Below are positions 1-64,000 of a stretch of DNA of 64,000 bases, piece by piece; the first letter of the stretch is position 1, and the number at the start of each line of letters is the position of its first letter. Location of the stretch: positions 1,024,001 through 1,088,000 of the forward strand of contig CBDAOB010000004.1 of NCBI GenBank assembly GCA_965197905.1, read 5' to 3'. A model generated the notes under the pieces. The model worked only from the letters and a program-made list of their open reading frames with translations, was not told where the DNA came from and ran no database searches. This DNA is from Candidatus Latescibacterota bacterium (GTDB taxonomy: Bacteria; Latescibacterota; UBA2968; UBA8231). The position numbers were made by a program, and so were the translations under genes.

Positions 1-541
1 GTGTCACTGCACAGTAGTCGGTGGTGCCTCTGAACCTGGCGACGTCGCTTCCCGCAGTGTGGATGGGAAACCCGTTAACCACAATGTGGGGACCGGTGAA
101 GTGGTCTTCAAAACCGGGCAGCACAAGAAACTCCCCGTCCCGCTCGATTTTCCAGTTCTCTTCGACCCATGGCCGCGCCTGCTCGGCGCCGGTCCGCGTG
201 TAATCGCGCAGGTACGCCTCGCGGCCGGCATCTTCGTTGCACGGGAAGTGAGGTTTGGAGCCTTCGCCCCGCGGTCGGGCAAGGGACATAACCTGGCCGT
301 CCAGGTTCCAGTCGTGGACTCCATCCCCGTCTTGATCGCCGTATGCGTCGTGGTCGGCAATGCAGAGAATCCGGTACCCCTCAGCGAGGTAGAGATCGGC
401 GACCTCCTGCGGTGACAGCATGCCGTCGCTATGGGTGCTATGGCAATGAAGGTTCGCTTTGAACGCAGGGGTGGAAGCTTCGTGGAAGGATCCGACGACA
501 ACGGCGTCCCCCATGCCGGTATGGATCTCGTGGCGTTCCAA
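1..541 (-). CDS. PHP-domain metallohydrolase (CehA/McbA-like), runs off the window start
   Basis: Manual translation of a frame absent from the ORF track: TTG at 541 after a GGAAGGA RBS gives MERHEIHTGMGDAV...FKANLHCHSTHSDGMLSPQEV...GYRILCIADHD, the PHP HxH...SDG and DHD motifs. Confidence 0.85.
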   Translation of the reverse strand, partial: MERHEIHTGMGDAVVVGSFHEASTPAFKANLHCHSTHSDGMLSPQEVADLYLAEGYRILCIADHDAYGDQDGDGVHDWNLDGQVMSLARPRGEGSKPHFPCNEDAGREAYLRDYTRTGAEQARPWVEENWKIERDGEFLVLPGFEDHFTGPHIVVNGFPIHTAGSDVARFRGTTDYCAVT

Positions 542-573
542 GGAATAGTTCCTTCCCGTTTGAGAGTCTTCGA

Positions 574-1434
574 TCAGCGCTGGCGCACGAACTTCTGCAA
601 TCTTTGATCGGTCTGCACCTCGCCGACGTAGAGATCGCCGGCGCTGTCGGTCCAGATGCCGTGGGGACAGCCGAGAAATTCTCCCGGCTCGTCCAACCGC
701 TCTCCCTTACCCCAGCGACACAACAGCTCGCCCTCGAGATTCAGGATGCTGACCCGCTGATCGAGCTCGGCGATGTAGACGATATCGTCCTCGTCGATAT
801 GGATCGTATCGGGACGATTGAGGTCGCCCCACTCTGTCAGGTAAACGCCTTCGGTATCGAAGATCTGCACGCGGCTGTTAGTGCGGTCGCAGACGAGAAC
901 GCGATCGTTCTTGTCGACACGAACGCAGTGGGGCAGATCGAATTCGCCCGGACCGCTGCCCGGGCTTCCCCAGGATTTGATCAACTCTCCCGCTGCCGTG
1001 TACTTGTGGACGCGGGCATTGTCGTAGCCATCGGAGATATACATGTCGCCGGCGGAATCGAAGGCGATATCGGTGGGCAGACGGAACGGCTCACCTTCGG
1101 CTCCCTGCGCTCCCGGCGTGCCAAGGGTGGAGATCAGGTTTCCATCAATATCGAGCTGCCGCATGCAGTGGGCTTCCCGTTCCACGCAGAATATCCGATC
1201 CCCTTCGTCGATGAGGATCCCGTGGGCATCGACCAGAATCTCCTCTGCCAACGAGTCGATGAAGTTGCCGGCCCTATCGAGACGGACGAGAGGATGCTCA
1301 CTGCGATTGTAGACGTAGACGCGGTCTTTGGAGTCGACACCCACGGCAGCTACCCAGCCGAGTCTCCAGCCTGCCGGGTAGGAACCCCAGCCCTCAGCGA
1401 CTTCGTACACAAAATCTCCAGAACCTACGATCAT
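574..1434 (-). CDS. NHL-repeat beta-propeller protein (peptidyl-alpha-hydroxyglycine alpha-amidating lyase-like)
   Basis: Repeated NHL units (F.LPTDIAFDSAGDMYISDGY, F.LPHCVRVD, PHGIWTDSAGDLYVGE). Confidence 0.9.
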   Translation of the reverse strand: MIVGSGDFVYEVAEGWGSYPAGWRLGWVAAVGVDSKDRVYVYNRSEHPLVRLDRAGNFIDSLAEEILVDAHGILIDEGDRIFCVEREAHCMRQLDIDGNLISTLGTPGAQGAEGEPFRLPTDIAFDSAGDMYISDGYDNARVHKYTAAGELIKSWGSPGSGPGEFDLPHCVRVDKNDRVLVCDRTNSRVQIFDTEGVYLTEWGDLNRPDTIHIDEDDIVYIAELDQRVSILNLEGELLCRWGKGERLDEPGEFLGCPHGIWTDSAGDLYVGEVQTDQRLQKFVRQR

Positions 1435-1496
1435 AACATTTCTCCAAACGTTTATGGTCGGACAGTCACGTCAAAGTATATTATTCTTGCTGCCAA

Positions 1497-2525
1497 CTAG
1501 GGCTCCTTCGCCGCCGTCTGAATCAGGGCGCGCATGTAACCCAGGTCGAAAGCATTACCCTGCCGAAAACCCTCGTCACCGACGATGCGGGGCCAGTGTG
1601 CCGGCGCCAGGTGGGCGTTGGAGCCGGCCTTGTTGAGAGCGCGGACCACGGCGAGGAAGTCGCAGTCGCCAAGATCGAGAAACGCTTCCTGGAACTTGGG
1701 CACCGTCCCATTGACCGCCTGCACATGTCCCATGAAGATCTTCTCACCTCCCAAGCTGTTGATGGCGTGATCCAGATCGATCCCCATCGCCTGCCAGTTC
1801 CCCAGACACATGTTGATTCCCCACACCGGGCTGTCGGCAATCTCCAGCGCCCGCAGGTGACCCTCTAGGTTGTAGAACAACCGTGGCATGCCGCCCATGC
1901 TCTCCACTGGCGGATCGTCGGGATGCACGGCCATGCGCACGCCGGCATCTTCACACACCGGCAGGATCTTCTTCACGAAGTACTCGTAGTTGTCCCACAT
2001 CTCCTCGCGACTGTATTCGCGGCCGCGAAACAAAGGCAGCGGCTCCAGCTTCTTCATATCGATCGCCGAAAGCAGTGAACCGCCGCGACCGGGGACCTCG
2101 TAGGAGTGGCGCCAGGACGCGTTCACCATGGTCTCCGGATTGCACATCCAGTGATACGCCATCAGAGTGACCCCCGCCTTGCCTGCCAGCCGAATGTTGT
2201 GTGTCAGGTTCTCGATCTGCTGATCGCGCAGCTCGCCCCCCAGCCAGATATGCTCCATCGCCGACGCCTCCGCCTGCCCGGTAATCTCCAGCGTGCCCAG
2301 CTCCATACCCAGGTCGCGGATCTCGTTCACCAGATTCACGATCCTGAGATAGTCCCACTTCAGACCCGGTTTTCTTCCCCCGACCTTGCCACCCGGGGGG
2401 TTGATCGCGGGGTCGTTGCACCCAACGATTACTTTTTCTACGCCCAGCTGCGCCAGATAGCGCAGATGGGTCTTGTCCTTCATGATCGGCTCGAAATGCG
2501 AATACGCGCCCAGACAGACAGGCAT
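1497..2525 (-). CDS. Mannonate dehydratase (UxuA)-family protein
   Basis: MAVHPDDPP motif, MWDNYEYF..ILPVCE.AGVR, KFQEAF.D.GD; start placed at MPVCLG (2525) after AAGGAG. Confidence 0.85.
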   Translation of the reverse strand: MPVCLGAYSHFEPIMKDKTHLRYLAQLGVEKVIVGCNDPAINPPGGKVGGRKPGLKWDYLRIVNLVNEIRDLGMELGTLEITGQAEASAMEHIWLGGELRDQQIENLTHNIRLAGKAGVTLMAYHWMCNPETMVNASWRHSYEVPGRGGSLLSAIDMKKLEPLPLFRGREYSREEMWDNYEYFVKKILPVCEDAGVRMAVHPDDPPVESMGGMPRLFYNLEGHLRALEIADSPVWGINMCLGNWQAMGIDLDHAINSLGGEKIFMGHVQAVNGTVPKFQEAFLDLGDCDFLAVVRALNKAGSNAHLAPAHWPRIVGDEGFRQGNAFDLGYMRALIQTAAKEP

Positions 2526-2644
2526 TGGATTCTCCTTATTTCTCTCTTTTCGTGAGCTTGGCCGGTGCGATAATATGCGCAATTATCGCAAAAAGCGTTT
2601 GTCCTTATTTTCTTTCTCTGACGAACCTTATCACGGGGGCAACA

Positions 2645-3496
2645 ATGGACTCGAGATATATCGAATATCTGCTGACGGCCGAGGAATCGGAGCAATTCGA
2701 ACGGGACGGTTTCTTTTTCGTCGAAAACGCCTTGTCCGAGGATGTGGTGGACACCCTTATCACCGTCGTCGACCGCATCGATGGAGAGGAACGCCGGCGA
2801 TTGCAGAGCGCCCCGGGCGACCGCTCCAGTGTCCGCGACTTCATCGGCAGAGACGACCGCTTCCTGGAGTTGCTCGATTGGTACAAAACCTTTCCCAAGG
2901 TGTGGGGCATCCTCGGCTGGCACATCCAGCTGTACCACACGCACCTGAACGTCACGCCCGCTGTTTCAGGAAGTACCCTTGAAGGGGATGGTCTGGGGTT
3001 GAATTGGCATCAGGACAGCGGCCGCATCAATCAGGACTGCGAAAGCAACCCCCGCGCGCGCGTCTCGCTCAAAGTGGGATTCTTTCTTACCGACATCACT
3101 GAATCAAACTGCGGCAATTTCTACATCGTGCCCGGCAGCCACCTGCAAAACGACTTTCCGGGAGATGACCGCAATGGCCTTCTGGATGGCGCCATGCCAG
3201 TGTGCGTTCCCGCCGGGACCGCGGTTTTTTTCGATCGTCGCCTGTGGCATTCGGCAAGCAACAACTACTCGCATACGCCGCGACGGGTGCTCTTCTACGG
3301 CTACTCCTACCGCTGGTTGCGTCCGCGCGACAACATGACTGTTGATCACTACCTCGATCGCTGCGACCCGATTCGCAGACAACTCCTCGGCGTCAGCAAT
3401 ACGGGCGGCCTCGGGTACACTTCACCTTCGGATGAGGACGTGCCGCTGAAGTCATGGCTGGAAGAGCAGCTGGGCGCAGAGGCAGTGATTCCTTGA
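2645..3496 (+). CDS. Phytanoyl-CoA dioxygenase (PhyH) family Fe(II)/2OG oxygenase
   Basis: F.RDGFFFVENAL, WHQD (HxD), IVPGSH, FDRRLWHSA (distal His). Confidence 0.9.
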   Translation: MDSRYIEYLLTAEESEQFERDGFFFVENALSEDVVDTLITVVDRIDGEERRRLQSAPGDRSSVRDFIGRDDRFLELLDWYKTFPKVWGILGWHIQLYHTHLNVTPAVSGSTLEGDGLGLNWHQDSGRINQDCESNPRARVSLKVGFFLTDITESNCGNFYIVPGSHLQNDFPGDDRNGLLDGAMPVCVPAGTAVFFDRRLWHSASNNYSHTPRRVLFYGYSYRWLRPRDNMTVDHYLDRCDPIRRQLLGVSNTGGLGYTSPSDEDVPLKSWLEEQLGAEAVIP

Positions 3497-3532
3497 CGGA
3501 GGGGGTCCGCGCGCACAGCCCATCCCTTTGGG

Positions 3533-5206
3533 TCAGTCCAGTGGAATAACGGGCAGTAGCAGGTGTGATGGGAATATTGAAGTATGGTGGACCGACTGGT
3601 TCGCCCTTCTCATGTTGGCGCCCCGCGCCGGATCTCCACCTGTATTCAAGTTGCGGTCGAATCGTGGGAAGTTCGACGACGAAACCTCCAATCGGATTTG
3701 GTGACCTTTCCGGAAGCAGTTCCCCGTAACCCCAACCTCGATCTCGTACTCGTACACTTTTCCGGCCTCCAGGAGTTTGGGCTCGGAGAAACTCTCTCGA
3801 TAGCGCGCCCGCAGAATGCCGTCGCACAGGTTCATGGCATACCCGCCGGGCGAGACGTCAACGAGTTTGGCGGTCCAGTCCGAGTCGAGACCATCGGTGG
3901 CAGCGTATAGCACGAGTTTGATCGGACCGATGACATCCACGTCACTCGGCATCGGCTGGCTGGTGTAACATAAGACGTCGTTTCGCATCTCCACGGGACG
4001 CTGGTCGTAGGGACCCCAGGGCACGATGTGCGGTGAGCAGCAGTTGTTGCCGCCCATCGTCGGGACCGGAAATTCTGGATCGTAGACGAAGGTGTCGGTG
4101 TTCTCGTTTTGTGGTAGGTCGGTTGAAAGAGCACCGTCGCCGATAACCGTATTCGCCTTTCCGTGCGAGTGCAGGTACCACCGCTCCCATTTCGTCCGCG
4201 CCAGCGGCCATTCGTGTTCGTCCTGCCACCTGTTGCTTCCCATGATGAAGAGACGGAGCGGCGGTTCATCTACGATGCCGTTGTCTATGTCCCGCATCCA
4301 GTAGTCGAACCACCGGATCTCTTCGGCCTCGAGATCAACCAGTGAACTTGCCCCGAAATCCACATCTCCAGTGCGTGAAGATAGGCTCAGCGCGTGGGGC
4401 CACGGACCAACGATGAGCCGGCTGCGTCGGGTGTTCTTGCTCCCACCCTCAAGGCGCATGCCGTTCAAGTTGGTGAAGGTCTGGTTGGCGTAGAGATCGT
4501 ACCACCCACCCATAATGTATGCCGGGGCGAGCATGTCACCCCAACGCAGCTCATCGTTGAACTCCTCCCAGTAGCTGTCGTCGGTCGAATGGTCCATCCA
4601 GTCCTGCCAGAAGGCCAGGTCGCGACCCGCGCCCTTCGCTAAATCACCCACGGGCAGTGTGCGAAACGCTTCCGTCCAGTTGTGAAAATCGATTGACTGA
4701 CCCGTTCGGCCGTTGGTGCGCATCCCCCATGTGGCCAGAACGTTCAGCTGAAAGGCCCCACCCGGCCATACGAGGCCGTTGTAATATTCTGCCGCCATTA
4801 CGCGGGGGACGATGCAGGTCAGATGCGAACTCTGCAGTGGAGCGCTGGTCCACTGAACGCATCCACCGTAGGAACTTCCGGACATCCCGATCTTACCGTC
4901 GCTCCATTCCTGACGGCCGATCCACTCCTGGGTGTCGTAGCCATCTTCGGCCTCGCGAAATGGATAGTAGTCGCCATCGGAGTCCCAGCATCCACGGCAA
5001 TCCTGGATCACGCAGGCGTACCCGTAGTTGGCAAGCCGCCGGCCTTTCTCCACGCTCCCATCCATGTTGTTGCTGTACGGCGTGCGCATGAGGACTGTGG
5101 GAAAGGTGCCTCGCGTTTTCGGGAGATAGACGTCCGAAGAGAGCTCGACCCCGTCCCGAGCGGGAGTTTTGATATTCAGCTGCATGTCTACGGGGTAGTT
5201 TGCCAT
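3533..5206 (-). CDS. CocE/NonD-family serine hydrolase
   Basis: RDGVELSSDVYLP, RTPY, QDCRG, GSSYGG nucleophile, GPWPH, C-terminal SSSNFPRFDRN; likely start MANYPV. Confidence 0.92.
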   Translation of the reverse strand: MANYPVDMQLNIKTPARDGVELSSDVYLPKTRGTFPTVLMRTPYSNNMDGSVEKGRRLANYGYACVIQDCRGCWDSDGDYYPFREAEDGYDTQEWIGRQEWSDGKIGMSGSSYGGCVQWTSAPLQSSHLTCIVPRVMAAEYYNGLVWPGGAFQLNVLATWGMRTNGRTGQSIDFHNWTEAFRTLPVGDLAKGAGRDLAFWQDWMDHSTDDSYWEEFNDELRWGDMLAPAYIMGGWYDLYANQTFTNLNGMRLEGGSKNTRRSRLIVGPWPHALSLSSRTGDVDFGASSLVDLEAEEIRWFDYWMRDIDNGIVDEPPLRLFIMGSNRWQDEHEWPLARTKWERWYLHSHGKANTVIGDGALSTDLPQNENTDTFVYDPEFPVPTMGGNNCCSPHIVPWGPYDQRPVEMRNDVLCYTSQPMPSDVDVIGPIKLVLYAATDGLDSDWTAKLVDVSPGGYAMNLCDGILRARYRESFSEPKLLEAGKVYEYEIEVGVTGNCFRKGHQIRLEVSSSNFPRFDRNLNTGGDPARGANMRRANQSVHHTSIFPSHLLLPVIPLD

Positions 5207-5220
5207 GTCGCCCACTGCGC

Positions 5221-6300
5221 CTATTTGCCGCGGCCGAGACAAGCCTGCCTGAATTCTTCCATACTATCTACCAGGGGACAGGATTTGCCGTCTAACATGC
5301 GTTCAATCGCGGCATCGTCTTTGAAGCCCGTTCCCGTAACCAGACAGACCACCTCGGCATCCAGATCCAGCTCCCGGCGGGCGCAGGCGTCCATCACACC
5401 TGCCAGGCCGATCGCTCCAGCCGGCTCGGAAAATATACCCTCCTCCCGTGCCATCCTCGCCTGCGCTGAGAACACCTCATCATCGCTGACGAGGTATCCC
5501 GTCCCACCCGAGGCGCGACACGACGCCAGGGCCTCGTCCCCGTCGATAACATTGGCGATCTGCAGCGCACTGATGGTCGTGGCCCCCTCACTGGTCTGGG
5601 CGTGCTCGCTGCCCTCGCGCAGCGGTCCGGCAATCGTGTTGTTGCCCTTGGGCTGCACGCAGTGCACCGCGGCGGAACAACCCGCGCGCTCGAAACCGCG
5701 CGCCACCGCCAGGGACAATCCCCCGCCGGCAGTGGGAGAGAATACATGGTCGGGACCGCCAGACAACTGCTCCGCCAGTTCGTAGCTGATGGTCTGCACC
5801 GCCTCCATGGCTCGTGGACAGTATCTAAAGGCGCTGATCTCCTGCGCGGCTCCCATTTCTGCGGCCAGGGGTCCCAACCCCTCCATGATCTCCTCGGTCA
5901 CCACCGGATCAAAACCGAAACCGCGAATGCGCAACAGGGTTGCCCCAAAGGCCAGCATCTGGCGCAGCTTGCCTTCCGCCGCCTTTTCCAGGATCGCAAC
6001 GTAACAAGAGATGCCGAGAGCCGCGCTATAAGCGGCGAGCGCTGCACCGGCATTGCCGCTGGACACTCCGAGAACCGCATTCTTGCCTTCGGCACGAAGA
6101 TGGGATACAGCAAACGCGGTAAAGCGATCTTTGTAGGAGCCGGTGGGATTACTGCCTTCGAGCTTGAAATAAAGGTTCTTCAGCCCTGCCGCCGGCCCGA
6201 TTCGTCGAGATCGGATCAGTGGCGTTTGGCCCTCCTCCAGGCTGAAGCGGTGTTCGGCTGCCAATGGAGGCAGCATATCGGCGTATTTCCAGATGCTCAT
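5221..6300 (-). CDS. Threonine synthase-like PLP-dependent enzyme (fold type II)
   Basis: EGQTPL, KLEGSNPTGSYKDR (PLP Lys), SSGNAG, EGIFSEP, TGTGFKD. Confidence 0.85.
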   Translation of the reverse strand: MSIWKYADMLPPLAAEHRFSLEEGQTPLIRSRRIGPAAGLKNLYFKLEGSNPTGSYKDRFTAFAVSHLRAEGKNAVLGVSSGNAGAALAAYSAALGISCYVAILEKAAEGKLRQMLAFGATLLRIRGFGFDPVVTEEIMEGLGPLAAEMGAAQEISAFRYCPRAMEAVQTISYELAEQLSGGPDHVFSPTAGGGLSLAVARGFERAGCSAAVHCVQPKGNNTIAGPLREGSEHAQTSEGATTISALQIANVIDGDEALASCRASGGTGYLVSDDEVFSAQARMAREEGIFSEPAGAIGLAGVMDACARRELDLDAEVVCLVTGTGFKDDAAIERMLDGKSCPLVDSMEEFRQACLGRGK

Positions 6301-6349
6301 GGCACCACAGTGAGTAGAGTTGCGTGCCGGAAAGCTGAACGGGGGAGCT

Positions 6350-6676
6350 CTATTCAGCTTCCCTGTTTACGGCTCGATTGGTCTTGGCTCGACGCTTTTC
6401 CGACTCCTGATTCATTTCCTTCATTTCCGTTTTCAAACCGTTCAGCTTCTTCTGCATCTTCTTTTTCTTGACCTCCAACTGCTGCTTGTTTCGATCGGCT
6501 ATCTTGGTTTTCGAGCCGGCGGCCTTATACCGTCCCATCACTTCTCTCTTCAGCTGATCGACTTGCGAAATCTGATTCTTCATGCGCCCGATCAGCTGGG
6601 CGGTCGTAATCTTGGCCGTGACCACAAGCACCATCATCAAAAGCGCTGCTACCATGGCTACTATTTCAAGGGTCAT
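6350..6676 (-). CDS. Small membrane-anchored Lys-rich coiled-coil protein
   Basis: N-terminal hydrophobic helix then heptad-like K/E/Q-rich tail; GGGAGG RBS. Confidence 0.7.
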   Translation of the reverse strand: MTLEIVAMVAALLMMVLVVTAKITTAQLIGRMKNQISQVDQLKREVMGRYKAAGSKTKIADRNKQQLEVKKKKMQKKLNGLKTEMKEMNQESEKRRAKTNRAVNREAE

Positions 6677-7007
6677 GACATCCCTCCCTTTTCGATGAAC
6701 TTAGGCAAGCCGAGCAAGCGACAAAAGGAGTAACGATTCAATAAAGGGCGACCTCTTCGTCCTGACACGCATTTTTTGTCTGCTAAAGGTCATTGTGATG
6801 CTGTTAAATATACTCTCTGGCTAATAGTGCTCTCCTTTGCCCCCCTGCGCGCGGATCACATTGTCGTATTCCCGGGGTCCTGTATATATATTGGGATCGC
6901 AACCCCGATTATCAGGGAGGGAGTCTCATGTTCTCAATTTTCTTACCACTCAGACTACGAGGTGTGCAGCCTACCGGTAGTGTGTCGATGTCCCTGGAGA
7001 CACCATC

Positions 7008-8657
7008 ATGATGAGTGCGGAGCGAGAGAGAGCGCGCTGGCGGCAACGGCGGCTCATTTACAACAACGACGGCGACGACGTGATCGAAGCGCGGCCTGAA
7101 GGCGTGGAGCACCAACACGACGTCGCCGAATCTCTCATGGTGCGCCGGACCGGGGATACGGTGCAGGATTTCCTCGACGCCCGCAGCACGCCGCTCATCG
7201 GCTCGCAGATAGACAGCAACTGGTTCGCCAGCGCCATGGCCGGCATCACCTTCTCCCATCACACGAAGCTGGGCGGATTCCACGGCACCGGCGTTCCCCT
7301 GGAGCTGGTAGAGAAGTACGGGCGCGACACCCTTGAGATCCAGCTCGACTTCAGCCGCGAGCATGGCATGGAAGCATCCTGGGCCCTGCGCATGAACGAT
7401 GTCCATGATGCCTTCCCCATGGGGACGCGTCGGTATAACTACGGTATAGCAAAGTTCAAGCGAGAAAACCCAGGATACATGATGGGCCGGGAAGGTGACT
7501 GGGAGAAATACGAGAGTGACAGCCCGCGATATGCATGGGACCTGCGGCATGCATGGACGCGATTGGATTTCGCCATTCCGGAGGTGTGCGAGCACATGTT
7601 CCGCGTCATCGAGGAGGTGGCGGAGAACTACGACGTGAACCTCATTGGCATGGAGTTCTTCAAGTACTGGCCGTACTTCCGCGAGGGGCTCGACGGAGAT
7701 CCGGTCGAACCCGAACACATGGAGATAATGAACGATCTTCTGCGCCGCGTTCGGTGCATGGCCGACGACGTGGCCAGCCGGCGCGGCCGCCCGTTGCTGC
7801 TGGCGGCCCAAACGCCGTTCAAGCTGGAGGATTGTGTGCACGTCGGCGTGGATCTGGAGACATGGCTCAAGGAAGGGCTGATCGACCAGCTGATCCCGGG
7901 GGGCAATTATGAGTCGGTCTTGCGCGATTCCTACACCGACATCATCGCCCTGGGACACAAATATGAGATCCCGGTCTACCCATGCATGACGTGGGCGTTT
8001 TGGGATCGCTGGGTTTTTCTCGCGTCGAGCGACGGGAAATACAGGCAGTTCGACGATTGGCTCGAGACGCTGTACGGGGGACAGCCCGACCGCATCGGCA
8101 AACCGGAGTATGTTACGTTGTTCAACGGGTGGGAGGGCTCCTTCCCAGCATGGCGCGGCGCTGCCTTGAACTTGCTTAACGCCGGCGCCGATGGACTCTA
8201 CCTCTTCAACCCCGCGCTCGGTGAGCCGCGTGTATGGCGGGAGATCGGAGAGGTGGCGACCATGGCTGGAAAAGACAGACTCTATGGCATCGACCGTTTC
8301 GAAGGCCCCGATAGCTTCAGCGAAATCCCGGAGGTAACACTGCCCGCGTTAGCGAGTTTTCAGGTGGGCGAGGATGTGGGATCTCTAGGTGCGCGGAGCA
8401 TCGATTTCACCCTGCATCTGTGGAACTGGGTTCCAGGTGACGACCTCTCGGTGAAACTCAACGGGGTATCTGTCGATGGGCTAGAACCGGCCGACCAGGA
8501 CCGAAACCATGAGGAAGGTCAGTGGTTACAGGGCAATCTCGATTCCAAGCAGATCAAACGAGGTGAGAACCAGCTGGAAGTGGCGGTGAACAAACGGGGC
8601 GAGTCGGGCTCATCTCCAGTCGTTCTGGACACGGCGCAGCTGCGCGTTCGCTACTAG
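7008..8657 (+). CDS. GHL10/DUF187-like TIM-barrel glycoside hydrolase-like protein with C-terminal beta-sandwich
   Basis: RRLIYNNDG, WALRMNDVHD, LDFAIPEV, YDVNLIGMEFF, GADGLYLFN; no signal peptide. Confidence 0.75.
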   Translation: MMSAERERARWRQRRLIYNNDGDDVIEARPEGVEHQHDVAESLMVRRTGDTVQDFLDARSTPLIGSQIDSNWFASAMAGITFSHHTKLGGFHGTGVPLELVEKYGRDTLEIQLDFSREHGMEASWALRMNDVHDAFPMGTRRYNYGIAKFKRENPGYMMGREGDWEKYESDSPRYAWDLRHAWTRLDFAIPEVCEHMFRVIEEVAENYDVNLIGMEFFKYWPYFREGLDGDPVEPEHMEIMNDLLRRVRCMADDVASRRGRPLLLAAQTPFKLEDCVHVGVDLETWLKEGLIDQLIPGGNYESVLRDSYTDIIALGHKYEIPVYPCMTWAFWDRWVFLASSDGKYRQFDDWLETLYGGQPDRIGKPEYVTLFNGWEGSFPAWRGAALNLLNAGADGLYLFNPALGEPRVWREIGEVATMAGKDRLYGIDRFEGPDSFSEIPEVTLPALASFQVGEDVGSLGARSIDFTLHLWNWVPGDDLSVKLNGVSVDGLEPADQDRNHEEGQWLQGNLDSKQIKRGENQLEVAVNKRGESGSSPVVLDTAQLRVRY

Positions 8658-8684
8658 GCAACACGAAAGGGAATAGCCCCCGGT

Positions 8685-8870
8685 GATGGACCCCATCGAG
8701 GCAGCCCGCTTCACCGCCCGCGAGGGATTCGCCGGCATGGAGATTCAAGGCGATCGTCTGGGCCTGTGGCCGACGACGGTGGCGAGGTCTACCGTCGCCG
8801 AATTGTGCGCCATCGGCGAGGGCGAGGGCATCGACTACACCTTCTATCCTTCGTCCCTCCTCAATCCGGC
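8685..8870 (+). pseudogene. N-terminal fragment of a sugar-phosphate isomerase/epimerase (AP-endonuclease-2 TIM barrel)
   Basis: DPIEAARFTAREGFAGMEI...NPA resembles the first TIM-barrel strands; sensible sequence ends where the convergent sialidase stop begins. Confidence 0.5.
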
Positions 8871-9949
8871 TACGGCGCTTCCCGCAGGCGGCAGCAGCGT
8901 ACATAGGTCACGTGCTCTTCGGTGACGTAGTAGACCACTACGATCGTACCATCAGACAACTGCGTCACCGATGGTGTGCCCCAGGTGAAAAAGTGATACG
9001 AATCGAACACGTCCTCGACCAGGTCCCGTTTTTTCGACAACACCGGAGCGCTGCGCACGGCCGCCGGTTCGATACCCCACAATTCGAGGTGATCCGCTTC
9101 GTTGAAGCGAGCTCCACCGTCCTCCGACAACATCGCTCTTACCCCCATGGGTGAGCGACGGTGATTGGTGACGGCTATGACGCGGCCGCTGAGAAGACCC
9201 GCCACATCGGTGACTTGGCCCCAGAAACCGGCATCTCGGGGTTCCGTCCAGCTATCGCCGCCGTCTGATGACCAAGCCGTATGCACGTTCAGGCCGGAAT
9301 CCGTTTTCGTATCATGCGTCCAGTAGGCGGCGAGGAGCCGGCCATCAGCCAGGCCGGTGATACGAAGATCGAAGTAGTAGTGACCGTCGCGCGGTCCCTG
9401 TACCCAACGCCAGGCATCCCAGGTGTGTCCGCCGTCGGTTGAACGGCTAATCAAAGCGCTCCACTCGGGAGGATCGGCAGTGTCGTCGCCGAACTCCGAG
9501 GCCGATACGATCGAGCCGTCCGGTAGCGTAACCAGGTTGCCGCCGACTCCGATGGTGCCCAGCGAGCCAGTTTCGACCGTACTGGGCTGCGACCAGGTAA
9601 GGCCACCATCGTCCGAGCGCCACACGTGCTGGCCGGAGGGGTAACGACACCAGACCAACACAGTGCCGTCGGCGGTCACACCGAATCCGCCAGGTAGGCG
9701 CCAACCTTGTTGAACCTCCGACGGTTCCGGCAAAGCGACAGCAGGAGCCCAATTCTCCCCGCCGTCATCGGATCGATGAATCCTTACCAAACCGTCGTCA
9801 CTTTCTCTCGCCGATCCATGACGGCACATACACAACAGGGTGTTGTCCGGCAGGGCCTGGACCGAGGGAAAGGCGACGTATTCATTGATGTGACTGGGTC
9901 GCTCGTTGCGGTAGACGGTGCTGTGGCTGAGAACCTTCAATCCCGCCAT
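8870..9949 (-). CDS. BNR/Asp-box sialidase-like protein
   Basis: Five Asp-boxes (SDDGGENW, SDDGGLTW, STDGGHTW, SSDGGDSW, SEDGGARF) and a YVAFP N-terminal motif; GGAGG RBS before ATG 9949. Confidence 0.88.
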   Translation of the reverse strand: MAGLKVLSHSTVYRNERPSHINEYVAFPSVQALPDNTLLCMCRHGSARESDDGLVRIHRSDDGGENWAPAVALPEPSEVQQGWRLPGGFGVTADGTVLVWCRYPSGQHVWRSDDGGLTWSQPSTVETGSLGTIGVGGNLVTLPDGSIVSASEFGDDTADPPEWSALISRSTDGGHTWDAWRWVQGPRDGHYYFDLRITGLADGRLLAAYWTHDTKTDSGLNVHTAWSSDGGDSWTEPRDAGFWGQVTDVAGLLSGRVIAVTNHRRSPMGVRAMLSEDGGARFNEADHLELWGIEPAAVRSAPVLSKKRDLVEDVFDSYHFFTWGTPSVTQLSDGTIVVVYYVTEEHVTYVRCCRLREAP

Positions 9950-10180
9950 TTCGATCAAACCTCCCGAAAAAGGTGATGGGCCCGATTTAAACGTCCTATT
10001 ACTTTCGCAGCCGGATCTGGGCGCTAAAGAAGCGGTTGTCGCTCTTATCGATCATGCCGAGGTCCGCAGAGTGTCCGAGTATCGGCACGAATGAATGGAC
10101 CAATATATTGCGGGTATTATTACGAAACCATTACTTCGGTCAAATTCGACTTTAGCATGCCAACATGAATGGAAGCCACA

Positions 10181-11083
10181 ATGAAACTAGAAGATTACGA
10201 TTTCTTCAAGGACAACGGCTACCTGTCGCTTGGAAAGATCTTGAGCGACGACGAGGTAACTCGTTTTGCGGATCTTTTCGACCGGAACCGTCGCGACTTC
10301 AGCCGTTTCTGGAACGACAACGGCATCTGGCAAACCCAGCACTGCGATTTGCTCCTGACCGCGCCCGAGTTTGATGAGATCATTCGCCACCCCAAGGCCA
10401 TTGAGCCGCTCCAGGGCTTGATGGACGACGAGGTCTGTTTTTCGGATGCCTGCCTCCGGCACATGGAGCCGTACGCGGGCGAGCCGCTTCCCGGGATGAC
10501 GTCGTGGGAAGGGCCGGTAGGGCGCCGCTGGCATCGAGACGTGGTGGAAGACACCATGTGGCGGGAACATCCGCTGCGCATAGGCTATGTCCAGATGATG
10601 GTCTACATGGCAGACGTCAACGACACAACCCATAGCTTCTCCATCTCGCCCCAACCGTTCGATCACGAGATTCTGGACGCGGAAGCTCAGCTTGAGCGCG
10701 GTGGAATCCACGACCTGTACGGCGGTGCAGGAACGGCGATACTGTTTAATATCACCCGTCTACACACGGTGACCGTGCGTCCAACGCAGTCTGAACGCAA
10801 ATCCGTACAGATCTATTACGGCCACCGGCACCGCGAATTCCTCGGCGACGATACGTTCATACCGACTCAGCTATGGCGTGACCATCAAGACGAGGAGGTG
10901 CGTGGATTCTACGGCGTTCTCAATGGCAAGACCCAGGAGTATATGAAACGCACAGCCGACCGCGACGAGATCCCTGTGAATGAGGCGCTGGAGATCTTGG
11001 CCGATATTCGGCAGAACGTAAACCTGCCGAAAAAATATGGACCCCGCTGGCGTTACACTGTGCACGGGACGAGGAGAAAATAA
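10181..11083 (+). CDS. Phytanoyl-CoA dioxygenase (PhyH) family protein
   Basis: FFKDNGYL, WHRD, AGTAILFN...LHTV. Confidence 0.85.
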   Translation: MKLEDYDFFKDNGYLSLGKILSDDEVTRFADLFDRNRRDFSRFWNDNGIWQTQHCDLLLTAPEFDEIIRHPKAIEPLQGLMDDEVCFSDACLRHMEPYAGEPLPGMTSWEGPVGRRWHRDVVEDTMWREHPLRIGYVQMMVYMADVNDTTHSFSISPQPFDHEILDAEAQLERGGIHDLYGGAGTAILFNITRLHTVTVRPTQSERKSVQIYYGHRHREFLGDDTFIPTQLWRDHQDEEVRGFYGVLNGKTQEYMKRTADRDEIPVNEALEILADIRQNVNLPKKYGPRWRYTVHGTRRK

Positions 11084-11103
11084 GTGTGTGTGGTGTCCAG
11101 TTC

Positions 11104-11119
11104 TGTGAGCGCGCTCACA
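11104..11119. promoter_or_regulatory. Perfect palindrome TGTGAGCGCGCTCACA (CRP/FNR-family TGTGA-N6-TCACA or LacI-type operator)
   Basis: 16-bp perfect palindrome in the intergenic region upstream of the PAS kinase. Confidence 0.5.
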
Positions 11120-11292
11120 ATCGCAGACGTTGCGAAGGAAAACCTCGTTCAGCCCACTGTCCTAACCAAATCCAGGTCTACTTTGGCTTGGCCATGACCG
11201 CTATAGGCTCGTGACGATGCGGTCATGGGTAAAACACTGTCAATAAGACCGGTCAACTCCCAAATCCTTTTCAGATCGGATGGCGTTGGACT

Positions 11293-12603
11293 ATGAACGA
11301 TGAAAACAAGACCAAAGCGCAACTCATTGAGGAATTGAACGAACTGCGCCAGCAGGTAAAAAATGTGGAAAATGTAGAAACTGTGCGAAAAAACTCAGGT
11401 AGGTCTGAGAACCGGTCCTCAGAGGATAGTCATTACCTGAAAGAAGAGCTCTACCGGTTAGTGCATGAGGATCCTGCGATTTTTGACTTTCTCCAGGATG
11501 GATCTCTGGACGGGATCTGGTATTGGGACATCGAGAAGCCGGAACACGAATGGATGAGCCCGCGATTCTGGGAGGTATTCGGTTACAATCCGATAGAGAA
11601 ACCGCACCTCGCTGAGGCTTGGCAGGATATGATCCATCCCGATGATCTCGAGCTCGCCATAGAGAATTTCCAAAAGCACTGTCAGGATCCAAAGCATCGC
11701 TACGACCAAGTGGTGCGGTATCGACACCGGAATGGTTCAACTGTATGGGTCCGCTGTCGTGGGATCGCGATCCGAGACAGTCAGGGTAAGCCAGTCCGCA
11801 TGTTGGGAGCCCACACCGAGGTAACCGTACTGAAAGAGACCGAGGAAGCACTCCGGCAGGCCGGCGAGGAAGCGGAACTTGCCAACCGGACCAAGAGCGA
11901 GTTTTTGGCCAGTATGTCCCACGAACTGCGCACCCCGTTGAATGCCGTCATCGGCTACAGTGAGATGTTGCAGGAGGAAGCCCGGGATCTGGGTCAGGAG
12001 GATTTCGTTCCGGATCTCAAGAAGATCCACGATGCTGGCCGTCACTTGTTGACAATGATTAATGACGTGCTCGACATGTCCAAGATCGAGGCGGGGAAAA
12101 TGGAACTAACCCTGGGCAGCTTTGACATATCGGAGTTGATCGACAGTGTAGTGAATACCATTCAGCCCCTGGCCAGAGACAACGGCAACGACCTGGTGGA
12201 GCATGGTACAGACTCTCTGGGGGACATGTATGCCGATCACACGCGCACGCACGAGTGCCTCGGCAACCTGCTGTCGAATGCCTGCAAGTTCACCAAGAAC
12301 GGGACCGTTTCACTGGCGGTGCGCCGTGAGCGGGTGGAGGGCAGGGAGGAGGTCGTTTTCCGCGTAAAGGATACGGGGATCGGGATGAGCACCGAGCAGC
12401 TGGCGCGGCTATTTCAGCCGTTTGTGCAGGCGGATAATTCCACCACCCGAAAATACGGAGGCACGGGCCTGGGGCTGGCCATCACCCGGCAGTTCAGTCG
12501 GATGATGGGGGGCGATGTCGAAGCGGAGAGCCAGTTGGGAAGCGGGTCCACTTTTACGCTGCGGTTACCGACTGAAGTAAAGGACGGGGCAGGAGAGGAT
12601 TGA
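11293..12603 (+). CDS. PAS-domain sensor histidine kinase (cytoplasmic)
   Basis: PAS_3 (DGIWYWD...IHPDD...WVRCRG), H-box FLASMSHELRTPL, N-box NLLSNACKFT, G-boxes DTGIG/GGTGLGL. Confidence 0.95.
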   Translation: MNDENKTKAQLIEELNELRQQVKNVENVETVRKNSGRSENRSSEDSHYLKEELYRLVHEDPAIFDFLQDGSLDGIWYWDIEKPEHEWMSPRFWEVFGYNPIEKPHLAEAWQDMIHPDDLELAIENFQKHCQDPKHRYDQVVRYRHRNGSTVWVRCRGIAIRDSQGKPVRMLGAHTEVTVLKETEEALRQAGEEAELANRTKSEFLASMSHELRTPLNAVIGYSEMLQEEARDLGQEDFVPDLKKIHDAGRHLLTMINDVLDMSKIEAGKMELTLGSFDISELIDSVVNTIQPLARDNGNDLVEHGTDSLGDMYADHTRTHECLGNLLSNACKFTKNGTVSLAVRRERVEGREEVVFRVKDTGIGMSTEQLARLFQPFVQADNSTTRKYGGTGLGLAITRQFSRMMGGDVEAESQLGSGSTFTLRLPTEVKDGAGED

Positions 12604-13100
12604 TCAGGCACTGTCGGCATCCGGACCTGATCATTCTCGATCTCACCATAGGAGGTGTCTTCGAGATCGATGGCTCGTTGAGGATGGTCGTATCAACCGC
12701 CTCTTCGCTGGAGAAGCTGCGATCTAGAAACGACCATCGGTGGAGGCGTGACTACGAAGGTCGCCAGCGAACCGATCACCCACCCCCGAGCAGCTGGTAA
12801 GGGCATTCAGTCCTATTTCGTCGGAGCAGACCTCGAGATCCTTTTCGCCCTCGCTCGGGATGCCCGGCACCGCCCCGGAGTCATCCGATATGGAAACGTT
12901 GGATTCGGCAGGTTCGCTTGTCCAGCTGAATCGTTAAGGATACGATCAGGATGAGCCGCAGAACTGGGCGTGGATCAAACAGTTGGGTATTTTGAACGCG
13001 TCGAGCACCGATGAGGGACTGGAGTAAGGTGAGGAAAGCGTTAGTGCTGGACAGCGTGCAGACCTGCGATAGATAACAGAAACCATGGAGAGCCAGTAAT

Positions 13101-14111
13101 ATGGTGGGGCAATCACTGGACCTGACCAACCGCAGGGTCCTGGCCATCGATGATACGCCGGCCAATCTCGAGGTACTGCTCAAACTCCTGGAGGCGCAGG
13201 GTTTCGACGTCCGCGTGGCCACCAGTGGAGAAGAAGCCCTGGAATGTGTGCCCCAGGCGAACCCCGACATCATTCTCCTTGATGTCACGATGCCGGGGAT
13301 CGACGGATACGAAACCTGCCGTCGCCTGAAGGCCATGCCGGACCTGGAAGAGGTGCCTGTCATTTTTCTGACGGCACGAACCGACCTGGAAGGAATCGTC
13401 ACGGGTTTCGAAGCCGGAGGTGCCGACTACGTGACCAAGCCCTTCCAGCAAGAAGAGCTTCTGGCGCGTCTCAAGGGCCATCTCGAACGCGCCCTGCTGC
13501 GCCAGCGGCTGGCCGAGGCGAATCAGCAGTTGGCGACAGCCAACGAGCGGCTCGAGGAGCAGGTACGGGCGCGGACGGCCGAGCTGAATCGAAGCGTCGA
13601 GGAGTTGCGGGCTCGAGACCGCATTGCCGGGCACATGCTCGCCGTCCACTCGATGGAAGAGGCCCTCGCCGTTGTCCTGGAGGTGATCGGCCAGCTGATC
13701 CCCTGCGAACGAGTCGCAGCCTACCTGATGCGACAGGGTCAGCTGACAGCGGTCGCGTCGAGCGGCTCAGGCGGTCCTCTCGGTGTTGAAGGGGGGCAGA
13801 CATTACAAACCGATCCGGCCGTATCCGCCGTCCTTGATGAGATGGAAGCGGCGCCAGCGCGCATCGGCGGCGACGGCCGGCGGGCTTTGATGCCGGTCCT
13901 CCGAAATGATCAGCTCATCGGTACGATCGAGCTGGTCTCTGCGGCCGCGATCTCCGATGCCGATCTGGCGATGATCGGCCGGCTGGCACCACAGGTCGCC
14001 ATCGCCATCCAGGACGCGCAGGTGCGCAATGATCCGCAGGAGTGGACGCAGGAACTGGACAGCCTCTTGCAGTCCGAGGACGAGATCGACATGATCGAGG
14101 ACGCCGAGTGA
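13101..14111 (+). CDS. Response regulator: REC + coiled coil + GAF-like domain
   Basis: VLAIDD, PDIILLDVTMPGIDG, FLTA, ADYVTKPF; C-terminal LMPVLRNDQLIGTIEL...QVAIAIQDA GAF signature. Confidence 0.88.
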   Translation: MVGQSLDLTNRRVLAIDDTPANLEVLLKLLEAQGFDVRVATSGEEALECVPQANPDIILLDVTMPGIDGYETCRRLKAMPDLEEVPVIFLTARTDLEGIVTGFEAGGADYVTKPFQQEELLARLKGHLERALLRQRLAEANQQLATANERLEEQVRARTAELNRSVEELRARDRIAGHMLAVHSMEEALAVVLEVIGQLIPCERVAAYLMRQGQLTAVASSGSGGPLGVEGGQTLQTDPAVSAVLDEMEAAPARIGGDGRRALMPVLRNDQLIGTIELVSAAAISDADLAMIGRLAPQVAIAIQDAQVRNDPQEWTQELDSLLQSEDEIDMIEDAE

Positions 14112-14151
14112 ATACACCCGTCCCATTGTACCAGATGCTGGGTATCCCGGA

Positions 14152-16542
14152 GTGAGACTGCAAATCCCGGTCACCGAGCTTCGCGTGGGCATGTTCATAG
14201 AGGCCGACGTGATGAGCATCCTCCACGATGAGGGCATACGTCACTTCATGGAATTAGGCGGAGCCGTCTTCACCGAACCGACGCGCAAGCGTCTGCGGCT
14301 TAACGTTCGTGTCCACAAGGAAGTCAGCCACGCTGGCGGAATGTTGCTGCGTCGCAAGAAGCAACTCTCCACGCTGCTGGAGCTCGGCGTTGCCACGGTG
14401 ACGATCAACACGGACAAATGCGACGTCGTGCCAGATGTGCCGGAGCTGCAGCAGGAGCTCAAGGCCTCCAGGCAGAGAGGGCCCATCCCCTTCGACCTCG
14501 ACAGTGCGTTTTCCCTCGACAGCCTCGAACTGCCCGGCCTGATGCAGTCCCACGGTGCGCTGGCTGCCGGGACGACTCCCAGTACGGCCCCGTCGGGAAA
14601 GCAAGTGACCCCCATCGGCGGGCGGCGAAACTTCGGACAGCGGGGCACAGGGTGGATGAAGGTCGACACCAATCCAACCACCCGCGAAGGAGTCATGCAG
14701 GTAATCAGCTTCGGTGGGGACACCAGTCTCGGCACCAGCGACATCATGGAGACTCTCGAGAAGGAATACGGCATTCGGGGCACCATAGATCACGCAATGA
14801 TCGAGGCCCTCGCGAGCCAGGCTGCGGCGTCGCCCAACCGCGTGATCCGCGGTCACTTTCCGATCGCCACCGACCTGGATTTCGGTGAGCCCGAATCTAT
14901 GGTGTATACCTGTCTCGAAGGTGTAGACGAGTCGCAGTTTGACTTTCCGGGGGTCAAGAAGACGCTGGCACAGCACTCTCTCAAATCGGTGCTGTCTTCT
15001 GCGGTCGGTGCCTACCTGGTGTTGCCGGGGCAGGAGCTGGCGATCTACCTCGGCACCAGTACCAACGAGCCACCGCGCGCTGGCGCCGGTGTGGATCTCA
15101 ACGAAGGGAGATATTGCTCCCGCCAGTTCGGCTACCTATGCGCAGGGGACACCGAAGTGTCCGTCCTTTCACCGATCTGGGTCGCCCCTGATGGCATGTC
15201 GGCACACTACATCTCTCTGCCGCAACCCGAGCCCGCTGCCCTGTTGACGAAAGACTCCCTCGCCGACCTCCTGCGTCTTGCGGGTGTGACCCACGGGCTC
15301 GACGAGACGGCCTTGTCGCGACTCACGCTGGATGCGGGTCCCGGGAGCGACACGCAAGCGATCCAGATCGCCGCCGGTCAAGTGCCAGTGGCCGGTAAGC
15401 ATGAGCACATCTACCTGGCGTTCGAACAGGGAGTTGAGGGCGTGGCGCAAGTGCTGGATCGGTATGAGGCGAGCATGGTGTCCACCAACGATATGCTCGC
15501 CGAGGTAACCCCTCCCAGCATGCCGCAGGCGGGATGGACGGTCACGGGCACTCCGCTCGATGCGACCGAAGGAGAGGCTACGACGCTTATGGCGGGGTCG
15601 AATGTGCGCGTCGAGGAGCACGGTGAGAAGCGGGTCATGCTGGCCGAACTGCATGGCCGCGCCGTCGTCGTCAATCAGGTCCTGAGCGTACGGCCCGTTG
15701 TTGCGGTGGAGCAGGACGTGTCCGGCAAATTCCAGACAGAGCCGGGGCGGGACACTCGGATTCACGGCTCGATCCGTGCGGGCAGCCGGGTCCAGGCATC
15801 GTCGAGCATCGCCATCGACGGCGTTGTCGAGGATGGCGTCCAACTGATCGCGGACGAGGACGTCTACGTGGCTAAAGGGGTAATCGGCAACGCGACCAAG
15901 CTGATCTCCAAGGGAGATGTGGAGTGCGGTTTCGTAGAACGAGCGACTGTCTCCGCTGTCGGCAATGTGCGCGTGGCGCAGCACGCCATCGGTGCTCACA
16001 TGCGAGCAGGGGGCAGCATTCGCGTGGAGGGCGGGGAGGACATGGGATGTGTGATCGGCGGTGATCTGGTCGCAGGACGCGAGATCCACGTCCGCAGTGT
16101 CGAGTCCAGAGGACAGTCCACTTCGCTGCAGATTTCCGGCGATCCCCGTATCGAGGCGGGGTTGCGAAAAGTCGACACGACGATCGAGTTCTTCAGCACC
16201 AACACACGTCGCATCATTCGCACCCTGGGCGTCGACAACGTGTCCCAAGTGCGACCGATGTTGCGCCGCATGGATACGGCTGCCAAGCCTGCCGTCGTGC
16301 AGCTGCTCAAACAGCTGCAGACACTGACCCGCAACGTCACCCAGGCCCAGGATCGGCGCCGCACGCTGCAAGATCGCCAGGAAGCCGTGCTGGCCGAGGG
16401 CCGAATCCGCGTAGAGGGAAAGATCGAAGTCGGTGTGAGAATCGGGATCGGCAAAGCGGTCACTGTGATGCAGCAGGATGCCGAAGCCGTCGTCTTTCGG
16501 CTTCGGGATGGCGCCCTGGTGCGCGGCAAAGAAATCGACTGA
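14152..16542 (+). CDS. FapA/DUF342-family protein with DUF3391-like N-terminus
   Basis: IPVTELRVGMFI N-terminus; GVTHGLDE..., beta-helix-like GDV/GNV/GSI repeats, IGGDLVAG, C-terminal coiled coil. Confidence 0.75.
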   Translation: MRLQIPVTELRVGMFIEADVMSILHDEGIRHFMELGGAVFTEPTRKRLRLNVRVHKEVSHAGGMLLRRKKQLSTLLELGVATVTINTDKCDVVPDVPELQQELKASRQRGPIPFDLDSAFSLDSLELPGLMQSHGALAAGTTPSTAPSGKQVTPIGGRRNFGQRGTGWMKVDTNPTTREGVMQVISFGGDTSLGTSDIMETLEKEYGIRGTIDHAMIEALASQAAASPNRVIRGHFPIATDLDFGEPESMVYTCLEGVDESQFDFPGVKKTLAQHSLKSVLSSAVGAYLVLPGQELAIYLGTSTNEPPRAGAGVDLNEGRYCSRQFGYLCAGDTEVSVLSPIWVAPDGMSAHYISLPQPEPAALLTKDSLADLLRLAGVTHGLDETALSRLTLDAGPGSDTQAIQIAAGQVPVAGKHEHIYLAFEQGVEGVAQVLDRYEASMVSTNDMLAEVTPPSMPQAGWTVTGTPLDATEGEATTLMAGSNVRVEEHGEKRVMLAELHGRAVVVNQVLSVRPVVAVEQDVSGKFQTEPGRDTRIHGSIRAGSRVQASSSIAIDGVVEDGVQLIADEDVYVAKGVIGNATKLISKGDVECGFVERATVSAVGNVRVAQHAIGAHMRAGGSIRVEGGEDMGCVIGGDLVAGREIHVRSVESRGQSTSLQISGDPRIEAGLRKVDTTIEFFSTNTRRIIRTLGVDNVSQVRPMLRRMDTAAKPAVVQLLKQLQTLTRNVTQAQDRRRTLQDRQEAVLAEGRIRVEGKIEVGVRIGIGKAVTVMQQDAEAVVFRLRDGALVRGKEID

Positions 16543-16661
16543 TTCGAGGGTTCACTGTCTCTTGAGAAGACAGGCGGGAGTGTCTATCATACCCGAGTCT
16601 GGATCAAATGGTCCTGTCCAAAGACGCAGGGTCAACAGCAACCTTGATCGATGGGCAATTG

Positions 16662-17699
16662 ATGACAAAGATCGTCCGCACCCTTTGGCTCTGCCTTCTT
16701 TTACCCGCTGGTGTTCTTGGTCAGGAAAGAGAATTCTCGAGCTATGGATACATCGATCTGGAGTTCGAATACGACTCTGAAAAGGATGTATCGACTTTCG
16801 ATATCCATCACTTCAACCTGATTTCGACCTATTCATTCGATCAGTTTCGCGTCTTCTCCGAAGTCGAATGGGAGCACGGACCCAAGTTGGAAGCGGACGC
16901 CTCAGGCAGCGAAGGGGAGGTCGCACTCGAGCGCGCCTGGTTTGAATACCTCCACAGTGATCGTCTCAAGTTCCGCGCCGGGAAATTTCTCACCCCGTTC
17001 GGCATCTACAACCTCGTTCACGATGCAACCCCGACCTTTCTGACAACCAGTCTGCCCTCCATTTACAATTCCCACAACCCATTCGGCGTACGTAAAGAGC
17101 GTCTGTATGCCAAGTTCTACACGGGTTTACAGGTGTTGGGAGCGGTTCGGACAACGTCCGGCGTCCGATTTCGGTACACACTGGGGTTGGGCAATGGTCG
17201 CGGAGACACTCAATTCTCCTCCGACAACGATACGAACAAATCGCTCATCGCCAGAACGCAGCTCGGGTTCAGGCAATTCGACCTGGGACTGTCTCTCTAC
17301 ACGGACCGCAGCGAAACGGGGATGAGCGGGCTGGCTGAGGCACGGGAACGGGCCACCGGCGCGGACCTGACGTTTGAAAAGGACGGCCTCAAGATCCAGT
17401 CCGAGTATGCCCGTTTCCGCCTCGAACGGGCTGCGGGGTCCGGCTTTCAGAGTGCCGAATCCTACTACGCACAGATCTCATATCAAGTTAATGACTACGT
17501 CACCCCGATCGTGCGCTTCGATCGATTTGACCCCGACCGTGGGAGTACAGACGACGGGGATCGGCTTTTGCTGCTTGGGTTGAATGTCTCTCCCCATCCT
17601 CAGATTTACTTGAAGACAGAGGTCCAGTTCAGATCTTCCGATGTGCCTGGCGTGAAGTCCAGTCGACTCTATATCTCCTCAATCAGCGTGGCTTTTTGA
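16662..17699 (+). CDS. Outer-membrane porin (OprO/OprP-like beta-barrel)
   Basis: Signal peptide; SEVEWEHG...LERAW...FRAGKFLTPFG..N; terminal Phe. Confidence 0.8.
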   Translation: MTKIVRTLWLCLLLPAGVLGQEREFSSYGYIDLEFEYDSEKDVSTFDIHHFNLISTYSFDQFRVFSEVEWEHGPKLEADASGSEGEVALERAWFEYLHSDRLKFRAGKFLTPFGIYNLVHDATPTFLTTSLPSIYNSHNPFGVRKERLYAKFYTGLQVLGAVRTTSGVRFRYTLGLGNGRGDTQFSSDNDTNKSLIARTQLGFRQFDLGLSLYTDRSETGMSGLAEARERATGADLTFEKDGLKIQSEYARFRLERAAGSGFQSAESYYAQISYQVNDYVTPIVRFDRFDPDRGSTDDGDRLLLLGLNVSPHPQIYLKTEVQFRSSDVPGVKSSRLYISSISVAF

Positions 17700-17700
17700 C

Positions 17701-18207
17701 GTGGACGTCTTCGCATACGAGAACCTGAGAAGAAGGCTTGGGGTACTAATTTGCCTCGTGCCACTGATTGGCCTGCTCGGCGTTCGCGAGACATCCGGCC
17801 AGCTGATTGTTGTCGTGAACCAGGGCAATGAGATCGAAAGCGTTACGTTGCAGTCGTTGCGGGATATATATGCGGGCAACAAGGTCTCCTGGAGTAACAA
17901 CCGCAAGATTTTCCCCGTCAGCATGAAAAGCAATCGGGAAATCACGAAGTCCTTCTTTCAAACGGCCCTCGGAAAGAGCGCACGGGAGATGAAGCGAGTT
18001 TGGATTCGACTGACCCTTTCGGGGTCTGGGGCGGCGCCGAAAGTGGTTGGTACGGAAACTGAGGCTCTCGACTACATCGCGAAGAATGATGGCGCCATCG
18101 GATTTGTCGGGCTCCAGGAGTTGAACGAGAGAGTCAAAATTGTTGCCGTTGAGGGGAAGCTGCCTTCGGAAGAGGGATACCCTCTGAGATCCGATCTGAA
18201 GCCCTGA
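17701..18207 (+). CDS. Small periplasmic PBP2/PstS-like substrate-binding protein
   Basis: VVVNQGN.I..VT...LRDIYAG...W, YIAKNDGAIGFV, VKIVAVEG...GYPL. Confidence 0.8.
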   Translation: MDVFAYENLRRRLGVLICLVPLIGLLGVRETSGQLIVVVNQGNEIESVTLQSLRDIYAGNKVSWSNNRKIFPVSMKSNREITKSFFQTALGKSAREMKRVWIRLTLSGSGAAPKVVGTETEALDYIAKNDGAIGFVGLQELNERVKIVAVEGKLPSEEGYPLRSDLKP

Positions 18208-18250
18208 TGTCCTGATCGAAAGAGGTCAATTCTAAGGGTTTGGAGCCTCA

Positions 18251-20326
18251 TTGACGTCGATCAAACAGAAATTGATTGTGAGCACGTTCATCCTGGTGGC
18301 CGCAATCGTTACCTTTGCACTGATTTATTTTCCCGAGCAACAAAGACGTCAAGCTTTCCTGGCTCTCAAGAATGAACTCGAGGTGCTTTGTGAGACACTC
18401 GCGCTGACGATTGCCCTCGGTTTTGAGGAGGACAACTATGAAGCCATGCAGGTGGCTTTTGATTTTGTCAAGCGCGATCCCGCGCTCCAGTATATAGCGG
18501 TTTACGGCGTTGACGAAGAACTGATCGCCGCTTTCCCCGATCCGCTGCCTGCAAGCGCTGCGCCGATCGTTACGCCAGGTCTGGTTGAGGGACCGGAAGC
18601 GATCGCCTATTGCTCGGCCATCGCCCTCCGAGGTGAAGCCTACGGGTCTGTCACGATTTCAAAGTCGCTCACGTCGTTTAATCAGAACATTTCCGATAGT
18701 CGCTTCGATACTTTGTCGATCGGCGCGTTGATTCTGGCGATCAGTCTGGGGTTGGTATACCTGATTGCAAGGATGGTGGCAGAGCCTCTCAATCTGCTGA
18801 CCGGCGCCACCCAGAGGGTGACGCGTGGCGAGTATTCTGTACGGGTTGATATTGATCGTCGCGACGAAACCGGTACCCTGGCCACGAATTTCAACCGGAT
18901 GACCGATGCACTTCAGACCCACACGGAGGAACTGAGCCGTGCCTCGGAAGCGGCAGAAGCGGCCAATCGCGCCAAGTCCACGTTTCTTGCAAATATGAGT
19001 CACGAGATCCGGACGCCGATGAATGCGATTTTGGGGTTCGCGCAGATTGTAGGCAACGATCCCGACCTTGACGATCGGCATAGGAAATCTGTAGGGACTA
19101 TCAGGCAGAGCGGCGAACATTTGCTGAAGCTGATCAATGATATCCTCGATATTTCGAAGATCGAGGCGGGCCACGAGCAGCTCAACCGGTCAGACTTCGA
19201 TCTGAAGGTGTTGGTTGATGCGCTGGGTGACATGTTCGGGATGCGTTGTCAACAGACCGGACTGGTGTGGGAGCTGGAATCGGACGTGCCCGCCGGCTGT
19301 GTGGAAGGAGATGAGGGCAAGCTTCGGCAGGTGCTGATCAATCTCGTCGGGAATGCCGTGAAGTTTACGGAAACGGGGACGGTGAAGTTGAAGGTCGGGG
19401 CTCTGGGGGACAACCGATACGCATTCGAAGTGCGAGACACCGGTCCAGGTATCCCGGAAGATAAGCAGGCCGCTATTTTTGAGCCGTTTCAGCAGGAAGA
19501 GGAAGGCCTGCGCCAGGGAGGCACCGGGTTGGGGTTAGCGATCTCCATGGGGCACGTGGAGATGATGGGTGGAAGCATCGGTTTGGAGTCCCGACTGGGA
19601 GAGGGTTCCCGCTTCATGTTTACGCTCGAGTTGCCCCAGGGCCAGACTCCCATGAGAAGCGCCGACACCACCGACTGGTCTTGCGTACGACACCTTGCCG
19701 ATGGCCAAACCTTACGCGCACTCGTTGTCGACGATGTGAAGACCAACCGTGAGCTTCTCGTAGAAATGCTGACGCAGATTGGTGTCCAGGTTGAAACGGC
19801 AGAAAACGGGGCGGAAGGCTTGGAGCAAGTCGGACGAGAGATGCCCGATATCGTGTTTCTGGACATCCGCATGCCGGTGATGGATGGTCCCGAGATGCTC
19901 AAGCAGATGCGCCGTGAGCACGGGAAAGGAGCCGCCGAGGTCGTTGCGGTGACGGCATCGGTCTTCGATCATCAGCGGCAGGCGTATCTCGACATGGGTT
20001 TTGCAGCCTTCCTCAGCAAACCACTTGAGTCCGACCAGATCTACGCCTGTCTTGCCGAGCTCCTTGGGGTGAAGTTCGACTTTGCGGAAACGGAATCCAA
20101 CGTTTCCGCCGCCGCCGAGAGGGACTGGACTGAGGTTGCCCTGCCGCCGGATGTCTATGCGGACCTGGCTGCCGCCGTCAGCAGTCATAGCATTACGGGC
20201 CTGCGCAAGGGGCTGGATCGGCTCAAGGAGAATGCCCCTGATCTGGCCGCTCACCTGGGGGAATTGGCCAGTCAATTCGACATGACGGGTATCAAAACCG
20301 TCCTGGATGAGATAAGCCCACAGTGA
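18251..20326 (+). CDS. Membrane hybrid histidine kinase (TM-HAMP-HisKA-HATPase-REC)
   Basis: Two TM helices, HAMP (DETGTLATNFNRM), FLANMSHEIRTPM, NAVKFT, REC (LVVDD...DIVFLDIRMPVMDG...KP). Confidence 0.93.
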   Translation: MTSIKQKLIVSTFILVAAIVTFALIYFPEQQRRQAFLALKNELEVLCETLALTIALGFEEDNYEAMQVAFDFVKRDPALQYIAVYGVDEELIAAFPDPLPASAAPIVTPGLVEGPEAIAYCSAIALRGEAYGSVTISKSLTSFNQNISDSRFDTLSIGALILAISLGLVYLIARMVAEPLNLLTGATQRVTRGEYSVRVDIDRRDETGTLATNFNRMTDALQTHTEELSRASEAAEAANRAKSTFLANMSHEIRTPMNAILGFAQIVGNDPDLDDRHRKSVGTIRQSGEHLLKLINDILDISKIEAGHEQLNRSDFDLKVLVDALGDMFGMRCQQTGLVWELESDVPAGCVEGDEGKLRQVLINLVGNAVKFTETGTVKLKVGALGDNRYAFEVRDTGPGIPEDKQAAIFEPFQQEEEGLRQGGTGLGLAISMGHVEMMGGSIGLESRLGEGSRFMFTLELPQGQTPMRSADTTDWSCVRHLADGQTLRALVVDDVKTNRELLVEMLTQIGVQVETAENGAEGLEQVGREMPDIVFLDIRMPVMDGPEMLKQMRREHGKGAAEVVAVTASVFDHQRQAYLDMGFAAFLSKPLESDQIYACLAELLGVKFDFAETESNVSAAAERDWTEVALPPDVYADLAAAVSSHSITGLRKGLDRLKENAPDLAAHLGELASQFDMTGIKTVLDEISPQ

Positions 20327-20466
20327 TTCTCGGACCGACTCAGTAAACCCGCGTCCCGACGGAATCTCATCATACCGCTATTCCGAGGCACGGCCGACCG
20401 GATGAGGGTCTGAAGGAACTTCTGGGACAAAAATGCGGCTGGGGCTTGAATGATGATAGGTGGATT

Positions 20467-21528
20467 CTAACGCGGCAGTATCCGTGCGTCCTGGTACCTT
20501 TTTAAGATGATCAGGAAACGTGATTCACTGTTATCCCAGTCGTGAAACCCTAGTTGCCGCACTTTGTTGTGACTGAGAATCTCATCCCAATACCGCTCGA
20601 GGGTGGCATCTGCATAGCTCCAGTTAGCCACGTTGTCGAGTGTTGTCTGTTCAAGCTGGTTCTTTGCGCAGATATGCTGCCAGACGTCGTTCCGTTCCGA
20701 CATCACATCAGCCAGCTTCAACGGGCGTACCGTTCCACAAGGCATCTTAAATGCTCCGGCAATCATCGGCCAAAGCTGGTTCCATCTGAACACGTCTGTA
20801 TTCGTCATGTTGAAGGCCTGATCCCGACAGCCCGGTTCCGTTGCCATCCAGGCGATGCCTCGCGCGAGCAGCTCGATGGAGGTTACCTGCGCTAAGCTTG
20901 CAAAGGCGCCTTGGGGGCCTGGAAAATCGAACGCTGCACCAAGTTCCCTGCAAATGGCCGCGCAGGCTCCAAGCGTGCTGACCAGATTCCTGGCAATGTG
21001 GGGGGAGTAGTGCAGCAAGGTATTCGGTCTGGAACACGACCATGACCACTCTTTTTCTTTGCTGCGCTCAACCAGGTAGTCCTGCTGGTCGTAGTTGAAA
21101 TTTGGGATGGGCGCGCGGGGATCTTCTTCTCAAGCCGGTGTCGGAAACGGCCCCACGTGGACCCCGTAGTACTTGCCCCCCTGGACCAGGTGGACGTGCG
21201 TGAGGTTCTTCGCGGACGACTCGATCCCATTCACCAGGTTATCCAGAAGACGCAGGTTGTCCGAAGCACTTTCGATGACCTGTTCGGCGTGAGTGGCTCG
21301 TCCACAGTAGAATACGTGCGTGACGTCTCCGAGCGATGACAGGACATCGACACAGTCCTTTCGATCATTCAGATCGAGTTGAGAATAGCTGACACGCTCG
21401 AGCGGACTGGCGGGTGCTCTTCTGGCGATCCCATACACTTTCCATTCATCACTGGAAGCGAGCTCTCTCGCCAAGGCGGTGCCCACCGCGCCAGTGGCGC
21501 CCGCAATCAGAGCTACGAATTTGTGCAT
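20467..21528 (-). pseudogene. Atypical SDR (progesterone 5-beta-reductase/PRISE-like) interrupted by one in-frame TGA
   Basis: GATGAVG, QGGKYYG; reads TPA*EEDPRAPIPNFNYDQQDYL...WSCSRP in one continuous frame; TGA at 21130-21132. Confidence 0.85.
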
Positions 21529-21607
21529 TCGTCCTCCTCAGGTGCACTCAGCAGATGGCTTTGACGCCGTTCTTCATCAATCCTCTCAGGGCGGCTAGCC
21601 TTTCTAA

Positions 21608-22750
21608 TCAACGCTTGCTCCTGGCGCAGCTACTCTCCCATTCCTCCACGCTCATCGCGCCGGCGACCACGTGGCTGTTGTCGCCGATGCGACCCGGCTC
21701 GCGCAGCGCCGGCTGGTCGACGAACCGGGCGCGGGCAGCCTTGTGCTGGTTCTCGGGCTGCAGGACGTCCTCCTCGCCTTCGGCGATGTGCCGGTACAGC
21801 AGCTTCAGCTCCGGGGAAAACCTTGAGTACACCTCCCGCGGCACGTACGTCCTGAGCGCGTGGCCACCCGAGTGCACGTTGACGAACTCGTTACCCGATA
21901 GCCACCACGGCGCGTAACGGCACACAACCGTCGTGCGCTCGTGCTCGCTCTGGTTGGCAGCGCGCGAGTGCCAGAGCCGCGTGTCCTGCATAAAGACCGA
22001 GCCCGCGGGCGCCGAGATTTGGAACTCGCCCGGGATCGGCGCTCGTTCGTCGATCCCGTCATCGGGGCCGCGCGGGTTGCGCGGGTCTTTGTGCGACCCC
22101 GGAACAACCCACGTGCCGCCGTTATACGGGGTCACATCCTCCGGACCGAGGTAGCAGATCGTGGACAGCGCCATGCAGACATCGGGGAATGGCTGGGCGA
22201 CCGCGCCGGCAAGATTCCACTCCTCACCGCTCGTCCGGTACGCAGCCAGATCATGCGGCCAGTCGGAATGCCAGCGGCGACGCAGCAGTTGCTCCTCGGA
22301 GAACGCCTCCCCGTCGGCTTTGACGACTTGGCGGACGCGGTGACCTGCGTCTGCAAAATGCGGACGTGCGTATCGAGCATCGCCTTGGCTACCCGGAGCA
22401 CGCGCGGCTCCACGAGGTGCTCGGCGAAGGTCTCGTTCCGCGCGATGTCGCAGAGCTCGGCGTGGGGCGCCATCGGCGACCGCACAGGGCCGCTGCCAGG
22501 CTGGAAGTCGGGATTTCTGCGGCGTTCCAACTCTATGCGTTTGCTCCGCTCCGCCTCGCGGTCCTGCTGCAACAGCCGGCGCCCCCGGTACACGCTCTCG
22601 CGCACCGTGCTGACTTCGCCCTCAGGGATCACCCTCTCGACGACGCAGAAACCCTGGACTCGCAGCGATTGCAGGTACCCCTCGATCTCCGCGTCACCAC
22701 CTTTGGGGATACCCGTAGCGATGGAGTAGGGGAGTCGCAGTCGATCATCA
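21608..22750 (-). pseudogene. PhyH-family dioxygenase, frameshifted near 22315-22325 and lacking a clear start
   Basis: LRVQGFCVVERVI...DTHVRILQT in one frame, then RRRWHSDWPHD...VVPGSH...DTRLWHS in another. Confidence 0.8.
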
Positions 22751-22967
22751 AGATTTAAGAGTTTTGACAAAATCAATTCAGCTAGTTTTATGGTTTAAAA
22801 AAATGTCTCAAGCTTTACTAAAAATTACAATAATAACGGGTTCCATTCTCCCTTTGTTCCGGTTCTTTCTGTGTGCCAGTCATAGCTCTTTTCTCGTTTC
22901 TAATTCATCAATTCCGATTGTAGTACTTTACAGTCATCAGTCAAATTGGAATCTAAGGGCCGCTTAT

Positions 22968-24607
22968 CTAGGACTCGTAGCGACACTGCAGTTGCACTGC
23001 GTCCAAGACGAGGGGTGTCTGCATAGATTCATCTCGTTTGCTCACCATTAGCTCGACCCTGTTCTCCCCCCTCTTGACCTGCGCAGGATTGAGCGGGCAT
23101 TCCAGCCATTGCCCCGCCAACGGTGTCTGCATAGGCCCGGTTTGCTTTAACTCCTTCAGGGGTTCCTGGTTGAGTTTCACAGCTAGGTCATCAATGTGTG
23201 CAAAGTCCCAGAAGTGGAGACGAAATTGCAACTCAGGGCTATTCCCCGACTTTACATCCTCCCCCACCTGAAACGGCACACTGACGGGTTCCCCTGGCTT
23301 CAGCTCCAGCTCGCGCACGTCTTTGAAGCTGGAGTCACCGGCGAACCGATCCACACCGAATATCTTGTCCTTGTTTTCCATCGTTTTGGGATCTCCGATC
23401 TCTCGCCATATATCGTTCCTCGGGGAAAAGCATTGAAGGTGTAGATTCCATCGGCGCCAGCGTTGAACAGATTGGTCGCCGCACCACGCCAAGCTGCAAT
23501 TGTTCCTGCCCACGATTCGATCGCCACGACAAAGAAGGGCTTCTCAGTGTCATTCGGGTCTCCGGCCGATTGGGTCTTTACCCACGATTCAAAGGTCCTG
23601 TGCTTGCCCTCTCCCACCTCGAGGAAAGCCCAGTGTTTCCAGAAAGCCCACCCGATACAGGGATACACCGGCATATCGTATTTGTGCCCCAGATTCACGA
23701 TGTCCTGGAACGACTCAGTCATTTTCGACTCTGTACCGCCACCGGGTATCAGAATGTCGATGAGATCTTCTGCAAGCCACGTTTCTAGATCCAGTCCGAT
23801 GAACTGTGCGTCGGCAGGACTGAAAGGTGCGCGCGCCGCCAGCAGCAGTGGACGCCCTCTTTGCTGTCCCACTTCGTCGGCCATCTGCCTGACTCGACGC
23901 ATCAGGTGTGTCATCATCTCCAGGTGCTGTTGCTCGGCAGGAAGTCCATCCAGAGTCGGTGCAAAAAACTTGGGATGTCGGAAGAAGTCCAACTCCACCC
24001 CATTTACGTCGTATCCCTGGCATACTTCCCGAATCAACGAGAATATGTGCTCCCGCACCTCTGCACAGCTGAAATCAAGAGCAGACCAGAGGTGTCTAGG
24101 TCCATCTGGGTATTTCTCCCAGTCGTCCGGCTCACCCATCAGATATTCCGGATGCTCCCGCTTGAAGGGACCCAGACGATAGTGCCAGCTGCGATGACCC
24201 ACGGGATAGGAATCATGCACGTCGTTCATGCGCAATGACCAGAATGCCTCCATATCGTGTTTGCGACAGAAGTCCACCTGAATCTGCAGGATGTCGCGTC
24301 CGTACTTGTCAATGAGCTCTTGTGCAATACCCTCACTGCAAAATCCACCCAATTTTGTGCGGTGCCAGAATGTGATGCCGGCTCGGCAAGTGGAGTACCA
24401 GATGCTGTCCACCTGCGTCCCCACCAGCGGCGTGCTGCGCGCATTGAGGAAGTCATCCATCAGCTCGCCTTCGCTGCGGGTGAACACTCGCCAGTGAGCG
24501 GCACGGCGAAGTTCCGCTTCTGTCTTTGACTCGATCACGTCGTCGCCGTCATTGTTGAAAATAATCCGCCGCCTGCGCCAGCGTGCAGCTTTCCTTGTCT
24601 CGTCCAT
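22968..24607 (-). pseudogene. GHL10-like hydrolase, paralog of 7008..8657, frameshifted near 23420-23435
   Basis: RRRIIFNNDGDDV...GADGIYTFN in one frame; IWREIGD...DKIFGVDRF...VLDAVQL in the next, matching the intact paralog end to end. Confidence 0.85.
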
Positions 24608-24666
24608 TAGGCTGCTCCTTTTATCAACTCATGCGCCCTTGCTCCTTGTCCCCGCGTCCCTTGTCC

Positions 24667-26142
24667 TTATACCGCCCTCCTTGTATGGCCCGTCTCGGGG
24701 CCGGAGAAAAAGGAACTTGGATCACCTTTCTCCAGATCGTCAAACCATTTGAGAAGCACCGTAGCGGCGGAAATTGAAGTTCCCTTCAGAGCAGACTGAG
24801 CCAGGCCATTGAAGATCCACCGATCCAACCCAACCCCCCGCCAGGTCGCGTGGAAGGCCCGGATCATCGAGGTGCGTGTGCCGACGATGCGCCCCGTGGG
24901 TCTGCCCCGGCCGTCTACCATAAACTCCCGGTCGTACTCCCAACCCAGATAGAAATCCCCGCTCGAATCCTGCAAGTACAGGAGGAAATTTAGGGCCATA
25001 CATACCCGTCTTCCGAGTTTCCCCCTGAAGGGATGATCCGCAGGAAGCGCCTCGTAAAGTGTCGTTATCCCGTCGCATATAATCGAGTGATACCCCATAT
25101 GGAAATTGTGTCCCGGCCATCCACCGTGCGGCAGCTGACCGGACAACACCGCGCCTTCCACCCTGTCCACCGCGCCCTCCAGATATTTCGAATCTCCGGT
25201 AGATCGATAGAGAGGAACTAAATACCATATGGAAAACGCATCGAAGTTGTTGTTGCCGGTGAATTCGTAGGTGGGCTTCTTGAGGTAGATCTTGCTCAGT
25301 AGTCCGTCGGGCAGATGCTCCCTGGTGAAACCGGTATAGGGACATCCCAACGCCCAATCTCCCGCTCGCTTAGCCGATTCAAGATATTTCGGATCCCCAA
25401 ACACCCGATACCCTTCCATCAACGCCAAACCCGCCCAACCCGTGTCGTAGAAGCAGTGGGTGTCGTTCACCACTCCTTCCACTGATCCCCACCAGCGCCA
25501 CTGACCGTTGGGCTCCTGCTCCTTTAACAGGTAGTCCAATCCCCCCAGGGCCATCTCTTTGTAGGTATCCCCGCCTAAGGCTTCATAGGCGTAGACATAG
25601 CCCACGGTTGTATCGCCCACACCGCGAATCACGGGATGGCCGACGTTATCGCGTCCCTTTCCCCAGCTCCCATCCTCATTCCGACTCTCCAACATGCTCT
25701 TGTGGGTCTTTTCGATGAGCTCTACCAAGGCCCGCCGATCAACTTCGAGAAACACGTAGGGCGAAGGAAGCACTCTGTCTCGGACCACCACAGGGAGTGC
25801 ACCAGGATAGGTGGTGCCCGGCACAACCACTTGGAATTCATCCGTCGCGAGGACACGCCAGTTCTCTCTCTCCGAATAGACCGAGGCAGCAACCTGATAC
25901 CGACCCGCAGGATCACCCGATCTAACCGCGTAGGTGTACGAAAGGACGGTGCCCTCCGTCACCTCCTCGAAATGGTGTGAGGAGAACCGAACGGCTCCCA
26001 GCGGATCGTAGACGATCACACTGGCCAGGACCTCCTGCTGGTTTATCCCGGATAGGTGGAGTTCGATTTCGGCCTTATCGCCCGCGGCGAAACCGATGCT
26101 TTTCTCCTGTACGAAGATGAACACTTTTCTCCCCGTTGCCAT
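24667..26142 (-). CDS. Hypothetical protein: N-terminal Ig-like domain + alpha/alpha-toroid (prenyltransferase/six-hairpin-like) domain
   Basis: RNEDGSWG, YLLKEQEPNGQW, GQLPHGGW, QDSSGDF repeats; GDPKYLESAKRAGDW; GGAGGG RBS before ATG 26142. Confidence 0.65.
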   Translation of the reverse strand: MATGRKVFIFVQEKSIGFAAGDKAEIELHLSGINQQEVLASVIVYDPLGAVRFSSHHFEEVTEGTVLSYTYAVRSGDPAGRYQVAASVYSERENWRVLATDEFQVVVPGTTYPGALPVVVRDRVLPSPYVFLEVDRRALVELIEKTHKSMLESRNEDGSWGKGRDNVGHPVIRGVGDTTVGYVYAYEALGGDTYKEMALGGLDYLLKEQEPNGQWRWWGSVEGVVNDTHCFYDTGWAGLALMEGYRVFGDPKYLESAKRAGDWALGCPYTGFTREHLPDGLLSKIYLKKPTYEFTGNNNFDAFSIWYLVPLYRSTGDSKYLEGAVDRVEGAVLSGQLPHGGWPGHNFHMGYHSIICDGITTLYEALPADHPFRGKLGRRVCMALNFLLYLQDSSGDFYLGWEYDREFMVDGRGRPTGRIVGTRTSMIRAFHATWRGVGLDRWIFNGLAQSALKGTSISAATVLLKWFDDLEKGDPSSFFSGPETGHTRRAV

Positions 26143-27400
26143 GTCAATCCCTCCGACGCGTCCCATGAGTACTGTTCCTCTATTCCCGAGATACCCTTCA
26201 TAGACCAGGGTCTTCACATCCAATGTCATATTGTTTCAGCGGGGGAAGGTGGTGCACTCGAAGCTGTTGTTATGAGAAGCGCCCGCCGAGGTGGTGTTGA
26301 GGTGGGCTTATCCAGATTTCAATTGACACCCCCCACTATGGCCATGTGAGTTGTGCCACTACAGGCAGGTGGTCAGAATATGCCTGTTTCTTGCGGACCA
26401 TCGTGGCGAAATCCTGAGTCTCGTATTACGGTCGCGCTTTGCAGAATGCTGCTAGAGATGGGCTGGCATAAATGTGGTCCGAATAGTCTTTCGAACACCC
26501 ACTTTGAAGTCTCCTAAGACAATGATGTTGCTTGGCACAGACCGGATTCTTCACAGAAGGATAACGTAATCGCCTGATCCGAGACAGGATCTGAGCAAAC
26601 ACCTTCTGGTCCCTCCACTTGCTGCTCGACTTGCCGCAGTAGAGATCGCGGAATATCTCCTGTAACTTCGTCAGGAAAACGGTCCTACATCCTGGCTTCT
26701 TCGCCGATAGCTACCCTATATCTTTTTCCTGCTCCGGCTATCGCCAGCGTGACGTCGTGGGGTAGACCGGACCTGGGACTGCTACTTCGACGTCGATACG
26801 TTCGCTGCTCAATTCCGACAGTAAGGCGTAGGCGTTCATCGGCAACATCGCCAAGATTTGACTCAATTTCCGGCTTGCTGCCACCCGCTCCTGATGCTCA
26901 ATTTCGACGCCAACGAACCTAAAGACGCTACGACAACCTCCCGGCAAAAAGTAGCCCGGCTCCGCTCTGACGCAATCTCCTGGACCATCCATGAGACATA
27001 ACGTTGGTGGCAATTAAAGCGAAGTAACCTCTATCCTTGCCACGTACGTACCAGTACCAGGTAGTCCCAAACTCCTTGGTACACCCTCCGAATCTTCGTA
27101 CCATACCGGCTAATTGAGCCGATAACATTGCGATCTGTAGCATCGGCTTGGTGGAATCCTCCCAGCGCAGTCGCGCCTCGGTGGACAGTGTCTTCAGCCG
27201 GTTGTTCACGGCAGAGACTCCGACCGCAGTCACTGTCAAGGAACGGGGACTCCCGAGACCCAGCCCGGCAGGATGTCTTGCGAAGTCTGGGATCAGCCTT
27301 CGGGACAGCGGGTGACGAAGGTTTCATTCGCCATCGTTTCGGGCTCTATGAAGCCTCAGCCGGAGCGGGGAAGACCGTACTGGCCGGTCCAGGATTCCGG

Positions 27401-27517
27401 CAAGGCTTGTGGCAGAGTTTCACGATCCAGGGTGGCCTCCCGCCGGGAAGAATTTCTGGTATCGTGGAGGACCAGAAGGCCATCTGTGGTTCGCCACCAA
27501 TGGCGGCGTGAGCCGCG
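27401..27517 (+). pseudogene. Fragment of a two-component-regulator propeller repeat
   Basis: QGLWQSFTIQGGLPPGRISGIVEDQ then, after a frameshift, GHLWFATNGGVSR. Confidence 0.6.
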
Positions 27518-27553
27518 TGTGGCCTGGACCGAGCTACTGCTGAGGTAGCCACT

Positions 27554-28965
27554 ATGAACCCACTGCTGAATCAATATACCAGACTGCTCATCTGCGTAAT
27601 CGTCGCCGTCCTCCTTTGGCTGCTCACGGCACCAGCGATGCTCCTGCAAAGGGATGGCAGGTGTTCTCTGTTTTCATCGCTGTCATCTTGAGCTTCATCC
27701 TGCGCCCCTTCCCCATGGGCACGATGGTGGTCCTGGGACTGGTGATTCTTACTGCCACCAACACGATCACCATTAAGGAGTCCCTCAGCGGCTACGGTGA
27801 TTCCACGGTGTGGCTAGTGGTTGCTGCCTTTCTCATCGCCGGTGCCGTCATCCACACGGGCTTTGGCCGCAGACTCGCTTTGACCATGGTCAAGCTGCTG
27901 GGTAGGTCCACCCTCGGCCTGGGGTACGCCCTCTGCGCCTCGGAGCTGGTCCTAGGCCCGGCGGTACCCTCCAACACGGCAAGAGGAGGCGGCATCCTGG
28001 CGCCCGTCATGGACTCACTAGCACGCGCCCTGGACTCGACTCCCGATCAGGAGCCCGAGAGGGCGGGTGCCTTTCTCGCGCTCGTGGGCTCGCAGGCAAA
28101 TCTCATCACCGCCAGCATGTTTCTCACGGGAATGGCAGCCAACCCGCTGATCAGCAAGGCGGCTGATGATGTGTTTGGGATCCAGTTCGGTTTCGCCGAA
28201 TGGGCTCTAGGCTCCATTGTCCCGGGGCTGGTCGGGCTGCTGCTGCTCCCCTTGCTCATCTTCCGTTTAAGCAGGCCTACCCTCACCGACTCACGCCCCG
28301 CCCAGCAGAAGGCAAAGGAGGAGCTCGAACGCATGGGTCCGATGAGTGGTGCGGAATGGGTGATGCTCTTGACCCTGACCCTGCTGCTTGCCTTGTGGAC
28401 GACCACAGCACTGCACGGCATGAGCACGACCCTTGTGGCGTGGATCGGTGTCAGTATTCTGCTCCTGACTCGAACCGAAACCTGGGACGACATCGTCAGC
28501 AACTCCAAGGCATGGGACACGCTGATCTGGCTGGGAGGTCTCCTCACCATGGCCAACCTGCTTCGGGACTACCGCTTCATCGAGTGGTTTGCGGGGACCA
28601 TGCAGGGTTGGGTTGCCGGCTATGACGGTGTAGTAGTCGTGATCCTGCTGGCGTTGATCTACTTCTATTCCATGTACGCCTTCTCCATGTTTACCGCGCA
28701 CATCTCCGCCATGGTAGCCACTTTCCTAGCGGTATGCCTCGCCGCCGATGGAAGTCCCATGCTGGCTGTGGCGTTGATGGCCTATTTCTCATGCCTGTGT
28801 GGCTGCTTGACCAACTACTCGACGGGCCCGGTGGTGATTTACTTCGGGCTAGGCTACGTAGAGGTTCGCAAGTGGTTTACCGTCGGCTTTGCCGTTTCCC
28901 TCTTCCACCTCGTCACCTGGTTGGGCGTTGGGATGTTGTGGTGGCGACTTCTCGGATGGTGGTGA
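27554..28965 (+). pseudogene. DASS-family anion symporter (2-oxoglutarate/malate or citrate translocator-like), frameshift near 27632
   Basis: ATG 27554 after GAGG gives MNPLLNQYTRLLICVIVAVLLWLLTAP; the main frame continues SDAPAKGWQVF...PSNTARGGGI...MFLTGMAANP...YSTGPVVIYFG. Confidence 0.8.
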
Positions 28966-29013
28966 AATCGATGTGAAAAGGCTGGACTGAGCAACGGAGA
29001 GGTTAGTTATCAG

Positions 29014-29250
29014 TTGCTGAACGCATGGCTCGTGCAACGGCCTGACTCAGAGTTGATCGCTAGCTGGAAGGAATATATCGGTGCACTCTTGCTTACCCTG
29101 GATGAGGAAGCCAAAGACGCCCTGAGGAAGGATCTCCTGGAACGCGCCCGCGAAGTTGCCGAGGCGACCGGAGGATTCTTGGGGTTCGGCCAGAAAATCT
29201 CTACACAGGAGGAAACCGTCTTGGAAGAGATAGATCAGGTATTCCTGTAA
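29014..29250 (+). pseudogene. C-terminal remnant of a conserved hypothetical (TerB-like) protein
   Basis: LLERAREVAEATGGFLGFGQKIS..E..VL tail with no upstream portion. Confidence 0.5.
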
Positions 29251-29255
29251 GAAAT

Positions 29256-29618
29256 GTGGAACAACGGGTTGAGGCGATTCTGGAGATTCTCCAGCCGGTG
29301 AGAGAGCAGACGCTCAAGCGTCCTGACTCCACGCCGAGATCCGCATCGCGGGCTACTTCTCGTCCGAGTCCGCTGACCGGCTCGACGAAGCTATGAACCA
29401 AGTAAAAGATACCAACAGAGTCGTACTGATCTTCGACGAAAAGTGCTTCATAAACAGCACGGGGTTATCTGCATTGTTCGAGCATATTTTCCCGGGCATC
29501 GAGCAAGGCAAGGAATAACGTGTGGTCCATCCCGCCCCGGCACTTCAGGAAGGATATAGTGGGGCTGAGCTCCGATGTGCAGGTGTTCGCGGAAGAAGCT
29601 CAAGCCTTGGATGCCTGA
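29256..29618 (+). pseudogene. STAS/anti-sigma-factor antagonist pseudogene
   Basis: AEIRIAGYFSSESADRLDEAM...VVLIFDEKCFINSTGLSALF...GKE*RVVHP, then HFRK.DIVGL...VFAEEAQAL; TAA at 29516-29518 plus frameshifts. Confidence 0.7.
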
Positions 29619-29667
29619 TAGTTCATCTGCACCGACATTGCTCCCTTGCCTCCAACACAGCGGCGAT

Positions 29668-30120
29668 ATGTCTGAACTCATTGCTGATAAATCGATCATT
29701 TTCCATACCACCTACGGAAACATTGCCTTCAAGGCACTATTAGGAGTCCTCATTCCTAGCTTTCTCTTTTGGGCAGGGCTTGTCATGCAGCCTATTGTGT
29801 TGGTGTTTCTAGCGATCTCTATCATGGCTCTCGTGATCCTGCTCTTTTGGACTCATATAGAGGTGATGAAAGGAGGAATTTACCTCAAAAGAGGATTGGG
29901 GATACTGAATGGAAACAGGCGCTTCATCAGCGATGATAGTGTGGACTATGTGAGGGTCATCTTATCGCTCAACATTCACATGCTTAAGATCGTGATGGAC
30001 GACAAGACCGTCAGGATTGACATCGACGATTTAACCAATCACAGTGAGTTTCTTGATGTGATGCAGGAGAAATACGCCGACAAATTCCAAACATTTGAGA
30101 GTACGAAAAAGTATGTTTAG
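29668..30120 (+). CDS. Hypothetical membrane protein (2 TM + PH-like soluble domain), low GC
   Basis: Two hydrophobic helices followed by a beta-rich domain; visibly AT-richer than neighbours. Confidence 0.55.
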   Translation: MSELIADKSIIFHTTYGNIAFKALLGVLIPSFLFWAGLVMQPIVLVFLAISIMALVILLFWTHIEVMKGGIYLKRGLGILNGNRRFISDDSVDYVRVILSLNIHMLKIVMDDKTVRIDIDDLTNHSEFLDVMQEKYADKFQTFESTKKYV

Positions 30121-30193
30121 ATCGGAACATCCACTGCACAGCAGCTTCCGTAAAGTGAGATCGCTGGAAAAACATACTGATAGGGGAACGTGA

Positions 30194-30406
30194 ATGAGGA
30201 CTTGGAATTTCAAGCTATCCCAACTAACAGTGTTTTTCTTGGCGACGCTCGTGCTGGGGGTGCAGATTTGTCAGATCGTCAATGCATTCCGGGCAACCGG
30301 CTCAATATCCACTTTTGAGTGTTCGATTGGCGTGATGGCTCTTGCGATCTCCGGAAGTCTGTTCCATCGCGCTAGGGGACGCTCAACCGTACTTAACCCC
30401 CCTTGA
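30194..30406 (+). CDS. Small two-TM hypothetical protein
   Basis: GGGGA RBS, two hydrophobic stretches. Confidence 0.4.
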   Translation: MRTWNFKLSQLTVFFLATLVLGVQICQIVNAFRATGSISTFECSIGVMALAISGSLFHRARGRSTVLNPP

Positions 30407-30569
30407 TGCCGGAGCGGGACTGTTCGCGGTCCTGACGAAGTACAACGTTCCCCAGTTGAGCCAGACGTTCATCGAAACGAATCCATATGCCGTCAAGAGA
30501 AACTCCATCGACCGCGTGCTGACCTACACATTTATCGGACTAGCGCTACTTGGGCTTGCGGCGCAGGCC

Positions 30570-30864
30570 GGGCGAGAGGCGCAAGGCCGCGCTCGAAGAG
30601 GAACGGAATAAACTCGCCGACTCTCACCCGCAAGGCGATCGACTGCCATCTGACACCGAGATACGCAATGCACTGAAGGGATTCCGTTGTCTATTGGAGA
30701 GCGGGACACATCAGGAGAGACGGACGGTTGTTGAGGAAAATATTGAGAAGATTCTCGTGCGTCCTACAGGCGATGTGTTGCTGAAAGTGAACCCGGCCGG
30801 ATTTCTGTCCGACCGTCCTTTTGATTGGTGCCGAGGGCCGGACTCGAACCGGCACGACCGATAA
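30570..30864 (+). mobile_element. C-terminal remnant of a large serine recombinase/integrase, abutting the tRNA-Leu 3' end
   Basis: Coiled coil ALEEERNKL followed by ERRTVVEENIEKILVRPTGDVLLKVNP, typical of LSR C-termini; the frame runs antisense into the tRNA. Confidence 0.6.
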
Positions 30865-30914
30865 CGGCCAACGGATTTTAAGTCCGTCGCGTCTACCAAT
30901 TCCGCCACCCCGGC
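30826..30914 (-). tRNA. tRNA-Leu (anticodon TAA)
   Basis: GCCGGGGTGGCGGAATTGGTAGACGCGACGGACTTAAAATCCGT...GGTTCGAGTCCGGCCCTCGGCACCA; long variable arm, encoded CCA. Confidence 0.97.
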
Positions 30915-30935
30915 ACGATCATCCAGATATAAAAA

Positions 30936-31010
30936 TGGAGGCGACGCCCGGACTCGAACCGGGGAATAAGGGCTTTGCAGGCCCCTGCCTTACCACTTGG
31001 CCACGTCGCC
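30936..31010 (-). tRNA. tRNA-Cys (anticodon GCA)
   Basis: GGCGACGTGGCCAAGTGGTAAGGCAGGGGCCTGCAAAGCCC...GGTTCGAGTCCGGGCGTCGCCTCCA. Confidence 0.97.
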
Positions 31011-31044
31011 TCGTGCAAAAATTGCCTCGATTTTAGCGGAGTCG

Positions 31045-31073
31045 AAAATAGCCGGCGCTCTGTAACATGTCAA
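31045..31073 (-). promoter_or_regulatory. Sigma70-type promoter for the tRNA-Cys/tRNA-Leu operon
   Basis: TTGACA-N17-TATTTT on the minus strand. Confidence 0.65.
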
Positions 31074-31153
31074 TCCCGCCTCGGTGTCGTTGGTAGTCCG
31101 ATTTCCTATATTAGTGGAACTCCGCTTACAGTTCTCCGCGCAGGTGAGATGCG

Positions 31154-31948
31154 ATGAAACAGTACCTTGATCTGGTTGCCCACATTCTCGAAAACGGAGC
31201 CGAGAAAACCGACCGCACTGGGGTCGGCACGCTGGCCGTTTTCGGTCATCAAATGCGCTTCGATCTGGGGGATGGTTTTCCTTGCCTGACCACCAAGAAA
31301 CTGCACATGCGGTCGATCACCCGCGAGCTCCTCTGGTTTCTAAAGGGCGATACGAATGTTGCCTACCTGCGAAAGAATAACGTCTCAATCTGGGACGAGT
31401 GGGCAGATGGAAATGGCGACCTGGGGCCGGTCTACGGCAAGCAGTGGCGTGCCTGGGAGGCTGCCGACGGCAGTCAGATCGACCAGATTCAAAACGTCAT
31501 CGACCTGATTCGCACCGATCCTGATTCTCGCCGTATGCTGGTGAGCGCCTGGAACGTGGGTGAGCTGGACCTCATGGCGCTCACCCCGTGTCATTGCCTT
31601 TTTCAGTTTTTCGTCGCCGACGACCGCCTTAGCTGCCAGCTCTATCAACGCAGCTGCGACGTCGGTCTGGGCGTGCCTTTCAACATCGCCAGCTACAGCC
31701 TGCTCACCATGATGATCGCCCAGGTGTGTGAACTGAAACCAGGCGAGTTTGTATGGACCGCAGGCGATGCCCACATCTATCTAAACCATGTAGATGCTTT
31801 GCAGGAACAGCTCACCCGTGAACCCCGGGAGCTTCCCCGCATGGCTATCGCCTCCCGCGATCAGGACATCTTCCACTTTCGTTATGACGATTTCAAACTC
31901 CTGCAGTACGACCCTCATCCGCCCATAGCGATGGAAATTGCCGTCTGA
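31154..31948 (+). CDS. thyA: Thymidylate synthase
   Basis: [50 protein letters not shown]. Confidence 0.98.
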
Positions 31949-31968
31949 GCTCCTCGTCTGAAACCGCC

Positions 31969-32808
31969 GTGGCCGTTCAGGGGGAGCTGGGTTCCTTCAG
32001 CGAGCTGGCGGCGTTCGAGTTCCTTTCCCCCGACGTTCGGATCGTACCGTGCGAGACCTTTGCGGGTCTGTTCGATGCGGTTGGCAACGGCCAAGCGGCG
32101 TACGGTATGGCTCCCGTGGAAAACTCCCTGGCCGGAAGCATCGACCCGGTTTGGGATCTGCTGGTTTCGCGCCGCCCTTTCGTCACCGGCGAGCTCTACC
32201 TGCGCATCGAGCACTGTCTCATTGGCCACCCGGGGACCAAGCTCGACGGCGTACGCCGCATCTACTCCCATCAGCAGGCGCTTGCCCAGTGCCAGGAGTT
32301 TATCCTGGGTCTTGCCGGGGTTGCCCAAGAGGAGTTCTACGATACCGCCGGGGCGGTTAAAATGATCAAGGAGCGCGGCAACACCGAGGAGGCGGCCATC
32401 GCTTCAGCCCAGGCTGCAATCGATTACGAGATGCAGATTCTGGCAGAAAACATCCAGACAGATCACCAGAACTTTACGCGGTTCCTGGTCATCACTGGCC
32501 ACGCTGTTGAGGCTGACGCCACCCCGTCGAAGTCAACGGTCGTGCTCAAGGCCGACCTCTCGACCGTCTCCGCTTCGGAACTGTTGGGAACGCTGTCGCG
32601 AAAAGGCATCGCGGTGAGCAAGCTGGAGACGCGCAAATGCCTGGGCGAACCCTGGCGCTATCTCGTCTATCTTGATCTTGAGGGGGATGTTACGGAAGGT
32701 CCGATCAAAGCCACCCTAAGAGAATTGAAATCGCTGGTTTTGGAGGTTCACGTGGTGGGCTCTTATCCCGCCGGCATGCAGAGCGAAGCGCGGCTGCATC
32801 GACAGTAG
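31969..32808 (+). CDS. pheA: Prephenate dehydratase with ACT domain
   Basis: QGELGSFSELAA, PVENSLAG, SHQQALAQC, DTAGA, NFTRFLVI. Confidence 0.93.
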   Translation: MAVQGELGSFSELAAFEFLSPDVRIVPCETFAGLFDAVGNGQAAYGMAPVENSLAGSIDPVWDLLVSRRPFVTGELYLRIEHCLIGHPGTKLDGVRRIYSHQQALAQCQEFILGLAGVAQEEFYDTAGAVKMIKERGNTEEAAIASAQAAIDYEMQILAENIQTDHQNFTRFLVITGHAVEADATPSKSTVVLKADLSTVSASELLGTLSRKGIAVSKLETRKCLGEPWRYLVYLDLEGDVTEGPIKATLRELKSLVLEVHVVGSYPAGMQSEARLHRQ

Positions 32809-32859
32809 GCAACGACGCGCTGCCGGCGACGCCCGCGGAGTTCCCGAACGTGATCGTGT

Positions 32860-33231
32860 TCAATCCTCAAACACGCGCCTCACCTCGGGCGTTTCGCTGT
32901 CGATGCGCCAGACACCTGCTGCGCCGTCGCCATCCAGATCGGCTTTCACGGTTATCTCGAAGCGGTTCCAACCGGCCTCCACCTCCCACTCGTAACCTTC
33001 GATCCATTTCCAGTCCAACCCAGTGGCCGGATCGGTGGGATCGAAGAAGTGTTTGTGTTCCCGGCGGTGCGCCAGTTCCAGCTCGTGGAGTTGCTCGAGG
33101 CCGGCCTCCAGTTGGATCTGTCGCCGCTGCGCTGTATCGATGCCGGAATGGGTGACAACGCCGGCGGCAATCAGGATAATCAACAAGACCAGCGTTTCCA
33201 GCCGGTTGTACCATCGACCGGACATCGCCAT
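32860..33231 (-). CDS. Type IV pilin-like small protein with degenerate N-terminal motif
   Basis: LETLVLLIILIAAG hydrophobic helix, LEQLHELELAH helix, FEITVKADLDGDG...VWRID C-terminus. Confidence 0.55.
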   Translation of the reverse strand: MAMSGRWYNRLETLVLLIILIAAGVVTHSGIDTAQRRQIQLEAGLEQLHELELAHRREHKHFFDPTDPATGLDWKWIEGYEWEVEAGWNRFEITVKADLDGDGAAGVWRIDSETPEVRRVFED

Positions 33232-34869
33232 CTACCTCAGCTCCATGTCCACATCCGACTCCAGGGCACCTCTTCCGAGGATTATTGGCTCCGAGTAACG
33301 GTCGTAAGGCTCCGACATTCGGTACGGCTCGGGGAGGCCGCCGTCGTGTCTGCCGTTCCCATTGGTATCGACGAAGCTGTACACGACATAGTCGCACGGC
33401 AACAAGCCGACGAGCTCGTAGCTTCCGTCCGCCGCTACGGTCGTCGGGTGGGCGCGACCGTTTTTCTGACAGATGGCCTCGACCAGCACGTCGCCATCGT
33501 TCGAGCTTTCGTCGCTGCCGTCGGCGCCCGGGTCCACACGCGAGACCTTTCCCGTGATGCCGCCGAGGTCGGTCTCTTCCATCGCCGAAAAGGTGTAGGT
33601 GTAAACGCTGTCTCGCGGACTGAGCCCCGCCAGATCCGCCAATTGTTCGGGATTCACCTCGAGGCGATGGCTCCCGACGTCCCATGGCGCCGCGGGAGCA
33701 AAACGGAAGGAAGTGGCTGAGTCCCGCTCCCATCGGCCCTCGACGACCTCCGTGGAATCGGAGTCGTTCCAGAGGTCTGCAAGGTTGTCCGCTTCGACAG
33801 CCTCGTTCATCACAAGACGAAGCGGCTCATCGCCGACCACCTTCCCCGGCGAAAGGAACGAGCGCACAACTTCCGGAGGTTTTCTGTCTTCGCGGGCGCT
33901 ACCGCGGATCGGTTCATCCCATTCAAGCTCCCGGGCATCCAGGTGCAGACGTTTAAAGCGGTAAGACTTTCCGGCCACTTGCGCTGACGTCGCGGCGTAG
34001 ACCCTGCGGCCATCTGTCGGTGAGTTGTAGATTGAGCGAATCTCCAGATCGGGTACAACCAAGTCTAGACGGCCGGCTTCAACCTCGCTGGCGAAAATGA
34101 ACAGGAGCCGGTTTCGGTCCAGTGCCTGTACCTTCTGGATCTTCGCTTCCGGGCTTTCTGCCTGGTATAAGGCGAGATCCCCCGCACCGGTTTCTCCGTC
34201 CTCGCCTACCTCGAGGTACCGGGACGGCAAGGCGACCAGCTCGGTTTGATCGAGCGCGTCGTTGCGATTGTTGTCTTTGAATGCGACGATGCGGTAGCTC
34301 CCTGCAGAGAGTCGAAGAAATTCATAACCGCCACCCTGGCCGCTCTGGGTGCGATAGGCAGGAGATGCCCGCCCGACTTCACCCTCCATGTTCTCGACGT
34401 CGTACGCCCAGATCATGGCGCCGCTCGCCGGCAGGTGATCCTTGAATACGAATCCGGAAACGCTCGCCTGATTCAAGCGATCACCGGTGCCGAAGGCAAA
34501 ACTGTAGGATTCCGCCAGCGGGTTGTTGCGTAAGTCGCGTGCGCCGGTCCCGACGGTGACGACGTAAGTGCGATCTGCTTGAAGGGGGCGTTTGAACCTC
34601 AGGACTAGCTGTCGTCCGCCGAAACCGGGCCACTGGAACTCGATTGGGGATTCGGGAGATACGAAGACGGCCTCGACCGTGCACTGGCGATCCATGCGCT
34701 CGCTGAAAAGGATCTCGACCCGTGCGTCGGAGGCCACGTGGATGGCATCCGCGGCGGGCGCGTGGGCGACGATGGCAGGAGCGGCCTCGTCCACGGGACC
34801 ACCCTGGGGTTTGCCTACCTTGGCGCAGGCTCCCAGAAACGCCAGGCCGATGTAGGCAAGCAGGCGCAT
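33232..34869 (-). CDS. Lipoprotein with Big_5/Ig-like and carboxypeptidase-regulatory-like domains
   Basis: Lipobox FLGAC followed by AK...PQGGPVD..AP; ILFSERMD, DLRNNPL, F.D.N.N...D motifs. Confidence 0.8.
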   Translation of the reverse strand: MRLLAYIGLAFLGACAKVGKPQGGPVDEAAPAIVAHAPAADAIHVASDARVEILFSERMDRQCTVEAVFVSPESPIEFQWPGFGGRQLVLRFKRPLQADRTYVVTVGTGARDLRNNPLAESYSFAFGTGDRLNQASVSGFVFKDHLPASGAMIWAYDVENMEGEVGRASPAYRTQSGQGGGYEFLRLSAGSYRIVAFKDNNRNDALDQTELVALPSRYLEVGEDGETGAGDLALYQAESPEAKIQKVQALDRNRLLFIFASEVEAGRLDLVVPDLEIRSIYNSPTDGRRVYAATSAQVAGKSYRFKRLHLDARELEWDEPIRGSAREDRKPPEVVRSFLSPGKVVGDEPLRLVMNEAVEADNLADLWNDSDSTEVVEGRWERDSATSFRFAPAAPWDVGSHRLEVNPEQLADLAGLSPRDSVYTYTFSAMEETDLGGITGKVSRVDPGADGSDESSNDGDVLVEAICQKNGRAHPTTVAADGSYELVGLLPCDYVVYSFVDTNGNGRHDGGLPEPYRMSEPYDRYSEPIILGRGALESDVDMELR

Positions 34870-34872
34870 TCG

Positions 34873-36183
34873 TCAGAGCACATAACGGCTAAGGTCCTCA
34901 TCTTCGAGAACATCCTTGAGTTTTTTCACCACGTAGGATTTGGTGATTCGCAGCGTCTTCTTGCGCGCCCCCGGGGCATCGAAAAGGATCTGATCGAGCA
35001 GCGTTGACATAACCGTGTGCAGCCGGCGAGCGCCAATGTTTTCCATCTGCAGATTTATCTCGAAGGCGATGCGAGCGATCTGCCGCACCGCCGCCGGCTC
35101 AAAGGTCAGTTTGACGCCTTCCGTGGCCAGCAGTGCGGTATACTGCTTGATCAGAGCATTCTTCGGTTTGTCCAGGATGCGGACGAAGTCACCTTGCTCG
35201 AGATTATCGAGCTCGACGCGAATGGGAAAGCGGCCCTGAAGCTCGGGGATCATATCGGCAGGTTTCGAGGTGTGAAAGGCGCCGGCTGCCACAAAAAGGA
35301 TATGGTCGGTCCGAACCATGCCGTATTTGGTAGCCACGTTACAACCCTCGATGATCGGCAGCAGGTCCCGTTGCACCCCTTCCCTTGAAATGTCCGGGCC
35401 GTTCTTGGCCGGTTCACCGGTGATCTTGTCGATCTCGTCTAGAAAAACGATACCCGCGTTGGTAACCCGCTCGATTGCCTCCGACACCACCTGGTCGCGG
35501 TCGATCTGTTTCTGAGTTTCCTCCTGGGTCAGAAGATGCCGGGCGTCGGCCAGTGAAACCTGCCGCTCTTTGCGTGCCGGGGGCGTCATCTCCGTCAGCA
35601 TTTCCTGCAGGTTGATACTCATCTCTTCCAGGTTACCCGCCGCCGAAAATACCTCCACCATCGGGGTGCGATCCTTCGGCACCTCGATCTGCACCGACTG
35701 TTGGTCCAACTTGCCCGAACGGAGCTGTCGCCGCAGCTGGTCCCGGCGGCGTTTCACCCTTCCTTTGGCAACATCCGACAGCAGGTCCAGCAATCGCTCC
35801 TCCACCTTTACCGCAACCTCCGCTTCCACCGCGTCCACATATTCGGCGCGCACCATGTTGACGCCCAGATCCACGAGGTCGCGAATGATCGATTCCACAT
35901 CCTGACCTACATAACCGACCTCCGTGAATTTCGATGCTTCCACTTTTATGAACGGCGCATTTGTGAGCCCTGCCAGACGCCGCGCGATCTCCGTCTTCCC
36001 AACACCGGTTTGACCGATCATGATGATGTTGTTGGGCACGATCTCGGTGCGCATCTCCTCACCGACGTGCTGCCGGCGCCACCTGTTCCGCAGCGCGATG
36101 GCAACCGATCGTTTCGCTTTCTCCTGGCCGACGATGTATCGATCCAGCTCGGTGACGATCTGCTTAGGTGTTAGTTCCTTCAT
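34873..36183 (-). CDS. hslU: ATP-dependent protease ATPase subunit HslU
   Basis: LTPKQIVTELDRYIVGQ, GQTGVGKTEIARRLA, FLDEIDK, ELQGRFPIRVEL, DLSRYVL; overlaps the hslV stop. Confidence 0.98.
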   Translation of the reverse strand: MKELTPKQIVTELDRYIVGQEKAKRSVAIALRNRWRRQHVGEEMRTEIVPNNIIMIGQTGVGKTEIARRLAGLTNAPFIKVEASKFTEVGYVGQDVESIIRDLVDLGVNMVRAEYVDAVEAEVAVKVEERLLDLLSDVAKGRVKRRRDQLRRQLRSGKLDQQSVQIEVPKDRTPMVEVFSAAGNLEEMSINLQEMLTEMTPPARKERQVSLADARHLLTQEETQKQIDRDQVVSEAIERVTNAGIVFLDEIDKITGEPAKNGPDISREGVQRDLLPIIEGCNVATKYGMVRTDHILFVAAGAFHTSKPADMIPELQGRFPIRVELDNLEQGDFVRILDKPKNALIKQYTALLATEGVKLTFEPAAVRQIARIAFEINLQMENIGARRLHTVMSTLLDQILFDAPGARKKTLRITKSYVVKKLKDVLEDEDLSRYVL

Positions 36184-36719
36184 AACTCGACGATCTTGAT
36201 TTGGCTGTTGGTGTAGATGCAAAGATCCGCTGCCACCTTCAGCGAACGGCGCACGATCTCGGCTGCGGTGAGTTTCGTCGCGTCCACGTAAGCCCGCGCG
36301 GCAGCCACCGCGTACGGCCCGCCCGATCCGATGCCGAGGATTTCGTCGTCTGGGGCGAGTAGATCGCCTTCACCCGAGATCAACAGCGAGCGCTTCTTGT
36401 CCATGGCGACGATCATCGCTTCCAGCCGCCGGAGAAAGCGATCGGTACGCCATTCCCGCGCCAGCTCGTGGGCGGCGCGCTCCAGATTTCCGTTGAACTC
36501 CTCCAGCCGCTGCTCCAGGAGGTCCAGCAGGGTAAGGGCATCGGAGGTGCCGCCGGCGAAACCGGTCAGTACCGAGTCGTTGAACAGCTTGCGGATCTTC
36601 GACGTCTTGTGTTTCAGCACCACCTCCCCGTAGCTGACCTGGCCATCACCCCCCATAACCACCTTACCCCTCAGCCGCAGACCAAGTACGGTCGTGCCGT
36701 GAATCGCATCTTTCTTCAT
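36180..36719 (-). CDS. hslV: ATP-dependent protease subunit HslV
   Basis: HGTTVL catalytic Thr, GDGQV, GFAG, WRTDRFLRRLEAM, GSGG, CIYTN. Confidence 0.98.
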   Translation of the reverse strand: MKKDAIHGTTVLGLRLRGKVVMGGDGQVSYGEVVLKHKTSKIRKLFNDSVLTGFAGGTSDALTLLDLLEQRLEEFNGNLERAAHELAREWRTDRFLRRLEAMIVAMDKKRSLLISGEGDLLAPDDEILGIGSGGPYAVAAARAYVDATKLTAAEIVRRSLKVAADLCIYTNSQIKIVEL

Positions 36720-36729
36720 CGGAGAATCC

Positions 36730-37665
36730 TCACGCCCTCGGGTGGGCGTTGGCGTAGATTTGTTGCAGACGGTCCGGATCGGGTCGTGCGTAGCGTTTTG
36801 TAGCTCCCAGCGTCCCGTGGCCCAGCAGTTCCTTCACCGACGTCGGATCGGCGCCGGCGTCCAACATGTGACGGGTGAAACTGTGGCGCAGAACCTGCGG
36901 GCTAAAGCCGTTGGCCTCCACCACCGCACCCAGGTAGCGATTGACGATACGCTGCACCGTGCGTACGTGCAAGCGTTTGCCCGACGTATTTAGAAAGAGA
37001 GCGCCGGCGTCCACCTGGGTGATCTCCAATCCGACTACAAGGTCGGTGCGCTGCAACAGGTAATGGCCCAGCGCTTTATGCGCAGGCTCGCCTACAGGCA
37101 CGATGCGTTCGAATCGGCCCGTGCTGACGCGCACGGTACCGTCGCTGTCCTCCAGGGCCGATAGATTCAATCCCACCAGCTCCCGCAGCCGGATCCCGCC
37201 GCCGTAGAACAGCTCCATGATTGCCCGGTCTCGCGCCCCGCGAAAATCGTCGCTGGGAGGTAGCAGGATCGCGCGCTCGAAGTCTGCGAGTTCGATGGTG
37301 TTGGGCAGGCTGAACTCTGTCTCCGGAACCGGCAAGCCCGCCGCCGGGTTGGAGGGCACGACCCCCTCGCGGCAGAGATACCGGAAGAAGGCGCGAACGG
37401 ACGCCAGCTTCCGCGTTCGCGTGGCGGGTTTGAGTCCGGTTGCCTCCAGCTCTGCCATGAACTCGAGAATCGTCTGGCGCTGCACGGAAGCTACCGGAAG
37501 CCGGATGTCGGCGAGGCGGGGCAAGAGGTAGCGGGTGAACTGATGCAGATCGCAACGATACGCCGTCAGGGTATTTGCGGCGAATTTGCGGTCGTCGGTC
37601 AGGTAATCGAGAAAGCGGTCAGTCGCTTCTTCGATGCCCGATGAGGCAGTGAGCGTTGGAAACAT
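36730..37665 (-). CDS. xerC: XerC-like tyrosine recombinase with altered catalytic motifs
   Basis: topA-xerC-hslV-hslU synteny; NTLTAYRCDL, RDRAIMELFYGGGIR, LRHSF, LLGH...Y. Confidence 0.8.
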   Translation of the reverse strand: MFPTLTASSGIEEATDRFLDYLTDDRKFAANTLTAYRCDLHQFTRYLLPRLADIRLPVASVQRQTILEFMAELEATGLKPATRTRKLASVRAFFRYLCREGVVPSNPAAGLPVPETEFSLPNTIELADFERAILLPPSDDFRGARDRAIMELFYGGGIRLRELVGLNLSALEDSDGTVRVSTGRFERIVPVGEPAHKALGHYLLQRTDLVVGLEITQVDAGALFLNTSGKRLHVRTVQRIVNRYLGAVVEANGFSPQVLRHSFTRHMLDAGADPTSVKELLGHGTLGATKRYARPDPDRLQQIYANAHPRA

Positions 37666-37697
37666 CGAGCGTGATCGCGGTGTGGATCAAGGTGCCG

Positions 37698-39959
37698 TCA
37701 GGCCACCTGTTTTTCGGGTGCTTCAGGCGTTTCCGAGGTTTCAGACCGCGTGTATTTGCAGACTCGGCAGTACAGTGACGACTGTTCGCCACGGCTTGTG
37801 CGTTCGTAGAGGAGTGGCGCCTCGCACTGCGGACAGGTTGCGTCGACGGGTTTGTCCCAGCTGGCAAACTTGCAGTCGGGATAGTGGTTGCAACCGTAGA
37901 ACACCTTGCCGCGCCGGGACTGTTTCTCGACGATCTGCCCACCGCACTTGTCTTCGGGGCAGCCGATGCCCAGCAGGAACGGTTTCACCCCTTTGCATTC
38001 CGGATACCGGGTGCAGGCGATGAACCGACCGTAGCGACCGGTCTTGACCACCATGGGGGCGCCGCATTCATCGCAGATCTCGTCTGTGTCCGGCTGTTCC
38101 TGTTCACCCTCCAACGGTTTGGTATTCTTGCATTCGGGATATCCGGGGCAGGCCAAAAAGCGACCATTGCGGCCCCACTTGATAACCATGTTCCGGCCGC
38201 ACTCCTCACACACAATCGACGACTCTTCCTGAAGCGATTGTTTCAATTCTCGTCGGCGATCGTTGGCATCTTTGAGAATATCCTTCCAGGAACCGTAGAA
38301 TTCGCGCACCGAATCGACCCAGTCGGCTTTGCCGTCCTCAATCTGATCCAGCTTGTCCTCCATCTTTGCCGTAAACTCGACGTTGAATACCTCGGGAAAG
38401 GTCTCCACCAGAAGTTTGTTCACGGTGTGGCCCCGTTCGGTGGCCATGAACGCGCGGTTGTCGATCTTCTCGACGTACTCGCGATCCTGAATCGTCGTAA
38501 TGATCTGCGCATAGGTGGAGGGCCGGCCGATCCCCTGAGCTTCGAGCTCCCGCACCAGCGATGCTTCGGTAAACCTGGGCGGCGGTTTGGTGAAATGCTG
38601 CTCGGGAAACAGCTCCCCCAATGTCAGCTTGTCCCCCTCGGCTATGTCTGGAGGAAGCTTGCTGACGTTTTCCTCCTCCTCATCCTCCTTGTCCTTGCTC
38701 TCGGTGTAGAGCAGAGTGAAGCCGGGAAACTTCACCGAGCTTCCATTGGCGCGCAGCAAGTGATCGCCGGCGTCGATGTCGATGGAGATGAGGTCCATGA
38801 CCTGCGGTTGCATCTGCGAGGCGACGAACCGTTTCCAGATCAGGTCGTAAACACGGGCCTGATCGTTGGTGAGCAACTCCCTGATGTTCTCAGGCTCGAG
38901 CGCCACGGAGGTGGGACGAATCGCCTCGTGGGCGTCCTGAGCACCACGCTTGGCGCGGTATCTGTTTGCCTCTTTGGGCAAGTATTCGGCGCCGTACTTC
39001 TCGTCAATCCGGGTGCGCACCTCTTTGATCGCATCGTCTGAAACCCGCGTTGAGTCAGTACGCATGTAGGTGATGAGGCCACGCACTTCACCCTCCATCT
39101 CGATTCCCTCATAAAGCTGCTGGGCCACCATGTCGGTGCGTTTGACCGAGAAGCGCAGACGACGAGCACACTCCTGCTGCAGCGTGCTGGTGGTAAACGG
39201 AGGCGCCGGTTTGCGCCGTTGCTCCCGTTTCTTCACCGACTTTACGGCATAGCTCGAATCGCTCAGGGCTGCCACCAGCCGATTCGATTGCTCTTCGTTG
39301 CCGATCTCGACCTTTTCGCCACCCACCTGCAACAGGCGAGCTTTGAAAAACTCGCCCTCCGTCTTAGAAAGCGTGGCATCGATCGACCAGTACTCCACCG
39401 GGTCGAAGGCGGATATCTCGCTGTCCCGTTCGCAGATGAGACGCAACGCCACCGACTGGACGCGACCGGCGGAAAGCCCGGAGTGAATTACCTTCCACAG
39501 GAGCGGGCTGATCTCGTACCCAACCAATCGGTCCAACACCCGCCGGGCCTGCTGAGCATTCACCTTCTCCAGGTCGAGCTCCTTCGACTTGTCGATGGAT
39601 TCACGCACCGCTCGCGGTGTGATCTCGTTGAAGAGAATCCGCCGAAGATTGTCTTCCTTTTTGGCGATCGCCTGACCTACGTGCCAGGCTATAGCCTCTC
39701 CTTCGCGGTCCGGGTCAGTCGCCAGATAAATGGTGTCGGCGGTGCTGGCCACCTTACGCAATTCTGCCAGAACCTTGCCCTTGCCCCGTATGGTGACGTA
39801 GCGCGGTCTGAAGTTGTCATCCAGATCGATGCCCAACTCCTTCGGTGGCAGGTCGCGCACGTGACCCATGCATGATTTCACCACGAAATCCGAGCCGAGG
39901 ATCTTGTTGATGGTTTTGGCTTTAGCCGGTGATTCAACTACGACCAGCGATTTACCCAT
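37698..39959 (-). CDS. topA: DNA topoisomerase I with C-terminal Zn ribbons
   Basis: VVESPAKAKTI, ATDPDREGE, SAGRVQ, ITYMRTDS, GIGRPSTY, Cys4 ribbons. Confidence 0.98.
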   Translation of the reverse strand: MGKSLVVVESPAKAKTINKILGSDFVVKSCMGHVRDLPPKELGIDLDDNFRPRYVTIRGKGKVLAELRKVASTADTIYLATDPDREGEAIAWHVGQAIAKKEDNLRRILFNEITPRAVRESIDKSKELDLEKVNAQQARRVLDRLVGYEISPLLWKVIHSGLSAGRVQSVALRLICERDSEISAFDPVEYWSIDATLSKTEGEFFKARLLQVGGEKVEIGNEEQSNRLVAALSDSSYAVKSVKKREQRRKPAPPFTTSTLQQECARRLRFSVKRTDMVAQQLYEGIEMEGEVRGLITYMRTDSTRVSDDAIKEVRTRIDEKYGAEYLPKEANRYRAKRGAQDAHEAIRPTSVALEPENIRELLTNDQARVYDLIWKRFVASQMQPQVMDLISIDIDAGDHLLRANGSSVKFPGFTLLYTESKDKEDEEEENVSKLPPDIAEGDKLTLGELFPEQHFTKPPPRFTEASLVRELEAQGIGRPSTYAQIITTIQDREYVEKIDNRAFMATERGHTVNKLLVETFPEVFNVEFTAKMEDKLDQIEDGKADWVDSVREFYGSWKDILKDANDRRRELKQSLQEESSIVCEECGRNMVIKWGRNGRFLACPGYPECKNTKPLEGEQEQPDTDEICDECGAPMVVKTGRYGRFIACTRYPECKGVKPFLLGIGCPEDKCGGQIVEKQSRRGKVFYGCNHYPDCKFASWDKPVDATCPQCEAPLLYERTSRGEQSSLYCRVCKYTRSETSETPEAPEKQVA

Positions 39960-40123
39960 GGTTCCTTACCTCAGTTCTCCTGCCGCTAAATGGGGAGAAT
40001 GTTCGTATTTACCTGATATAGATATATGTAGCGCTGTCAATTCGGCCAATATAGGGAAGCCATTTCAGGTTCGCAACAACGGTTCTTGACACCACATTCT
40101 CCGAACCGATCTTGATCGACGTC

Positions 40124-40900
40124 ATGATTCCCTCGAAAAACGCCAGAGAAATCGAGCTTATCCGCACCAGTTGCCGCATCGTCGTCGCGGTCCAACAGGC
40201 CCTGGAACAGGTTGTGGCACCGGGAGTTAGCACCGGGGAGTTGGATGCGCTGGCCGAGAAAACGATTCGCCAGCACGGGGCAATCCCGGCCTTCAAGGGG
40301 TACCATGGATTCCCCGCATCGATCTGTGCCTCCATAAACTCCGAGACCGTTCATGGCGTTCCCGGTTCCCGCAGATTGAGCGATGGTGATGTGCTGAGCA
40401 TCGACGTTGGCGTCCAAAAAGATGGGTTCTTCGGCGATTCCGCCTTCACGCTTGGTGTGGGCTCCATCCAACCCGCCCACGAAATACTCATCGACGCCAC
40501 CCGCCGCTGTCTTGAGGCCGGCATCGCCGAGGCCCGGCCTGGCTGTCGGGTCTCCGACATTTCCCATGCTATTGAAAAACAGGCAGATGCCGCCGGCCTG
40601 ACGCCGATTCGCGAGTTTGGGGGTCACGGTATCGGGCGTGCGCTCCACGAAGATCCCAGCATACTCAACCATGGCAAGCCGGGCAAAGGTCCCCTTCTGC
40701 GCCCCGGTTTGGTCGTGGCGATCGAACCGATCATTGCCCTGGGGGAACCGGAGCTGGAAACAGCTGACGACGGTTGGACCGAGGTGACTTGCAGCGGCGA
40801 CCTCACCGCTCATTTCGAGCACACGATCGTCATCACTGAGGATGGTCCGGAGATCCTCACAGCCCAGATGGCGCGTCCCGAACCGGTCCTGAGCACCTAA
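40124..40900 (+). CDS. map: Methionine aminopeptidase type I
   Basis: ICASIN..VHGVP, IDVG...GFFGDSA, GHGIG..LHEDP, AIEP, AHFEHT. Confidence 0.97.
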   Translation: MIPSKNAREIELIRTSCRIVVAVQQALEQVVAPGVSTGELDALAEKTIRQHGAIPAFKGYHGFPASICASINSETVHGVPGSRRLSDGDVLSIDVGVQKDGFFGDSAFTLGVGSIQPAHEILIDATRRCLEAGIAEARPGCRVSDISHAIEKQADAAGLTPIREFGGHGIGRALHEDPSILNHGKPGKGPLLRPGLVVAIEPIIALGEPELETADDGWTEVTCSGDLTAHFEHTIVITEDGPEILTAQMARPEPVLST

Positions 40901-40988
40901 CCGCTGGCTCCCTCCTCTTGCACACTGAATCGAACGCAGCGGTGAGGCACCCTTCCGTCGGACACACGAATCTCCAACGGGATGTTGA

Positions 40989-41744
40989 ATGAGGGTCACC
41001 TTTCTGGGCACGGGTACGTCGGTAGGAGTTCCACGTATCGCCTGCACGTGTCTCGTCTGTCGATCGGACAATCCGAAGAACAAGCGGCTACGGTGCTCTA
41101 TCCTGCTGGAATATGGCAACCATGTGGTCCTGGTGGATACCGGACCCGACCTCCGGACCCAGGCGTTGCGCTACGAAATCGACCGCGTCGATGCGGTGCT
41201 GCTCACCCACGGACACGCCGATCACCTCCACGGCCTGGACGACATTCGCGCCTACTGCTTCTCCATGGAAGGTCCGATGCCCTGCTACGCCGACCGGACC
41301 ACGATGGAGCGGATCAATCTGGTCTTCGGGTACGCCTTCGATTCGCCGTACAAACACCCCCTGCCCCAACTGGATCTACAGTTGATCGACGGTCCGTTCC
41401 AGCTGTTTGGAACCGACGTGGAACCGGTTGAAGTGCTGCATGGCCGTCTGCCCGTGCTGGGCTTTCGTATGGGCTCCTTTGCCTACGTCACCGACTGCAG
41501 CCACATCTCCGACGCGTCGCTTGAGCAGCTTGCTGGATTGGATACCCTCGTCCTTGACGCCCTGCGTCACAAAGAGCATCCGACTCACTTTACGCTGCAG
41601 CAAGCCCTCGACGTGGTCGAACGTCTCCAGCCCCGCGCGACCTACTTCACCCATATGGCCCACGATCTGGATCACGAGACGACCAACCAGTCCCTGCCGG
41701 ACCACGCTCAATTGGCGTACGACGGGCTCGTGCTCGAACTCTAG
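40989..41744 (+). CDS. MBL-fold metallohydrolase (PhnP/LipB-associated family)
   Basis: FLGTGTS.GVP...C.C.VC, THGHADHLHG, YVTD, HPTHF, THMAH. Confidence 0.92.
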   Translation: MRVTFLGTGTSVGVPRIACTCLVCRSDNPKNKRLRCSILLEYGNHVVLVDTGPDLRTQALRYEIDRVDAVLLTHGHADHLHGLDDIRAYCFSMEGPMPCYADRTTMERINLVFGYAFDSPYKHPLPQLDLQLIDGPFQLFGTDVEPVEVLHGRLPVLGFRMGSFAYVTDCSHISDASLEQLAGLDTLVLDALRHKEHPTHFTLQQALDVVERLQPRATYFTHMAHDLDHETTNQSLPDHAQLAYDGLVLEL

Positions 41745-41778
41745 CTGTCGAGGCGCTACTGAGCCTACTGCGAGTCAC

Positions 41779-41813
41779 AAAAAAAACGGCGCGACCTAGA
41801 AAAGGCCGCGCCG
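41779..41813 (-). terminator. Intrinsic terminator downstream of nrdJ
   Basis: CGGCGCGGCC-TTTTCTA-GGTCGCGCCG followed by T8 on the minus strand. Confidence 0.85.
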
Positions 41814-41965
41814 CGATTTCATCTCCCACTGATACCCTAGTAAGCAGTTAGTCTCGTATCATCGATGGCGGAGGAGCTTGGCTGGCAAGGCGTGCGAACG
41901 AGCCCCGTATCGAAAATATGCCGAGTGAGTCCAACGACTCGAAGCGGGATGGATCGGCGCCATAA

Positions 41966-44335
41966 TCAGCACTTGGACCAGCCGCAATGCCTACAGCTCA
42001 GGCAACCGCTTTCGTGGATGGTGGTGGCGCCGCATTCCGGGCAGGTGCCGAGTAACTTCGCATCGCCTCCAACGACCCCGCCCCCGGTTGATCCGTCCAG
42101 GTCGCGAGTCTCGACATATTCTCCCGTGCGCCGCTGTACATAGCGCTCTAACGCCTTGCCGATGGCGTCCGGGGTGGAGAGAATCAGCTCCCCGTTCTCC
42201 CAAACCGGAGTGGGACCGGAAATGCCCTTGAGCTCAAGTATCACCTCCTGTGGATCGATTTCCGACCGCAGGACCAGGGATATGAGCCGGCTGATCGCCT
42301 CTGACTGGGCAGCGGCATTGCCTCCTGCCTTGCCGATGGTGCTGAACACCTCGCACAACCCCTTCTCATCTTCGTTGATCGTAACGTAGATGTTCCCTTC
42401 TCCGGTGCGCACCCGCTCTGTGACCCCTCGGGTCACCGCCGGGCGCTGCCGCGGATGATACCCAGCGCGCGGCCGTTCCTCCGTCTCGGCCCCCCCCTCT
42501 TCCGCGGGAGCTGTGGCGTCAGACTGCAAAATCCCTTCGCGGCTCCCCTCCCGGTACACCGTCACCCCTTTCAACCCCTCTTTGTACGCCGTGACGTAGA
42601 TATCCGCCACGGTTTCGACGCTCGTATCCGTCGGCAGGTTCAGGGTCGAGGAGATGCTGCTGTCGGTGTACTTCTGGATAACACCCTGCATTTTGACGCG
42701 AAAGAAAGGATCGATGCTGTGGGCGGTGACCACGTGATCCGGTAGGTCTTCGTCGCCACCAAACAATCTTTTCACCAGCGGATGATACACCTTGTATTCA
42801 CGAAAGCTCTCGCCGTCGGCCTGTTTCACTCGCCGGGTATAGCTGGTGCAGAAGATCGGCTCGATACCGGAGGTGGTTTCGGCCACGATCGACCCGGTTC
42901 CCACCGGCGGTACTGTGATCAGCGTGCTGTTGCGCAATCCGAACTTCTCGATCTTGTCGCGGATGCGGGTCGGCAGACTCTGGAAAAACTTGCTCTTGGA
43001 AATGCCCTCGAAATCAAACAGCGGAAACGGTTTCTTTTCTTGTGCCAGATCGATGGAGGTCTCATAGGAGTTGTAGCAGATCGTTTGCATGATCTTCTCG
43101 ACCGCATCCAGCGCCTCATCCGAATCGTAGCGTAGACCCATCGCCAACAAAGCGTCCGCCAGCCCGGTGATGCCCAGACCGACCCGCCGGTCTGACGCCA
43201 CCGCATCCATGATCTTGGGCAGCGCGTGACGTTTCATGTTGTATTCAATCACGTTATCGAGAAAACGGGTGGCGATGCGGGTGCTATCCGCCAAATCGTT
43301 GAGATTCAGGGTGCCATCGTCGCGGACGAACTTTACGAGGTTGAGATTGCCCAGGTTACACGCCGTGTAAGAAGCCAGGGGCTGCTCGCCGCACGGATTG
43401 GTGCTGGTCAGCGGATTGGCGTACTCCACGTTGTGATATTCGCGCATGGTATCCCAGAAGATGATGCCCGGCTCGGCGCTGGCATGCGCGTTGGTGATGA
43501 TCTTGTTCCACAGTTCCCGCGCTTTGACGGTGCGGAACACCTTGCCACCCCACTTGAGATCGAAGTCGCCGTCACCCAGCACCGCCTCCATAAACTCGTG
43601 CGTGATGAGCACGCTGATATTGGCGTACTGCACCTTGGTACGGGATGAATCGTTCTTGATGGTTATGAAATCCTCGATGTCCGGATGATCGACCCGGAGC
43701 GTCAGCATCAGTGCACCGCGGCGGCCGGCCTGCGACACCGCATTGGTGCTCTCGCTCAGCAGATTCATGAACGCCGTGCAACCGGGTGATTGATCTACCG
43801 TGGCATTTACCGCTGCGCCTTTGGGTCGGAGAACCGACAGATCTGTACCTACACCGCCGCCGGTGCGGTAGACCATGGCAGACTCGGAGAGACATCTATA
43901 GATGCATTCGAGGCTGTCGTCTTCTATGGGAACGACGTAGCAATTGGACAGGGTCGGCTTGCGGCGCGCCTCTTCGCGGCCGGCGCCATGCATGACCCGT
44001 CCACCGGGGATAAACTTGAAATCCATCAGTAGCGAGAAGAAGCGGTCGTACCACAACTCATTGTCCGTCTCCACCGAAGCCATGGCGCGGGCGATGCGAT
44101 CCCACATCTGCAGCGGTCCGGTCTCTCCAGGAGCTAGATATTTGGATCGCAAAACGTCGATCGCCAAGTCGTTGTCCTGGTAATAGGTCTCGGCGTCGGC
44201 GGCATTTTTTAGCAGGTCATCGTGCCCGTTGCGCTTGAGACCGTTGTCCTCCAGTTGCGCCAGTAGATCCTCGAGCCGGTGGACGGCTTCCGGGGTCTCG
44301 GAGACGGTCGGCTTCTTCGGTCGATGTAACGGCAT
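41966..44335 (-). CDS. nrdJ: Class II (adenosylcobalamin-dependent) ribonucleotide reductase with C-terminal TSCPD/Zn-ribbon domain
   Basis: LSNCYV, TNPCGEQPL, CNLG, PVGTGS..TSGIEP, KGVTVYREGSR, C-terminal CPEC...CLSCRHCGWSKC. Confidence 0.95.
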   Translation of the reverse strand: MPLHRPKKPTVSETPEAVHRLEDLLAQLEDNGLKRNGHDDLLKNAADAETYYQDNDLAIDVLRSKYLAPGETGPLQMWDRIARAMASVETDNELWYDRFFSLLMDFKFIPGGRVMHGAGREEARRKPTLSNCYVVPIEDDSLECIYRCLSESAMVYRTGGGVGTDLSVLRPKGAAVNATVDQSPGCTAFMNLLSESTNAVSQAGRRGALMLTLRVDHPDIEDFITIKNDSSRTKVQYANISVLITHEFMEAVLGDGDFDLKWGGKVFRTVKARELWNKIITNAHASAEPGIIFWDTMREYHNVEYANPLTSTNPCGEQPLASYTACNLGNLNLVKFVRDDGTLNLNDLADSTRIATRFLDNVIEYNMKRHALPKIMDAVASDRRVGLGITGLADALLAMGLRYDSDEALDAVEKIMQTICYNSYETSIDLAQEKKPFPLFDFEGISKSKFFQSLPTRIRDKIEKFGLRNSTLITVPPVGTGSIVAETTSGIEPIFCTSYTRRVKQADGESFREYKVYHPLVKRLFGGDEDLPDHVVTAHSIDPFFRVKMQGVIQKYTDSSISSTLNLPTDTSVETVADIYVTAYKEGLKGVTVYREGSREGILQSDATAPAEEGGAETEERPRAGYHPRQRPAVTRGVTERVRTGEGNIYVTINEDEKGLCEVFSTIGKAGGNAAAQSEAISRLISLVLRSEIDPQEVILELKGISGPTPVWENGELILSTPDAIGKALERYVQRRTGEYVETRDLDGSTGGGVVGGDAKLLGTCPECGATTIHESGCLSCRHCGWSKC

Positions 44336-44463
44336 TATCCCTTCCTCTACAGCGAAATATCCCCATGTCGGTTGGTCCCAGAAAGGGCCGGGATACCGGC
44401 GGAAACTCAGGGAAATCTTGGGTTTAGAAGATAAACGGGGAGTCGTGCGTGGTCAACCTGAAT

Positions 44464-44511
44464 ACACAGCATCTCAGGCTGAAGACAGCTTCAGCACACA
44501 ATATCTTGTGT
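44464..44511. promoter_or_regulatory. Tandem NrdR boxes upstream of nrdJ
   Basis: ACACAATATCTTGTGT (44496-44511) fits the NrdR consensus; weaker ACACAGCATCTCAGGC (44464-44479) lies 32 bp away. Confidence 0.8.
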
Positions 44512-44523
44512 TGAAGCTGTCCA

Positions 44524-44552
44524 AAAATATCGGCCTGAGACGAGCTTGTCAA
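44524..44552 (-). promoter_or_regulatory. Sigma70 promoter of nrdJ
   Basis: TTGACA-N17-TATTTT immediately upstream of the NrdR box. Confidence 0.75.
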
Positions 44553-44662
44553 GCGGTTTTTTTCGCCGCGTTATTTTGGCGTTTTTGCAAGTCTGAAGAG
44601 GCCCGAAAACGTCTTAATAAGAGCGCGGGGGTGATGACGGTAGAAGCCGGTGACGGAGGCGC

Positions 44663-45112
44663 CTAATTCGCCAGTTGCTCCAGCTCGCGAACGAAATCGC
44701 TGCGGTCTTTGAACTGGCGATATACCGAGGCAAAACGCACGTAAGCCACCTCGTTGAGACCGCGCAGATGCTCCATGACCTGCTCGCCGATTTCGTTCGA
44801 TGGGATCTCTTTTTCGTTCATGTTGCCCAGCGCGGTTTCGACGAGATCCACCAGCTCTTCGATCTGGTCGATGGGCACGGTGGTCTTGTAACAGGCTAAG
44901 CGGATCTTCGCCAGCAACTTGCTGCGATCGAAAGGTTCGCGGCGGCCATCGGCTTTGATAACGGTGAGCGGAACATTTTCAATGTATTCGTAGGTGGTGA
45001 AGCGACGGTTACAGTCGAGACATTCCCGGCGCCGGCGAATCGCCATCCCCTCTCGGCAGGAACGTGAATCCACCACCTTGTCATCTTCGTGATTGCAAAA
45101 TGGGCACCGCAT
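44663..45112 (-). CDS. nrdR: Transcriptional repressor NrdR
   Basis: MRCPFC...VVDSR...IRRRRECLDC..RFTTYE, ATP cone, VAYVRFASVY. Confidence 0.98.
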   Translation of the reverse strand: MRCPFCNHEDDKVVDSRSCREGMAIRRRRECLDCNRRFTTYEYIENVPLTVIKADGRREPFDRSKLLAKIRLACYKTTVPIDQIEELVDLVETALGNMNEKEIPSNEIGEQVMEHLRGLNEVAYVRFASVYRQFKDRSDFVRELEQLAN

Positions 45113-45268
45113 CGAGAGACCTCCTGCTGACTGCCCCGATACCGTTGGGCAGAAGCGATGTAGCTGAACGGTCGTTCTGGGGAAAGAGCAGCGGAGCGGG
45201 GATCGTATTCAGAACTGCTTGCTTAGGATAATAAAAACAGCAGGATATGGCAACTCTGCCACGGGCCG

Positions 45269-45919
45269 CTAGTGCAGCTGGAAAGAAATGGGAAGGGTCA
45301 CTTCGACGGAAACGGGGCGGTCGTTCTGCATGGCAGGGGAAAAAACCCACTGCCATATCACCTCGGTTGCGGCTTGATGGAAAACCTCGGGTCCGGTCAC
45401 CCCGAGCACCTTCTTGACCCGACCATCTTTCCCCAGGAGCACCCGGACGAAAACCTTGCCTTCGATATTCGCCTTGCGAGCGATCTCCGGATATTTAGGA
45501 TTGACCGCCTTGATCGCTTTGGGTTGAGACTCGGCCATCCACAGGGGCACCACCTCATCCTCTTCCTCTAGGTCGAGATCAGCCGGGTCGTTCAAGGGCG
45601 GGGGGGGCAGGAGGCCTTCCAGGTCGAGATCCAGATCTGTCGTCTCTATGGTGGCGTCTTCCGGTATATCCAGATCGTCGGAAGCCACCGGAACTACAGG
45701 GCGAGGCGGTGGCGGAGGCCGCCGTTGCTGTGCCGTTTCGGGAATCTGCTCCAGCTGAATGATGATCTGCTGTTGCGGTTTCGAATACGCCTTAAAGTCA
45801 AAACTCGGAAAAACCACAAACAGCAGCGCGTGGAGCAAGACCGACACCCCCATCGAGGTCCACAACAGTTTTCGATACCCGAGCTTCAGATTCGCTTCCG
45901 GTTGTTTGCCGCGGATCAT
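45269..45919 (-). CDS. tonB: TonB energy transducer
   Basis: N-terminal TM with SxxxH, Pro-rich linker, PKYPEIARKANIEGKV...W.F.PA.Q. Confidence 0.92.
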   Translation of the reverse strand: MIRGKQPEANLKLGYRKLLWTSMGVSVLLHALLFVVFPSFDFKAYSKPQQQIIIQLEQIPETAQQRRPPPPPRPVVPVASDDLDIPEDATIETTDLDLDLEGLLPPPPLNDPADLDLEEEDEVVPLWMAESQPKAIKAVNPKYPEIARKANIEGKVFVRVLLGKDGRVKKVLGVTGPEVFHQAATEVIWQWVFSPAMQNDRPVSVEVTLPISFQLH

Positions 45920-46326
45920 TTGTCCTCGCGCCCGGTGGCAAAATTGACCCGCAGCGCTTCTACCTTGCGAAGCTCCTGCAGCACGTCTGAAATCAAACCG
46001 AATTCCGCAGCTCCGTCTGCCTTTATGGAGACGACAACTCGCGGATTTGCGGTGAGTTTTTCGTGTATCCGCCCACCCACCTGATCGAGTCCTATGTTCT
46101 GATCATCGATATTGATGATGCCGGTCGGCCCCACCCAGATGTTGGTGACGTCGCGCCGGCTCTCGAGCTTCTCGACCTTTTCCGCTGTGGGCAGTTCGAC
46201 GGGGATACCGCGGAAACGAACGAAGACAGTCGAAACCATGAAGAAGACCAGCAACAGGAAAGAGATGTCGGCCATCGAGGCCGTGGGGATGGCGCTGGCA
46301 ACTCGGGCTTTGCGTTTGAATCTCAT
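45916..46326 (-). CDS. exbD: ExbD/TolR protein
   Basis: IPTASMADISFLLLVFFMV; IKADG. Confidence 0.93.
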   Translation of the reverse strand: MRFKRKARVASAIPTASMADISFLLLVFFMVSTVFVRFRGIPVELPTAEKVEKLESRRDVTNIWVGPTGIINIDDQNIGLDQVGGRIHEKLTANPRVVVSIKADGAAEFGLISDVLQELRKVEALRVNFATGREDK

Positions 46327-46329
46327 CGC

Positions 46330-46743
46330 CTACTCTTCCGGATTGGCTATGGAGATGCGAGTGGCCCCGGCCAGCTTCAGTTCGTCGAGGACGTCGACGA
46401 ACATGCGATAGCTGGCGCCCCGTTCGGCCTTAAGCGCAATGATCAGCTTCTCGTTCTCGCGCAGGCGGCGCTCGATGTCCGCCTTGAGGGCGCTGAATTC
46501 GATCGTGTTCAGGTTCTCGTTCTCGTAGTAGGCTATCTGGTCCCGGGCGTTGATCCAGACATTGCAGATGTTCTTTTTCCGCACCTCCTTGGTCTCAGCG
46601 ACCGGAGGTAGTTGCAACGACAGCCCCTTGTCCTGGTTCATGGTGGTCGTCACCAGAAAGAAGGCGATAAGGAGGAAAGCGATGTCCGCCATCGACGCTG
46701 TGGGAATATCCGGTCCGACCCGCCGAACCCGTGGTTGCAGCAT
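46330..46743 (-). CDS. exbD: ExbD/TolR protein (second copy)
   Basis: IPTASMADIAFLLIAFFLVTT. Confidence 0.93.
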   Translation of the reverse strand: MLQPRVRRVGPDIPTASMADIAFLLIAFFLVTTTMNQDKGLSLQLPPVAETKEVRKKNICNVWINARDQIAYYENENLNTIEFSALKADIERRLRENEKLIIALKAERGASYRMFVDVLDELKLAGATRISIANPEE

Positions 46744-46752
46744 GGTTGCGCC

Positions 46753-47376
46753 TCAGCCGCTACTCTTCGAGCCAGCGATATCCGCGAGAATATCTACCAG
46801 GGCAGCAGTGTGCTCTTGCATGTCCGAGATGATTCGGTCGATGCGCGAAGCAAACAGGTTGTGGAAGAACTGAATGATGATGCCGACGATGAGTCCGGAA
46901 GCGGTGGTAATCAGTGCTTCGGAGATACCTCCTGCCACTTCGGCCGGAACCACGTCGCCCCGCTGTTTGATCGCTTGGAAAGCGTTGATCATTCCACTGA
47001 CCGTACCCAGAAAACCAACCATGGGGGCGAGGTTGGCGACGGTGGACAGCCATACCATGCCCCGCTCGAGGAATCCCATCTCCACAGCCCCCGAGTTTTC
47101 GATCGCCTTTTCCACATGATCTATGCCGCGCTCCAGCCGCATCAAGCCCGCATGGATCACCGAAGCCACGGGTCCACGGGTTTCCGAGCAAAGCTTGGCG
47201 GCGCTGTCAGGTCCCTCGGAACGCAACGCGTTTTCCAGCTTGCCGAAGAAATCTTCGGCGTCGATGGCGGCGCGTGAGAGGGTTATCCATCGCTCGATGG
47301 TCACGGCGACGCCGAAAATCAACAGAATGAGTAGCGGCCACATAGCCCAACCGCCGTCTTGAAAAAGCTGAATCAT
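46753..47376 (-). CDS. exbB: MotA/TolQ/ExbB proton channel
   Basis: GGWAMWPL, APMVGFLGTVSGMI.AF, AGGISEALITTASGL. Confidence 0.95.
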   Translation of the reverse strand: MIQLFQDGGWAMWPLLILLIFGVAVTIERWITLSRAAIDAEDFFGKLENALRSEGPDSAAKLCSETRGPVASVIHAGLMRLERGIDHVEKAIENSGAVEMGFLERGMVWLSTVANLAPMVGFLGTVSGMINAFQAIKQRGDVVPAEVAGGISEALITTASGLIVGIIIQFFHNLFASRIDRIISDMQEHTAALVDILADIAGSKSSG

Positions 47377-47405
47377 CGTTCCTCCTTCAAATTTCCGTCA
47401 ACCTG

Positions 47406-48605
47406 CTATTTCGATTCGGTATTCTCTTCGGTCTCGCCGTCTCCGAAGAACGCGCGCTTGAGTTTCTCCTCCTCGGTTTCGGGCGGACGTAGATTCCAGA
47501 TTCTCTGCTGGGCGACCCGTTCCCATGACGGATCTTTCTTGGCGATCTCGAACGCTGCTATTGCTTCATCCTCCGCACCTTCCAGGGCCAGCAGGTCACC
47601 GTTCAACAGTTGCAGCCGCGAGTGTTTCGGATCGACACCCAACCCACCGTTCAACAAACGGCGTACCGCGACCCTGTCCCCACCCGTAAGGCGCATCTCC
47701 GCCAATAGCGCCACGCTGTCCAGGTCCTTCGGGTTGGCTTGGACCATGCCCTCAAGACCACGCTGGCGCAACTCGTTTCTGCCTGCCGATTCCGCCATGG
47801 TGGCAATGCGGTTGTAGTAGGCGTAACCGCTCACCGTATCCACCTGGGCCAGGCGCAGCAGAGTTTCGGCGGCAGCGTCCAAGTCCCCAATCTGCTCCTG
47901 CAGGCGGGCCATCGCATCCAGCGATTCTCGCTGATCGGCCGCCGCGACTCCGGACGTATCCGCAAGCAGCTTTTGACGCCATTTTAGCGCCAGAGCCGCC
48001 TGCCCCGACCCTTCGTAGAGCACCGAAATGATCTCCGCCAGCTCGGCATCACCAGGCAGACCGGCGGCGAGTTGGGTGTAATGTGTCAGTGCTCGCTCCG
48101 GGCGGTTCTGGCGGCGGTAGAAGTCAGCCAGCTGGCGCCGGTTGGCGTTGTCTGCCGGCCGCCGTGTGAGAACTCGTTCGAGGCACAACGCCGCCGCGTC
48201 GGCCTCGCCTTGTTCATTCAGGACTCGGAACAGGACCAGGTTTGTATTGACATGCGTAGAATCGAGCTTCAAGGCTGCGGCGAGAGACGCGCGTGCCGAA
48301 GCCGAATCGCGACTCTCGTAGAAGACCCGCCCCAGCCGATAGTGGGCGCGCTGATCGTCCGGCTTGAACTCGAGAAATCGTCGGTAATAATCGATGGCGG
48401 CGGGATAATCCTTCCGATCGCCGGCGGTCTTTGCCAGGAAACGGTATTTCCGGATGGAGTCGGCGACGGTTTCCTGTGCCGCTTCTGCTCCCCAGACGAA
48501 TATGCATGCAACCACCAAAGCCGCGGCATTCAACATGCGTTTCGCGACAGGTTTTTGGGTTCGGAAACCGAGGTTTCTGGGTTGAGCAGGCGTCGGTGAG
48601 TACAT
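47406..48605 (-). CDS. Secreted tetratricopeptide-repeat protein
   Basis: Multiple TPR units (AHYRLG...AL.LD, LA..Y); signal peptide if started at MLNAAALV (about 48537). Confidence 0.8.
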   Translation of the reverse strand: MYSPTPAQPRNLGFRTQKPVAKRMLNAAALVVACIFVWGAEAAQETVADSIRKYRFLAKTAGDRKDYPAAIDYYRRFLEFKPDDQRAHYRLGRVFYESRDSASARASLAAALKLDSTHVNTNLVLFRVLNEQGEADAAALCLERVLTRRPADNANRRQLADFYRRQNRPERALTHYTQLAAGLPGDAELAEIISVLYEGSGQAALALKWRQKLLADTSGVAAADQRESLDAMARLQEQIGDLDAAAETLLRLAQVDTVSGYAYYNRIATMAESAGRNELRQRGLEGMVQANPKDLDSVALLAEMRLTGGDRVAVRRLLNGGLGVDPKHSRLQLLNGDLLALEGAEDEAIAAFEIAKKDPSWERVAQQRIWNLRPPETEEEKLKRAFFGDGETEENTESK

Positions 48606-48613
48606 GGGCCAAG

Positions 48614-48643
48614 AATATAGAACGGCGGAAAATCGGGTGTCAA
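48614..48643 (-). promoter_or_regulatory. Sigma70-type promoter for TPR-exbB-exbD-exbD-tonB
   Basis: TTGACA-N18-TATATT on the minus strand. Confidence 0.6.
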
Positions 48644-48662
48644 CGCAACGGCCTCTAAGCTG

Positions 48663-50567
48663 TCACCACCAATCGTAGCCTCCGCCGGTTTCCCCGCGCA
48701 ACGACAGCAGACCCCATAGAATCCGCGACCCGAGCTCCCCGAAAATCAAACCCATGAAGAAAGGTCGTACCCGCTGGTAGGTGGCGGCCCCACCGTAGCG
48801 CACGACGATCATCTTGACGCTCCAGCCCACGAGGGCTGAGCCCCACAACAAGGTGCCGAGACCGGTTCCATATACAAATCCGGCCGGGTGGAACGGAAAC
48901 CGCACGAAAACGAGACGCAGGTAGGAAAGTGCTGCCGCCGCTACGCCACCGAAACCGATGGCCGCCAAGCGGTCCCAATCGGTGCCAGCCGCGCGGGTGC
49001 CGACCTCGGAATAGAGATAATGGTAGTAGCGACCCAGGCGCGCAGCCGAGCGGCCTCCCCCTTGTTGGTCCAGGGTGAAAAGGCCGTGTTCGTACACGAT
49101 GTTTAACAGGGACCACATTCCTGCCACCAAACCCAAGGCGACGCCAAGACCGAGAAGGGTGGCGAGCCCCTGGCGTCCGGTTTTCAGCACCGAAGCCATC
49201 CTGAATCCCTCGAACTGCAGCATGGCGATGGCCCCGATTCCGGTGTAGTTGAGAGCGGTCAGAAAGGCGAGCGCAACATACTCCGAGCGGCTGAACACCC
49301 CCGGTCCAGAGCCGGCGAAAAAGAAGAAGAGGTTCCCCGTCAGGAAATAGATGGCGGTGACCGGCAGGCCGGCGTCCAGACGGAGACGCATCATGCCAAC
49401 CGTCGTCAGCAACAGCAGCGAGAAGTAGAGCGCGCTCAACCAGGCAGGCAATCCTGCGGCGACACCCCAAAAGACCATCAGAGCAAACCCGCCCAGCAGG
49501 AGCCACGCTCCTTTCCCCTCTCGCGCTGCCGCGGCGCATGCGTGACGGGCGCGCCAGAGATAGATTACCGCGAGGGTCAGCAGCGCCCCCCGGGCCTGCG
49601 CCTGTAGATGGGGAAAGAAGTTCGGCCACTCCCTCCACTGAGCGCCTAGACCGACGAAAGAACCGTGGTCGTCGGCGCGCCCGATGAGTTCGGCGTACAG
49701 GAGCTGCAAGCGGCTGCCAAGAAAGAAGAACCAGGTGCTGAAGGAGACCTCCACCGACAGCAGGTAGCTCAGGCCGATCAAGAGCGGCGAGAAATAGAAG
49801 ATGAAGCGGGATTCGAACGGAGCCATCGCCTTCCACGGATCGTCGATGAGGACGGAACGCAGATCGAAGTAATGTGCGATCTCACCGGGGACGAGGAAGA
49901 AATGGTTGATGCCGTTGATTCCGAAGAGAATCACGGGCACCGAAACGCCAAGCCAGAATGCCCTGCCGCGGAGGAGCGCGCCGCCCCGTTCGATCACTTC
50001 CAGAGGTACCTCGGTCAGGGGAAAGCGCAAATGCTCCTGCTCAATCCAGCGTCGATGCAGGAGCATCACCAGACCCAGGAAAGCCGCGAAGAGACTGGCA
50101 ACCAGGACCGACCAGGCGAGAACAGGCACGATCCAGCTGTGCCAGGGTACTGCGGCCGCCCCCTCGAAGAACCCCTCGACGGCGACCGAATCGGACGGGT
50201 CGGGTGTCATCCAGCTGGGGATATGCTTCAAGAAGGGGTGGAAACGCCCGCTTTGGTCGGCGTAGGAATACGGTCCGGTTACCAATCCTGCCAGCAGGTA
50301 TTGCGCCCATCCGGTGGACGCCAGGGGCAGGGCGATGGCGAGCAACAGATAAAAGGCCAGTAGCTCCCGGCGGTCGAAGCGCAACCACCGCCCCAGGACC
50401 ACCGACGCCAACAGAACTACGGACAGGAGGAGCAGCGGCAAGGGCGGCAATGCGCCCGTCGCCAGGGAGGGCCCGCCGTAGACAAGCTCGACCCGCTGTA
50501 GCAGCCAGGAGCCGCCAACGGTCGCCAGAAGGGCGAAGACCAGCACCCGCATGCTGAGGTATCGCAT
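48663..50567 (-). CDS. Multi-pass membrane protein (DUF6785/DUF6784-like, OPT-related)
   Basis: Many TM helices; VPWHSW..P...W, W.EQEHLRFPL..VP, FPFHPAGF, K..VVRYGG...Y.RVRPFFMGLI.G. Confidence 0.75.
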   Translation of the reverse strand: MRYLSMRVLVFALLATVGGSWLLQRVELVYGGPSLATGALPPLPLLLLSVVLLASVVLGRWLRFDRRELLAFYLLLAIALPLASTGWAQYLLAGLVTGPYSYADQSGRFHPFLKHIPSWMTPDPSDSVAVEGFFEGAAAVPWHSWIVPVLAWSVLVASLFAAFLGLVMLLHRRWIEQEHLRFPLTEVPLEVIERGGALLRGRAFWLGVSVPVILFGINGINHFFLVPGEIAHYFDLRSVLIDDPWKAMAPFESRFIFYFSPLLIGLSYLLSVEVSFSTWFFFLGSRLQLLYAELIGRADDHGSFVGLGAQWREWPNFFPHLQAQARGALLTLAVIYLWRARHACAAAAREGKGAWLLLGGFALMVFWGVAAGLPAWLSALYFSLLLLTTVGMMRLRLDAGLPVTAIYFLTGNLFFFFAGSGPGVFSRSEYVALAFLTALNYTGIGAIAMLQFEGFRMASVLKTGRQGLATLLGLGVALGLVAGMWSLLNIVYEHGLFTLDQQGGGRSAARLGRYYHYLYSEVGTRAAGTDWDRLAAIGFGGVAAAALSYLRLVFVRFPFHPAGFVYGTGLGTLLWGSALVGWSVKMIVVRYGGAATYQRVRPFFMGLIFGELGSRILWGLLSLRGETGGGYDWW

Positions 50568-50579
50568 TAACTCACCACG

Positions 50580-52547
50580 TCAAAAAGGGAACTGGGCAAC
50601 CGACCTGGTTATGAGAACGATCGCAACGGCAGCCATACCTGTTATTCCATTGCCGCAGGCGAAACCGGCCAAAAGAACAGGGGCATACTGGCGCCACTTG
50701 ATATCGCCGAAGCGGCGGGCGAAATAATAGCGGCCCAGGCAGGCCCCCAGCATCTCGGGAATCAGCAAATGCGGCAGACTCTGCAGGCCGCGAACGAAAC
50801 CGTAGACCAGCGAGACCGGCAACCCCCAACCCGCCAGCAGCCACAGACCGGCCAGGGCCCCACCAAGCCCTCCCAGCACCCACGGAAGTTTCACCACCTC
50901 GATGAACTCCAGGTTGCCGCCGGTAGTAAAGGAAAACCACATGAACTGACGCAGCGCCAGCAAATGCCAGTACTTCTGCGCGTATGGAAAAGCCATGGAC
51001 GGTATGGGTCCCATACGCCAAATCAGCGACCAGAACAGCAAGCCGCACCCCAGCGCGAGCGGCAGAATGAACAGCTCCGCTTTGGCAATGCTGGTGAATC
51101 TGGTTCCGGTAAGCTCGACTTCGCGGAACAGTTGCGCCCGGCGACCATGGTCGTCGTACGGAATGGGAGCGAACCAGATGTCGACCCCGCGATAACCGCT
51201 CAACAGAAAGGCCCCTTCGCGAACTAGAGGAATGCCGACGGTCTGTCCCGTGAGCCCCGACATGCGAGCGTTGGCATAGGAGAGCAGTGGAGTGACGACA
51301 AAGGCGAACCCCAGCAGAAAGACGAGGGGGAAGTGGTCGTCCTGCAACAGCCACAGGCACAGGGCTACGTAAGCCGTGGCGGGCCCGACGTAGAGCAAAA
51401 CCGCGAGCCACATGGGGAAATCGCCGCGCCCCGACGGGGTCTTCAACGCTTTGAGCCCACCCCCGCGGTACTCGTTCAACGCCCGAACCGCGTAGATGAG
51501 TCCGGTAATACCCACCGCAGCGCCGGTGCCGATGTAGACACTCATCCAGACATCCAGATCGTTGCTGAAGTGAGTGAGCACCGTGTCCATCCCGGGCCGC
51601 CACCGCGGCAGATGACCCAGATGGAAGAGCAAAGGATTCGCCAGCATCTGCACCAGGGAGGCCGCGAACCCGCCCACGACCACCCAGAAGGGCAGCACGA
51701 ATCCCACTAGGACCAAACCGAGATCAGTGGAGATGCCGATCGGGGTGGCCGGCAGCAGATGCTCCAGTTCCCGGGTCAGATCTATCCACGGAATGGGCAG
51801 AAGAACGATGGGCCGGCTGGCGATCAGACTGGTAAGCGCAGGCAACGCGATGAACAAGGCGCCAAACAACAGGCCGATCCCCATGCCTACGGAGAAGACA
51901 TGCCAACGCCAGCTTTCGCGCCCGGAACCGCTCTCCGCCAAGGCCATGGCCCCTTGTGCGGCGACCGGAGCTAGGGGAAAGGGTAGCTTCTCCACATCGG
52001 AGGTGAGTCGGAACAGTAGATAACCGAGCCCGAACCATTCGGCCCGCGCCAATACCTGCCCCAGTACCAGTAGTGCGATAGGTACCACCCAGTCGGAGTG
52101 GAAAAACGTTCGGCCCGCCAGCGCCGCGGAATCCGCTGCCGGCACCACCCAGCTCGGGATCTGCTCGGCGATCCCGAGGGCCTGACCCACCTGGGACTGC
52201 ACCAAATACTGGTACCAGATCAACCCTCCCAGGGGTCCTCCGGCGAGCATGACGCCACCCAGGACGTGAGTCAATCCGCCGGCGATGTAGTAGATCAGGT
52301 AGATCTCCTGTCGCCGTAACGGGGTGAACGCGCGCCTGGCCATCTCCGCGAACAGGATGACCGTGACCCATTCCGCCGCCGCCCCCATGCTGGTCCCGGC
52401 GATGAGCCCCATGTAAATGGCACCGGGCATCATCAGGAAGCCGATGAATAGCGCCCCGAGAGCGGCGCGCCACGTCATGCCCTCCTCGAATTCGGGAGGA
52501 GGCTGCATGAGTTCCCGGTAAGCTTCGAAATCCTGGGAACGTTTCAA
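50580..52547 (-). CDS. OPT-like multi-pass 'peptide transporter'
   Basis: FEEGMTWRAALGALFIG, TSDVEKLPFPLAPV, YAPVLLAGFACG.G; TTG start overlaps the upstream TGA (TTGA). Confidence 0.75.
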   Translation of the reverse strand: MKRSQDFEAYRELMQPPPEFEEGMTWRAALGALFIGFLMMPGAIYMGLIAGTSMGAAAEWVTVILFAEMARRAFTPLRRQEIYLIYYIAGGLTHVLGGVMLAGGPLGGLIWYQYLVQSQVGQALGIAEQIPSWVVPAADSAALAGRTFFHSDWVVPIALLVLGQVLARAEWFGLGYLLFRLTSDVEKLPFPLAPVAAQGAMALAESGSGRESWRWHVFSVGMGIGLLFGALFIALPALTSLIASRPIVLLPIPWIDLTRELEHLLPATPIGISTDLGLVLVGFVLPFWVVVGGFAASLVQMLANPLLFHLGHLPRWRPGMDTVLTHFSNDLDVWMSVYIGTGAAVGITGLIYAVRALNEYRGGGLKALKTPSGRGDFPMWLAVLLYVGPATAYVALCLWLLQDDHFPLVFLLGFAFVVTPLLSYANARMSGLTGQTVGIPLVREGAFLLSGYRGVDIWFAPIPYDDHGRRAQLFREVELTGTRFTSIAKAELFILPLALGCGLLFWSLIWRMGPIPSMAFPYAQKYWHLLALRQFMWFSFTTGGNLEFIEVVKLPWVLGGLGGALAGLWLLAGWGLPVSLVYGFVRGLQSLPHLLIPEMLGACLGRYYFARRFGDIKWRQYAPVLLAGFACGNGITGMAAVAIVLITRSVAQFPF

Positions 52548-55500
52548 GCCAGCCTGCCCATTTGCAGATACGGCGAGCGGGTGGCGGGCGTCAGAGATCG
52601 CCACACCAGAAACTGTTTTCGCAACTGATTCAGCAGCAGCTTGTTGGACCGCAACCAGGCAGATCGATCGCCCGAGCGGCGCACCATGACCGCCTCTATG
52701 GCGAAGAACCGCGCCCCCACTTCGGCCACCGGATGCAACTCGAACTCCTGAGACAGTCCCTGGTCGAAGGGGGCCAGCCACAGGCGCGCCCTCAGGAGGG
52801 GCACTGGATGGCTGGAGGGTTCTGCGACGGTGCGATTGGGCGCCACATCACTGGATTCGAGCTCGGTTTCTTCGGCATAGAAGAGGGCACCGATCGACTG
52901 TTCCGTATGCCCTTCTAGAAATTCCGAGATGAAAACGACGAGACCCGCAGCCTCGTTGCGGGAGAGCGCGAACGGCATGGGCACAGACAGGGTATCTCCG
53001 TCCGCAGGGGGCAGGCGCCACGAGCGCTCGATGCCCGGCACGCATATGCGGGCAGCTTCGCGGGCCGGATAGAGGGTCGACAGCAGCACCACCACCGCCA
53101 CGGCGGCCGTGGTCGCCACGGCAGACAGTGAGGAGTAATTGACGGTGAGGCCGGGAAACATGCCGAAGAGCAAACCGAGCTTCGCTACGGACTGTCCCAG
53201 GAGGTAACCCAGGGCACTGCTGATTACGGCGTAAACGACAGCTTCGGCGAGGAAGAGTCCCCCCACGTGCATCGGCGCGAGCCCAATGGCATTCAAGGTG
53301 CCGATATCGCCGACCCGTTCGTGCACCGAGCCCAGCATGGTGTTGAAGACGATAAGTGCCGCGACCAGAATTGGTACCCAGATACCCGGCCGACCGGTAA
53401 ACGCCTGCACGCCGGCGGTGTTTATGAGGTACCTCGAACCTCCGTTGACGGCGAACAGATTCAAGCTGATTTCCTGCGCTAGGTCGTGGGCTGCCCGGTT
53501 CCCTTTCCGCGTCGAAACAGCCACCGATGTCATGCGCGATTTCTCCCCCCACCGCCGCACCACCTCGAAGGGTAGAATCAGCACCCCCGCGCTTTCCAGG
53601 TGCGCAAACGCCGATTGAATCTCCGACGACCCGCGCCCGATCATCCTCTCGGCAGGCTGGTGGGTTTCCTGATCCAGGGGGGTGAGCGGTCCCCCGCTGA
53701 CATCCCGCAGTTGATCAAAAGTCCGGGGATCGAAGAAGCCGATCACGCTAAATTCCGTGCCCAAAAAGCGAATCGATTCCTTGCCTACCGTCCTTGTGGT
53801 CAGGCCGAGCTTGTCCGCCATCCCGGTGCTGACGAGACACACATCCTCCTCGTCCTCAGAGAACCAGCGGCCGGCGACCAAGGTTTTGTCGACTGCTGTG
53901 ATCAATGGTTCATTAGGCATCAACCCGAGTGTCCCATTCACACGCGCCCAACGGGCACCGTATTCGGCAGTTGCCGGCGCCACGTACCAGGCGCGCGCCG
54001 CCGTGGACGCCCGACCGAAACGCGACCGCAATATCTCTAAGACCCTGTGTTCCAGCGCCTCCCATCCCGGGTTCCTGACCAAGAGAGCATCGCCGTGCTC
54101 CGCCGGTCCGATCGGGGTTTCGTTGTAACGCACCGCCTCGCGTATGGAGGTGAACGAAAGCATCGAAAAAGTCAGCAACACGAGTGTGAGCGACGTCAAC
54201 GCGGTGCGCAACGGGCGGCGGCGTAGCTGACCTATGCCCATAAGGAGCGCGCGGAATAGCAAGCCCGTGCGGTCGGTGTCGTCGCGATGGGCAGCCCGGC
54301 GGGCGACGGAAGATCGCAGCTGCGCGTTCAGTCGAGAGATTCCCATAACGGCCACCAACAGACTCAAGGCGAGGATGAGAAACCCCAATAGAATCACCAA
54401 CGGAAAGATGCTCAGCTGAAAGGCCGGATGTAGGTACCGAAGCAGAAAGAAGGCGATCAAGAAGATCCCCAGCGCCCCGAGCACCTGCTGGCGAAGTTGG
54501 GCGCTTTCGAGCAAGAGACGCTCGCCGAAATAGGCAACCGGCAGCAGCAGGAACAGGAAAAACAGGACCCCTTGGACGACGTCCAACGTCAACCCCTGTA
54601 CCCCGTTGTAGGTCCGTGAGGCATGGGTTCGGGCTTTGTTGGTCAAATCTGAATAGCGGTCGTAGCGCCTCGCCGTCAACGCCCCTCTCGCGCGCGTCAG
54701 AAGAGACTCGGTAGCGGTGTGCGCACGCTCCAGAAGCGGGCTATTGATACCATGCCGGCGCAGATTCCATAGCCGTGCCGCGTTCAGCTCGTAGGTGTCG
54801 GTCGCGATCTGCAAACCGGTCCGATGGAGACGCGGATTCTGCGCCGCAGCGAAACCGGAACCGGTCGGCTGCTTCCAACTGCCGTTGAGCAGGAGCAGCG
54901 CTCGACCTATGCGGAACCGGCCGCCGGTCATGGTAAATTTAGCGGCGACTCCCGGTGGCAAAAACGCAACTGCCACTTGCTCCACGCCACTTCCGGCGCT
55001 GTTGAAGTATCCTCGCGTTTCGATTTCGTCTGGGGATGCCGTGGTCGAGAAGCCGAAGTTGGCCGGTCGTGAATCTGAACGGGCGTCTAAGATTTCCAGG
55101 TGTTCCAGCGTCTTCATGCTCAACGGATCGAAGGTGTCGAAAAGGGTGATCGGTTGACACCAGAACCCGACCAGGGTGAGCTCCTTCTCCAGCAGGTCCA
55201 TCCGGATCTCGTTGGGGTACTGCTGGACTCCAAGCGGGCCGTGATCCAGAGCGAAGTTCAATTCACCTGTACGGTCGTCAGTGCGAAACATCTCCAGTTG
55301 AATCGGCTTGAGGTACAGGGTGCGGGCTTCGACGCCTGCGAACGAGAAGCGGCCTTCTCCATCGCTCAGCGCGAGCGGATCCATACGCACTCCCATAATG
55401 ACATGATGGCGGGTGCGGACCCGAACGAGGGCACCCTCTATAGGCAGGTTTGGGCCATACGCCTCTGCCCCCCACGTGAGCGCTCGCCCTTGGACGGTGC

Positions 55501-56995
55501 CGAAGGAATCTTTGCGTGGATCGATCTGGGTTCCGGCGGTTGGATCGCCCAACAGTTGAATCAGCAGTGAACCAAGGAACTCCGTCTGCTCTTCGAGCTG
55601 CTCCAGATCGACCAAGTGCGGGAGATCCAACGGCGAGTCGAAAGCATTCCTCATGTCGCCGGCTGTGACAAAGGTCAGGCCCAGATACCCGGCGAGGTTT
55701 ACCACCGCGCCCTGCACCGGAATCTGCTCTGGTACGGCTCCAAGCAGCCCCCGCTCACGGTGCGGTTTTAGTTCGCCGCCCAGGATCAGCCTCCCCTGGC
55801 GCCGTTCGCGTTCGTAACGATCGGCGAACCTCTCGATAGCGTCGTAGATGGGAGGCCGAATCTTGCGCACCCTGTAGGGCGATCCTGCTTGCATCAGCCC
55901 GATCCTGCTGCCATGGCTGCTGAGATCGATGCCCACGTAATAGGCCAGTTCGAGGTCGTCGAACCCATCGCCCAGGGCGGACAACCCCTCGCGACGCACG
56001 GCACCGATCAGGTCGCGCATGCCTGCAAGGCTTTGAAAATGTCCCGGCGTTGCGGCGAGAATGACGGTTCGCGGCAGACGCTCGCCCTGCAGAACCCTGG
56101 CGATCTCGAGCCACGCGGCCACCCCGGAGGCCTGCTCGGCACCCGGAGAAATCGCGGGAATCGGAGAAATTGCATCGTAATAACACCCCACCATAACCGC
56201 CTCGCCGCGAAGCTGTGGATCAGTGCCTGGAAGCAGGGCGACTACCGTTGTCGCCGGAGCCTCCTGCCAGGTCATCTTCCCTTTCAGTCGAACCCCGGCA
56301 GCACCTTGTTTGGCGAGGTCGCGCAACCGGATGGCCTCTCTTCCCCTTGCATAAAATCGGGGCAGATCCGCTGGCGTGGTCAGAAACTTAAGCGCCCCCT
56401 CCTTGCGGTGAGTACGGGATGGTTCCAGGAAAATGACCGCCCGGGCGCCGAGGTCGAAAGCCGAAATCCAATCTGACCCGCAGTTGTATTCGAGCACAAG
56501 AATTGCGTCGCCGAGGGCCAGGCCATCCAGCTCTCCTTGACGCGCATTGCCGCCGTAAAGCAAGGGAGCTTGGATGCCGGAGGGAGGCAGGGTCGAGGTT
56601 CGGGCAAGGTTTGGCCAGACGTGATGGAGTTGAATGCGGTTGGCCGAGCGCTGGCGGTCCGCGGGGGAATCGTGTTTGTCCGCAGGAGATTCCAGCTCGA
56701 GATAAGCGCCGTGATCCATAGGTACCGGGACCACGAAGCTGCGGCGACGGACGTCGACTATTCCAGCGGCTGCCAACTGGTTTTCCAGGTACTCTGCAGC
56801 CCGCACAGCGCCGGGATATCCGGTGGTTCTAGAGCCATTTGCGGAGAGGAACTGAATGTGATCGCCAAGCGACGCACCCCAGGCCGGCGGAGCGAAGGCA
56901 GCGGCCGTGAGCCCCGCAACAGCTGCCAGAAGAAGCACCAGCTCTTGACAGTTTAGCCTGCCAAAGGCGAAGTTTTTATTCGACTTACAGTTCAT
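52544..56995 (-). CDS. Fusion of a PA/M28-peptidase-like domain with a TM bundle, MacB periplasmic domain and FtsX permease
   Basis: Signal peptide; SRTTGYPG..AA.YL, PG.D..L.GEAV.V..YYD, ASGVAA.LE.AR; LRRRPLRTALT; NTMLGSVHER..DIG.L.AIGL.P......FLAEA FtsX motif. Confidence 0.85.
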   Translation of the reverse strand: MNCKSNKNFAFGRLNCQELVLLLAAVAGLTAAAFAPPAWGASLGDHIQFLSANGSRTTGYPGAVRAAEYLENQLAAAGIVDVRRRSFVVPVPMDHGAYLELESPADKHDSPADRQRSANRIQLHHVWPNLARTSTLPPSGIQAPLLYGGNARQGELDGLALGDAILVLEYNCGSDWISAFDLGARAVIFLEPSRTHRKEGALKFLTTPADLPRFYARGREAIRLRDLAKQGAAGVRLKGKMTWQEAPATTVVALLPGTDPQLRGEAVMVGCYYDAISPIPAISPGAEQASGVAAWLEIARVLQGERLPRTVILAATPGHFQSLAGMRDLIGAVRREGLSALGDGFDDLELAYYVGIDLSSHGSRIGLMQAGSPYRVRKIRPPIYDAIERFADRYERERRQGRLILGGELKPHRERGLLGAVPEQIPVQGAVVNLAGYLGLTFVTAGDMRNAFDSPLDLPHLVDLEQLEEQTEFLGSLLIQLLGDPTAGTQIDPRKDSFGTVQGRALTWGAEAYGPNLPIEGALVRVRTRHHVIMGVRMDPLALSDGEGRFSFAGVEARTLYLKPIQLEMFRTDDRTGELNFALDHGPLGVQQYPNEIRMDLLEKELTLVGFWCQPITLFDTFDPLSMKTLEHLEILDARSDSRPANFGFSTTASPDEIETRGYFNSAGSGVEQVAVAFLPPGVAAKFTMTGGRFRIGRALLLLNGSWKQPTGSGFAAAQNPRLHRTGLQIATDTYELNAARLWNLRRHGINSPLLERAHTATESLLTRARGALTARRYDRYSDLTNKARTHASRTYNGVQGLTLDVVQGVLFFLFLLLPVAYFGERLLLESAQLRQQVLGALGIFLIAFFLLRYLHPAFQLSIFPLVILLGFLILALSLLVAVMGISRLNAQLRSSVARRAAHRDDTDRTGLLFRALLMGIGQLRRRPLRTALTSLTLVLLTFSMLSFTSIREAVRYNETPIGPAEHGDALLVRNPGWEALEHRVLEILRSRFGRASTAARAWYVAPATAEYGARWARVNGTLGLMPNEPLITAVDKTLVAGRWFSEDEEDVCLVSTGMADKLGLTTRTVGKESIRFLGTEFSVIGFFDPRTFDQLRDVSGGPLTPLDQETHQPAERMIGRGSSEIQSAFAHLESAGVLILPFEVVRRWGEKSRMTSVAVSTRKGNRAAHDLAQEISLNLFAVNGGSRYLINTAGVQAFTGRPGIWVPILVAALIVFNTMLGSVHERVGDIGTLNAIGLAPMHVGGLFLAEAVVYAVISSALGYLLGQSVAKLGLLFGMFPGLTVNYSSLSAVATTAAVAVVVLLSTLYPAREAARICVPGIERSWRLPPADGDTLSVPMPFALSRNEAAGLVVFISEFLEGHTEQSIGALFYAEETELESSDVAPNRTVAEPSSHPVPLLRARLWLAPFDQGLSQEFELHPVAEVGARFFAIEAVMVRRSGDRSAWLRSNKLLLNQLRKQFLVWRSLTPATRSPYLQMGRLA

Positions 56996-57045
56996 GCGAA
57001 GAGACCACAGGCTTTTGGTGTCCTAGACAGTGTAGCAGTACCCTA

Positions 57046-57633
57046 ATGAAGCTTCTCAGTTCGGGAGAAAACCAGCGCATCCGGCGCATCGTCGACGGCG
57101 ACGAGCGGGCTTTCCAGTCGCTTATCCGCGATTACTACCCGCTGGCCTATAACCTGGCGTGCAAAATGCTGAGCAACCGTCAGGATGCCGAGGAAGTCGT
57201 CCAGGATGCGTTTGTCAAGATTCGCGAAGCCCTGGACAGCTTCCGGGGCGACGCGTCGCTGAAAACGTGGATCCTGCGCATCGTCATGCGGCTGAGCTTG
57301 AACCGGCGCCGCGATCGCTCCCGCAGTTCGTGGAACCGCATGGGTCTGCACAAAGTAGCAACAGTGGAGGAGGAAGAAGCGGCAGATTCGCCAAAGGTGC
57401 AGCAGAGCCCGGAGGCAGAGTTGATTTCGCGGGAGACAGGAGAACGCGTTCTGGCATTGATCGATGAGCTACCCGAGCCGTTGCGTCAGGCGCTTGTTCT
57501 CAACAGCATTGACGAGTTGTCGTACGAGGAAATCGGGCGCATTTTGCGAATCCCGCTCGGAACCGTCAGCTCGCGCATCTACGCAGCCCGAAGAAAGCTG
57601 GCTAAAAAACTGCAGGAACATGATCTACTCTAA
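57046..57633 (+). CDS. ECF sigma-70 factor
   Basis: GDERAFQSL, DAEEVVQDAFV, SLKTWI.RI, LSYEEI..IL.IPLGTV.SRI..AR. Confidence 0.93.
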   Translation: MKLLSSGENQRIRRIVDGDERAFQSLIRDYYPLAYNLACKMLSNRQDAEEVVQDAFVKIREALDSFRGDASLKTWILRIVMRLSLNRRRDRSRSSWNRMGLHKVATVEEEEAADSPKVQQSPEAELISRETGERVLALIDELPEPLRQALVLNSIDELSYEEIGRILRIPLGTVSSRIYAARRKLAKKLQEHDLL

Positions 57634-57714
57634 CGATTTTTGCGTTGGGTCGCGAGTTGAGCGGGGGCGATTTCTCACCCGACGAGCACCCGACAGCACC
57701 CTCGGAGGGAATCG

Positions 57715-58071
57715 ATGAAATTGCCGTGGCGAAGAGATGCGGACGGGCACAGGATCTCCGCTTATTTGGACGGCGAGTTAGACCAGGCGGAAGAGGTCGA
57801 TCTTGCGGATCGGTTGGTGTTCGACCAGAACTTGCGAGAGAGAATGGCTGAGGTGAGACAGGCGGACGCGCTGGCGGTCGCGGCCCTTGCCGTCGATCAT
57901 GTGCCCGACCCCACAACGATCGCCGAGAAGCTGATAGCGGATATCGACGCGACTCCGGTGGCACTTTCAGCGTCCGCCCGTAACCTCAAACCTGCCCTTT
58001 ACGCCTCGGTAGGGATTTTGATCACGGTGGGAATCACCTTCGTCGGCCTGCGGCGACGGGGATTGGTCTGA
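57715..58071 (+). CDS. Putative membrane anti-sigma factor
   Basis: ISAYLDGELD anti-sigma N-terminus without an HxxxCxxC motif, C-terminal TM; follows the ECF sigma gene. Confidence 0.75.
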   Translation: MKLPWRRDADGHRISAYLDGELDQAEEVDLADRLVFDQNLRERMAEVRQADALAVAALAVDHVPDPTTIAEKLIADIDATPVALSASARNLKPALYASVGILITVGITFVGLRRRGLV

Positions 58072-58084
58072 TCGGAGGTTTGGC

Positions 58085-58975
58085 ATGAGCTGGTTCGAAC
58101 GTATGAAGAGGGGATTCCAGACGCGGATCCGGCGCGATTTATCGGAGAGCATCTGGAGCAAATGTCCCGACTGCGGTCACGCCACCTACAACTACGCCCT
58201 GGAGCGCAGTTTTTGGATCTGTCCCGATTGTGGCCACCACATGCACATCGGCCACAAAGAGTACACCGAGATCCTGGTGGACGACGGCAGCTTCGCAGAA
58301 CTCGATGCAGAGATAACCGCCTCGGATCCCCTCAAATTCAAAGACGACAAGCGTTACGTAGATAAGCTGAAGGCGAGCAGAAAATCAAGTGAGCTGAACG
58401 AGGCGATATATACAGGTATTGCGCGCATCGGCGGGCACCCGGTCGCCCTGGGCGTAATGGACACCCGTTTTATCATGGGCAGCTTGGGCGGAGCAACCGG
58501 TGAAAAGATCGCCCGCTTGATCGACCGCGCCATCGCCGACCGTCGCAGCCTGATCCTGATCTGCCAATCCGGCGGCGCGCGAATGCAGGAAAGCGCGTAT
58601 TCGCTGATGCAGATGGCCAAGGTGAGCGCCAAACTGAACCAGCTTTCGCAAGCAGGGCTTCTCTACATCGCGCTGCTGACCGATCCCACGTATGGAGGAG
58701 TCAGCGCCAGCTTCGGCATGCTCGGCGACCTGATCATCGCCGAGCCCCGTGCGCGCGTCGGTTTTGCCGGCCAAGCGGTGATCAAACAGTTCCTGGCCAC
58801 CGACGAACTGCCCAGCGGATTCCAGATGGCGGAAACCGTGTTGGAGCACGGTTTCGTCGACTGCATCGTGTCGCGCGACGAGATGGCCGCCACCTTGACG
58901 CGGTTGATCGCCATGCTTGCCCCGGCTGCAGACCTCCGCGCCGAAGAGGATCTCGAGACGGCACTGGCGGTGTAA
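58085..58975 (+). CDS. accD: Acetyl-CoA carboxylase carboxyltransferase beta subunit
   Basis: WSKCPDC...CPDCGHH Zn finger, DPLKFKD, FIMGSLG, SGGARMQE, PTYGGVSASF. Confidence 0.97.
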   Translation: MSWFERMKRGFQTRIRRDLSESIWSKCPDCGHATYNYALERSFWICPDCGHHMHIGHKEYTEILVDDGSFAELDAEITASDPLKFKDDKRYVDKLKASRKSSELNEAIYTGIARIGGHPVALGVMDTRFIMGSLGGATGEKIARLIDRAIADRRSLILICQSGGARMQESAYSLMQMAKVSAKLNQLSQAGLLYIALLTDPTYGGVSASFGMLGDLIIAEPRARVGFAGQAVIKQFLATDELPSGFQMAETVLEHGFVDCIVSRDEMAATLTRLIAMLAPAADLRAEEDLETALAV

Positions 58976-59016
58976 CCAAGCGGCGCTCAAGAAAAAAGCC
59001 TGCCGTACTTTTTCGA

Positions 59017-60354
59017 TCAGAAGACGTTGCGGTACTTCAACCCGAAGTAACGCTGCTCTCTGGAGCTACCGAAGTCTATCCTCACGACGAATTCGGAGTT
59101 CCAGTAGAGCCGCAAGCCCGCTCCCGCGGTTGCGTGAAATCCCGACAGACCAAACCGGTCCAGATCGCGCCACACCCTTCCGGTGTCAAAAAACGATGCT
59201 ACGTGCCACTCGAGGTACTGTTTCAAGACCCGGTAGGTTGAGATGTGGTAGCGGAACTCGGTGTTCGTAAAGAAGCGGACATCGTCGGTAAATCTTTGCC
59301 GGTCAAACCCGCGGAGAGAATCGCTACCCCCCAGGCCCTTGATCCGTCGGCTACCCCCGATCTGACCATAGGCGTAGAGCGGCACAGAACCATCCAGGGC
59401 CTCGAACACGGTCCGGTGTGCCAGGTTGACCCGGCTAGTGAGCCGTCTGTAACGGGCATCGGTGAAGGTGTAGCGCCGAAAATCGATGTCCTCGAAGCTG
59501 GGGTGGAGCGCCAGGAGAGAATTTTTGGAGGTTTCATACGACCATTCGTGAAACGTGCCGGAGCGCGCGATCACCACATCATCCCTGCTATCCCATTGCA
59601 ACGTGAAACTCACGAATCCGGTCCACCCGTCTGTCACGTCGTCGGGGAACCCTTGGTCATCCAGGATGGATCGATCCCCGCGCGTGGCGACACTGGTGTT
59701 TTCCAACCCGAAACCGACCGACATGGAGACCGGACCTTCGATTTCGCGTAAGAGACTGAATATGAAACGCGGAGTTTCGAGGACGTAATAGTAATAGTTC
59801 TCGTCACGATATTCGGGATTGTCCTCGTCCTCGGTATACGCTTTCACGAATTTGCTATCGTTGCCCAGACCGTAATATCTCGTGCGAATATCCTTTCGGG
59901 TACCGGCAAGAAGCCGTACACCGAACCCAGTGCCTTTTATGCGCGGCACCTTTAGACGCACCGAGTAGCGGGCACCTCCCTCATCAGAGCGCAATGTGTT
60001 GAAGGTGAGCTTGTAGCGATACGGTCGGCGGCGATAATCCGACCACTGGACTCGGGCACCGTAATTCCATCCCGTGTTCGGACTGAAATAGACGATCGGA
60101 AGACCCGTGAAGCCATACGGGATGCCATTGAGCGAGAACTGCCGTCGTCGTCCCACCCAGCGCACCACTTCGACGGTCTGCTTGGTAGCGGTGTCATGGT
60201 TTCGTTGTAGCTGCTTTTCAGCCGCAGATGACGTGGCCGTCGACGTCGAGTCGTCGCTGGTTTCCTCGGAAAAAATCGTCGCCGGCCACAGCGCCACCAG
60301 CACCATGATCGAGACCGCACTGCATCGCAAACGATCGATTGGGGGCATAACCAT
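59017..60354 (-). CDS. BamA/TamA (Omp85)-family outer-membrane protein without POTRA domains
   Basis: Signal peptide; WDSRD, LGGSDSLRGF...RF, FFDTGRVW, AGAGLR, terminal Phe. Confidence 0.85.
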   Translation of the reverse strand: MVMPPIDRLRCSAVSIMVLVALWPATIFSEETSDDSTSTATSSAAEKQLQRNHDTATKQTVEVVRWVGRRRQFSLNGIPYGFTGLPIVYFSPNTGWNYGARVQWSDYRRRPYRYKLTFNTLRSDEGGARYSVRLKVPRIKGTGFGVRLLAGTRKDIRTRYYGLGNDSKFVKAYTEDEDNPEYRDENYYYYVLETPRFIFSLLREIEGPVSMSVGFGLENTSVATRGDRSILDDQGFPDDVTDGWTGFVSFTLQWDSRDDVVIARSGTFHEWSYETSKNSLLALHPSFEDIDFRRYTFTDARYRRLTSRVNLAHRTVFEALDGSVPLYAYGQIGGSRRIKGLGGSDSLRGFDRQRFTDDVRFFTNTEFRYHISTYRVLKQYLEWHVASFFDTGRVWRDLDRFGLSGFHATAGAGLRLYWNSEFVVRIDFGSSREQRYFGLKYRNVF

Positions 60355-60355
60355 T

Positions 60356-61192
60356 TCAGCAATCCAAGGACGGGCGTTCGAAGCGGCTTGCCTGGGAGGG
60401 TTCCAACGCTACATCCTGCTTCAAGCGAATAGGGGTAATGGAAACCTCGTCGCGCTCAAGGGCGGCGAGGTCCCCGTCAGGATTTGCGGCGCGCTCGAGC
60501 TGGATGGGGCCGTGCCGGAAATTGTTCGTCGCCTCCGCAGCTTCGAAGAAGGCGCCGTAGGTGCACGCCTCGAGGCCGGTAACGCGACGCCCGCATCGAG
60601 GTCCGATATCCAGAGGCATATTTACGTTGAGGAACGAGACGTCAGGCGGCAGTCCGGAACGCAGCAGTTCCTCGACGATCTCGAGCGTCACCTCTACTGC
60701 GCTTGCGGCGCGATCGGAAAACGTCGGGCTCAAAGGCTCGCGCCGACGCCAGCGGCCGTACTCGTCGGGATCGAGGCAGAGGGAAAACGCCGCCGCGGGG
60801 ATCCGGCTGAGCGCACATTCTGCCGCCGCGCCGACGGTACCAGAACTCATGAAGTAGGCCAGTCCCGCGTTCGTGCCCATGTTGATTCCGGAAACGGCGA
60901 GCATGGGGCAGCTGTCGAAGAGATTGTGAACGGCGATGTTGGCACAGTCGGCGGGATAACCCCCGTTCACCGTCCAGATCGGTATACCATCAATCTCGAC
61001 CTGCCGTGCTTTGAGGGTAGCGGATCGGGATAACATCTTACTCGTCCAGCTGCGTTCGTCGTTTGGCACGACTGCCCGCACTGCGGCGATCGCGGACAAT
61101 GCCCGGACCAGCGGAATCAAGGTTGGCGAATCCCGGCCATCGTCGTTGGTAACCAAGATCCATTGTTTACTACCCGATGTGTTCGAGGTCAC
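60356..61192 (-). CDS. surE: 5'/3'-nucleotidase SurE
   Basis: ILVTNDDG, G.PADC, SGINMGTN, SGTVGAA, LNVNMP, SITP. Confidence 0.93.
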   Translation of the reverse strand: MTSNTSGSKQWILVTNDDGRDSPTLIPLVRALSAIAAVRAVVPNDERSWTSKMLSRSATLKARQVEIDGIPIWTVNGGYPADCANIAVHNLFDSCPMLAVSGINMGTNAGLAYFMSSGTVGAAAECALSRIPAAAFSLCLDPDEYGRWRRREPLSPTFSDRAASAVEVTLEIVEELLRSGLPPDVSFLNVNMPLDIGPRCGRRVTGLEACTYGAFFEAAEATNNFRHGPIQLERAANPDGDLAALERDEVSITPIRLKQDVALEPSQASRFERPSLDC

Positions 61193-61311
61193 AGAAACAA
61201 CTCACGATTACGGATATTCTTGGAGTGTGCCGCCCTTCGCGACCAGCCGGGCCGCATATAATAACAAAATATTAGCTGTTCACGAACACGCGATTTGATT
61301 ATTTTTAGCGA

Positions 61312-61584
61312 ATGGATGACGTATCCGTTCTCCGGGAGCTGGAAAACCTGGCGGATGAGCTCGACTTAGAAATTCGTTACGAAACCATCGAGGGGAGTGG
61401 TGGTTTGTGTCGTGTTGGAGATAGACGATGCCTCATCCTGAACAGATCCTCGTCGCCGAACCAACTCGTTCGCGTACTCAGCCTGGCGCTGAGCCGCTTT
61501 CCCCTGGAAGATGTTTTCATCAACCCGCACGTGAGAGAGCTTCTGCAGGAGCGGGCGGGTCGGTCTCTCTTGAAGGCGTCGTAG
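61312..61584 (+). CDS. Conserved small hypothetical protein
   Basis: LE.LA..L..EIRYE...GGLCRV...ILN...LEDVFI.P.VRELL. Confidence 0.7.
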   Translation: MDDVSVLRELENLADELDLEIRYETIEGSGGLCRVGDRRCLILNRSSSPNQLVRVLSLALSRFPLEDVFINPHVRELLQERAGRSLLKAS

Positions 61585-61685
61585 TTTCTTCACGGAGCGA
61601 GACTGACCTCTCTGTTGACAGAGGAATTCTCTGCTGCGCCGCGCGCCCCCTTTCGCCTGAGAACCGCGAAGGAATCAAAAAGCCG

Positions 61686-64000
61686 ATGTTGCGCCCTTTG
61701 ATCTCATTGGCGGCGTTCTGCTGCCTGCTCGTCGCCCATCCCACGGATGCTCTGCGGTTCTACGTCGACGGTACGCCGGCGGTCAACGATACCACATCGC
61801 CTGTCGGCGACGACCGCCGCAGCGTCCAGAGTGCGCAGGTTTCTTCGACTCCGCTCAAAACCATAACCCAGGCCCTGAAGCTGGCACATCTGATCTCGGA
61901 AGGCCGTCCCCACGTCATCCAGATCGCGCCAGGCACCTATTCTCCAAGTCGGGGCGAGACGTTTCCGTTGGTGGTGACCGATCCGAACGTCTTCATGGAA
62001 ACGACGGGATTGACCGTTTTCGATGCCGAAGGCCTCACCAATCACCTCGAGATCACCGCCGCCACGCCCGATTTTCTTTTAAACGGAATCGACTTCGTAA
62101 ACGGCTTGTCTGACAGCGGCGGCGTCGTCCAGGCGAAAACCTGCTCGTTGCGGGTGGTAAACTGCCGCTTCTTCGATAACCGCGCGACCGCTGCGGGTCA
62201 CGTGATCTACTCGAAAGACGGCCGGCTTCGGTTCTTCAACAATGTTCTGCGCAACAACGGTGGTTTCGAGGACACCACAGCCGTCATCGAGATTCATCAC
62301 ACCTTCGCCGACACCAGCCAAAGGGACCAGATCCGGAACAATACGTTCTACCGGAATTCGGCGCCGGCGATCGAGTCGTCTGGAAATCGCACGGATATAA
62401 GCAACAACATCTTCCTCGATCCGGGCTCTCCCGCACTGCGCGATCTGTCTACGGCAGAGGATCCGCTGTTGCGCTACAATCTGTTTTGGGAAGCGAATGT
62501 ACTCTACATCTCCGACAAGTCGGACACCGTACAGATCGCCAAGGCCTCCTTCGACACCTTGCAGTTTTCCGAAGTGGGAATATCCGTACCGTCCTTCGTA
62601 ACCATAGCCCCGCCCGTCAAAACCCTGCTGGCGATTGTCGACACGGTTACTCTCGAAGAGTTGGGACTGCGAGTCCCAGCGTTTGTGACCAATGTTCCCG
62701 ACACCCTCGGCACGGTGAATCAAAACTACAGCTATACGATCTCGGTGTCGGGCGACTCCAGCCTGTACGGATTCAAAGGGGTCACTCTACCGTCGACCGT
62801 ATCGTCGCAAACCCTGGAGCAGAACCGGCGAATCGAATGGACTCCAACGCTCAACGACACCGGACGGACCCAGATCAAGGTCGAGATTACCGCCCCAGGA
62901 GGAGCCGTCGACACACTCGAGTATCCGGTGGCGGTTTTCACGGTGCCTAACTTTCCGGACACGACTGTCTTTATTCCGGTGTTGAACGATACGGGACGCA
63001 CTATCGGGATGGCGACCGAAGACATCCGTATCGAGGTGCCGCATACGGCGGGAGAGAGCTACAACTTCAGGATTGAGGTGGAGGGCAACCGATCGGCCTA
63101 CAACTTCAACCCGCTGATCCTGCCGGCGGGTGTCTCCAGCTCCGACGTTGACAATCTCGGAGAGATCAACTGGGCGACGACGCTTGCCGATACCGGCAGC
63201 AACCAGATTCAGGTGGAAATCATAGATCCCACCGGCAATCTCGGTACTTTGGACTACAAGGTGCGGGTGTTCTCGAGCGCGACCTTTCCCGATACCAGCC
63301 TGAAGGGGGATGTCATAACGGCGACGGTCGTTCAGGACACCACCAGTGCCATTAATTCGCTGAACGCTTTGATTCCCAGTTTCTCATCCGCAGCAAGTGC
63401 GGGGGGCAACCTTTTCGCCAATCCGGCCTTCCTCGACACCACCATCAACCGCTTCGAGCTGGTGGTGGGATCGCCGGCCATTGACGCTGGAAACCCCGTG
63501 GTTGCCGTTCAGGACGGGACTGTAAATCGGAACAACATTGGCAACGATGGCGGGCCCACCCATGCGGGTGCGCCGACTCCCGGCACCTTCTCCGAGCTAA
63601 AAGTCACCTCCCTGCCCGACAGCTTGGCTACGGAGGGCGTGGCCTACAACTTCGACGTGACCTTGGACCCCAGCACCAGCATCAATCTGGTCGACCTGCT
63701 TCAGGGGCCACCGACCATGGCAGCCGCGTTCGGCCAAAAACCTCCGATCCAATGGACACCAACCATAGCAGACACAGGCACGTTTCAGGTGGGAATCATC
63801 GTCTTCACCAACAGTGGCCAGGGACGGCAGTACTATCCGATTCGCGTTCGGCCCCTCAATAACAACCCGGTTATCGGCAGCAACCCCGATCTGTCCGCTT
63901 TCGAGGATTCGCTCTATACCTACTCACTGTCGGCCACCGACGCCAACGGAGACACCCTTTCCTTCTCCCTCGTCGACGGTCCCCAGGCAATGACGGTGGA
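61686..64000 (+). CDS. Large secreted surface protein: DUF1565/right-handed beta-helix plus cadherin/He_PIG-like Ig repeats (partial, runs off window)
   Basis: Manual translation, open to the end: signal peptide, PLKTITQAL...IAPGTYS...GETFPL, NNTF..N, GSPAIDAG, W.PT..DTG repeats, ATDANGDTLSFSLVDGP. Confidence 0.88.
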   Translation, partial: MLRPLISLAAFCCLLVAHPTDALRFYVDGTPAVNDTTSPVGDDRRSVQSAQVSSTPLKTITQALKLAHLISEGRPHVIQIAPGTYSPSRGETFPLVVTDPNVFMETTGLTVFDAEGLTNHLEITAATPDFLLNGIDFVNGLSDSGGVVQAKTCSLRVVNCRFFDNRATAAGHVIYSKDGRLRFFNNVLRNNGGFEDTTAVIEIHHTFADTSQRDQIRNNTFYRNSAPAIESSGNRTDISNNIFLDPGSPALRDLSTAEDPLLRYNLFWEANVLYISDKSDTVQIAKASFDTLQFSEVGISVPSFVTIAPPVKTLLAIVDTVTLEELGLRVPAFVTNVPDTLGTVNQNYSYTISVSGDSSLYGFKGVTLPSTVSSQTLEQNRRIEWTPTLNDTGRTQIKVEITAPGGAVDTLEYPVAVFTVPNFPDTTVFIPVLNDTGRTIGMATEDIRIEVPHTAGESYNFRIEVEGNRSAYNFNPLILPAGVSSSDVDNLGEINWATTLADTGSNQIQVEIIDPTGNLGTLDYKVRVFSSATFPDTSLKGDVITATVVQDTTSAINSLNALIPSFSSAASAGGNLFANPAFLDTTINRFELVVGSPAIDAGNPVVAVQDGTVNRNNIGNDGGPTHAGAPTPGTFSELKVTSLPDSLATEGVAYNFDVTLDPSTSINLVDLLQGPPTMAAAFGQKPPIQWTPTIADTGTFQVGIIVFTNSGQGRQYYPIRVRPLNNNPVIGSNPDLSAFEDSLYTYSLSATDANGDTLSFSLVDGPQAMTV

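What the first reader, a model, noticed from the sequence alone, without database searches (positions are those of the whole stretch)
55600..56880. The M28 domain of the fusion looks catalytically dead
Seen versus the canonical M28 motifs: AHYD reads CYYD (His lost), PGADDNASG reads PGAEQASG (Asp lost), GEE reads PGHF (catalytic Glu and metal Glu lost), and YHT..D reads FDSPLD (His lost). Only the LD-type Asp (GIDLS) is retained. Known precedent: nicastrin and the transferrin receptor use inactive M28 folds as ligand-binding ectodomains. Inference: this is a bacterial pseudo-peptidase receptor domain.
Basis: partly seen in the sequence, partly recalled or inferred. Interest (0 to 1): 0.75.

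Follow-up and report, generated by a model that had tools for sequence, protein, structure and literature searches.

The report
Remodelled peptidase head on ABC machine
The outer domain of a 1,483-residue membrane protein has the fold of a zinc aminopeptidase but has lost the two-zinc active site in every relative examined, while keeping a rebuilt, conserved pocket that likely serves to capture cargo for an unstudied ATP-driven membrane machine of uncultured bacteria and archaea.

Summary
Observation confirmed, with two corrections. All five motifs are present, and the domain is a confident PA-insert M28 fold (pLDDT 92; Z 31 to B. subtilis aminopeptidase). Among 235 family domains, none keeps the catalytic Glu, the metal Glu or the last His, and 46 keep the first His. 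The classical di-zinc peptidase is gone family-wide.

The pocket is rebuilt, not decayed. The bridging Asp aligns to Glu287 and the last His to Asp453. His319 replaces the general base in 228 of 235, the same swap as the 'functional E151H' aminopeptidase mutant (PDB 2ANP). A single metal, or unusual chemistry, is therefore not excluded.

The domain heads a MacB/Lol-type permease. An OPT-like or DUF6785 partner lies nearby in 21 of 21 loci. The likely motor is a mini-FtsX plus ATPase pair encoded elsewhere in this genome; it co-occurs with the fusion in 131 of 151 genomes and shares its operon in some. Best reading: cargo-capture head of an importer, not a signalling receptor. Transferrin receptor and GPAA1 are closer analogues than nicastrin. 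This scan noted the same system earlier on other genomes; my paper searches found no description.

The parts
52544..56995 (-). Giant fusion gene, 1483 aa: signal peptide, PA-M28 head, two beta domains, helical bundle, extra TM helices, MacB/FtsX-type permease, C-terminal cytoplasmic domain
56876..56995 (-). Probable signal peptide (aa 1-40; hydrophobic stretch aa 14-32), so the head is predicted periplasmic
   Evidence: sequence; hydropathy; inference
55526..56881 (-). M28 peptidase-fold head with PA insert (aa 39-490)
   Evidence: AlphaFold2 pLDDT 92.2, pTM 0.93; Z 31.2 to 6hc6; Z 28.2, rmsd 2.4 over 256 residues to Aeromonas aminopeptidase
56231..56752 (-). PA (protease-associated) insert, about aa 82-255; more conserved than the core (mean identity to the query 0.46 for aa 91-245 vs 0.39)
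56174..56182 (-). Y272-Y-D274: first His ligand replaced by Tyr (family Y164/H46/F13 of 235); D274 is 99% conserved
56132..56137 (-). E287-Q288: bridging-Asp position, Glu or Asp in 210 of 235; one-residue deletion in 235 of 235
56036..56041 (-). H319-F320: general-base Glu replaced by His (228 of 235); metal Glu replaced, never Glu (0 of 235)
55925..55927 (-). D357, the only canonical ligand kept (Asp or Glu in 222 of 235)
55625..55657 (-). D447-x-R449...D453-S-P-L-D457: family-specific Asp and Arg (220 and 227 of 235) before the last-His position, which is Asp (194), Gly (23), never His
53036..54268 (-). MacB/LolC-type module: TM1, periplasmic core domain, FtsX TM domain with the segment that aligns to the MacB coupling-helix region
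   Evidence: profile E 1.8e-16 to MacB 5lil; Foldseek E 4e-11 to MacB; Z 13.9 to YtrF; 'coupling helix' label recalled
50580..52547 (-). OPT-like polytopic membrane partner; probable TTG start overlapping the fusion's TGA stop (ORF as listed runs from 52781)
48663..50567 (-). DUF6785/DUF6784 membrane protein, second partner, homologous to the OPT-like gene
   Evidence: Pfam E 1.3e-90; hhalign probability 89.6 to the OPT-like family

Best explanation
The domain is an M28 peptidase fold that has lost the two-zinc aminopeptidase site throughout its family and likely works as the periplasmic cargo-capture head of an ATP-driven, MacB/Lol-type membrane machine. Shown: fold, loss of the canonical ligands, conservation of a rebuilt pocket (His319, Asp357, Asp447, Arg449, mostly Glu287 and Asp453), fusion to a type VII ABC permease, constant pairing and occasional fusion with OPT-like/DUF6785 permeases, and operon linkage in some genomes to a mini-FtsX and a LolD-like ATPase. 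Inferred: the giant and the mini-FtsX pair up as the two halves of the permease; the single motor pair per genome serves several giants; the head binds an acidic solute (Arg and His, possibly through one metal ion) without cutting it; ATP-driven movement hands the solute to the OPT-like partner for import. The cargo is a guess: sugar-acid oligomers from the gene context, or a peptide from the PqqD-like partner.
For: Loss of site: 0 of 235 catalytic Glu, metal Glu or last His; no member keeps more than 3 of 5 ligands. Pocket under constraint: H319 96%, R449 94%, D357 93% among 137 representatives, against a median column of 44%. First His toggles with Tyr about 15 times on the tree, so it is dispensable. 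No compensation among ligand-capable residues (variance 0.66 vs 0.73 +/- 0.08 shuffled), which gives no support to a fixed alternative metal site. Precedent: GPAA1 has the same fold, lacks the zinc motif, and mutating candidate ligands had no effect (PMC9098846, passages read). Machine: OPT-like or DUF6785 gene within 20 kb in 21 of 21 loci, fused in frame in 2 (also P0146). Strong mini-FtsX orthologue in 131 of 151 genomes, all with the giant; 7 giant-only genomes are all under 90% complete; 13 genomes of one family lack both. Giant, mini-FtsX and ATPase lie together in 2 of 20 genome loci; a giant lies beside the mini-FtsX in 8 of 80 metagenome loci, and in the 5 of 24 long loci (8 kb or more) the ATPase is there too, in three gene orders. 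DUF6785 neighbours include rhamnosidases, UxuA, enolase-type dehydratases and oxidoreductases, and no Pfam peptidase family at E 1e-8 among 93 ORFs.
Against: His at the general-base position is more conserved than a dead site needs, and matches a mutant whose PDB entry is titled 'functional' (2ANP). Four ligand-capable residues remain in 173 of 235. I had no model coordinates, so pocket geometry is inferred from alignment only. Type VII ABC systems known to me export, extract or signal rather than import (recalled). OPT kinship of the partner is weak by sequence: 1 of 17 members at Pfam E 0.17, hhalign probability 6, no PDB hit, though a paralogue passes the OPT cut-off. Sugar-gene enrichment was chosen after looking and is only 2-4-fold for most families (P 0.02-0.03). 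The co-occurrence rests on one lineage lacking both genes. An S41 protease lies beside the mini-FtsX in 10 of 20 loci, which fits protein processing as well.
Confidence: 0.5

Rival explanations
1. The head is still an enzyme of a non-canonical kind: one metal held by E287, D357 and D453 or H319, with H319 as general acid/base, which trims or modifies the cargo before transport.
For: H319 in 228 of 235; acid287 + H319 + acid357 in 195; with acid453 in 173. Five members, one of them labelled Thermoprotei, keep His, Asp, Asp of one full subsite. PDB 2ANP title calls the E151H enzyme functional. Mono-zinc glutaminyl cyclases share the fold (Z 25; their single-zinc site is recalled).
Against: E287 is non-acidic in 25 of 235 and D453 is not Asp in 41; 7 members lack H319; 7 of 137 representatives have two or fewer ligand-capable residues, no fewer than shuffled. 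The E151H mutant keeps all five zinc ligands (alignment and recall); this protein keeps one. The two terminal ligands of the glutaminyl cyclase zinc (Glu, His; recalled) are exactly those lost in all 235.
Confidence: 0.2
2. The head binds a protein or envelope component, as transferrin receptor and GPAA1 do, and the machine exports, extracts or anchors envelope proteins instead of importing solutes.
For: Nearest solved permeases are MacB, LolCDE, YtrF, HrtB. A PqqD-like domain lies beside the mini-FtsX in 5 of 20 genome loci and 14 of 80 metagenome loci, and an S41 protease in 10 of 20 and 12 of 80. The PA insert and invariant N129, K203, R213, Q470 lie outside the old metal site by sequence. 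GPAA1 is proposed to recruit protein substrates (PMC9098846).
Against: About 40 DUF6785 ORFs in one genome (38 and 42) beside catabolic genes look like many solute specificities. S41 linkage is missing from the two complete operons.
Confidence: 0.22
3. The head is a sensor: ligand binding signals through the membrane to the divergently encoded ECF sigma factor and anti-sigma factor.
For: ECF sigma and zf-HC2 anti-sigma genes lie immediately upstream on the other strand; the arrangement recurs in L001, L041, L042, L060.
Against: Absent from the other 17 of 21 loci; not seen beside the two paralogues in this genome (ORF lists); the four loci are close orthologues, so this is inherited gene order.
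Confidence: 0.05

Closest known systems
PA-insert M28 aminopeptidases (Aneurinibacillus AM-1 2ek8, B. subtilis YwaD/BSAP 6hc6, P. aeruginosa PaAP; Aeromonas AAP and S. griseus SGAP cores)
   Same: Fold and PA insert: Z 31.2 (6hc6), 28.9 (2ek8), 28.2 (AAP, rmsd 2.4), 26.8 (SGAP); profile E 1.6e-20.
   Different: Four of five zinc ligands and the catalytic Glu are changed; one-residue deletion in the bridging-Asp loop; fused to a membrane permease.
Transferrin receptor 1 ectodomain (inactive M28 with apical PA-like domain)
   Same: Same two-domain head (Z 25.1, 391 aligned, rmsd 7.2); non-catalytic binding role in uptake (recalled).
   Different: Eukaryotic single-pass receptor taken up by endocytosis; no ABC module; 15-16% identity.
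GPAA1 of GPI transamidase
   Same: M28-like luminal domain without the zinc motif on a polytopic membrane protein in a multi-subunit machine (Z 20.0; PMC9098846 passages).
   Different: Unrelated membrane domain; no conserved His at the base position shown; no ATPase.
Nicastrin and nicalin
   Same: Inactive M28 fold (recalled); weak profile matches, nicalin E 3e-5 and nicastrin E 0.004.
   Different: Far weaker than active enzymes; Pfam PF05450 finds no match in this genome.
Type VII ABC transporters (MacB, LolCDE, FtsEX, YtrEF, HrtBA, YbbAP)
   Same: TM1, periplasmic core domain and FtsX domain; LolD-like ATPase beside a second FtsX-type subunit.
   Different: About 900 extra N-terminal residues with a pseudo-peptidase head; partner subunit has almost no periplasmic domain; motor often in trans; OPT-like partners.

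Membership tests
M28 di-zinc peptidases | M28 alpha/beta catalytic fold | tested here: met
M28 di-zinc peptidases | Five zinc ligands His, Asp, Glu, Asp/Glu, His | tested here: not met
   1 identical (D357), 2 swapped for other acids, 2 lost; at most 3 of 5 in any of 235 members
M28 di-zinc peptidases | General-base Glu of the Glu-Glu motif | tested here: not met
   His in 228, Glu in 0 of 235
M28 di-zinc peptidases | Zinc binding and peptide hydrolysis | not testable with these tools
   needs purified protein
Mono-zinc glutaminyl cyclases (M28 fold) | Asp, Glu, His zinc site (recalled) at the positions of E287, F320, D453 | tested here: not met
   Glu and His absent in 235 of 235
Nicastrin family (PF05450) | Match to the family profile | tested here: not met
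   0 matches at E 0.1 in this genome, 4 candidates scored
Nicastrin family (PF05450) | Structural closeness to nicastrin or nicalin above active M28 enzymes | tested here: inconclusive
   lists show only the top 50
Type VII ABC permeases | TM1 + periplasmic core domain + FtsX three-TM domain | tested here: met
Type VII ABC permeases | Cognate ABC ATPase | tested here: inconclusive
   none in the window; candidate in trans, operonic with the giant in other genomes; binding untested
OPT/YSL transporters (partner gene) | Match to PF03169 or OPT fold | tested here: inconclusive
   paralogue over cut-off, 27.8 bits on a 96-position stretch; this protein no Pfam hit; Atlas neighbour 15% OPT; partner not folded

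The most novel reading that the evidence does not exclude
A family-wide re-engineered M28 pocket (Glu to His base, His to Asp, added Arg) is the cargo-capture site of a new class of ATP-driven importer in bacteria and archaea, in which one MacB/Lol-type motor (mini-FtsX plus ATPase) is shared by several giant heads and dozens of OPT-like permeases, much as ECF transporters share an energiser. It would be a type VII ABC system that drives uptake, and the main nutrient-import route of Latescibacterota.
Probability: 0.3. Interest if true: 0.85.

Novelty: new variant of a known kind. Interest (0 to 1): 0.57.

Why it matters
Inactive M28 domains are well known in eukaryotic membrane machines (transferrin receptor, nicastrin, GPAA1). 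Here one is the conserved head of a prokaryotic machine present in 138 of 151 sampled genomes of the phylum, with relatives labelled Planctomycetota, Armatimonadota, Desulfobacterales, Hydrogenedentes and Thermoprotei. Databases name many of these proteins 'M28 family peptidase', which would inflate peptidase counts for these uncultured groups. The conserved pocket gives a short list of residues to mutate, and a member from a named species (Desulforhopalus singaporensis, P0409) offers a handle for experiments. Pseudo-enzymes as such are common, so the interest lies in the rebuilt pocket and the machine.

Tried and rejected
Sequencing error or recent decay: rejected, the substitutions are family-wide. 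Special kinship to nicastrin or nicalin: not supported; neither appears in the top 50 of three fold lists, and I had no sequences of them for a tree, so it is not excluded. GPI-transamidase kinship: the middle part matched PIG-S at Z 10.2 over 80 residues, level with designed three-helix bundles; treated as a common arrangement. TonB/ExbBD coupling and iron uptake: the TPR gene follows in 4 of 21 loci and ExbBD-TonB in 3, and a promoter-like site (11 of 12) lies just before the TPR gene; treated as local gene order. Compensating metal ligands: no signal. A Ser-His-Asp triad (S277 or S359 with H319) was considered but cannot be judged without coordinates. Complex prediction of the giant with the mini-FtsX was not available, so that pairing is untested. 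Expression data were not obtained. The E151H paper (doi 10.1021/bi0505823) and a nicastrin structure paper were not held: I saw only the PDB title and reference-list titles. Paper searches with no description of the system: M28+FtsX+peptidase+OPT, 0 papers; DUF6785, 0; DUF6784/PF20581/PF20580, 0; some searches gave listings only, none on this system by title or abstract start. The library lacks most subscription journals. The tree has weak deep support, so I draw no order of events from it.

Full report
What is there. The finding lies in the 5' part of one minus-strand ORF, 52544-56995, 1483 aa. Pfam gives Peptidase_M28 (aa 251-318) and FtsX (aa 1209-1316). All five quoted motifs are in the sequence. 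The only named close locus is a Ca. Latescibacterota MAG, 87% identical. An AlphaFold2 model of aa 39-490 from a 96-sequence alignment is confident (pLDDT 92.2, pTM 0.93). It matches PA-insert aminopeptidases best (6hc6 Z 31.2, rmsd 5.5, 375 aligned; 2ek8 Z 28.9) and the Aeromonas and S. griseus cores at rmsd 2.2-2.4. A model of aa 491-1483 (pLDDT 87.5) shows two beta-rich domains, a helical bundle, extra TM helices, a MacB-type module (Foldseek E 4e-11 to MacB; Z 13.9 to YtrF) and a C-terminal alpha/beta domain; the beta domains and the C-terminal domain were barely tested by those searches.

The active site across the family. I pooled 259 proteins from two searches and the three copies in this genome, kept the 235 that cover the whole core (27 dropped as partial) and aligned them with two intact M28 proteins of the same genome. 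Counts: first His, H in 46, Y 164, F 13; bridging Asp, Asp or Glu at 287 in 210; general-base Glu, 0, with His in 228; metal Glu, 0; third acid, 222; last His, 0, with Asp in 194 and Gly in 23. No member keeps more than three of five ligands. The controls score 5 and 4; the missing one is an alignment gap, since that protein's sequence has the His. All 235 are one residue shorter than the controls between A286 and E297. So the classical two-zinc peptidase is gone in the whole family. The role of each position (ligand or base) is established M28 knowledge, recalled, and agrees with passages read in PMC4320195 and PMC3426542.

The pocket is rebuilt, not decayed. Among 137 representatives under 60% identity the median column is 44% conserved, but D274 is 99%, S277 97%, H319 96%, R449 94%, D357 93% and D447 89%. 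H319 sits exactly where PDB 2ANP carries its 'functional Glutamate 151 to Histidine' change; I could not read that paper. E287, H319, D357 and an acid at 453 occur together in 173 of 235. Five members keep His, Asp and Asp of one subsite; one of them is labelled Thermoprotei. Against a required metal: 25 members lack the acid at 287, 7 lack H319, the first His changes about 15 times on the tree, and ligand-capable residues show no compensation. GPAA1 is a caution for reading leftover acids as a site: mutating six candidates had no effect (PMC9098846, passages). My estimate: not a canonical peptidase 0.93; no catalysis at all about 0.75.

Context. Two membrane genes follow at once: an OPT-like gene whose probable TTG start overlaps the fusion's stop and a DUF6785/6784 gene. 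The two are homologous (hhalign 89.6%, controls under 1%). Their link to true OPT transporters is weak here (Atlas). In 21 loci (one, 20 chosen by me across families's top rows) an OPT-like gene was present in 16 and DUF6785 alone in the other 5, in-frame fused in 2; P0146 is such a fusion. ECF sigma (4 of 21) and ExbBD-TonB (3 of 21) are confined to close orthologues. The family is in 138 of 151 phylum genomes, 1-11 matches each; the 13 without are one family.

The motor. No ABC ATPase lies in the window, and a close one in only 1 of the 21 loci (L059). The genome has an orphan pair at G000:C4:1906391-1907922: a mini-FtsX of about 229 aa with almost no periplasmic part and a LolD-like ATPase. 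Strong orthologues occur, one per genome, in 131 of 151 genomes, all of which have the giant; 7 have the giant only (60-89% complete) and 13 have neither. These genomes are kin, so this is one loss, not a statistic. Stronger: in 2 of 20 mini-FtsX loci the order is giant, OPT-like, 336-aa protein, PqqD-like, mini-FtsX, ATPase, and 8 of 80 metagenome loci (5 of 24 at 8 kb or more) hold a giant, in three gene orders. In this genome one paralogue operon ends with the 336-aa and PqqD-like genes.

How it likely works. Shown: anatomy, lost site, conserved pocket, partners, operon links. Inferred: giant and mini-FtsX form an asymmetric MacB/Lol-type permease; the periplasmic head binds cargo in the old active-site cleft; ATP turnover moves the head and passes cargo to the OPT-like partner. 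Three giants, three OPT-like genes and about 40 DUF6785 ORFs against one motor pair suggest a shared energiser. Among 93 ORFs flanking DUF6785 genes in 20 regions, sugar-acid and glycan enzymes are frequent and no peptidase family appears at E 1e-8, but enrichment over background is modest and was chosen after looking. The PqqD-like and S41 neighbours point instead to peptides or proteins. Direction and cargo remain open.

Comparison and verdict. It works like transferrin receptor or GPAA1 (an M28 fold used for binding) on a type VII ABC body. It is not a member of the active M28 enzymes or glutaminyl cyclases by ligand test, nor of the nicastrin family by profile. Earlier notes of this scan describe the same machine on other genomes, including the motor in trans. 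The first set came before my motor search, and one note pointed to an ATPase elsewhere; they are not independent support. New variant of a known kind; interest 0.57.

Noticed in passing
G000:C4:1906391-1907922 (L061:4392-5923): Orphan mini-FtsX plus LolD-like ATPase, single copy and 48-99% conserved across the phylum; candidate shared motor; preceded by an S41 protease gene.
   Followed up: yes
L095:1689-4598, L096:9397-12363, L105:8046-14049, L108:9147-12026, L109:2582-5533 and others: A family of about 980-aa proteins with apparent signal peptides and almost no Pfam match, about 64 members in the genome, enriched beside DUF6785 genes (8 of 93 vs 1.2 expected); possible outer-membrane or surface partner.
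   Followed up: partly
G000 whole genome: 42 ORFs of the DUF6785 family, several split into two frames (e.g. C4:499274-501289, C5:849138-851281, C5:2463813-2465829).
   Followed up: partly
L001:9941-14322: The closest orthologue of the fusion is split into two frames (766 + 865 aa), probably an assembly frameshift.
   Followed up: no
window 44663-48605 (-): TPR, ExbB, two ExbD, TonB and nrdR genes follow the operon, with a promoter-like site at 48643-48614 (11 of 12 consensus matches).
   Followed up: partly
window 57046-58071 (+): Divergent ECF sigma factor and zf-HC2 anti-sigma factor, kept only in the closest orthologous loci.
   Followed up: partly
L062:2213-3569 (-): A 336-aa protein with no Pfam match and a stand-alone PqqD-like gene, single copy, part of the complete operon in other genomes.
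   Followed up: partly
P0221 (2451 aa): A family member carrying N-terminal LysM domains in front of the pseudo-peptidase head, which hints at cell-wall or glycan binding.
   Followed up: no
P0110, P0113-P0117, P0119, P0120: A clade, some labelled Desulfobacterales, in which D357 is His, 288 is Glu and 453 is Gly: a different pocket, with two His and two acids.
   Followed up: partly
window 61428-64000 (+): Long open-ended ORF that looks like a secreted beta-helix and Ig-repeat protein (by eye).
   Followed up: no
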